Shown here piece by piece: positions 1 through 28,642 of a stretch of DNA of 28,642 nt. The DNA comes from an uncultured Gammaproteobacteria bacterium (GTDB lineage Bacteria; Pseudomonadota; Gammaproteobacteria; Tethybacterales; CBDBMS01): assembly GCA_964654265.1 (NCBI GenBank), contig CAZZIL010000360.1, positions 1 through 28,642 on the forward strand, written 5' to 3'. A program made the position numbers and the translations under genes. The notes beneath the pieces were generated by a model. That model was not told where the DNA came from, ran no database searches, and saw nothing but the letters and a program-made list of their open reading frames with translations. Every line of letters begins with the position of its first letter. Within the stretch, counting starts at the first letter, position 1.

Positions 1-1189
1 CCAGCCTCGCCAGTTGCGGGGCCAGCTGGGCCTGCATTGCCGGGTGCAGGTGGGACTCGGGTTCCTCGATGACGAGGATGTCGCCTTCCCGGACAAACTT
101 CCGAAGGAACAGCACGACCGGCGCCAGCCCGGAGACCGTGGACGACGCGCCCACCAGCGGGATAGCCGTCCCGCCCCCCATCCCGTTGGGCCGGTAGAAA
201 AAGGCCGGGAGGTCCGGCAGTTCTCCCCACTCCTCGTGGATCGTGCCGTCCAGGAGGTCTGTCTCCAGTCCCCTGGAGAACTCGGCGAGGGTCCCCTCTT
301 CCTCTCCCTTGCTGGCCAGCTTCTGAAGGAAGTCGGCAAGCACGCCCGGCAGCCCGGGAACGTCGCGGGCCGGGTTGGGCACCGTGCCAGTCGCCCGGAC
401 CGCCAGCGCGTGGATGAGCACGTTGAGCGCGCCCATGATCCCGGCGCGGTTCCCGGGGAGATAGTGCGAGGCGCGCACCAGCGGCCGGAAGGCCCCCGAG
501 AACGCGTGCCGGAGGAGCTGCCCGTATGCCGCGTCTGCCGCCTCCCGCAACCGCCCGGGACTCGCCTCGATGTCCGCGTCGCGGAGCAGGCGCCGCCAGT
601 CCCCGCCAGGCGCCATGTGGGGCGGGGGGCTGAGCTCGAAAGACGGCGGCACGTCCCCGCGCACCGAGACCGGGCCGGCGTCCGGCCCGATCTCGATCGT
701 CAGGCGTGAGGAGGTGTCCGGGACGAAGACTTCCACCCTTGCCGGGTGTGCCGGCCGGTCTCGGCCCCGCCTGCCAAGGTCGCGGGTCCCGAAATACCTG
801 CAGAGCGTGTCGCCGATCCCGTCGCGGACGCCGGCCGGCTCCGACAGGAACTCCCGCACCGCCTTCGCGACCGGGCCGGGAAGCGCCGGGGCGTCACCGG
901 GCGTCTCACGCCCGGTCTCCTGGCGCCCCGCCGCCCACGGCAGGAACGCCTCCCTCTCCTCGCCGGAAAGGCGGGCGGCGCCCCCGGGGCGGGGCGCGCG
1001 CAACAGCCCGGGGCTTTCCCGGCAGTGCGCGCACAGGGCGTGGACCAGCGTGGCCAGGAAGGACTTGCCCGTGTTGGCCGGCCCGACAAACACATTCAGC
1101 GGCCTCAGGTCGAACTCTGCCCTGGAGATGGGGCCGAGGTTCTCGACGGAGAGCGTGACTTCCCCTGCCGGCTTGGTGGCCACGCTCAC
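1..1189 (-). CDS. ABC-like AAA ATPase (AAA_15/AAA_21, AbiEii/OLD-like family), 3' end runs off the window
   Basis: Not in the ORF track; translated by hand from GTG at 1189 (alternative GTG 1183). Reads VATKPAGEVTLSVENLGPISRAEFDLRPLNVFVGPANTGKSFLA (Walker A), then YLPGNRAGIM, SSTVSGLAPVV (degenerate ABC signature) and ILVIEEPESHLHPAMQ (Walker B/D-loop). No stop codon before position 1. Confidence 0.85.
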   Translation of the reverse strand, partial: MSVATKPAGEVTLSVENLGPISRAEFDLRPLNVFVGPANTGKSFLATLVHALCAHCRESPGLLRAPRPGGAARLSGEEREAFLPWAAGRQETGRETPGDAPALPGPVAKAVREFLSEPAGVRDGIGDTLCRYFGTRDLGRRGRDRPAHPARVEVFVPDTSSRLTIEIGPDAGPVSVRGDVPPSFELSPPPHMAPGGDWRRLLRDADIEASPGRLREAADAAYGQLLRHAFSGAFRPLVRASHYLPGNRAGIMGALNVLIHALAVRATGTVPNPARDVPGLPGVLADFLQKLASKGEEEGTLAEFSRGLETDLLDGTIHEEWGELPDLPAFFYRPNGMGGGTAIPLVGASSTVSGLAPVVLFLRKFVREGDILVIEEPESHLHPAMQAQLAPQLARL

Positions 1190-1320
1190 GGCCGGGACGC
1201 CTTGCGGCCGCTGTCGTGCGGTGGCCTGGCCGGGGGGCGCCCACTGGCGCGGGGCGTCGGTTTCCCTCGCGCGTCGCCTCCTGTGGGGGTGTCTGCCATC
1301 GTCCGGTGGTCCGCGGCGGC

Positions 1321-1326
1321 ATTCTA
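1321..1326 (-). promoter_or_regulatory. putative sigma70 -10 box (TAGAAT) for the left-edge ATPase
   Basis: ATTCTA on + strand = TAGAAT on - strand, a rare AT-rich hexamer in a GC-rich intergenic region, oriented toward the ATPase. Confidence 0.5.
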
Positions 1327-1580
1327 TCCGTGCGGGGGGTTTGCGGCAAGTGGCGCGGCTTGGGCTGGGCTCCCGGGTTGCGGGCGCGGCTGCGCGGGCG
1401 GCGGGGAGGGCGCGCACGGGATTGCGCCGGGGCTTGGTTCCCTGCCTGCCGTTTCTCGGCGCGGGCGAGCCGGGTCGTCGGTCCGTCGCGGGGCGCGCCT
1501 TCGGGTTGTGGCGGCGGGCGGTCCCCGGGATGCCGCGGCGGACCGCCTGGCCGCGCGGGGTTGGCGCCTGGCGTTTCGCG

Positions 1581-1586
1581 TAGAAT
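1581..1586 (+). promoter_or_regulatory. putative sigma70 -10 box (TAGAAT) for DUF368-leuC-murJ
   Basis: TAGAAT about 85 nt upstream of ATG 1670; the same hexamer precedes several other transcription units in this window. Confidence 0.5.
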
Positions 1587-1669
1587 CCATCTCCGTGTCC
1601 CTTGGCGACAGCCTGGCCTGTCTCCGCCCCGCGTTTCTCGGGCGGGGTTCGCGCTGTGTCGGCACCTGA

Positions 1670-2575
1670 ATGAGACTTGAGCACGCGACCAACTACCTGA
1701 AGGGGTTCCTGATCGGGACCGTCGACCTTGTGCCGGGGGTCTCCGGCGGCACGGTGGCGTTGCTGGTCGGGATCTACGGGAGGCTGATCGGCGCCCTCAG
1801 CGCGATCAGCAGCCGCGGCCTCTGGGCCGACCTTGCCCGGCTCCGCATCGGCAGCGCCTGGCGGACGGTGGACGCGACCTTCATGGTCGCGGTCGCGTTC
1901 GGCGTGCTCACCGCGCTGCTCACGTTGCCGAGCGTGATCGGGCACCTGCTCGACAACCACCCCCACCTGATCCTCGGGTTCTTCTTCGGGCTGGTCCTGG
2001 CGTCCGCGGTCTACGTGGCGACGCTGGTGCGCGACTACACCCCGGCGCTGCTGTTCCTCGGCCTGGTCGGGGCGGCGCTGACCTTCCTGGTGGTCGCGCT
2101 CGACCCCACCCCGGACGCCGTGGTCCCGAGTCCGGCCCGTTACTTCTTCAGCGGGCTGGTCTCGATCTGCGCGATGCTGATGCCCGGCATCTCCGGCAGC
2201 CTGTTGCTGGTCAACCTCGGCATGTACGAGCGGATCATCGACGCCCTGCGCGGGCTCGACCCGATCATCCTCGTGTTCTGTGCCGGCGCCGTCGCCGGGC
2301 TCATCGGGTTCTCCCGGGTCATCAAGTGGCTGCTCGACCGGCACCACGACCGGCTCATGGCCGTCATCGTCGGCATCCTCCTCGGGAGCACCCACCTGCT
2401 GTGGCCCTGGAAGAAGGCCATCGAGGGGCTTCCGTTCTCCGGGCAGCCCAACCTGTTGCCGCGGCAGTACCCCGAGGATCCCGACACACTCTGGGTGGTC
2501 GCCCTGATGGCCCTCGGCGCGGTCCTGATCGCGCTCTTCGAGGGCGTGGTGCGGCGCAAGTCCCCGGCCGCCTAG
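1670..2575 (+). CDS. DUF368 family membrane protein (putative undecaprenyl-phosphate translocase)
   Basis: 301 aa, multi-pass hydrophobic, with the two internally repeated family motifs GTVDLVPGVSGGTVALLVGIY and ICAMLMPGISGSLLLVNLGMY. Confidence 0.9.
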   Translation: MRLEHATNYLKGFLIGTVDLVPGVSGGTVALLVGIYGRLIGALSAISSRGLWADLARLRIGSAWRTVDATFMVAVAFGVLTALLTLPSVIGHLLDNHPHLILGFFFGLVLASAVYVATLVRDYTPALLFLGLVGAALTFLVVALDPTPDAVVPSPARYFFSGLVSICAMLMPGISGSLLLVNLGMYERIIDALRGLDPIILVFCAGAVAGLIGFSRVIKWLLDRHHDRLMAVIVGILLGSTHLLWPWKKAIEGLPFSGQPNLLPRQYPEDPDTLWVVALMALGAVLIALFEGVVRRKSPAA

Positions 2576-2590
2576 GGGGAGGGATTCGCG

Positions 2591-4000
2591 ATGCCTGCGC
2601 AGACGCTGTACGACAAGATCTGGGAGCGCCACGTCGTCGAGCCGGTCGACGGCGGGACGGTGCTGCTCTACATCGACCGCCACCTGGTGCACGAGGTGAC
2701 GAGCCCGCAGGCGTTCGAGGGGCTGAGGCTCGCCGGCCGCGGCATGTGGCGCACCGACACCACGCTGGCGGTGCCGGACCACAACGTGCCGACGCGGGAC
2801 CGCTCCGAGATCGCAAACCCCGAGTCGCGGCTTCAGGTCGAGACCTTGGGCGCGAACTGCGCCGACTTCGGGGTCGAGCTGTTCGACCTGAGGGACGTCC
2901 GCCAGGGGATCGTCCACGTGATCGGCCCGGAGCAGGGGCTGACGCTTCCGGGCACGACCATCGTGTGCGGCGACTCGCACACCAGCACCCACGGCGCGTT
3001 CGGCGCCTTGGCGCTCGGCATCGGCACCTCGGACGTCGAGCACGTGTTCGCGACCCAGTGCATCCTGGCGCGCAAGTCCCGCTCGCTCAAGGTCGACATC
3101 AACGGCGCCTTGAGGCCCGGGGTCGTCGCCAAGGACGTGATCCTCCACGTCATCGGGCGGATCGGCACGGCCGGCGGCACCGGCCACGTCATCGAGTACG
3201 CCGGGGACACGGTGCGCGCGGCCTCGATGGAGGGGCGCATGACCATCTGCAACATGTCGATCGAGGCCGGCGCGCGCGCCGGGATGGTGGCGGTCGACGA
3301 CAAGACGCTCGCGCACCTGGAGCGGTGCCCGCGCGCGCCCAGGGGGAGCGACTTCGGGCGCGCGGCCGAGTACTGGTCGACCCTGTCGAGCGACGACGGC
3401 GCCCGCTTCGACCGGGTGGTCGCGATTGACGCGTCCGCGATCCGGCCGCAGGTCTCGTGGGGGACCAGCCCCGAGATGGTCGTCGACGTCGGCGCGCGCC
3501 TCCCGGACCCCGACGCGGAGGAGTCGCCCGCCAAGCGCGAGGGGATGCGCCGCGCGTACGAGTACATGGGGCTGGCCCCGGGGATCCCGGTGCAGGACAT
3601 CGCGCTCGACAAGGTGTTCATCGGGTCGTGCACCAACGCGCGCATCGAGGACCTGCGCGCGGCCGCCCGGATCGTCGAGGGGCGGAGGGTCGCGCCCAAC
3701 ATCCGCCAGGCGCTGGTCGTCCCCGGCTCCGGGCTCGTCCGCCGCCAGGCGGAGGACGAGGGGCTCGACCGCGTGTTCCGCGACGCCGGCTTCGAGTGGC
3801 GCGAGCCCGGATGCTCGATGTGCCTCGGCATGAACGACGACCGGATGGGGCCCGGCGAGCGTTGCGCGTCGACGTCGAACCGCAACTTCGAGGGGCGCCA
3901 GGGCTACAGGTCGCGCACCCACCTGGTCAGCCCCCCGATGGCCGCGGCCGCCGCCGTCGCCGGGCACTTCGTCGACGTCTGCGAGGAGTTCCCCCACTGA
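2591..4000 (+). CDS. leuC: 3-isopropylmalate dehydratase large subunit
   Basis: [37 protein letters not shown]; Fe-S ligand motifs FIGSCTN and [10 protein letters not shown]; [20 protein letters not shown] upstream. Confidence 0.97.
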
Positions 4001-4046
4001 CCTCCGCGCGGGCAGGCCCCCGGCGCGCGCCTGCGCGGGCACGGCC

Positions 4047-5642
4047 GTGAACCTGCTCGGGTCGCTCGCGTCGGTCAGCGGGCTGACGCTCGTCTCCCGC
4101 GTCCTCGGCGTCCTGCGCGACGTCGCGATCGCGTCGACGTTCCGCACCGGCACCGTCACCGACGCGTTCTTCATCGCGTTCAAGCTGCCCAACCTGCTGA
4201 GGCGGTTCTTCGCCGAGGGGGCGTTCACCCAGGCGTTCGTCCCGGTGTTCAACGAGATGCGCGCCACGCGCGGCGAGGCCGGCGCCAAGCGGTTCACCGA
4301 CGAGACCGCCGGGCTGCTGCTGCTGGTCCTGCTCGCCGTCACCGCCGTCGGCGTCGTCGCCGCCCCGCTCGTCATCGCGCTCGTCGTCCCCGGGTTCGCC
4401 GAGGTCCCCGGCAAGCAGGAGCTCGCCGCCGCGCTGCTGCGCATCATGATGCCCTACATCCTCTTCATGTCGCTCGCCGCACTGTGCTCGTCGATCCTCA
4501 GCTCGCACAGCCGGTTCAGGATCCCCGCGTTCACGCCCGCGCTGCTCAACCTGTCGATGATCGCGGCGACGCTCCTCGTCGCCCCGCGGGTGGAGGAGCC
4601 GGTCAAGGCCCTCGCCTGGGGGGTGTTTGTCGGCGGGGCGCTCCAGCTCGGCGTGCAGCTGTGGGCGACGCGTTCGATCCGGATGCTTCCGCGGCCGCGC
4701 CGGCCCAGCGGGGAGATGCCGGTGCGGCGCGTGCTCGGCCTGGTCGGCCAGGGGGCGCTCGGCGTCTCGGTCGCGCAGGTGAGCCTGGCGATCAACATGG
4801 TGTTCGCGTCGTTCCTGGACGAGGGGAGCGTCACCTGGCTGTACTACGCCGACCGGCTGATGGAGCTCCCGGCCGGGATGCTCGGCGCCGCGCTCGCGGT
4901 GATCATCCTGCCGTCGCTGTCGCGTGCCGGGGCGCGCGCCGACGCGCGCGCGTTCACCGAGGTGATCGACTGGGCGATGCGGATCGCCGTCGTGCTGGCG
5001 GTGCCGGCGGCCGTCGGGCTCGCCGCGCTCGCGGCCCCGGTGATCTCGACGCTGTTCGAGCACGGGGAGTTCCGCTCCGGCGACACCGCGAAGACCGCGG
5101 CGGCGCTGCGCGCGTACAGCGTCGGCGTCGTCGGCTTCATCCTCGTCAAGGTGCTCGCCTCGGGCTTCTTCGCGCACCAGAACATGGCGACCCCGGTGCG
5201 CGTCGCCGTGGTGACGCTGTGCGCGACCCAGGCGATGAACGCGCTCTTCGTGCTGGCGCTCGGCCTCGGCCACGTCGGCCTCGCGCTCTCGGTGAGCCTG
5301 GCGGCGTGCCTGAACGCCGCCCTGCTCGCGTACGCCATGCGCTCCCGCGGGATCGCCTTCGTCGGCCCGGGATGGCGCCGGCTCGTCCCCAAGGTCGCGG
5401 TCGCGTCGGCGGCCCTGGCTGTCGCGGCCGTCTGGCTCAGCCCCGACCCCGGCCACTGGTCCGGCGAGTCCGCGGCCGGGCGCGCCGCGCTGCTCGCCGC
5501 GCTCGTCGGCGGCGGGATGGCCCTCTACTTCCTCGTGCTGTTCGCGCTCGGGGTCCGCGTCTCCCAGTTCTCGCTCCGGGAGCGGGGAATCGACCCGGCG
5601 CCCGCCGGGAAACCCTTGCCGCCCGAGGCCGGGGGGGAGTGA
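4047..5642 (+). CDS. murJ: lipid II flippase MurJ (MviN)
   Basis: GTG start; TLVSRVLGVLRD, DAFFIAFKLPNLLRRFFAEGAFTQAFVP, LYYADRLMELPAG; about 14 hydrophobic segments. Confidence 0.96.
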   Translation: MNLLGSLASVSGLTLVSRVLGVLRDVAIASTFRTGTVTDAFFIAFKLPNLLRRFFAEGAFTQAFVPVFNEMRATRGEAGAKRFTDETAGLLLLVLLAVTAVGVVAAPLVIALVVPGFAEVPGKQELAAALLRIMMPYILFMSLAALCSSILSSHSRFRIPAFTPALLNLSMIAATLLVAPRVEEPVKALAWGVFVGGALQLGVQLWATRSIRMLPRPRRPSGEMPVRRVLGLVGQGALGVSVAQVSLAINMVFASFLDEGSVTWLYYADRLMELPAGMLGAALAVIILPSLSRAGARADARAFTEVIDWAMRIAVVLAVPAAVGLAALAAPVISTLFEHGEFRSGDTAKTAAALRAYSVGVVGFILVKVLASGFFAHQNMATPVRVAVVTLCATQAMNALFVLALGLGHVGLALSVSLAACLNAALLAYAMRSRGIAFVGPGWRRLVPKVAVASAALAVAAVWLSPDPGHWSGESAAGRAALLAALVGGGMALYFLVLFALGVRVSQFSLRERGIDPAPAGKPLPPEAGGE

Positions 5643-5657
5643 GGCCGGGCGGTTTCG

Positions 5658-5972
5658 CTACCCGACGACGAGGATCGCGAGCATCCCGGCGAGCACCGTC
5701 GCGAACAGGCTGCGGGTCGCGACCGCGCACGCCAGGCACACCGCCGCCGCGAGCAGCTGTGGGACGGCGTCCTCCCAGGATCCGCCGTCCTGCGGGATCA
5801 GCGCCTGCGCGACCAGCGCGGTCATGACGGTCACCGGGATGAACGACAGCCACTCGCGGAACCATCCCGGGAACTCCAGCCGCCTCAGGAGCGCCAGCGG
5901 CAGCACGCGCGGCAGCAGCGTCACCGCGCCGCACCCGAGGACGATCAGGAGGATTTCCGGCCTGACTTCCAC
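5658..5972 (-). CDS. azlD: AzlD-family small membrane subunit of a branched-chain amino acid exporter
   Basis: GTG at 5972 gives MEVRPEILLIVLGCGAVTLLPRVLP...WLSFIPVTVMTALV...SLFATVLAGM (104 aa); overlaps the azlC stop. The longer ORF-track entry 5658..6734 is an over-extension. Confidence 0.85.
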   Translation of the reverse strand: MEVRPEILLIVLGCGAVTLLPRVLPLALLRRLEFPGWFREWLSFIPVTVMTALVAQALIPQDGGSWEDAVPQLLAAAVCLACAVATRSLFATVLAGMLAILVVG

Positions 5973-6700
5973 CTTGACACCCCCATTGCGATCGACGCCG
6001 CGGCGACCGCGGTGACCACCACCCCGGAGTCGCGGCCGACCAGCCAGGACACGGGCTCGACGAGCGCGACCACCAGCAGCGCGGCGAACACCTCCAGCGC
6101 CCGGCTCCGGGCCGCCGATATCTGCGTCACGACGAGCCCGATGAACATCGCGACCAGCGCGAAGCGGAGGCTGCCGAACAGCCGCTCCGGGATCAGCCCG
6201 ACCGCCAGCGCGCCCGCGAGGTTGCCGGCCAGCCAGTTGGCGTAGGCCGTCAGGTTCAGCCCAAGCATCCACCAGAAGGAAATCCGCCCGGTGCGCCTCG
6301 CCTCCGCCGAGGCGACCCCGAACGTCTCGTCGGTCAGCTGGGAGCCGAGAAGCAGGCACCGGGCCGCGCCGAGCCGCCTGAGGAACGGGACCAGGAAGAT
6401 CGACATCAGCAGGTGGCGCAGGTTGACAAAGAAGACCGTCGCCCACACCGTCGCCGCCGCCGCCTGGGACTGGACCATCCCCGCGAGGATGAACTGCGCC
6501 GACCCGGCGTACAGCACCAGGCACGCGAGCGCGATCTCGGCGACGCTCATCCCCGACACCCGGCACAGCGCGCCCGCCGAGAACCCGATGCTCAGGTAGC
6601 CCAGGACGGTCGGCACGCACGCGACGCACCCCCGCCGGAACTCCGCGCCGCGCCCGTCGGCGACCGGCCCCTCGCGCGCGCCTGCGTCCCGTGCTGCCAT
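5945..6700 (-). CDS. azlC: AzlC-family branched-chain amino acid permease/exporter
   Basis: PTVLGYLSIGFSAG, YAGSAQF, VNLRHLLMS, LTDETFGVA, FALVAMFIGL motifs. Start ATG 6700 chosen (alternative ATG 6718). Confidence 0.9.
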   Translation of the reverse strand: MAARDAGAREGPVADGRGAEFRRGCVACVPTVLGYLSIGFSAGALCRVSGMSVAEIALACLVLYAGSAQFILAGMVQSQAAAATVWATVFFVNLRHLLMSIFLVPFLRRLGAARCLLLGSQLTDETFGVASAEARRTGRISFWWMLGLNLTAYANWLAGNLAGALAVGLIPERLFGSLRFALVAMFIGLVVTQISAARSRALEVFAALLVVALVEPVSWLVGRDSGVVVTAVAAASIAMGVSRWKSGRKSS

Positions 6701-6796
6701 ACCGAAAGCGGGTAGCATAACCGCGCGCCGGCAACCGGGGCGGACAGGTCCTGTCGGCGGGCGCGCGGCGGGCACGCGGTGTTGTAACATCGGCCC

Positions 6797-7897
6797 ATGG
6801 CGACGGACCGGGGGAATCCCTTCACGCCGGGCGCCGGCAGGAGCCCGCCGCTCCTGGCCGAGCGCGAGCGGGCAACGCGCATCCTGTCGGACGGGGTGCG
6901 CGACATCCTTGACGGCGATCACGGCAACGGTGTGGTGCTGTGCGGCCCGAGGGGCGCCGGCAAGACGGCCCTGCTGGCCGTGGCGGCGAGGCACGCGGCC
7001 GAGGGGCGGGCGAACGTGCGCGAGCTGGCGCCGGCCGGCGCCGCGGGCGGGACCGCATGGAGACTCCGGGCGCCCGGCAGACAGCCGGGAACGGCGGCCG
7101 GGAACGTGCCGGGGGAGGTGGCGCCCCCGCCCGGTTGCGTCGTTCTCGGGCTGCATTCCGTCGCGATGTCCGGCCCGACGCTGCTTCTGGTGGACGATGC
7201 GCACCGCCTGCCACCCGCCCTCGGCAGGGTGTTGCTCCATGCCATCCGGAGATGCGTCAGCCAAGGTCTTCCGTTGCTCGCCGTCCTTGCCGGGGACCCG
7301 CGCCTGCCGGAGACTCTCGGGAACACGGGCGCCGACTTCTGGGAGCTCATGCCCGACATCCACATCGGCCGCATCGGGTCCGACGACGCGGTCCGGATGG
7401 CGCTGGCGCTCCCCGCGGAAAGGTCGGGGCTCCCGATCGATGGCGACGCGGCGGACCTCCTGGTCCGCGAGAGCGAGGGGCACCCCTTCTTCATCCAGCT
7501 GCTCGGCAGCGAGGCGTGGCGGGAGGGCGCCGCAAGGCGGGGCGCGCCCCGCCGAATCACGCTGGCGGACGCGCGGCGGGGCGCCAAGGCCGCGAACCGG
7601 GAGCGGGAAAGGCTCTGCGCGGCCTGCCGGGCGGGGCTGCGCGAGCGCGGTCTTCTGGACACGGCCGAGTGGGTGTCGGGGCTGATGGTCGCGCCCGGCG
7701 GCCGGACGCTCCACTGGAAGACGGCAAAGGCCGCGCTGACGCAAGGCGAGGGTCCCGTCCCTCCCGATGCGCGGTGGGACCGCGTCAGGCAGGACCTGCG
7801 GGCGCTGGAGCGCCTGGGAGTGGTCTGGAGTGTGGGCGGCGGGTTCTGGGAGCCGGGCATCCCGGCGCTTTGCCGGCACCTGGTCGCCCACGCGTGA
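6797..7897 (+). CDS. P-loop ATP-binding protein (AAA_16 / archaeal-ATPase-like) with probable C-terminal winged helix
   Basis: N-terminal NPFTPGAGRSPPLLAERE, Walker A GPRGAGKT, Walker B LLLVDDAH, and SEGHPFFIQLLG helix typical of this family. Confidence 0.75.
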   Translation: MATDRGNPFTPGAGRSPPLLAERERATRILSDGVRDILDGDHGNGVVLCGPRGAGKTALLAVAARHAAEGRANVRELAPAGAAGGTAWRLRAPGRQPGTAAGNVPGEVAPPPGCVVLGLHSVAMSGPTLLLVDDAHRLPPALGRVLLHAIRRCVSQGLPLLAVLAGDPRLPETLGNTGADFWELMPDIHIGRIGSDDAVRMALALPAERSGLPIDGDAADLLVRESEGHPFFIQLLGSEAWREGAARRGAPRRITLADARRGAKAANRERERLCAACRAGLRERGLLDTAEWVSGLMVAPGGRTLHWKTAKAALTQGEGPVPPDARWDRVRQDLRALERLGVVWSVGGGFWEPGIPALCRHLVAHA

Positions 7898-7931
7898 GGA
7901 TCGCCGGGGGCGGCCCCGGCGCGGCGGCGCC

Positions 7932-7940
7932 TGCTAACAT
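7932..7940 (+). promoter_or_regulatory. putative extended -10 promoter (TGc-TAACAT) for GFA-ispG
   Basis: TGCTAACAT, followed by an AAGGAG RBS 5 nt before ATG 7976. Confidence 0.45.
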
Positions 7941-7975
7941 ATGCGCGGGTCTGGCCGACGGGACAAGGAGACGGC

Positions 7976-8404
7976 ATGTCAGGGGAGAAGGTGATCACCG
8001 GCGGGTGCCATTGCGGCGCGGTGCGCTACTCGTTCACCGGGAAGATGATGTGGCCGGGGAACTGCCACTGCTCGGTCTGCCGGAGGTTCAGCGGCGGCAA
8101 GGGAGGCTCCTGGTTCGGGGTCATGGCCGACGGCCTCGCGGTGGACGGGGAGGTCGCCTACCATGAGTACCGGGCCGACAGCGGGAACACCATCCGCCGC
8201 GGGCGGTGCGCGGTGTGCGGGGCCCCCGTGTGCAACCGCAACTCGGCGATGCCGGACGTCGTGGTGATCGCCGCCGGGAGCCTAGACGACCCGGGAGTGT
8301 TCGCGCCGCGCATGGAGATCTACGCGGGGAGCGCCCCGCCCTGGGACAGGCTTGACGGGGGGCTGCCGCACTTCGACGGGATGCCGGTCCCCGGCGGGGG
8401 CTGA
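7976..8404 (+). CDS. GFA/CENP-V family Zn-binding protein
   Basis: [18 protein letters not shown] and [10 protein letters not shown] cysteine motifs; strong RBS. Confidence 0.92.
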
Positions 8405-8409
8405 CGGGC

Positions 8410-9669
8410 TTGGGCGCCGGCCAAGCGGCCAGCCGCGAGAGGGACGACACGGAGGCCGCCTTCCCCACCCCGCGCCGGTCGATCCCGGTGCGGGTCGGCC
8501 CGGTGACCATCGGCGGCGGCGCCCCGGTGTCGGTGCAGTCGATGACCGACACCGAGACCGCGGACGTCGGGCGCACCGCGCGGCAGTGCCTGGAGCTGGC
8601 CCAGGCCGGGTCCGAGCTGGTGCGCATCACCGTGAACACGCCGGCGGCGGCAAGGGCCGTGCCGCACATCCGGGAACGCCTGCTGCGCGACGACTGTCCC
8701 GTCCCGCTGGTCGGTGACTTCCACTACAACGGCCACAAGCTGCTCGCGCGGGAGCCCGCGTGCGCCGAGGCGCTCGACAAGTTCCGCATCAACCCGGGGA
8801 ACGTCGGCCGGGGAGAGCGGCGCTCCAGGCACTTCGGCGAGATAGTCGAGGTCGCGTGCCGGCTGGGCAAGGCGGTGCGGATCGGCGTCAACTGGGGCAG
8901 CCTGGACCAGGAGCTGCTCACCCGGATGATGGACGAGAACGCGGCGCGCGCGGCCCCCCTGGACGCCAGGGCGGTCACCCGGGGCGCGCTGGTCGCCTCC
9001 GCGCTGCGCTCGGCCGAGGAGGCCGTCCGCGTCGGGCTGCCGAGCGACCGCATCGTCCTGTCCTGCAAGGTGAGCGAGGTCGGCACGCTGGTCCAGGTCT
9101 ACCGGGAGCTCGCCGCGCGGTGCGACCACCCGCTCCATGTCGGACTGACCGAGGCCGGCATGGGGATCAACGGGATCGTCTCCTCCACCGCGGCGATCGC
9201 GCTCCTCCTGGGCGAGGGCATCGGCGACACCATCCGCGTCTCGATCACCCCGCCCGCCGACGGCGACCGATGCGACGAGGTGCGCGTCGCCCAAGGCATC
9301 CTGCAGAGCCTCGGGCTCAGGTCGTTCGCGCCGTCGGTCACGTCCTGCCCGGGATGCGGGCGCACCGACAGCACGTTCTTCCAGCGGCTCGCCCAGGAGG
9401 TGCAGGAGGACATCAACCGGAACATGCCGCGCTGGCGCAAGGCCCACCCCGGCGTCGAGAACCTCAGGATCGCCGTCATGGGGTGCGTCGTCAACGGCCC
9501 CGGCGAAAGCCGGCACGCCGACATCGGGATCAGCCTCCCCGGCAGCGGCGAGGACCCGGTCGCGCCCGTCTTTGTCGACGGCGAGAAGGTGACCTCGCTC
9601 AAGGGGCCGGACATCGCGGGGGACTTCCGCGGGATCGTCGAGGACTACATCCGCCGCCGCTACGCCTGA
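8410..9669 (+). CDS. ispG: (E)-4-hydroxy-3-methylbut-2-enyl-diphosphate synthase
   Basis: [75 protein letters not shown] start is uncertain. Confidence 0.96.
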
Positions 9670-9792
9670 GCGCGCCGCGGACGGGTCCGCGACCAGCCAG
9701 CCGCCTGCCCAACTGGCTGTCACACAATGGCAACACGACACCCGCTCTGTGCACGGCGGCAGCCCCCGCATGCCGCTCGGACCATCCCGGAG

Positions 9793-9801
9793 TGGTATAC
9801 T
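9793..9801 (+). promoter_or_regulatory. putative extended -10 promoter (TGg-TATACT) for the ATPase-protease operon
   Basis: TGGTATACT about 150 nt upstream of ATG 9952. Confidence 0.5.
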
Positions 9802-9951
9802 GGAACAGAGGAACCTGCTGGCGGGGTCCGCGGATAGGGTGCCTCCTCCAAGCCTAGGCTTAGGGCGAGGGACCTGCGGAGGCAACAAGAGTCCCACTGG
9901 GGCACTTGCCTCAACCGGGACGCCACAGCGCACGATGGCGAAGACGGACAC

Positions 9952-10935
9952 ATGGCACGAGCTGACTTGCTACTGAACTTGGTCAAGGCCGGGACACGCG
10001 GCGACCAGGCGCAGTTTCAGCGGACCGTCGAGGCGCTGGTAGTCGATGAGCGCGCCAAGAAGCACGACGTCTTGGCGGATCGGTTGCTTGCCCAGATTCG
10101 CCGGGACGTGAACGGGCAGTCTAGCTCCCCCAACGGGAGAAGCGTGCACCTGCCCGCCACCCCCTACACGATCGAACGGGCACCGGAAAGACACCTCTGC
10201 GACTTGGTGCTCCCGCCCGAGGTGGAGGAGGCTGTGTCCGGACTGATCGAGGAGCAACATCGCGGGGACCTGTTGCGCTCCTACAACCTCACGCCGCGCA
10301 ACCGGGTGCTACTAGCCGGCCCCCCGGGCAACGGGAAGACATCGCTCACCGAGGCTATCGCCGACGCGCTGCACGTCCCCCTCCTGACAGTCCGTTACGA
10401 TTCGGTGATCGCAAGCTACCTTGGCGAGACCGCCCAACGCATCGGCCAAGTCTTCGAGCATGCCAGGTCGAGACGTTGTGTCCTGTTCTTCGATGAGTTC
10501 GACGCGATCGCAAAAGAGCGGGGAGACCCGCGCGAAACCGGGGAGATCAAGCGCGTGGTCAGCTCCCTGCTACTGCAGGTCGACGACCTTCCGAGCCATG
10601 TCGTTGTTGTCGCCGCAAGCAACCATCCAGAGCTGCTGGACCGGGCCGTGTGGCGGCGATTCCAGCTGCGTCTGGAGCTGCCGATGCCCCAACAGACCCA
10701 AATCGAGAGATGGGTCCGCCACTTCGAGGAACACACTGGCCAAGCCTTGGGCATGCAACCGCGCACCATTGCCCAACAGCTCGTGGGCCTGAGCTTCAGC
10801 GAGGTGGAAGATGTCGGCACCGATATTCTGCGGAAGATAGTTCTCGGTCAACCCGGAACAGATCCCCGGAAAGTCGCCGAGCAGAGTCTGCGCCAGTGGA
10901 GAAAGCGTTTTCGCATCTCCGAGCAAGACCAGTAA
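9952..10935 (+). CDS. ietA: AAA+ ATPase, IetA-like partner of an S8 protease
   Basis: Walker A GPPGNGKT, Walker B LFFDEFD, sensor-1/arginine fingers AASNHPELLDRAVWRRF; helical N-terminus MARADLLLNLVKAG; 8 nt upstream of an S8 protease gene. Confidence 0.85.
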   Translation: MARADLLLNLVKAGTRGDQAQFQRTVEALVVDERAKKHDVLADRLLAQIRRDVNGQSSSPNGRSVHLPATPYTIERAPERHLCDLVLPPEVEEAVSGLIEEQHRGDLLRSYNLTPRNRVLLAGPPGNGKTSLTEAIADALHVPLLTVRYDSVIASYLGETAQRIGQVFEHARSRRCVLFFDEFDAIAKERGDPRETGEIKRVVSSLLLQVDDLPSHVVVVAASNHPELLDRAVWRRFQLRLELPMPQQTQIERWVRHFEEHTGQALGMQPRTIAQQLVGLSFSEVEDVGTDILRKIVLGQPGTDPRKVAEQSLRQWRKRFRISEQDQ

Positions 10936-10943
10936 GAACAGCC

Positions 10944-13463
10944 ATGGCCACTCACCCACATCTGATCTTTCCAAAGCCGGGGCAAACCGTAGCACCCTCA
11001 CGTAGGGGTGGCGGGGACGTCAAGACCCCGACTCCCCAAGAACAAGGGAAACGACTTTCGCCAAGACTTGCGCATCTGGCAAGAGTCTTGGAACAAAAGC
11101 GCCTTGCCCTGAAGGACACATCGTTGGGACAAGAGCCGCATGAAGTGCTAGTGGTGGAGACGCGGGGCCCACCGCAAAAATTCATTGCGGCCGCAAAAAT
11201 GCTCGGATTTGGATGGCTCACGGAGGAGAGGCTGGAGGAAAAAATGCCCCCCGAACATGGTTTCGAGGCGGAATCCCGATCGCCCAAGAGAAGGACAAAA
11301 GGCCCGCCAAGAAAATTGTTCGGGCACCTCTATTTTGTTCTGGCAAACCGGACCGCCCTGGAGCAATTGCGCAAATTGTTTAAGCAGTGGGAGGAAACCC
11401 CGAAAATGAAATTTCCGCGCGGGATGGGTAAGCTCAAGGGTTTGTTTGTGCATGCCTACGACATCCGCTACTGGAGTGAGAAAGACCGCTTGCGGAGCAA
11501 CGGCTTCTTTAAAGACTGCGTAGGGCGCGCAGAGCACAAAGAGGATCGGTATCCCTTTGATGCAGAGCTTTGGTTCAAGCGAGATCCAAAAGAACGCCAA
11601 AAGATCGAAGCCGAGTTCATTAGAACCGTCAGGCAGCACGGCGGGACCATAACCGGACAAAGTGTCTTGTCTGATATCGCATACCATGGCATACTTGGGG
11701 ATGTCCCGAGCGCGATATTCGGGGACATGACAAACTTTGAGCGACACCCAATTTTCCAATGCCACAGCATTCGGTTCTTTGAAGCTGTCACAAAATGTTC
11801 TATCCCCTACCCCGGTGATACAGCAGGCGCAGAACCACTGGATTTTCACAAAACCAAGCCCCCAGATCTCCCTCCAGTCGTGGCCCTAATGGATGGGATG
11901 CCTCTGCAAAAGCACAGCTGCCTAGAAGGCCGAATCGAGATCATAGATCCCGATGATCTCCAAAGCGATAGTGATCCTAACACACGGAAGCACGGGACTG
12001 CCATGGCTTCGCTGATTTGTCACGGGGACCTAAACCTAGACGAAAAACCCATAAGGCAGATGCTGTGTGCTCTGCCAATCCTAAGGGCAAGACCCACCCT
12101 CAATGGCACAATCGAGGAAATTCCTGAGGGCCGTCTGATTGTAGACCAGATGCACCAGGCAGTGCGTCGTTTGAACGAATCCGCGCCGTCCATTCGCGTG
12201 GTGAATCTGTCAGTTTGCGATCCCCGAAGACCATTTGCACGGGAAATTAGTCCATGGGCGCGATTGTTGGACTGGCTTTCATACGAAAAAGACATTCTTT
12301 TCCTAGTGAGCGCAGGGAATTGCGACGTTTCTGTGTCACGAGACACAGGGACACAGCTTCCCCTTTCGGACTTAGACTGTTCGATTGCAAGCATCGTCCA
12401 ACATCCAGCGGACCGAAGAATCCTTGCACCAGCGGAAACTGTCAACGGTCTAACTGTGGGAGCAATCCAAACCGATTCGACGTTGTTTGATTATCAGAAG
12501 ACATATCTCACTGATCCATTTGAGAACCTGCGACTCCCAGGGCTCTATAGCGCACACGGCCCGGGATACCGCAAGGCGGTCAAGCCAGATATTTTTCTCC
12601 CCGGAGGGCGGGAACTATATGATGACCGTAAAACAGAACTCCGAACCAGTCAAACTCGGTTAGTTGGACAGAGGGTCGCCACTCCAGGTCATCTGCACGG
12701 GGGATTGACCGGTACTCGTCTCGAAATCGGCACTAGCAATGCCACCGCCCTAGCTGCTCGAAGCGCATGTTGTCTTCATGAAACGCTGAGCCTGTTGCGA
12801 GAACAAAACCATCAAGCACCATCACCAGAGTACGACACCGTTTTGCTTAAGACCCTTCTCGTCCATGGATCTGGTAGAAAACATTTTCCCCGGCACCAAG
12901 AAATCTTTGCGGAACATGGGGGGAAGCTCTCCCTAGAGCAACTTGGATATTATTTGGGATACGGAGAATTGGAGACTCCATCCGTGCAGACATGCACGGC
13001 CACACGTGTCACCGTATTGGGGTTCGGCTCTCTAAAGAACAAAATGGCACATTCTTTCTCCTTCCCATTTCCTCGAATTGTCTCCGATTCCAATCTGTCA
13101 CCCAGACTAATTGTGACCCTTGCTTGGCTCACCCCGATCAATCCGGAGAACCAAGAATACCGAGTTGCCAAGCTGTGGTTTCAGATTTCTGGCATGGAGG
13201 ATAACGACCTCTCGCGCGTGCGCACTGACCAGTATATGGCACAGCGAGGAACTGTCCAGCACGAAATATTTAATGTCAAGAGTGCCGTTGACCTTCGGGA
13301 AAGAAGCACAGCTGATATTCTCGTATGTTGTCGTGAAGAAGCAGGGAAGATCACGAAACCAATCCGGTACGGCCTAGCGGTTACTTTTGAGATCAGCCCT
13401 GAGTCCGAAATCGAGATCTACCAAGAAATCAAAGAGCGTCTCGAGGTCACTGTTGGGACGTAA
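10944..13463 (+). CDS. ietS: subtilisin-like S8 serine protease, IetS-like (839 aa)
   Basis: Intact catalytic set: VALMDG (Asp, 11892), KHGTAMAS (His, 11991), LVSAGN (oxyanion Asn), DRRILAPAE, GTSNATA (Ser, 12735). No signal peptide. ATG 10944 follows the ATPase stop. Confidence 0.88.
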   Translation: MATHPHLIFPKPGQTVAPSRRGGGDVKTPTPQEQGKRLSPRLAHLARVLEQKRLALKDTSLGQEPHEVLVVETRGPPQKFIAAAKMLGFGWLTEERLEEKMPPEHGFEAESRSPKRRTKGPPRKLFGHLYFVLANRTALEQLRKLFKQWEETPKMKFPRGMGKLKGLFVHAYDIRYWSEKDRLRSNGFFKDCVGRAEHKEDRYPFDAELWFKRDPKERQKIEAEFIRTVRQHGGTITGQSVLSDIAYHGILGDVPSAIFGDMTNFERHPIFQCHSIRFFEAVTKCSIPYPGDTAGAEPLDFHKTKPPDLPPVVALMDGMPLQKHSCLEGRIEIIDPDDLQSDSDPNTRKHGTAMASLICHGDLNLDEKPIRQMLCALPILRARPTLNGTIEEIPEGRLIVDQMHQAVRRLNESAPSIRVVNLSVCDPRRPFAREISPWARLLDWLSYEKDILFLVSAGNCDVSVSRDTGTQLPLSDLDCSIASIVQHPADRRILAPAETVNGLTVGAIQTDSTLFDYQKTYLTDPFENLRLPGLYSAHGPGYRKAVKPDIFLPGGRELYDDRKTELRTSQTRLVGQRVATPGHLHGGLTGTRLEIGTSNATALAARSACCLHETLSLLREQNHQAPSPEYDTVLLKTLLVHGSGRKHFPRHQEIFAEHGGKLSLEQLGYYLGYGELETPSVQTCTATRVTVLGFGSLKNKMAHSFSFPFPRIVSDSNLSPRLIVTLAWLTPINPENQEYRVAKLWFQISGMEDNDLSRVRTDQYMAQRGTVQHEIFNVKSAVDLRERSTADILVCCREEAGKITKPIRYGLAVTFEISPESEIEIYQEIKERLEVTVGT

Positions 13464-13467
13464 CCGC

Positions 13468-13489
13468 GCCGGACCTCCACAAATCCGGC
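13468..13489 (+). terminator. possible terminator hairpin after the S8 gene
   Basis: GCCGGA-N10-TCCGGC, 4 nt after the TAA; poor U-tract. Confidence 0.3.
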
Positions 13490-13701
13490 TGTCAAGGCAA
13501 GATCACCTAACACCCAAGAGTGCTTTGGGTCCATGTAGACAAACCAAGTGTTGCGTCGGCGGATTGGCGTTTCCTCGGAGTGCACGGTTTCATGTCCGGA
13601 CCTGCCGCTACGGTGCCAACCCCCAAGAACAAGTTCACGCCAGACAAGCCCGGACCTGTAGGGGAATCCCAAGACACGCATGAGGGGCACTGACCCGCGT
13701 C

Positions 13702-13761
13702 TAGGCTTTCGGGGACGCGCATCGCACAAATCCGCGCCCCTCCGCCGGTTAGGCTTTCGGG
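13702..13761 (+). repeat. 12-bp direct repeat TAGGCTTTCGGG x2 (period 48)
   Basis: Exact copies at 13702-13713 and 13750-13761, directly upstream of the TIR gene -35 box. Confidence 0.8.
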
Positions 13762-13778
13762 CACACCATCCTCCACGC

Positions 13779-13807
13779 TTGACCTCTTGGCCAGGCTCTG
13801 CTATACT
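13779..13807 (+). promoter_or_regulatory. near-consensus sigma70 promoter for the TIR gene
   Basis: -35 TTGACC (13779-13784), 17-nt spacer ending in TGC, -10 TATACT (13802-13807); GGAG/AGGA before GTG 13827. Confidence 0.75.
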
Positions 13808-13826
13808 ATCGGCGGAGTCAGGAAAA

Positions 13827-14459
13827 GTGAGACACAAGGTCTTCATCAGTCACCACCGCGAGGCGGACCAAGGCCACAAGGACCGACTGGTCGGCTTGGG
13901 GGCCGGTCTTTTCTTCATTGACCACCCGGTCTCGGACGGAGACATCCCCGACCACTGGGACACCGAGAGGATCCGGGAAAGGATCAGGATCGATCACCTT
14001 CAGGACTCCTCGGTGACGATCGTTCTCGTTGATCCTGGCGCGTGGCGACGAAAGCATGTCGACTGGGAGATCTACGCCAGCATGCGTCGCGCCCCCGGGA
14101 CTGAGCGCTCCGGGATTCTGGTCAGCGCCTTGCCGGAGGTGTACGTTCCCACCGACTACGAGATCGAGCGGAGGGTGGCGGAGTATCGGTCCATCGGCGG
14201 TGTCACGGAAAAGATGGCGGCCCTGTGGCGAATGTGGGCGAACCACATGCCGTGGGTGCCGGACCGGATCATCGACAATCTGGTCGAGGAGGATACCCAG
14301 GTTATCTTCTACGAGCTTCCCGACCTCGACAGGCACAGGCTTGAGGAGCAGGTCGAGTATGCCTACAGGACCCGCACCACGGGGAACTTCACCTTCCGCC
14401 GGGACCTGAAGAGACAGGACACCGAGCCTGCCCCCGGGTTGGTCGCGGACTGCTGGTAG
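13827..14459 (+). CDS. TIR-like domain protein (DUF1863/MTH538, Thoeris ThsB-like), 210 aa
   Basis: HKVFISHH, IRIDHLQDSSVTIVLV, RKHVDWEI (putative catalytic Glu81, codon 14067), PDRIIDN. GTG start supported by the promoter and RBS. Confidence 0.85.
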   Translation: MRHKVFISHHREADQGHKDRLVGLGAGLFFIDHPVSDGDIPDHWDTERIRERIRIDHLQDSSVTIVLVDPGAWRRKHVDWEIYASMRRAPGTERSGILVSALPEVYVPTDYEIERRVAEYRSIGGVTEKMAALWRMWANHMPWVPDRIIDNLVEEDTQVIFYELPDLDRHRLEEQVEYAYRTRTTGNFTFRRDLKRQDTEPAPGLVADCW

Positions 14460-14574
14460 ATCCCTGTCTGTCCCGGTGGGTCCTCCTCCCCTTCCCGGCG
14501 ATGGGCGCACAGGCGCGGCGGACCGACCGTCCCGCGTTGCCGGGAACCGCCTTCCCCTCCCCTGTGGACCCGCT

Positions 14575-14594
14575 GGCCGCCCCTCCGGGCGGCC
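14575..14594 (+). terminator. possible intrinsic terminator after the TIR gene
   Basis: 8-bp stem GGCCGCCC-CTCC-GGGCGGCC followed by GTTTG. Confidence 0.4.
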
Positions 14595-14596
14595 GT

Positions 14597-14625
14597 TTGC
14601 GCTTGGCGGGAATATCCGGTATAGT
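14597..14625 (+). promoter_or_regulatory. putative sigma70 promoter for acyP
   Basis: TTGCGC-17 nt-TATAGT. Confidence 0.5.
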
Positions 14626-14651
14626 GGGGGCAAACCATCGGACAAGCGGTT

Positions 14652-14945
14652 GTGGAGCACGAGATCATCAGGGCCAAGTTCAGGATCGTCGGCGCGGTCC
14701 AGAACGTCGGCTACCGCCACTGGCTGCGGGGGCATTGCACCCGGCACAACATCCGCGGCTGGGCGCGCAACGAGTGTGACAGCTCGGTGACCACCCTGCT
14801 GGTGGGGCCGAAGGAGCACGTCGACGAGCTGTCGGGGTGGCTGAGGATCGGGCCGGAATCCGCCAGCGTGCTCGACGCCACCGCCCTCAGGCTGGAGGAC
14901 GAGGACACCGGCTGGAACGGCGACGGGTTCGAGGTGTTGGGCTAG
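14652..14945 (+). CDS. acyP: acylphosphatase
   Basis: 97 aa; GAVQNVGYR phosphate-binding loop with the catalytic Arg, GWARN with the catalytic Asn, WLRIGP. Confidence 0.85.
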   Translation: MEHEIIRAKFRIVGAVQNVGYRHWLRGHCTRHNIRGWARNECDSSVTTLLVGPKEHVDELSGWLRIGPESASVLDATALRLEDEDTGWNGDGFEVLG

Positions 14946-16033
14946 CCTCCCGCCTCGGCCGCCTCGCCGTCGGGCCCGCCGGCAAGGAGCCTCTCGCTCT
15001 CATCGCGCACCGCCTCGACCATCGCCTCGACGTTCGCCGGCGGTGTCCGCCGGTCGATGCCGTGCCCCAGGTTGAACACGTGCCCCGGGAAGGGGCCGTA
15101 CTCCCTCAGGCAACGCGCCGCCTCGCGCCGCACCGTGCCGGGGTCCGCCGCCAGCAGCACCGCCGGGTCCATGTTCCCCTGCACCGCGACCTTGCCGCCG
15201 GTGCGCGCGCGCACGTCGCCCAGGTCCGCCCGCCAGTCGACCCCGATCGCCGCGCAGCCGGACTGCGCGATCTGCTCGCACCAGCTCCCGCCGGCGCGGA
15301 CAAACACGATCGCCGGCGTCTCCGGGCGCCGGGCCGCGAGCGCCGCGAGCGCCTGGCGGATGTACGGGAGCGAGAACTCGTTGAAGCCCGCGTCCGAAAG
15401 CAGGGATCCCCAGCTTTCGAAGACCATCACGATGTCGGCCCCGGCGTCCGCCTGCGCGGCGAGGTGCGCCCCCACGGCGTCCGCGGCCGTGCGCAGCACG
15501 TGGTGCGCCGCCGCCGGCGCCTCCGCGAGCGCGAGTCGCGCCCGCATGAAGTCGCCGCCCTGGCCGTCGACCATGTAGCACATCAGGGTGAACGGCGCGC
15601 CGGCGAACCCGATGAGCGGGACGTCGGCCCTGAGCTCGTTGCGCGCCATGGCGATCGCCTCGCAGGTGTGCGCCAGCGCCTGCGGGTCCGGCGGCGCGAG
15701 TCCGAGCATGCGCCTCTCGGTGTCGAGCGGGCGGGCGAATCTCGGCCCCTCCCCCTCGACGACGGTGAGTCCGAGTCCCATCGCGTCCGGGACGGTGAGG
15801 ATGTCGGAGAAGATGATGGCGGCGTCGAGGCCGTAGCGCCGCACCGGCTGGAGCGTCACCTCGCACGCGAGCTCGGGGGTCTGGCACAGGCGCATGAAGG
15901 AGCCGGCCCGCTCGCGCGTGCGCCGGTACTCCTCGAGGTGGCGTCCCGCCTGGCGCATCATCCACACCGGCCTTCGGGCCGTGCGCTCCAGGCGCAGGGT
16001 GCGCATCATGGCCCCGTCGTCGGCGGCGCTCAC
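14942..16033 (-). CDS. hemE: uroporphyrinogen decarboxylase
   Basis: PVWMMRQAGR, AAIIFSDIL, LIGFAGAPFTL, VQGNMDP, FNLGHGI. GTG at 16033 overlaps the upstream TGA (GTGA); alternative ATG 16009. Confidence 0.96.
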   Translation of the reverse strand: MSAADDGAMMRTLRLERTARRPVWMMRQAGRHLEEYRRTRERAGSFMRLCQTPELACEVTLQPVRRYGLDAAIIFSDILTVPDAMGLGLTVVEGEGPRFARPLDTERRMLGLAPPDPQALAHTCEAIAMARNELRADVPLIGFAGAPFTLMCYMVDGQGGDFMRARLALAEAPAAAHHVLRTAADAVGAHLAAQADAGADIVMVFESWGSLLSDAGFNEFSLPYIRQALAALAARRPETPAIVFVRAGGSWCEQIAQSGCAAIGVDWRADLGDVRARTGGKVAVQGNMDPAVLLAADPGTVRREAARCLREYGPFPGHVFNLGHGIDRRTPPANVEAMVEAVRDESERLLAGGPDGEAAEAGG

Positions 16034-18213
16034 GCGGCGTCCCCGAAGACGACCTGGCGGTCGCGCCTGCGGTAGTGCCGGACCCCGAGCGCGGCGAGCG
16101 CGGCGAGCGTCGCGAGGAGCGCGGCGAGCGGCCAGGTGGCCGGGCGGTTCCACTCTGCGCGGCGGGCGGCGCGCAGCGCCGGGTCGATCCGGCGGTACTT
16201 CATCTTGTTGTTGAACACCGGCGCCGGGAAGACGTTGCCGACCCACTCGTGGCTGAGCGAGAAGTCGACCGGGTGGTAGCCCCAGATCCACGGGGTGTCC
16301 TCCCACAGTATCTCCAGCATCCTGCGGATCACCGGCGCCCGCGCGGCGTCGTCGTCCATCCGGCTCAGGCGGTCGAACAGCGCGTCGTACTCGGGGTTCT
16401 GGTAGTTCGACGCGTTCTCGCCGTCGCTGACCGTCTTCGACTGCGGCCCGTGGAACAGGAACAGGAAGTTCTCCGGGTCCGGGTAGTCGGCGTTCCACCC
16501 CCAGATGTAGATCTGCGCGCGCCCGGTGCGCACCTTCTCCCTGAACCGGCTGTAGTCCGTGGTGCGGAACCGCAGCTGGATGCCCAGCTCCTCGAACTCG
16601 CGGGCGAGCCAGTCGACGATCGGCTTGGCCGCCGGCCCCGACAGCGTGCTGTCGAAGTTGAGCACCAGCGGCTTCCCGGTCTCGGCGTCGCGCCCGTCCT
16701 TGTAGCCGGCCTCCTCCAGCAGCGCCTTCGCCTCGTCGATGCCGCGGCGCTCGAACCCGTCGCCGGCCTGGCGGAACACCCGGTGGTTGTGGCTTTCGGC
16801 GGTGACCTCCCCGCCGAAGATCACCGGCGGGATCGGCCCGTGCGCCGCGCGGCCGCGCTCGTTGCGGAAGATGCGGACGTACTCGCCGAAGTCGACCGCG
16901 ATCGCCAGCGCCTGCCTGAGCTTGCGGGCGCGGCCGCCGCCACCGACGACCGGGTCCCCCATGTTGAACCCGAGGTAGAAGATCGACGGCGCGACCGACG
17001 TGCGCAGCGACAGCCCGCGGGCCCTCATGTCCTCGCTCAGCGCGACGCCGTCGGGGCCGAACTCGACCACCTCGTGGAAGGCGTCCGAGCTGATCCCGGA
17101 GACGTCGTAGTAGCCCTGCAGGAACTTGTTCCAGTACGGGATCGACTCGGTCTCGCGGATGAACACCACCCGCTCGATGAGCGGGAGGCGCCGGCCCGCG
17201 TCCGCCAGCAGCCCCGCCGGCACGCCCGGCGAGGCGTCCGACGGGTAGCGCTCCTCCATGTAGTCCGGGTTGCGCTCCAGCACGATGCGCCGGTTCGACC
17301 GGTACTCGGTCATCATGTAGGGGCCGCTCCCGACCGGGTGGCGGTCCAGCGTGATGTCGCGCTCAGCCAGCGCCTCCTGCCGGTAGAAGCTGTCGGCCTC
17401 CCACGGGATCGGCGCGAAGAAGTGCTGCGTCAGCCAGTAGCGGAACTGGGGGTAGTTCCCGTTGATCAGGATCTCCAGCGTGTGGTCGTCGGGCGCGCGC
17501 GCGCCGCGGATGTCGTGGTCGCGGAGGTCGAACTTGCCGCCGGGGATCGCGGCGAGCCGCTCCCGGAGGTCGGCGAGCCCGACGATGTAGCGGCCCATCA
17601 GCCCGAAGATCGGCGACAGCACGCGCGGGTCGGCCAGCCGCTTCACCTGGTGCACGTAGTCCTGCGCGAGCACCCGCCGGCTGCCGGCGCGGGGGAAGTC
17701 GAAGACCGTGCGCACGCCGGCGAGGTCCCCCTCCCCCAGGTCGTGGTAGAGCGGCTCCCCCGCGTCGTCGACCGCGAGCGCCGGGTGCGGGTGGTAGCGC
17801 ATGTCGTCGCGCAGGCGGATCCGGTAGCGCGTGTGCGCGATCTCGCCGGGCGCCGCCCCGGCCGGCAGGACGTTCCCGTCGGCGTCCAGGTGGTCGACCT
17901 CAGGCATCGACCCGGCCGCGAACGGGATCACCTCGTACGGCCGCCTCAGGTAGTGGTACTGCAAGGGCGGGACGTAGATGTTGTCGATGATCTCGGCCTC
18001 GTCCGAGCTGTACGAGACCGCCGGGTCGAAGTGCTTCGGGTCCTCGGAGAACGGAAGGTACAGGATCGAGCGCGCGTCGTCGGCCGACGGGTACGGGTTG
18101 TTCCACGCGCGCTCGCACGACGACGACGCCACCGCCGCGAGCGACAGCGCGGCCACCGACAGGAGGACCCTTCCGTCGGGGGGGCGGCGGGACCCTGTCG
18201 AACTCTGCGCCAT
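16030..18213 (-). CDS. ABC transporter solute-binding protein, family 5 (OppA/DppA-like), with N-terminal lipoprotein signal and C-terminal TM helix
   Basis: Signal peptide ending ASSSC; DPKHFDPAVSY, PVGSGPYMM, WNADYPDPENFL motifs; hydrophobic tail WPLAALLATLAALAALGVRHYRRR. 727 aa. Confidence 0.88.
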   Translation of the reverse strand: MAQSSTGSRRPPDGRVLLSVAALSLAAVASSSCERAWNNPYPSADDARSILYLPFSEDPKHFDPAVSYSSDEAEIIDNIYVPPLQYHYLRRPYEVIPFAAGSMPEVDHLDADGNVLPAGAAPGEIAHTRYRIRLRDDMRYHPHPALAVDDAGEPLYHDLGEGDLAGVRTVFDFPRAGSRRVLAQDYVHQVKRLADPRVLSPIFGLMGRYIVGLADLRERLAAIPGGKFDLRDHDIRGARAPDDHTLEILINGNYPQFRYWLTQHFFAPIPWEADSFYRQEALAERDITLDRHPVGSGPYMMTEYRSNRRIVLERNPDYMEERYPSDASPGVPAGLLADAGRRLPLIERVVFIRETESIPYWNKFLQGYYDVSGISSDAFHEVVEFGPDGVALSEDMRARGLSLRTSVAPSIFYLGFNMGDPVVGGGGRARKLRQALAIAVDFGEYVRIFRNERGRAAHGPIPPVIFGGEVTAESHNHRVFRQAGDGFERRGIDEAKALLEEAGYKDGRDAETGKPLVLNFDSTLSGPAAKPIVDWLAREFEELGIQLRFRTTDYSRFREKVRTGRAQIYIWGWNADYPDPENFLFLFHGPQSKTVSDGENASNYQNPEYDALFDRLSRMDDDAARAPVIRRMLEILWEDTPWIWGYHPVDFSLSHEWVGNVFPAPVFNNKMKYRRIDPALRAARRAEWNRPATWPLAALLATLAALAALGVRHYRRRDRQVVFGDAA

Positions 18214-18224
18214 CGGCACGCGAA

Positions 18225-18232
18225 AGTATAAT
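18225..18232. promoter_or_regulatory. overlapping bidirectional -10 element (TATAAT on +, TATACT on -)
   Basis: AGTATAAT sits in the 27-bp gap between the divergent ATGs at 18213 and 18241. Confidence 0.55.
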
Positions 18233-18240
18233 CGCTTGCC

Positions 18241-19080
18241 ATGCTGCTGAAGGACAAGGTCGTGCTGGTGACCGGGCTGCTCAACCGGCACTCGATCGCC
18301 CACGGGATCGCCGGCGCCGTGCGCCGCCACGGCGGGCGCCTGGTGCTGACCCACCAGCGCGGCGAGCAGTTCGCGCGCCGCCTGCGCAAGATCGCCGGCG
18401 CGGAGTTCCCTGAGGCCGACGTCGCGCAGTGCGACCTGTCCGACGACGCCGACATCTCCGCCGCGATCCAAGCCGCCGGCGACGCGCACGGGCGCCTCGA
18501 CGGGATTGTGCACTCGGTCGCGTACGCGCCGCGGGAGACGCTGTCGGGCGCGTACCACGAGCGCGTCGACCGCGAGTCGTTCCGGGTGGCGAACGACATC
18601 AGCGCGTACTCGCTGGCGGCGCTGGTCAAGGAGGCGCTCCCGCTGATGTCGCGCACGGGCGGCTCGGTGGTGGCGATGTCGTACATCGGCGCGGAGCGCG
18701 CGATCCCGAACTACAACCTGATGGGGGTGGCCAAGGCGTGCCTGGAGGCCAACGCGCGCTACCTGGCGCTCGGCGCCGGGGCGCACGGCGTGCGCGTCAA
18801 CATCGTCTCGTCGGGTCCGATCCGGACCCTCGCCTCGTCGGCGATCGGCGGCATCGGCCGCATGCTCGATGTCGTCGGGCGCCAGGCCCCGCTCGGCCGG
18901 AACGTCGACACCGACGAGGTCGGCGACGTCACGGTGTTCCTGCTGTCGGACCTCTCGCGCGCGGTCACCGGGGAGACCGTCCACGTGGACGGGGGGTTCC
19001 ACTTGACGGCGCTGACGCCCGGGGGCGACGGCGACGGGCCTTCCGGCGAATCTTCCGGCAACCCGCCGGAGGCGGCCTAG
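18241..19080 (+). CDS. fabI: enoyl-ACP reductase (NADH)
   Basis: VTGLLNRHSIAHGIA, DISAYSL, catalytic YNLMGVAK, VNIVSSGPIRTLAS, HVDGG. Confidence 0.94.
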   Translation: MLLKDKVVLVTGLLNRHSIAHGIAGAVRRHGGRLVLTHQRGEQFARRLRKIAGAEFPEADVAQCDLSDDADISAAIQAAGDAHGRLDGIVHSVAYAPRETLSGAYHERVDRESFRVANDISAYSLAALVKEALPLMSRTGGSVVAMSYIGAERAIPNYNLMGVAKACLEANARYLALGAGAHGVRVNIVSSGPIRTLASSAIGGIGRMLDVVGRQAPLGRNVDTDEVGDVTVFLLSDLSRAVTGETVHVDGGFHLTALTPGGDGDGPSGESSGNPPEAA

Positions 19081-19123
19081 GGCCGGCGGGGACGCGCGAC
19101 CTGCCGGGCGCGCGCCCCCGCGC

Positions 19124-20989
19124 CTAGTTCAGCTCGTGGCGGCGGACGTCGATCGCGAGCTCCCCCTGCAGCTCCTCCAGGTAGCCGATCTGCTCCATCC
19201 GGCCGCGCAGGCCGCGGATCTCGTCGCGCACCGAGTCGTGGTCCTCCGCCGTCGGCGCGACGGTCTCGACCCCCTCGATCCGGATCAGCCTGATCGAGTC
19301 GTCGCCCGCCGCCACCGTGTACGCGGGAAGACCCTCCGACAGGTCCGTGCGACGGATGGTGTCCAGGTCCTCGGCCGTCAGCGCCAGCCCCTCCGCCTCC
19401 TCCTCGTCAAGCAGGAGGTTGACCACCTGGCTCTCCCCCCAGTCGAGCCCGGGGTCCTCGCCCGCGCGCAAGCTCTCGATCGTCCCCAGGATCTCGACGC
19501 GCGCCTGGTCCAGCGCCTTGTTGGTGACCACCCGCTCGCGGATCTCGTCGCGCACCTCGTCCAGCGACTTGATCCGCTCCGGCTCGTAACGGAACATCCG
19601 CGCCGCCACGAACTCGTCGTCCCCGAACGGGATCAGCGCGGTGTTGATCCCCTCGCGCGACTCCGCCGTGAACACCTCCGCGAGCACGTCCGCCTGGTCG
19701 AACGGCGGCGGGTTCTCCGCCGCGTCCTCCCCCTTGGCCAGCCAGTCAGTGCGCCGCACCTCCAGCCCGTTGTCGTGCGCGATCCGGGCAAGGCCCGCCG
19801 ACTCGACAAACAGCCGCTCGTTGATCTGCTCGATCTGCAGGTCGAAGTCCTCGGCGGCCTTGTCGCGGCGGATCTCGGCCCTGAGCTCGGCGTCCATCTC
19901 CTCGCGCGAGCCGACCGGGAAGCCGGGCCGGACCTCCGTGACCATGAGCAGGTGGACCCCGGCCTCGCTCTCCACCGGCCCGGACACCTCGCCGACCTCG
20001 AGGGCGAACAGCGCGTCGTCGAGCGACGGCTCCAGGTCGCCGCGCAGCACGAACCCGAGGTCGCCGCCGACCGAGCTGCTGCCGGGGTCCTCCGAGTGCT
20101 CCGCCGCGAGCTCCGCGAAGCGCGCCGGGTCCGTCGCCTGCGCCGCCAGTTCCGACAGTCGCGCGCGCGCCTCGTCGGGCGCGGCCGACTCCAGCAGGAT
20201 GTGGCTCGCGCGGCGCTGCTCCTCCTCGGCCGCCGCCGCCTGCAGGTCCTCGTGCGCCAGCGCGACCTCCTCGTCCGACACCTCGCGGTCCTGCGCGAAC
20301 CCGTCCAGGCTGTGGACGAAGTACTCGACTTGGCCGCGCTCCGGGACCAGCTCCGGGTTCTCCGTGTAGTGCTCCTGGATCTCCTCGTCGGTCGCCGACA
20401 CCTCCGCCCGGAAGTCGTCCAGCGGGAAGTCCACCACGCTCACCGTGCGCTCCTGCAGCTGGAACGCCAGGTACCACGCGAGCGCGCGCTCCGAGACCAC
20501 GCCGGCCCCGCGGAACACCCCGTCGAACTGGGACTCGCGCGCCTGCGCGCGCACCTGCCCGACGAACGTGTTCTCGTCGGTCACCAGCGAGTCGAACACC
20601 TCGCGGGAGAACTCCCCCTCGTCCTGGAACTCCTCGTAGCCCAGGATCAGGTCCCGCACCTCGGCGTCCGTCGCCACCAGCCGCTTGCGGTTGACCGCCT
20701 CGCGGTAGAGCAGCATCGACACCAGCTCGCTCACCAGCTGCGAGCGGAACGCGCGCTCGGTCTCCGGGGCCATGTTGTCGACGTCGGCCCCGCGCGAGCG
20801 CATCTCGTCGAGCGCCACCCGGTAGCGGTAGCGGTACTCCTCGCGGCTGATCTCCGAGGAGCCGACCAGGATCACCGCGTCGCCGGTCCCGCCCGCCAGG
20901 TAGTTCGCGCCGAAGAACCCCAGCGGGATCACGATCAGCCCGACCACCAGGTACTTGAACTGCGGGCTGGAGCGGACAAGGTCATACAT
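19124..20989 (-). CDS. ppiD: PpiD-like membrane-anchored periplasmic chaperone (SurA N-terminal plus parvulin domain)
   Basis: Single N-terminal TM helix; RRASHILL...SEDPGSSSVGGDLGFV...VGEVSGPVES parvulin motif; lies after hupB and two tRNAs as expected. Confidence 0.88.
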   Translation of the reverse strand: MYDLVRSSPQFKYLVVGLIVIPLGFFGANYLAGGTGDAVILVGSSEISREEYRYRYRVALDEMRSRGADVDNMAPETERAFRSQLVSELVSMLLYREAVNRKRLVATDAEVRDLILGYEEFQDEGEFSREVFDSLVTDENTFVGQVRAQARESQFDGVFRGAGVVSERALAWYLAFQLQERTVSVVDFPLDDFRAEVSATDEEIQEHYTENPELVPERGQVEYFVHSLDGFAQDREVSDEEVALAHEDLQAAAAEEEQRRASHILLESAAPDEARARLSELAAQATDPARFAELAAEHSEDPGSSSVGGDLGFVLRGDLEPSLDDALFALEVGEVSGPVESEAGVHLLMVTEVRPGFPVGSREEMDAELRAEIRRDKAAEDFDLQIEQINERLFVESAGLARIAHDNGLEVRRTDWLAKGEDAAENPPPFDQADVLAEVFTAESREGINTALIPFGDDEFVAARMFRYEPERIKSLDEVRDEIRERVVTNKALDQARVEILGTIESLRAGEDPGLDWGESQVVNLLLDEEEAEGLALTAEDLDTIRRTDLSEGLPAYTVAAGDDSIRLIRIEGVETVAPTAEDHDSVRDEIRGLRGRMEQIGYLEELQGELAIDVRRHELN

Positions 20990-21047
20990 CGGCGCAACCC
21001 GGCCGCCGCGACCGCGGCCGGCGGGACGGGGGAGGGGCGCTCAGGAC

Positions 21048-21124
21048 TGGCGGAGTGGACGGGACTTGAACCCGCGACCTCCGGCTTGACAGGCCGATAT
21101 TCTAACCAACTGAACTACCACTCC
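21048..21124 (-). tRNA. tRNA-Asp(GTC)
   Basis: GGAGTGG...CCACTCC-G-CCA; anticodon loop CTGTCAA; T-loop TTCAAGT; 77 nt. Confidence 0.96.
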
Positions 21125-21134
21125 GCAGGGAAAG

Positions 21135-21206
21135 TGGGTGCTGAGAGAGTCGAACTCCCGACTTCCGCCTTGTAAGGGCGACGCTCTGCCGCTGAGCTAA
21201 GCACCC
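21135..21206 (-). tRNA. tRNA-Val(TAC), CCA not encoded
   Basis: GGGTGCT...AGCACCC-A; anticodon loop CTTACAA; T-loop TTCGACT. Confidence 0.95.
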
Positions 21207-21250
21207 GATGCCCCGCGCGGGGCGACGGGTGGGCGCGGCAGCGCCCCCGG

Positions 21251-21523
21251 CTACTTGACGGCGTTCTTCAGCGTCGCGCCCGCCTTGAACTTCGGCTGCG
21301 TCGACGCCTTGATCTTGATCGTCTCGCCGGTCGCCGGGTTGCGCCCGGTGCGGGCCTTGCGCTTCACCACCGTGAAGGTGCCGAAGCCCACCAGCGTCAC
21401 GTCGGTCTTCTTCTTCAGGCTCTTCGTGATGCCGCTGACAACGGCGTCCAGCGCCTTCGCCGCATCCGTCTTCGAGAGCCCCGCCTCGTTCTGGATGTGC
21501 TCGACCAGTTCCGTTTTGTTCAT
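21251..21523 (-). CDS. hupB: DNA-binding protein HU
   Basis: MNKTELVEHI...LVGFGTFTVVKRKARTGRNPATGE...PKFKAG, 90 aa; GGGGAG RBS. Confidence 0.96.
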   Translation of the reverse strand: MNKTELVEHIQNEAGLSKTDAAKALDAVVSGITKSLKKKTDVTLVGFGTFTVVKRKARTGRNPATGETIKIKASTQPKFKAGATLKNAVK

Positions 21524-21559
21524 GCCTACTCCCCTTGGGTGTGTTTTGCTTGTTGGGCG

Positions 21560-21565
21560 ATTATA
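21560..21565 (-). promoter_or_regulatory. -10 box TATAAT for hupB-tRNA-tRNA-ppiD
   Basis: Perfect TATAAT 36 nt upstream of the hupB ATG. Confidence 0.65.
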
Positions 21566-21649
21566 CGCGAGGCGCGGCCGCCGGCGGCGCATTTCGTCGG
21601 CCGACGCCCCAAAAAACCCGCGCGCGGGTCCCCGGGCGCGCGGCGCGCC

Positions 21650-22960
21650 TCACGACAGCCTGGCCTTCCGCAGCTTGGTCTCGATGTCCTTGACGCGGAA
21701 GCGCACCTCGGACTCGGCCTCGGCGGCGTCGATGCTCGACATCGTCTGGCGCACCTTGGCGCGCAGCTCGGCGGCGCCCTTCAGCCCGTTCTCGGCGGCG
21801 ATGCTGACCCAGATGTAGGCCTCCTTCGGGCTGCGCGGCACCACCTCGCCCTCGAAGTAGAGGCGGGCGATGCGGTGCTGCGCCTCGGGGAAGTTCCCCC
21901 AGGCCGACGACTTGAGCCAGACGACGGCGCGGCGCTTCCCCTTGAGGTCCTTCTGCCGGGTGGCCCGGTCGTACAGCAGCTCGAAGAGGTAGTACTGCGC
22001 GTCGTAGCGCTTCTCGTTCGCCGAGTCGGTCAGCCACTTCTCCGCGAGCGTGATGTCGTGGAGCCCGGTGTCCTCGCGCATGTGCAGGCGGCCGAGCTGC
22101 GTCTTCGCGTCGGGGTCGCCCTTGCGGGCCGCCTTGCCGTACCAGTCCTTCGCCTTCCCGTAGTCGGGCGCGCCGCCGACGCCGCGCATGTAGAGGTCCG
22201 CCAGGCTCCGCTGCGAGAACGCGTCGCCGGCGGCCGCCATCGGCAGCAGCCACTTCTCCGCCTGCACCGGGTCCGCGTCGTAGCCCTCGAAGTTGCCGGA
22301 GAAGATCGACCCCAGGTACTTCTGGCTCGCGCTGTCGCCGGCCTGCGCCGCGCGCTGCAGCAGCGCCACCGCCTTGTCGATGTTCTTCTTCACCAGCTCG
22401 CCTTCCAGGTAGGCCTCGCCGAGCTCCGCCTGGGCGCGCACGTGCCCGCCCTTCGCCGACGCCATCAGGTACTGCAACGGGACCTGCGGCTTGATCGCGA
22501 CCGCCAGCTCCTCGTCGCTGCCGGCGAGCTTCCACACCTTGTACTGCGCGTTCGGCACCTCCTGCGCGGCCGCCAGCAGGTAGAACTCCAGCGCCTTCGC
22601 CGGGTCGGCCTCGGTGCCGCGGCCCTTCTCCGTCAGGATCCCCAGGTTGTAGGTCGCGTTGATCGACCCGGCCTCCGCCGCCTTGGCGAACCACGCATAC
22701 GCCTTCTCGTAGTCCTTGGGAAAGCCCTTTGCCCCCAGGTAGAGCAGCCCCAGCTTGAGCTGCGACGCGCGGTCGCCGCCCTCCGCCGCCGCGATCAGCT
22801 TGTTGACCTTGGCCTGCGTCTTCTCGTCGAGCTGGACCTCGCCGTCCTGGGCGAGCGCCCCGCCGGGCGGGTGCGCCGCCACCAGCGCCGCGAGCGCCGC
22901 CGCGCAGAGGAGCCTGCGCAGAAGGCCGCCTGCCACTGTCCTCGTTCCCGCGCCCGTCAT
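21650..22960 (-). CDS. exported Sel1-like repeat (SLR) protein
   Basis: Signal peptide (LLRRLLCAAALAALVAA...ALA-Q) and multiple Sel1 repeats such as SQLKLGLLYLGAKGFPKDYEKAYAWFAKAAEAG and AQHRIARLYFEGEVVPRSPKEAYIW. 436 aa from ATG 22960. Confidence 0.9.
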   Translation of the reverse strand: MTGAGTRTVAGGLLRRLLCAAALAALVAAHPPGGALAQDGEVQLDEKTQAKVNKLIAAAEGGDRASQLKLGLLYLGAKGFPKDYEKAYAWFAKAAEAGSINATYNLGILTEKGRGTEADPAKALEFYLLAAAQEVPNAQYKVWKLAGSDEELAVAIKPQVPLQYLMASAKGGHVRAQAELGEAYLEGELVKKNIDKAVALLQRAAQAGDSASQKYLGSIFSGNFEGYDADPVQAEKWLLPMAAAGDAFSQRSLADLYMRGVGGAPDYGKAKDWYGKAARKGDPDAKTQLGRLHMREDTGLHDITLAEKWLTDSANEKRYDAQYYLFELLYDRATRQKDLKGKRRAVVWLKSSAWGNFPEAQHRIARLYFEGEVVPRSPKEAYIWVSIAAENGLKGAAELRAKVRQTMSSIDAAEAESEVRFRVKDIETKLRKARLS

Positions 22961-22979
22961 CGCCGTGCCACCTGGGGGA

Positions 22980-22985
22980 ATTCTA
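22980..22985 (-). promoter_or_regulatory. -10 box TAGAAT for the Sel1 gene
   Basis: TAGAAT 19 nt upstream of ATG 22960. Confidence 0.5.
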
Positions 22986-23025
22986 CCAGAACCGGCGGCG
23001 GAGGCGAAACTTTCCCGCGCCGCCT

Positions 23026-24147
23026 TCAGCCGCCGTCGCCGCCTGTGGCGGCGCCGCGCTCGCGGAGTCGCACGACCCCCTCGACGAAGTAGTCCATCCG
23101 CACGAGGTCCCGGTCGGTCAGCCGGTCGCCCTCGGCGACGACCGGCCGGCCGTCGGAGGCGCGGATCGGCCCCTGGAACGGGTGCGCCTCGCGCGCGGCG
23201 ATGCGGCGCGCGACGTCGCCGACCTCGCCGATCACGCGCACCGGCAGCAGGTGGTGGTGGCCGTGCAGCCCGATCGCGCGCTCGCGCAGGCCGTGCCACG
23301 AGAACCTCGGCTCCCCGCCGTTGATGGCGCGGTTGAGCTGGATGCGGTACGGCCCCTCCCAGTCCGGGCGCACCCGCACCAGCGTCTTCGCGCCCAGCGG
23401 CGTCTCCTCGGCGATGCGCAGCGGGATCGACCAGGCGCCGTTCAGGTCCGCCAGCCGCGGCACCGTGTCGCCGTCGGTGTCGTGGACGAGCAGGTCGACG
23501 CCGCGGCGCCGCACCATCCCGTTGACGACGGCGCGCTCGGTGTCGGGGTCCGACGCCTTGCCGATGAAGAACGCGAACACCTGCGCCTGCGGGTTGCGCG
23601 CGCGCATGCCGAGCGCGAACGCGTTGATGTTGCGCACCGTCTCCGCGGTCGGCACCGTCGACACCAGCCCGGCGCGGCCGCTCCTCGACGCGAACCCGGC
23701 CAGCATCCCGGCGAGGTGGAACCCCTCGTACATGCGGATGCCGTACGCGCTCGCGCGCCCCGGCCGGCCGACCTCCGCGAGCACCGTGACGTACGGCGGG
23801 TCCTTGATCTGCCGCAGCGCCGCCTCCGCCGGGGCGTGATAGCCCGGCGACAGCAGGAACACCCCGGCGTAGCGCTCGTACGCCAGGCGCGCGAGCCGCG
23901 AGCCGATCTCGCCGTGCGGCACCCCCCAGTTCTCCTGGAGGTCCGCGCCACCCGGCGCCTCGGCGGAGATGCGCCCGATCGCCCGCAGGTGGGCCGCGCC
24001 GCGCAACGAGCCCTCCGGGAACGGCAGGTACAGCGCGACCTTCGGCGGCGCCGCCCGCGCCGCAGGCGGCAACGCCAGCGCCGCGAGCGACGCCGCGAGC
24101 GACGCCGCAAACGCGCGGCGGTTATGATTCGACCCTGTCCCGTCCAT
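23026..24147 (-). CDS. BMP/PnrA-family (nucleoside-type) solute-binding protein with a Tat-like signal
   Basis: NRRAFAASL...AARA signal; GIRMYEGFHLAGMLAG, RNINAFALG, GVDLL, DWEGPY motifs of the BMP family; divergent sequence. Confidence 0.75.
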   Translation of the reverse strand: MDGTGSNHNRRAFAASLAASLAALALPPAARAAPPKVALYLPFPEGSLRGAAHLRAIGRISAEAPGGADLQENWGVPHGEIGSRLARLAYERYAGVFLLSPGYHAPAEAALRQIKDPPYVTVLAEVGRPGRASAYGIRMYEGFHLAGMLAGFASRSGRAGLVSTVPTAETVRNINAFALGMRARNPQAQVFAFFIGKASDPDTERAVVNGMVRRRGVDLLVHDTDGDTVPRLADLNGAWSIPLRIAEETPLGAKTLVRVRPDWEGPYRIQLNRAINGGEPRFSWHGLRERAIGLHGHHHLLPVRVIGEVGDVARRIAAREAHPFQGPIRASDGRPVVAEGDRLTDRDLVRMDYFVEGVVRLRERGAATGGDGG

Positions 24148-24163
24148 CCTTGGGAGTGGCGCA

Positions 24164-24646
24164 ATGATACAGGACCGCCGGCTCTACCGGCCCAACGTCG
24201 GGATCATGGTCGCGAACCCGGAGGGTCTCGTGCTCTGGGCGCGGCGCGCCAACACGGACATCTGGCAGTGCCCGCAGGGCGGGATCGACCCGGGCGAGAC
24301 GCCGGAGCAGGCCCTCGCCCGCGAGCTGCTGGAGGAGACCGGCCTCGACCTCGGCCGACTGCGCGTGCTCGCGTCGACGCCGGGATGGACCGACTACGTG
24401 ATCCCCGAGCCGCTGCGCGGCCGCGGGGGCCACGTCGGCCAGAGCCAGAAGTGGTTCCTGCTGCGCTTCGACGGCGACGACTCCGAGGTCGACCTGGCGG
24501 CCGGCGGCGCCGAGCCCGAGTTCGACGCGTGGCGGTGGGAGGACCCGGCCGACATCCCCGCCCAGGTCGCCGAGTTCAAGCGCGAGTCCTACGGCCGCGC
24601 GCTGCGCGAGTTCCGCCCGCACCTGCGCCGCCCGGCGGCGCGATAG
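24164..24646 (+). CDS. rppH: RNA pyrophosphohydrolase
   Basis: YRPNVGI, Nudix box PQGGIDPGETPEQALARELLEETGL, GQSQKWF, PEFDAWRW, FKRESY. Confidence 0.93.
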   Translation: MIQDRRLYRPNVGIMVANPEGLVLWARRANTDIWQCPQGGIDPGETPEQALARELLEETGLDLGRLRVLASTPGWTDYVIPEPLRGRGGHVGQSQKWFLLRFDGDDSEVDLAAGGAEPEFDAWRWEDPADIPAQVAEFKRESYGRALREFRPHLRRPAAR

Positions 24647-24647
24647 C

Positions 24648-25313
24648 TCAGCCCCCGCGGATGTCGACGCCGCCGTCGCCGGCGACCACCACCAGGTCCG
24701 CCGGGCGCGCGGCGAAGATGCCGTTCCCCACCACCCCGGGGATGCTGTCGATCCGCCGCTCCATCGCGAGCGCGTCGACCAGCCCCAGGTTCGACACGTC
24801 GAGGATCTGGTGGCCGTTGTCGGTGACGAACCCCTCGCGCCACACGGGGAGGCCGCCCATCCCCGCGAGCCGCGCCGCCACCTGGCTGCGCGCGAACTCC
24901 AGCGTCTCGACCGCCACCGGGAACGCGCCGAGCAGGTCCACGCACTTCGAATCGTCGACGATGCACACGAAGCGGCGCGCGCACGACGCGAGCACCTTCT
25001 CCCGGGTGAGCGCCCCGCCGCCGCCCTTGACCATGCGCCGGCGCCCGTCGATCTCGTCGGCGCCGTCGATGTAAAGGGTCGGCGGCCCCGACTGCGACAG
25101 CCCCACCGGGGAGAACCCCGCCTCGCGCAACAGCCGCGCGGTCTCCACCGAGCTCGCGACCACCGCGTCGATGCGCGCGCGCACCGACGCCAGCCCGGCG
25201 ACCAGGTGGCCGACCGTCGACCCGGAGCCGACCCCCAACACCTCGCCCGCCGAGACGAACCCCAAGGCCGCCGCCGCCGCCTCGCGCTTCCTGTCCTCCG
25301 CCGGGCGACTCAC
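24648..25313 (-). CDS. rpiA: ribose-5-phosphate isomerase A
   Basis: LGVGSGSTV, YIDGADE, KGGGGALTREK, TDNGHQILD, IPGVVGNGIF. GTG 25313 chosen as start. Confidence 0.95.
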   Translation of the reverse strand: MSRPAEDRKREAAAAALGFVSAGEVLGVGSGSTVGHLVAGLASVRARIDAVVASSVETARLLREAGFSPVGLSQSGPPTLYIDGADEIDGRRRMVKGGGGALTREKVLASCARRFVCIVDDSKCVDLLGAFPVAVETLEFARSQVAARLAGMGGLPVWREGFVTDNGHQILDVSNLGLVDALAMERRIDSIPGVVGNGIFAARPADLVVVAGDGGVDIRGG

Positions 25314-25384
25314 CGGCCGGCCCGTCCCGCTCCGCTCGCGCCCATGGGGGTATTTTCGCCGAAAACCGGCGCCGGCGCGAAACT

Positions 25385-25393
25385 TGGTAGAAT
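25385..25393 (+). promoter_or_regulatory. extended -10 promoter (TGg-TAGAAT) of the tRNA Gly-Cys-Leu operon
   Basis: TGGTAGAAT 25 nt before tRNA-Gly. Confidence 0.6.
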
Positions 25394-25418
25394 CCGCCCG
25401 GGACACGCCTTGGGACGG

Positions 25419-25494
25419 GCGGGAATAGCTCAGTTGGTAGAGCGCAACCTTGCCAAGGTTGAGGTCGCGAGTTCGAGCCTCGTTTCCCGCTCCA
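25419..25494 (+). tRNA. tRNA-Gly(GCC)
   Basis: GCGGGAA...TTCCCGC-T-CCA; loop TTGCCAA; 76 nt. Confidence 0.97.
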
Positions 25495-25538
25495 GGCCCG
25501 GGGCCGGGGCGCGCGCCGGCGCGGCGGGCGCCGGCCCT

Positions 25539-25612
25539 GGCGGGATGGCAGAGTGGTCATGCAGCGGCCTGCAAAGCCGTGCACGCCGGTTCGATTCCGA
25601 CTCCCGCCTCCA
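25539..25612 (+). tRNA. tRNA-Cys(GCA)
   Basis: GGCGGGA...TCCCGCC-T-CCA; loop CTGCAAA; 74 nt. Confidence 0.95.
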
Positions 25613-25640
25613 GGACGAGCGGCGGCCGACGTTGAGCGGC

Positions 25641-25936
25641 GCGGATGTGGTGGAACGGTAGACACAGCAGACTTGAGCGAAAACTTGAGTGCCGCCCGGG
25701 AAACCGGGCGTGCAGAACCGCCCAAACTCGGGGAAAGCTGTGCCGAGAGGCTGCCAATCCCGAGCCAAGCCCGAGAGGGAAGGTGTAGAGACTAGACGGG
25801 CGGCGCCTACAGCCGGGCGTGTCCGGCCAGGGCGAAGGGATAGTCCAGGCCACAAACGAAAGGCGGCGAAAGCCGTGGTGGCACGAAAATCTGCTTGGCC
25901 GCGAGGCCAGTGCGGGTTCGACTCCCGCCATCCGCA
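25641..25936 (+). tRNA. leuZ: tRNA-Leu(TAA), interrupted by a group I intron (exons 25641-25674 and 25886-25936)
   Basis: Joined exons give acceptor stem GCGGATG/CATCCGC-A, anticodon stem GCAGA/TCTGC with loop CT-TAA-AA, long variable arm TGGCC-GCGA-GGCCA and T-loop TTCGACT. Occupies the leuZ position after tRNA-Gly and tRNA-Cys. Confidence 0.93.
25675..25885 (+). ncRNA. self-splicing group I intron (IC3-like, 211 nt, no ORF)
   Basis: P1 with U25674-G25687 wobble at the 5' splice site; P2 GCCCGG-GAAA-CCGGGC; P3 CCGCCC(25718)/GGGCGG(25798); P4 CTCGGG(25727)/CCCGAG(25759); P7 GACTA(25790)/TAGTC(25841); GAAA-capped P9; terminal G25885. Confidence 0.93.
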
Positions 25937-25968
25937 CCCCCCTTGCCGCGGGGGTAGAATCCCCCGCC

Positions 25969-26559
25969 ATGGGGACCGGGCCGATCCAGCCTGCGCACCG
26001 GCGGCGGCGCCGGTGGGGCGCGGCGTGCGCCGTCGCGCTGGCGGGCGCGCTGGCGCTGGCCGCGCAGGTCCACGGATCGAAGAACGAGCGTCGCGCCGGG
26101 ATGCTCCCTGAGTTCGCCTACCCGTACGCGGACCAGCGGGAACACTGGGTCAACTCGCCGCCGCTGAGCGTGAGGGACCTGCGCGGCCAGGTGGTCGTCA
26201 TCGAGTTCTGGACGTTCGGCTGCGTCAACTGCCGGCGGTCGATCCCGTGGGTCAAGTCGGTCGAGGAGAAGTTCGCCGGGCGGCCGTTCACGGTGGTCGG
26301 CATCCACACCCCCGAGTTCGATTACGAGAAGGACCGCGACGCCGTCGCCGCGGCGGTCGCCCGGCTCGGCATCACCCACCCTGTCATGCTCGACAACGAC
26401 TTCGTCTTCTGGAGGGACATGGGCACGCGCTACTGGCCGACGTTCCACATCGTGAACCCGCGGGGGCGGGTTGTGGCGACGGTGGTCGGCGAGGTCCACT
26501 CCGGGACGGAGCGCGCGGAGCGGATCGAGCGGCTGATCGCCGGGCTGCTCGGGGACTGA
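25969..26559 (+). CDS. exported or membrane-anchored thioredoxin-like redoxin (DipZ C-terminal / TlpA-like)
   Basis: WVNSPPL, VVVIEFWTFGCVNC (CxxC), VVGIHTPEF, RYWPT; N-terminal basic plus hydrophobic segment. ATG 25969. Confidence 0.88.
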   Translation: MGTGPIQPAHRRRRRWGAACAVALAGALALAAQVHGSKNERRAGMLPEFAYPYADQREHWVNSPPLSVRDLRGQVVVIEFWTFGCVNCRRSIPWVKSVEEKFAGRPFTVVGIHTPEFDYEKDRDAVAAAVARLGITHPVMLDNDFVFWRDMGTRYWPTFHIVNPRGRVVATVVGEVHSGTERAERIERLIAGLLGD

Positions 26560-26563
26560 CGGG

Positions 26564-27775
26564 GTGGCGGTGAACCTGCGGCCTCCGGGCCGCCTGCTAC
26601 CGGTCGGGGGGATCTCCCTGGGCGCGACCTGCGCCGGGATCCGCAAGCGGGACCGCGACGACCTGGCGGTGCTGTCAGTCGCGGCGGGCTCGTCGGTCGC
26701 CGGGGTGTTCACGCTCAACCGTTGCCCGGCGGCGCCGGTCCAGGTGTGCCGCCGGCACCTTCGCGCCGGCGCGGACATCCGCGCGCTCGTGGTGAACTCC
26801 GGGATTGCCAACGCCGGGACCGGTCCCCGGGGGGTCGCCAACGCCCTCGAGACCTGCGCGATCGCGGCGCGGCTGCTCGGCTGCAAGCGCGGCCAGGTGC
26901 TCCCGTTCTCGACCGGGGTGATCATCGAGCAGCTGCCGGTGGACCGGTTCGGCGAGGCGCTCGGCCGGTGCGTCTCGGACCTGGGCGCGCGCAACTGGCT
27001 GCGGGCGGCGCGGGCGATCATGACGACGGACACGGTGCCGAAGGGGGTCTCGAGGACCGTCCCCCTGCGGGACGGGAACGCGACCGTCACCGGGATCGCC
27101 AAGGGGTCGGGGATGATCCACCCGAACATGGCGACCATGCTGGCGTACCTGGCGACCGACGCGAACATCGCGCCGAAGCGCCTGGACGCCGTGCTGCGCG
27201 AGGCGGTGTCGTCGACGTTCAACACCATCTCGGTGGACAGCGACACGTCGACCAACGACTCGGTGGTCGCGGTCGCGACCGGGGCCGCGCTTGGGCGCCC
27301 CGCGCCCCCGGCGCGGGACCTGCGCCGCGTCGCCGACGCGATCGGCGAGGTCGCCGAGCGCCTGGCGCTCGCGATCGTGCGCGACGGCGAGGGCGCGACG
27401 AAGCTGATCACCGTGAACGTGCGCGGGCTGGACGCGGCGTCCTGCCGGAAGGTCGCCGACAGCATCGCGACGTCCCCGCTGGTCAAGACCGCGTTCTTCG
27501 CGAACGACGCCAACATCGGGCGGCTGCTGATGGCGATCGGCAAGGCCGACGCCCCGCTCAGGCAGCAGGACGTGCGCGCGACGATCAACGGCCTGCCGGC
27601 GATCCGCGGCGGCCAGGTGGACCCGGACTACGACGAGGGGAGGGTCACCCGGCAGATCCGCCGGCAGGAGATCACGCTGGACGTCACGGTCGGGCGCAAG
27701 GCGGGCAGCGCGCGCGTGAGGACCTGCGACCTGAGCGACGACTACGTCCGCGTCAACTGCCACTACCGGAGCTGA
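26564..27775 (+). CDS. argJ: bifunctional ornithine acetyltransferase / N-acetylglutamate synthase
   Basis: VVNSGIANAGTG, STGVIIE, AIMTTDT, KGSGMIHPNMATML (autoproteolysis Thr), DSDTSTND, DGEGATK, SPLVKTA, TCDLSDDYV. Confidence 0.96.
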   Translation: MAVNLRPPGRLLPVGGISLGATCAGIRKRDRDDLAVLSVAAGSSVAGVFTLNRCPAAPVQVCRRHLRAGADIRALVVNSGIANAGTGPRGVANALETCAIAARLLGCKRGQVLPFSTGVIIEQLPVDRFGEALGRCVSDLGARNWLRAARAIMTTDTVPKGVSRTVPLRDGNATVTGIAKGSGMIHPNMATMLAYLATDANIAPKRLDAVLREAVSSTFNTISVDSDTSTNDSVVAVATGAALGRPAPPARDLRRVADAIGEVAERLALAIVRDGEGATKLITVNVRGLDAASCRKVADSIATSPLVKTAFFANDANIGRLLMAIGKADAPLRQQDVRATINGLPAIRGGQVDPDYDEGRVTRQIRRQEITLDVTVGRKAGSARVRTCDLSDDYVRVNCHYRS

Positions 27776-27800
27776 GCGCGCCCGCGGCGCCCGCGCGCGA

Positions 27801-28642
27801 GTGAGGATCCGGGACCTCCTCCGGCGGCTGGAGCCGCTGCTCCCGTCCGACGGGAGCGAGCTCGACGGCGACGCGCGCGCGTTCACCTGGAGGCTGGGCC
27901 CCCTGGGCGGGACGCTCACCCCGGTGCGCGACATCGAGCCGGCGGACCCGGCCGACCTGCACGGGGTCGGGCCCATGCTGGAGGCCGTCCGAAGGAACAC
28001 CGCGTCGTTTGTCGCCGGCCGGCCGGCGAACCACGTGCTGCTCACCGGGCCGCGCGGCTGCGGCAAGTCCACGCTCGCGCGCGCCGTGCTCGGCGAGTTC
28101 CTCGGGAAGGGCCTGCGGGTGATCGCCACCGACCCGGAGGGGCTGTCGGCGCTGGGCGACATCGTGCGGCTGGTGCGCGGGCGCCCGGGGCGGCACATCG
28201 TCTTCTGCGACGACCTGTCGTTCGACCGGCACCGCCAGGCGTTCCGCGCGCTGAAGGTCGCGCTGGAGGGTGGGCTGACGGACGCCGCGCGCCACCTGCT
28301 CGTCTACGCGACGTCGAACCGCCGGCACCTGGTCCCCGAGCGCCTGGGCGAGAACCTCGAGGCGCGCGCCGACGCCGCGGGCGAGATCCACCCGGGGGAG
28401 ACGACCGAGGAGAAGATCGCCCTGTCCGACCGGTTCGGGCTGTGGGTGCCGATGTTCGCGCCCGACGAGGAGGAGTACGTCGCGATCGCCCGCCACTGGC
28501 TAGGGCGCCTGCGCGTCCCGTGGAGCGAGACGCTCCGCCAGGAGGCGCTGCTGTGGGCCATGGAGAAGGGGACCCGCAACGGGCGCACCGCGCACCAGTT
28601 CGCCGTCGAGAAGGCGCAGCAGCGCAAGGGGCGCCCGCCGCG
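27801..28642 (+). CDS. DUF815 family AAA+ ATP-binding protein, runs off the right edge
   Basis: Not in the ORF track; translated by hand from GTG 27801. RNTASFVAGRPANHVLLTGPRGCGKS, FCDDLSF, LKVALEGG, YATSNRRHL, EEKIALSDRFGLW, RNGRTAHQF. No stop codon before the end of the window. Confidence 0.9.
   Translation, partial: MRIRDLLRRLEPLLPSDGSELDGDARAFTWRLGPLGGTLTPVRDIEPADPADLHGVGPMLEAVRRNTASFVAGRPANHVLLTGPRGCGKSTLARAVLGEFLGKGLRVIATDPEGLSALGDIVRLVRGRPGRHIVFCDDLSFDRHRQAFRALKVALEGGLTDAARHLLVYATSNRRHLVPERLGENLEARADAAGEIHPGETTEEKIALSDRFGLWVPMFAPDEEEYVAIARHWLGRLRVPWSETLRQEALLWAMEKGTRNGRTAHQFAVEKAQQRKGRPP

What the first reader, a model, noticed from the sequence alone, without database searches (positions are those of the whole stretch)
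9952..14459. Defence islet: IetAS-like ATPase-subtilase pair followed by an orphan ThsB-like TIR with no ThsA
Seen: an AAA+ ATPase, an 839-aa cytoplasmic S8 protease with an intact Asp-His-Ser triad, then a co-oriented 210-aa TIR with WEI glutamate. No SIR2, STALD, Macro or caspase effector lies anywhere in the window. Known: ATPase plus S8 pairs (ietAS) act as toxin-antitoxin and anti-phage systems, and Thoeris ThsB TIRs make NAD-derived signals that need a separate effector. Inference: either the TIR is a stand-alone sensor signalling in trans to a ThsA elsewhere, or it is a direct NADase effector (possibly protease-gated), or the three genes form an undescribed tripartite TIR-ATPase-protease system. 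The separate promoter and higher GC of the TIR gene argue for separate acquisition, so the tripartite model is the least certain.
Basis: partly seen in the sequence, partly recalled or inferred. Interest (0 to 1): 0.75.

Follow-up and report, generated by a model that had tools for sequence, protein, structure and literature searches.

The report
IetAS pair beside leftover Thoeris TIR
A sponge-associated bacterium carries the known two-gene IetAS anti-phage pair in a variable chromosome slot, and the TIR gene after it is the surviving last gene of a three-gene Thoeris-like cassette that a sister strain still has complete at the same place.

Summary
IetA (9952-10935), IetS (10944-13463, triad D317/H350/S598) and a 210-aa ThsB-type TIR (13827-14459, Glu81, own promoter) are all intact.

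The TIR's origin can be traced. In a sister strain (L010, flanks 93-96% identical) the same ispG-acylphosphatase slot holds TIR_2 - SLOG - ThsB-TIR, a type-III-Thoeris-like cassette. In the window, ietA-ietS plus a spacer stand exactly where TIR_2 and SLOG stand there, and homology resumes at TIR codon 3.

Relatives of this TIR elsewhere sit next to TIR-SLOG proteins and never next to IetAS. None of 80 IetAS loci from other species has this TIR family within 5 kb.

Inside this sponge-symbiont lineage, however, ietA-ietS-TIR recurs with at least three deep IetS allele lineages (dS about 1.2), while one allele's TIR segment is identical to the window's.

Best reading (0.6): two independent modules in a defence hot spot, with the TIR an orphaned signal generator. 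A co-opted three-part IetAS-TIR system is not excluded (about 0.2). This scan earlier noted IetAS beside an unrelated TIR in another genome.

Rated a new member of a known kind, of moderate interest.

The parts
8410..9669 (+). ispG (gcpE), conserved left flank of the variable slot
   Evidence: Pfam GcpE E 3.4e-109. 95% nt identity to L010 up to window 9678. dS 0.094.
9679..13832 (+). Segment that stands in place of the TIR_2 and SLOG genes of the sister strain (ietA, ietS and both spacers)
   Evidence: blastn of window against L010: homology stops at 9678 and resumes at 13833. L010 has 5881-7976 (TIR_2 + LD_cluster2) there instead.
9952..10935 (+). IetA, AAA+ ATPase (putative antitoxin/regulator)
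   Evidence: PADLOC IetA PDLC04232 E 1.4e-141 over 1-324/330. Pfam AAA 110 bits. Walker A and B read. GC3 0.76.
10944..13463 (+). IetS, 839-aa S8 subtilase-family protease (putative toxin/effector); hypervariable among alleles
   Evidence: PADLOC IetS PDLC04233 E 3.4e-239 over 1-837. Pfam Peptidase_S8 58.7 bits. D317, H350, S598 and N459 invariant. Alleles L024, L025 and L026 have dS 0.33-1.3 with dN/dS about 0.2. GC 0.52.
13464..13826 (+). IetS-TIR spacer, conserved (73-78%) in the four ietAS-TIR alleles and without similarity to the sister strain's cassette
   Evidence: blastn. Alignment.
13779..13807 (+). Sigma-70-like promoter of the TIR gene (TTGACC-17-TATACT, extended -10), followed by GGAG..AGGAAAA and GTG
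   Evidence: The -10 box, RBS and start codon are kept in L024, L025 and L026. The scan as a whole is not above chance (2 sites found against 1.5 expected).
13827..14459 (+). ThsB-type TIR protein, 210 aa: TIR domain about residues 1-100 plus a family-specific C-terminal half
   Evidence: PF08937 43.7 bits. Keeps all 25 family-invariant residues including R75-K76-H77, D79-W80-E81. AlphaFold2 pLDDT 90.3. Best Foldseek PDB matches are TIR domains, but weak (E 3e-3). 75% aa identity to the ThsB of the L010 cassette. GC3 0.84, like the L010 cassette at 0.81-0.87.
14652..14945 (+). Acylphosphatase gene, conserved right flank of the slot
   Evidence: Pfam Acylphosphatase E 2e-16. 100% aa identity to L010, dS 0.059.

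Best explanation
The slot between ispG and the acylphosphatase gene is a defence hot spot in a high-GC, sponge-associated (probably gammaproteobacterial) symbiont lineage.

The window's version holds two separate things. (1) A complete IetA-IetS pair. By analogy with the described ietAS systems (inferred, not shown here), the AAA+ ATPase restrains a toxic cytoplasmic S8 protease until infection or loss of the pair releases it. (2) A ThsB-type TIR gene that is the retained last gene of a type-III-Thoeris-like cassette (TIR_2 protein, SLOG protein, small ThsB TIR).

In that cassette the small TIR is presumably the infection-triggered maker of an NAD-derived signal. The TIR-SLOG partner, fused into one protein of about 650 aa in most relatives, is presumably its receptor and NADase effector. 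Both roles are inferred.

In the window, ietAS and a spacer stand where the receptor/effector genes stand in the sister strain. The TIR is therefore an intact, separately promoted signal generator without its cognate receptor: an orphan, not a demonstrated third component of IetAS.
For: The IetAS identity is strong. IetA lies directly upstream of IetS in 78 of 80 loci from other species.

The closest TIR homologue (75% aa) lies in L010 between the same ispG and acyP genes, as gene 3 of TIR_2 - LD_cluster2 - ThsB_TIR. Flanks are 93-96% identical, and the swap boundaries are 9678 and 13833.

The same three-gene cassette surrounds TIR homologues at about 40% identity in L011, L012 and L013. In 63 informative metagenomic loci of the family, a SLOG protein (mostly a fused TIR-SLOG) is directly upstream in 24 and adjacent in about 7 more. 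None has IetA or IetS.

No member of this TIR family lies within 5 kb of IetS in 80 species. No TIR family appears among the families listed for 48 downstream ORFs (25 of 67 shown).

The TIR's GC3 (0.84) matches the L010 cassette (0.81-0.87), not ietS (0.53).

Contig C295 of the same bin carries IetA, the first 20-30 nt of IetS, the last 78 nt of TIR_2, a whole SLOG gene, a frameshifted and truncated TIR, and acyP. This looks like a deletion derivative of a stacked ietAS + TIR_2-SLOG-TIR ancestor.

The literature describes ietAS as a two-gene TA/anti-phage system (PMC13069673) and type III Thoeris as several TIR proteins plus a SLOG effector (10.64898/2025.12.03.692087).
Against: The ietA-ietS-spacer-TIR arrangement recurs in four alleles (window, L024, L025, L026). 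Their IetS genes differ by dS 0.33-1.3, yet the spacer, the -10 box, the RBS and the TIR start are kept. The L025-type allele sits at the same chromosomal site in two further studies. The adjacency is therefore old or repeatedly re-formed, not a one-off accident.

The TIR is fully intact with all invariant residues, whereas the TIR on C295 has decayed.

The first 100 TIR codons differ from L010 by dS 0.73, against 0.06-0.11 in the flanks. There is thus an IetAS-linked TIR allele distinct from the SLOG-linked one.

Nothing here measures selection on the TIR within the IetAS context.
Confidence: 0.6

Rival explanations
1. Co-opted three-part system. In this symbiont lineage the ThsB TIR has become a working partner of IetAS. 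Its NAD-derived product might gate the S8 protease, as TIR signals gate the caspase-like protease of type IV Thoeris. Alternatively it might be a second effector released by IetS or IetA.
For: Four divergent ietAS alleles all keep the same spacer, promoter, RBS and TIR start. The TIR is intact. The window and L025 share an identical TIR segment (351 nt) although their IetS genes are only 59-78% identical in nucleotides. ietAS is known to recruit essential third genes, as in ietHAS (PMC13069673). TIR-to-protease signalling has a precedent in type IV Thoeris (10.1101/2024.10.24.620036).
Against: None of the 80 IetAS loci from other species has this TIR family nearby. The TIR's relatives pair with TIR-SLOG or other small proteins, never with IetAS. 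The TIR has its own promoter in both contexts, and 363 bp separate it from ietS. A sister strain uses the orthologous TIR with TIR_2-SLOG at the same site. Conserved flanks around a hypervariable gene are also what recombination anchors look like.
Confidence: 0.2
2. Sensor acting in trans. The TIR still makes its signal, and a receptor/effector encoded elsewhere in the same cell responds.
For: Thoeris loci with several ThsB genes per effector are described (10.64898/2025.12.03.692087). The bin contains one LD_cluster2 SLOG gene (C295) and about 11 SIR2_2 paralogues.
Against: C295 carries the same acyP flank, so it is most simply the same locus from a co-binned strain and not a second locus. 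The SIR2 paralogues lack any SLOG domain and best match Argonaute-associated SIR2. No STALD, TIR_2 or caspase match was found in the 92%-complete bin.
Confidence: 0.1
3. Stand-alone NADase. The TIR itself depletes NAD+ on infection and needs no partner.
For: The catalytic Glu is intact. Stand-alone bacterial TIRs are treated as NAD-depleting effectors in the literature (10.64898/2025.12.03.692087, section 5).
Against: This family is found almost always beside a candidate partner gene. This fits a signalling ThsB rather than a self-sufficient effector.
Confidence: 0.1

Closest known systems
IetAS (gao_iet; IetA AAA+ ATPase + IetS S8 protease), a plasmid-stabilising toxin-antitoxin pair and anti-phage system
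   Same: Same two-gene architecture with an 8-nt gap. Full-length PADLOC profile matches. Intact Walker motifs and S8 triad.
   Different: Far below NCBIfam's equivalog cut-offs: IteA 236 against 510 bits, IteS 66 against 900. It therefore belongs to a different subfamily from the NCBI-modelled one, with only about 42% identity to the nearest IetS outside the sponge clade. IetS is hypervariable between strains at one chromosomal site. It is followed by a ThsB TIR.
Type III Thoeris (several TIR-domain proteins plus a SLOG-domain effector, ThsD)
   Same: The window's TIR is orthologous to the third gene of a TIR_2 - SLOG(LD_cluster2) - ThsB_TIR cassette at the same site in a sister strain and in distant bacteria.
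   Different: The window lacks the SLOG gene and the second TIR gene. Membership of the sister cassette in published type III was judged from domain architecture only, not with that system's own models.
ietHAS (ietAS that has recruited an essential SNF2 helicase; PMC13069673)
   Same: Precedent for a third gene joining ietAS.
   Different: The third gene there is a helicase shown by mutation to be required. Here the third gene is a TIR with no functional evidence and its own promoter.
Type IV Thoeris (TIR + caspase-like protease activated by N7-cADPR)
   Same: A TIR next to a protease.
   Different: The protease here is an S8 subtilase controlled by an AAA+ ATPase, not a caspase-like (C14) enzyme. 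No C14 match was found in the assembly.

Membership tests
IetAS | AAA+ ATPase gene immediately upstream of, and co-oriented with, an S8 protease gene | tested here: met
   9952-10935 and 10944-13463, 8-nt gap. Same order in 78 of 80 homologous loci.
IetAS | Both proteins match IetA/IetS profiles over their full length | tested here: met
   PADLOC PDLC04232 E 1.4e-141 (1-324/330). PDLC04233 E 3.4e-239 (1-848/855).
IetAS | NCBIfam equivalog scores for IteA and IteS (cut-offs 510 and 900 bits) | tested here: not met
   235.6 and 66.2 bits. It belongs to a different IetAS subfamily from the one NCBI models; the PADLOC subfamily models fit.
IetAS | Catalytic residues: Walker A/B in IetA; Asp-His-Ser triad in IetS | tested here: met
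   GPPGNGKT and VLFFDEFD. D317, H350, S598 and N459 invariant in 22 sequences.
IetAS | Toxin-antitoxin behaviour and anti-phage activity | not testable with these tools
   Needs expression and phage challenge.
Thoeris (any type) | ThsB: TIR domain with catalytic glutamate | tested here: met
   PF08937 43.7 bits against a cut-off of 21.2. E81 in the invariant DWE motif. Confident model whose best, weak PDB matches are TIR domains.
Thoeris (any type) | Adjacent cognate effector gene (SIR2-SLOG, Macro-TM, SLOG, caspase-like and others) | tested here: not met
   No SIR2_2, STALD, LD_cluster2, TIR_2, Macro or C14 match on this contig. The neighbours are IetS and an acylphosphatase gene.
Type III Thoeris-like cassette | Two or more TIR proteins plus a SLOG protein in one operon | tested here: not met
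   Not met in the window, which has one TIR and no SLOG. Met in the sister locus L010 and in L011-L013.
Type IV Thoeris | Caspase-like (C14) protease effector next to the TIR | tested here: not met
   The protease is S8. PF00656 was not found in the assembly.

The most novel reading that the evidence does not exclude
In this sponge-symbiont lineage a ThsB TIR orphaned from a Thoeris cassette has been captured by IetAS. The result would be a three-part system in which a TIR-made nucleotide signal, or the TIR as a second effector, is coupled to an ATPase-controlled S8 protease. The deep, balanced IetS allele series (dS about 1.2 between conserved IetA and identical TIR) would mark IetS as the phage-specificity determinant.
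Probability: 0.17. Interest if true: 0.75.

Novelty: new member of a known kind. Interest (0 to 1): 0.4.

Why it matters
The finding looked like a possible new tripartite TIR-ATPase-protease system. On the evidence it is a known IetAS pair parked beside the remnant of a Thoeris-like cassette, which shows how gene adjacency in defence islands can mislead.

Three points are of real, if moderate, value:
- It is a traceable natural example of cassette replacement at gene boundaries in a chromosomal hot spot. Three haplotypes of one site are visible: TIR_2-SLOG-TIR, ietAS-TIR, and IetA-SLOG-decayed TIR.
- It points to a TIR-SLOG protein as the likely receptor/effector for this ThsB family. The signalling of that system type is still uncharacterised.
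- IetS, but not IetA, is hypervariable between closely related strains. This hints that the protease carries the specificity of a system whose mechanism is unknown.

Tried and rejected
- **Longer TIR ORF from ATG 13680 (259 aa).** Rejected. The upstream frame is not conserved in L024 and L026, and family members start at the MHKVF motif.
- **Remnant of TIR_2 or SLOG in the 363-bp spacer.** A sensitive blastn found no similarity to L010, L011 or C295. The spacer belongs to the ietAS-TIR unit.
- **thsA in the genome.** No STALD, TIR_2 or C14 match. The 11 SIR2_2 hits are stand-alone proteins that best match Argonaute-associated SIR2 and have no SLOG. Two Macro-domain hits on other contigs were not examined further. 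The bin is 92% complete, so absence is not proven.
- **Relatives in GTDB.** Only remote TIR hits in 4 of 100 related genomes. The same-genus genome G001 has ispG followed about 0.6 kb later by downstream flank genes, with no match to ietA, ietS, the TIR or acyP; its 66-70% identity is too low for fine comparison.
- **Foldseek against the PDB.** Only weak TIR matches (best E 3e-3). This supports the fold but names no close solved relative.
- **Promoter scan.** The count of sites is not above chance (2 against 1.5 expected). The promoter call rests on conservation across alleles.
- **Complex prediction.** Not run. The report does not claim that the proteins bind, and IetS plus TIR exceeds the size limit.
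- **Earlier notes of this scan.** They had no look-alike of this TIR.
Full report
**Setting.** The window is a whole 28.6-kb contig (C360) of a 2.9-Mb, 549-contig metagenome bin with 70% GC, 92% completeness and 4.8% contamination. Runs that hold the sequence are sponge metagenomes. The nearest named IspG relatives are Gammaproteobacteria or Burkholderiales at 66-69% identity. "Sponge-associated, probably gammaproteobacterial" is therefore an inference. The same-genus reference genome is 1.7 Mb, and several short contigs of the bin are near-duplicates of each other. The bin probably mixes related strains.

**Observation.** GC falls from about 0.73 to 0.52 between 9.7 and 14.5 kb. Three co-oriented genes lie there.
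- IetA, 9952-10935, 327 aa. Pfam AAA 110 bits. PADLOC IetA E 1.4e-141 over its full length. Walker A GPPGNGKT and Walker B VLFFDEFD.
- IetS, 10944-13463, 839 aa, starting 8 nt after ietA. PADLOC IetS E 3.4e-239 over its full length. Pfam Peptidase_S8. In a 22-sequence alignment D317, H350, S598 and N459 are invariant. No hydrophobic N-terminus is visible, by reading only.
- TIR, 13827-14459, 210 aa, GTG start. PF08937 ThsB_TIR 43.7 bits. All 25 residues invariant in a 35-member family alignment are present, including D79-W80-E81. The AlphaFold2 model is confident (pLDDT 90.3). Its best PDB matches are TIR domains, but weak.

A TTGACC-17-TATACT site with an extended -10 box lies at 13779-13807, followed by a GGAG/AGGAAAA ribosome-binding region. 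The flanks are housekeeping genes: ispG 8410-9669 and an acylphosphatase gene 14652-14945. Neither an integrase nor a tRNA adjoins the islet. Exact unitigs from two runs tile IetS-spacer-TIR.

**Where the TIR comes from.** The TIR has a family of full-length relatives of about 200 aa. The closest (75% aa) lies on a 15-kb contig, L010, that is collinear with the window: murJ, azlCD, GFA, ispG, then TIR_2 (382 aa) - LD_cluster2/SLOG (275 aa) - ThsB_TIR (209 aa), then acylphosphatase, URO-D, SBP_bac_5, SDR and SurA.
- Flanks are 93-96% identical. Homology stops 9 nt after the ispG stop (window 9678) and resumes at TIR codon 3 (13833). Thus ietA, ietS and both spacers (4154 bp) stand exactly where TIR_2 and SLOG (2096 bp) stand in L010.
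- The same three-gene cassette surrounds TIR relatives at about 40% identity in three other contigs.
- In 80 metagenomic loci of the family, 63 have at least 900 nt upstream. Of those, 24 have a SLOG protein directly upstream, usually fused with the TIR_2 part into one ORF of about 650 aa. About 7 more have it next door in another position. The rest have other recurrent small partners. None has IetA or IetS.
- The TIR's GC3 (0.84) matches the L010 cassette (0.81-0.87), not ietS (0.53).

The literature describes "type III Thoeris" as several TIR proteins plus a SLOG effector with uncharacterised signalling (10.64898/2025.12.03.692087). The L010 cassette resembles that by architecture. I did not test it with that system's own models.

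**Does IetAS travel with TIRs?** An alignment-based scan returned 80 IetS loci from 80 species across many phyla.
- IetA is directly upstream in 78 of them.
- An HMM of the TIR family finds nothing within 5 kb in any of them.
- Pfam scans of 48 co-oriented downstream ORFs show type I R-M subunits and SNF2/ResIII helicases. No TIR family is among the families listed, which are 25 of 67.

So there is no general IetS-TIR association.

**Recurrence inside this lineage.** The three closest IetS homologues (87, 65 and 63% aa) lie on short contigs from sponge-type samples, L024, L025 and L026.
- All three have IetA-IetS-spacer-promoter-TIR start, at 88, 77 and 72% nt identity to the window.
- IetA is about 90% conserved. 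IetS falls to 55-78% in L025 and L026. The 351 nt of TIR present in L025 are identical to the window's.
- IetS alleles differ by dS 0.33-1.3 with dN/dS about 0.2. IetA alleles differ by dS 0.4-0.57.
- The L025-type allele occurs in two further studies. There a contig also bridges ispG to ietA, so it occupies the same chromosomal site.
- Against L010, the first 100 TIR codons have dS 0.73 (dN/dS 0.28) and the last 109 have dS 0.19. The flanking genes have dS 0.06-0.11. An IetAS-linked TIR allele and a SLOG-linked one therefore exist, with a crossover inside the gene.

**A third haplotype.** Contig C295 of the same bin carries the following, in order:
- an intact IetA allele (87% nt, PADLOC E 2e-135);
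- the first 20-30 nt of IetS;
- the last 78 nt of TIR_2;
- a whole SLOG gene;
- a frameshifted, truncated TIR;
- the acyP flank.

The simplest history (inferred) is that ietAS once lay upstream of a complete TIR_2-SLOG-TIR cassette and that different deletions produced C295 and the window's form. Because C295 shares the acyP flank, it is most likely the same locus from a co-binned strain. It is not evidence for a SLOG partner acting in trans.

**Search for effectors elsewhere in the bin.**
- No STALD, TIR_2 or C14 match.
- One LD_cluster2, on C295.
- Two Macro-domain ORFs, not examined further.
- About 11 stand-alone SIR2_2 paralogues without SLOG, whose best PADLOC match is Argonaute-associated SIR2.

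**Interpretation.** What is shown: the IetAS identity and integrity; the TIR's orthology to the third gene of a TIR_2-SLOG-ThsB cassette at the same site; the absence of IetS-TIR linkage outside the lineage; and its recurrence inside it.

What is inferred: IetAS works as described elsewhere, with the protease as toxin and the ATPase as antitoxin and the anti-phage mechanism unknown (PMC13069673). The small TIR is the signal generator and TIR-SLOG its receptor/effector, by analogy with SIR2-SLOG ThsA.

I put 0.6 on independent modules with an orphaned ThsB, 0.2 on co-option into a three-part IetAS-TIR system, 0.1 on action in trans and 0.1 on a stand-alone NADase. The main weakness of the preferred reading is that the adjacency persists across deep IetS alleles with an intact TIR and conserved expression signals. 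The main weakness of co-option is that conserved IetA and TIR around a hypervariable IetS is also what recombination anchors would look like, and no data here measure selection on the TIR in the IetAS context.

**Verdict.** This is a known system (a divergent IetAS subfamily) beside a relic of a Thoeris-like cassette. It is a new member of a known kind and of moderate interest, mainly for the evolutionary picture and the hypervariable IetS.

Noticed in passing
window 6752-7910 (ORF 6797-7897 +): A single 366-aa P-loop ORF is present in the window but absent from the collinear sister contig L010, which has 32 nt there. It has only weak AAA_22/AAA_16 hits, no convincing PADLOC hit, and a native-like GC3 of 0.89. 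This is a second strain-variable insertion on the contig.
   Followed up: partly
G000 contig C295 (locus L023), 1-2606: A third haplotype of the same slot: intact IetA allele, stub of IetS, tail of TIR_2, whole LD_cluster2 SLOG gene, frameshifted and truncated TIR, acyP. Probably from a co-binned related strain.
   Followed up: partly
G000 contigs C284, C192, C140, C348, C72, C71, C146, C7, C482, C47, C367 (loci L001-L008): About 11 stand-alone SIR2_2 paralogues of 300-330 aa without a SLOG domain. Their best PADLOC match is Argonaute-associated SIR2 (Aga_SIR2, E 1e-42). Several are near-duplicate pairs on short contigs. No Argonaute was looked for.
   Followed up: partly
window 10944-13463 against L024, L025, L026: IetS alleles at one chromosomal site differ by dS up to 1.3 (dN/dS about 0.2) and keep a low GC of about 0.52 in a 70% GC genome. 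IetA and the TIR beside them are far more conserved. This suggests long-lived alleles or repeated allele import, with IetS as the variable, possibly specificity-bearing part.
   Followed up: partly
loci L027-L106 (IetS homologues in 80 species): Genes just downstream of IetAS are often type I R-M subunits (HsdS, HsdR) or SNF2/ResIII helicases. The latter recall the published ietHAS variant.
   Followed up: no
e.g. L122:3523-4002, L164:3478-4008, L169:585-1055; L138:3593-3976, L161:3577-3978: Members of this ThsB family that lack a SLOG neighbour often have one of two things directly upstream: a conserved soluble protein of about 157 aa without Pfam or PADLOC match, or a small protein with 2-3 predicted membrane helices. 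These are candidate alternative effectors.
   Followed up: partly
whole assembly G000: The bin is 2.9 Mb in 549 contigs against 1.7 Mb for the same-genus genome, and it holds allelic versions of one locus. It probably merges several strains, so genome-wide presence or absence statements need care.
   Followed up: no

What the first reader, a model, noticed from the sequence alone, without database searches (positions are those of the whole stretch)
25641..25936. Compact Azoarcus-type group I ribozyme interrupting tRNA-Leu(UAA) in a proteobacterial Gly-Cys-Leu operon
A 211-nt insert sits between U34 and A35 of the anticodon, the same site as the cyanobacterial/plastid trnL(UAA) intron. All core pairings are readable: P1 with the U-G splice-site wobble, P2, P3, P4, P7, P9 and terminal G. 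The segments GAAGGTGTAGAGACTAGACGG and GAAGG.ATAGTCCAG match, as I recall it, the approximately 205-nt Azoarcus tRNA-Ile intron core. Such introns are only sporadically reported in proteobacterial tRNA-Leu. There is no homing endonuclease, so the mode of spread is unexplained. Its very high GC and small size make it a candidate stable minimal ribozyme, for example for RNA circularisation. Standard annotation could miss the tRNA, and the ORF track only shows spurious frames here.
Basis: partly seen in the sequence, partly recalled or inferred. Interest (0 to 1): 0.75.

Follow-up and report, generated by a model that had tools for sequence, protein, structure and literature searches.

The report
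Ordinary self-splicing intron in tRNA-Leu
The only leucine tRNA(UAA) gene of this sponge-associated bacterium is interrupted by a real 211-base group I (self-splicing type) intron, but it belongs to a classical family found at this exact spot in many bacteria, so it is ordinary.

Summary
Window 25641-25936 (+) is a tRNA-Leu(UAA) gene split between U34 and A35 by a 211-nt insert (25675-25885). The insert has U.G at the 5' splice site, a terminal G, and every group I helix from P1 to P9.

A profile built from 58 foreign tRNA-Leu introns, with the window left out, finds it at E 7.8e-48. The helices are supported by compensatory changes across 60 homologues. Rfam Intron_gpI gives only a partial, sub-threshold hit (35 bits; cut-off 50).

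It belongs to the classical 'Leu.3Ug' IC3 class (cyanobacteria, plastids; Williams 2020).

It is not rare. About one family in ten of the window's own class has one. Earlier notes of this scan list 763 findings of this kind on other DNA.

In the window's order only its genus carries it. Thirteen sister genomes have an uninterrupted gene in the same Gly-Cys-Leu-(redoxin)-ArgJ synteny.

A related second intron sits in tRNA-Thr(CGU) of the same genome. Splicing itself was not tested. Verdict: new member of a known kind, low interest.

The parts
25419..25494 (+). tRNA-Gly(GCC), first gene of the tRNA operon
   Evidence: ARAGORN; Rfam tRNA 69.5 bits
25539..25612 (+). tRNA-Cys(GCA), second gene of the operon
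   Evidence: ARAGORN; Rfam tRNA 56.5 bits
25641..25674 (+). 5' exon of tRNA-Leu(UAA): acceptor, D arm, 5' anticodon stem, C32 U33 U34. U34 (25674) is the -1 U.
   Evidence: ARAGORN with intron search; spliced product folds as tRNA-Leu(taa)
25675..25885 (+). Group I intron, 211 nt, subgroup IC3, class Leu.3Ug; no ORF
   Evidence: Rfam RF00028 partial hit; leave-out nhmmer E 7.8e-48; covariance model R1 214.7 bits, though the window was in that model
25671..25690 (+). P1 hairpin: 25671-25677 pairs with 25684-25690. Splice-site wobble is U25674.G25687.
   Evidence: Drawn; U.G in 60 of 60 homologues, neighbouring pairs covary; predicted independently by RNAalifold
25691..25713 (+). P2 with GAAA tetraloop L2 (25700-25703)
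   Evidence: 8 of 9 pairs show compensatory changes
25718..25723 (+). P3 5' strand; pairs with 25798-25803
   Evidence: 99.7% of cells paired, 3 pairs with double changes. The 3' strand was partly fixed by my search pattern.
25727..25764 (+). P4 (25727-25733 with 25758-25764) enclosing P5/P5a (25737-25744 with 25749-25754)
   Evidence: also the part matched by Rfam Intron_gpI
25765..25783 (+). P6/P6a hairpin with GAGA loop
25784..25797 (+). J6/7, P7 5' strand (25788-25794, bulged A25789) and J7/3. Part of the 21-nt window string 25780-25800, which is identical to the Azoarcus core.
   Evidence: (Aol6 row). P7 pairs with 25841-25846.
25798..25803 (+). P3 3' strand
25804..25834 (+). P8 with an internal loop (CCUACAG...CCAGGG) where most relatives have an 11-nt GAAA-receptor-like motif (CCUAAG...UAUGG)
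25835..25846 (+). J8/7 (25835-25840) and P7 3' strand (25841-25846), presumed guanosine-binding helix
   Evidence: Invariant in A1 because my search pattern fixed it. A Leu(CAA) relative keeps P7 through two double changes.
25849..25882 (+). P9 (25849-25853 with 25878-25882) enclosing P9a hairpin 25864-25875 with GAAA loop (25868-25871). The P9.1 hairpin present in most relatives is missing here.
25885..25885 (+). Terminal (omega) G
   Evidence: G in all 84 delimited homologues, although delimitation required it
25886..25936 (+). 3' exon: A35 A36 A37 A38, 3' anticodon stem, long variable arm, T arm, acceptor, discriminator A. CCA is not encoded.
   Evidence: anticodon-stem pairs covary across homologues

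Best explanation
This is a bona fide subgroup IC3 group I intron of the classical tRNA-Leu(UAA) class, 'Leu.3Ug'. It sits in the chromosomal, ancestral copy of the gene.

Proposed mechanism:
- The Gly-Cys-Leu operon is transcribed as one precursor.
- The intron folds into the P1-P9 architecture.
- By analogy with Azoarcus, the GAAA loops of P2 and P9a probably dock on P8 and P5.
- A free guanosine bound in P7 attacks the bond after U34, which is held in the U.G wobble of P1.
- The terminal G (25885) then takes the guanosine site, and the 3' OH of U34 attacks the bond before A35.
- The exons join into the genome's only tRNA-Leu(UAA).

What is shown: homology, architecture, covariation, exon integrity, and an empty site in sister genomes. 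What is inferred: catalysis and splicing in vivo.

The intron has no endonuclease gene. It probably entered the lineage of this genus once, either by recombination with an intron-bearing allele or by reverse splicing. It has been inherited vertically since.
For: Boundaries and product:
- ARAGORN with intron search calls tRNA-Leu(taa) i(35,211); the joined exons give a canonical tRNA-Leu(UAA).
- It is the only tRNA-Leu(UAA) in the 91.7%-complete assembly.

Homology:
- Rfam Intron_gpI partial hit, E 3.3e-7 genome-wide.
- Leave-out profile hit, E 7.8e-48.
- 75-84% identity to 58 named bacterial tRNA-Leu introns.

Structure:
- My P1-P9 drawing is paired in 95.4% of cells across 60 homologues, against 30-42% when partners are slid by 1-3 columns.
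- 41 of 67 pairs carry double changes, and 0 of 500 shuffles reach the observed values.
- RNAalifold on an alignment without the window gives the same helices.
- Between the window and its congener there are 6 double compensatory changes, and only 3 pairs are broken, all at helix ends.

Catalytic joiners:
- The window strings spanning J6/7-P7-J7/3 (21 nt) and J8/7-P7' (15 nt) are 21/21 and 14/15 identical to the Azoarcus intron row in Williams' seed alignment.

Family assignment:
- Same site and layout as the Leu.3Ug seed rows.

Chromosomal context:
- Thirteen genomes of the order have an uninterrupted tRNA-Leu(UAA) in the same Gly-Cys-Leu-(redoxin)-ArgJ synteny.
- No integrase and no split half-genes were found.
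Against: - No experimental or transcript evidence exists.
- The Rfam hit is partial and below the gathering score (35 against 50 bits).
- P7 and part of P3 are invariant in my alignment only because the search pattern fixed them. They add no covariation evidence.
- The P5 and P8 internal loops depart from the 11-nt receptor-like motif of most relatives, so the tertiary docking is uncertain.
- UUA codons are very rare (0.13 per 1000 in long frames), so selection on this tRNA could be weak.
Confidence: 0.85

Rival explanations
1. The intron is real and is removed in vivo by the group I pathway, but it is not autonomous. It needs a protein chaperone or cofactor, as plastid trnL introns are generally held to need, and would not self-splice in vitro.
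For: - Both putative tetraloop receptors (P5, P8) deviate from the motif seen in most relatives.
- The P9.1 hairpin is missing.
- From my own knowledge, not checked here: plastid tRNA-Leu introns of the same class do not self-splice in vitro, whereas Anabaena's does.
Against: - The core joiners are nearly identical to Azoarcus, a robust self-splicer.
- Helices are G+C-rich and intact.
- The same P8 variant (CCUACAG...CCAGGG) recurs in unrelated homologues such as L041, L099 and L127, which suggests a working alternative.
Confidence: 0.1
2. The intron or the tRNA gene is decaying. Because UUA is almost unused in this 70% G+C genome, the gene is a dispensable relic and the insert no longer splices.
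For: - UUA occurs at 0.13 per 1000 codons, in only 48 of 512 long frames.
- tRNA-Leu(CAA) is present for UUG.
- The gene does not encode CCA.
Against: - All helices, U.G, the terminal G and the core joiners are intact.
- There are 6 compensatory double changes against the congener.
- The exons fold as a perfect tRNA.
- 50 UUA codons still need a reader.
Confidence: 0.04
3. The intron-bearing gene is a spare copy brought by an integrative element that targets tRNA-Leu(UAA), as earlier notes of this scan describe for other genomes. Alternatively, the contig is mis-binned from another organism.
For: - Earlier notes describe integrase-plus-intron-tRNA-Leu modules in many phyla.
- The nearest intron by identity is from an alphaproteobacterial MAG, at 83%.
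- The exons are slightly closer to foreign intron-bearing genes (up to 85.9%) than to the order's uninterrupted genes (up to 81.2%).
Against: - The gene lies in the ancestral Gly-Cys-Leu-(redoxin)-ArgJ position shared with 13 order genomes.
- The flanks are RpiA, NUDIX, redoxin and ArgJ, with no integrase.
- There are no half-genes of tRNA-Leu in the assembly.
- The congener G001 has the same arrangement on a 1.58-Mb contig.
- The exon comparison is too short to be decisive.
Confidence: 0.02

Closest known systems
[quoted passage not shown]
   Same: - Same host gene and same site (CUU / intron / AAAA).
- U.G at the 5' splice site, terminal G, and no ORF.
- Same helix layout, including a P9 that encloses a GAAA hairpin.
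- Aligns along its whole length with the Leu.3Ug seed rows and with 58 named homologues at 75-84% identity.
   Different: - The host is a sponge-associated, probably gammaproteobacterial MAG, not a cyanobacterium.
- It is shorter than the family median (211 against 233 nt) because P9.1 is missing and P5 and P6 are short.
- The P5 and P8 internal loops are variant.
Azoarcus sp. BH72 / A. olearius tRNA-Ile(CAU) intron (class Ile2.5Ug, about 205 nt, IC3; crystal structures exist)
   Same: - Same subgroup IC3 and similar size.
- GAAA loops on P2 and P9.
- The core strings GAAGGUGUAGAGACUAGACGG and GAAGG.AUAGUCCAG are shared, 21/21 and 14/15.
   Different: - Different tRNA and site (after U36 of tRNA-Ile2, not after U34 of tRNA-Leu).
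- Azoarcus P9 is a single hairpin followed by a tail, whereas here P9 encloses a second hairpin.
- Azoarcus has canonical 11-nt receptors in P5 and P8.
tRNA-Leu(UAA) intron of a deep-subsurface gammaproteobacterium (Vepritskiy et al. 2002, J Bacteriol; cited from memory, the paper could not be fetched)
   Same: A group I intron at the same site in a non-cyanobacterial, gammaproteobacterial tRNA-Leu(UAA).
   Different: I could not compare the sequences here.
Integrase-borne, intron-split replacement tRNA-Leu(UAA) genes
   Same: Same intron class in the same tRNA.
   Different: Here the gene is the resident chromosomal copy in conserved synteny. It has no integrase and no broken resident gene.

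Membership tests
Group I intron | P1 helix pairing the 5' exon end with an internal guide, with a U.G wobble at the splice site | tested here: met
   U25674.G25687 lies within a 7-bp P1. U.G is present in 60 of 60 homologues and the flanking pairs covary.
Group I intron | Terminal (omega) G before the 3' splice site | tested here: met
   G25885 is followed by AAAAUC. This is the only one of 8 possible loop positions with U(-1) and G(omega) together.
Group I intron | Conserved core: P3-P8 and P4-P6 domains with the P3/P7 pseudoknot | tested here: met
   All helices can be drawn. 95.4% of cells are paired against 30-42% for slid controls, and 41 pairs show double changes. RNAalifold agrees for the nested helices. 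P7 itself is invariant in my set because the pattern fixed it; a Leu(CAA) relative supports it through double changes.
Group I intron | Score at or above Rfam RF00028's gathering threshold | tested here: not met
   35 bits against 50, covering model positions 48-158 only. Williams 2020 reports that none of the 12 Rfam seeds was bacterial and worked at 18-20 bits.
Group I intron | Guanosine-dependent self-splicing | not testable with these tools
Subgroup IC3 (bacterial tRNA introns) | Small core without P5abc; P2 and P9 capped by GNRA loops | tested here: met
   P5 is a short hairpin. L2 GAAA lies at 25700-25703 and L9a GAAA at 25868-25871.
Subgroup IC3 (bacterial tRNA introns) | 11-nt-type tetraloop receptors in P5 and P8 | tested here: inconclusive
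   Most relatives carry CCUAAG...UAUGG-like loops. The window has GCUGUG...CUGC in P5 and CCUACAG...CCAGGG in P8.
Leu.3Ug class (classical tRNA-Leu(UAA) intron) | Inserted between U34 and A35 of tRNA-Leu(UAA) | tested here: met
Leu.3Ug class (classical tRNA-Leu(UAA) intron) | Full-length homology to other members | tested here: met
   The leave-out nhmmer profile covers 25668-25893 at E 7.8e-48.
Azoarcus tRNA-Ile lineage (Ile2.5Ug) | Inserted after U36 of tRNA-Ile(CAU) | tested here: not met
   The host is tRNA-Leu(UAA) and the site is 34/35. The P9 layout also differs.
Element-borne replacement tRNA-Leu module | Adjacent integrase and a disrupted resident tRNA-Leu(UAA) | tested here: not met
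   Pfam scans of the flanking ORFs find no integrase. Synteny is conserved and no half-genes exist in the assembly.

The most novel reading that the evidence does not exclude
The window's genus took up two related ORF-less IC3 introns that the rest of its order lacks. One is in tRNA-Leu(UAA). The other is in tRNA-Thr(CGU), possibly made by ectopic transposition (reverse splicing) of a Leu-type intron.

In this genome the Thr intron's splice-site pair reads U-A rather than U.G. That would make it a natural test of the wobble requirement. Together with the thirteen syntenic empty sites, the pair would give a clean case of endonuclease-free intron invasion.
Probability: 0.2. Interest if true: 0.4.

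Novelty: new member of a known kind. Interest (0 to 1): 0.2.

Why it matters
For annotation, it matters a little. Default tRNA finders and the Rfam gathering threshold both miss the gene, so this genome would be scored as lacking tRNA-Leu(UAA). The tRNA-Thr(CGU) gene on contig C89 is missed in the same way.

For biology, it adds one more member to a family counted in thousands (Williams 2020) and noted hundreds of times by this scan.

The useful by-products are two. One is a clean filled-site versus empty-site comparison within one order. The other is a second, rarer intron site in the same genome.

As a 'minimal stable ribozyme' it offers nothing beyond Azoarcus and the several shorter homologues found here.

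Tried and rejected
- RNA evidence: no RNA run holds more than 2 of 27 sampled words of the pre-tRNA. The DNA is held by sponge and coral-reef metagenomes.
I used an nhmmer leave-out profile instead.
- ARAGORN's intron mode gave about 30 other 'intron-bearing' tRNAs in this G+C-rich genome. A core regex, nhmmer and model R1 confirm only two. The rest I rejected as false positives.
- ARAGORN's call of tRNA-Pro(CGG) on C89 was rejected. Only the U36/A37 site gives U(-1) and G(omega), and the product is tRNA-Thr(CGU).
- The intron tree is poorly resolved, with 43 of 107 inner branches open, so no donor can be named.
- The exon-identity comparison, meant to distinguish intron insertion from whole-locus replacement, was inconclusive.
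- The promoter/terminator scan found nothing by its criteria.
- The Vepritskiy 2002 paper could not be fetched.
- The organism's name is withheld. 'Gammaproteobacterial' is inferred only from the Gly-Cys-Leu operon, which among named loci occurs in Gammaproteobacteria.
- The weak 27-nt match in the unpublished genome G057 was ignored.

Full report
WHAT IS THERE

The + strand of 25419-25936 carries three tRNA genes. ARAGORN in default mode and the Rfam tRNA model find tRNA-Gly(GCC) at 25419-25494 and tRNA-Cys(GCA) at 25539-25612, and nothing after them.

Reading the sequence, 25641-25674 is the 5' part of a class II tRNA ending in the anticodon-loop bases C U U. 25886-25936 begins A A A A and completes the anticodon stem, a long variable arm, the T arm and the acceptor stem. 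Between the two parts lie 211 bases (25675-25885).

ARAGORN with intron search returns tRNA-Leu(taa) i(35,211). When the two exons are joined, it draws a canonical tRNA-Leu(UAA).

IS THE INSERT A GROUP I INTRON?

Rfam Intron_gpI matches 25716-25804, that is P3, P4, P5, P6, J6/7 and P3'. The score is 35 bits, E 2.4e-7 locally and 3.3e-7 over the whole 2.9-Mb assembly, but this is below the 50-bit gathering score. Williams (2020, bioRxiv 10.1101/2020.01.27.920355) notes that none of the 12 Rfam seeds was bacterial, and he worked at 18-20 bits for this reason.

For a test independent of the window, I collected tRNA-Leu introns from other bacteria (see the distribution section below). I built an nhmmer profile from 58 of them, leaving out the window and its congener, and searched the whole assembly. 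It hits 25668-25893 at E 7.8e-48 and one other place, on contig C89.

I then drew the structure on the window:
- P1 with U25674.G25687
- P2 with a GAAA loop
- P3
- P4
- P5
- P6
- P7 with a bulged A
- P8
- P9 enclosing a GAAA hairpin
- the exons' anticodon stem

Every pair drawn is a standard pair in the window.

I counted this structure on an alignment of 60 homologues:
- 95.4% of cells are paired, against 30-42% when the 3' partners are slid by 1-3 columns.
- 41 of 67 pairs carry changes on both sides.
- None of 500 shuffles reaches the observed values.

RNAalifold, run on the alignment without the window and without my drawing, predicts the same P1, P2, P3, P4, P5, P6, P8, P9 and P9a helices and the anticodon stem. 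43 of its 69 pairs are compensated.

One caveat applies. P7 and the 3' strand of P3 are invariant in this set because my search pattern fixed them, so they contribute nothing to the covariation evidence. P7 is supported instead by a tRNA-Leu(CAA) relative, where ACU/AGU has become AGC/GCU.

Between the window and its congener G001 (about 79-84% identity, depending on the alignment), 6 pairs changed on both sides and stayed paired. Only 3 pairs, all at helix ends, are broken.

WHICH FAMILY?

Williams' seed alignment holds two Leu.3Ug rows with the same order of elements as the window. One of them, Ncf2, has near-identical strings. The same alignment holds the Azoarcus olearius tRNA-Ile row.

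Azoarcus differs in two ways, however. Its intron follows U36 of tRNA-Ile(CAU), and its P9 is a single hairpin with a tail. The window instead has the Leu-type P9 that encloses a GCGGCGAAAGCCGU hairpin. The intron is therefore IC3 like Azoarcus but belongs to the classical tRNA-Leu(UAA) class.

The short length comes from three features: no P9.1 hairpin, a 3-bp P6a, and a short P5.

Its G+C (65.9%) is below that of the window (70.0%).

HOW COMMON IS IT?

Mapping the exons in the manner of Williams (U before, G at the end, 7-nt loop) classified 110 sequences, eight of them from the window's own class rather than from the scan. 84 of the 110 are tRNA-Leu(UAA) introns of 202-332 nt, with a median of 233. 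The rest are in tRNA-Arg(CCU), Met/Ile2(CAU), Thr, Arg(UCU) and Leu(CAA).

The Leu cases by taxon:
- 49 Alphaproteobacteria
- 7 Betaproteobacteria (Burkholderia, Paraburkholderia, Rhodoferax)
- 3 Gammaproteobacteria (Halioglobus, Microbulbifer, Carnimonas)
- 11 Terriglobia
- single cases in Bdellovibrionia, Binatia and Saprospiria

In a sample of one genome per family of the window's own class, my covariance model R1 hit 26 of 151 genomes. At least 12 of the 150 other genomes have a tRNA-Leu(UAA) intron at this site, mostly behind tRNA-Gly and tRNA-Cys.

Earlier notes of this scan list 763 findings of this kind in at least 687 genomes. The element is ordinary.

HISTORY IN THIS LINEAGE

Among the 19 species of the window's order, only the window's genus (G000 and G001) carries the intron.

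Thirteen other genomes of the order have an uninterrupted tRNA-Leu(UAA) directly after tRNA-Gly and tRNA-Cys. That gene is followed by the same redoxin and/or ArgJ genes as in the window.

The window's flanks are RpiA, a NUDIX protein, a redoxin, ArgJ and a DUF815 ATPase. There is no integrase or endonuclease. No half-genes of tRNA-Leu exist elsewhere in the assembly.

This tests, and excludes here, the 'integrase-borne replacement gene' arrangement that earlier notes describe for other genomes.

The simplest history is one gain in the genus' ancestor. The donor cannot be named, because the tree is unresolved and the exon comparison is inconclusive.

One relative in the class (G150) has a 693-nt intron with an antisense 154-aa ORF carrying an HNH-like motif. 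Its scores are below Pfam's cut-offs, at 20.2 against 24.8 bits. Endonuclease-bearing forms may therefore exist in the wider family.

FUNCTION

This is the only tRNA-Leu(UAA) in the assembly, which is 91.7% complete. UUA is very rare: 0.13 per 1000 codons, in 48 of 512 long frames. Demand for the tRNA is low but not nil.

Three things argue that the RNA still splices: the intact architecture, the compensatory changes against the congener, and the near-identity of the catalytic joiners to a crystallised self-splicer. This is inference. No transcript data could be obtained.

SIDE FINDING

The same genome has a second, related intron of 239 nt on contig C89, at 2972-3210 (R1 101.5 bits). ARAGORN calls the host tRNA-Pro(CGG). 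However, only the site after U36 gives U(-1) and G(omega), and the joined exons fold as tRNA-Thr(CGU).

G001 has the same intron, 225 nt long and about 80% identical. It aligns with the Leu model from P2 to P9.

Its P1 is odd. RNAfold pairs G35-C and then U36 with G in G001 but with A in this genome, and leaves the first intron base bulged.

No close relative of this intron was found in 400 sampled genomes of the phylum.

VERDICT

The claims of rarity, unusual compactness, high G+C and a puzzling mode of spread are not supported. This is a new member of a known kind, of low interest.

Noticed in passing
G000 contig C89:2936-3249 (locus L008:1338-1651); also G001:C3:661214-661455 (L136): A second, related IC3 intron in the same genome: 239 nt here, 225 nt in the congener. 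It splits tRNA-Thr(CGU) after U36, and ARAGORN miscalls the host as tRNA-Pro(CGG). Its splice-site pair reads U-A here but U.G in the congener, with the first intron base bulged. No close relative was found in 400 phylum genomes.
   Followed up: partly
L176:972-1752 (genome G150, same class): A 693-nt tRNA-Leu(UAA) intron at the same site carries an antisense 154-aa ORF (L176:1098-1562, minus strand) with an HNH-like motif. Its Pfam HNH_3 and HNH scores are below the cut-offs.
   Followed up: partly
L009:550-868 minus strand (genome G026): A tRNA-Leu(CAA) gene with a 234-nt intron preceded by C, not U. This is the 'Leu.3Cg' type of Williams 2020. Its P7 is kept through two double changes relative to the Leu(UAA) introns.
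   Followed up: partly
L005:1382-1707 (G026), L006:1385-1724 minus strand (G040), L169 (G079), L108: Class I tRNAs with anticodon CAU (Met or Ile2) carry related introns right after U33. ARAGORN mislabels them as Ser, Leu or others. I could not draw a U.G splice-site pair for G040 and G026.
   Followed up: no
whole assembly G000: ARAGORN finds no tRNA-Thr, tRNA-Tyr or tRNA-Lys gene in the 549-contig assembly apart from the intron-split Thr(CGU). This probably reflects missing contigs rather than biology.
   Followed up: no
window 25384-25393 and 25953-25960; L136 just upstream of tRNA-Thr: A TGGTAGAAT / GGTAGAAT motif, resembling an extended -10 box, lies 26 nt before tRNA-Gly. It appears again after tRNA-Leu, before the redoxin gene, and also before the congener's tRNA-Thr. 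The consensus promoter scan did not call any of them.
   Followed up: no
window 9952-14459: Another first-stage note on this window describes an ATPase-subtilase pair followed by a TIR protein (a defence islet). I did not examine it.
   Followed up: no
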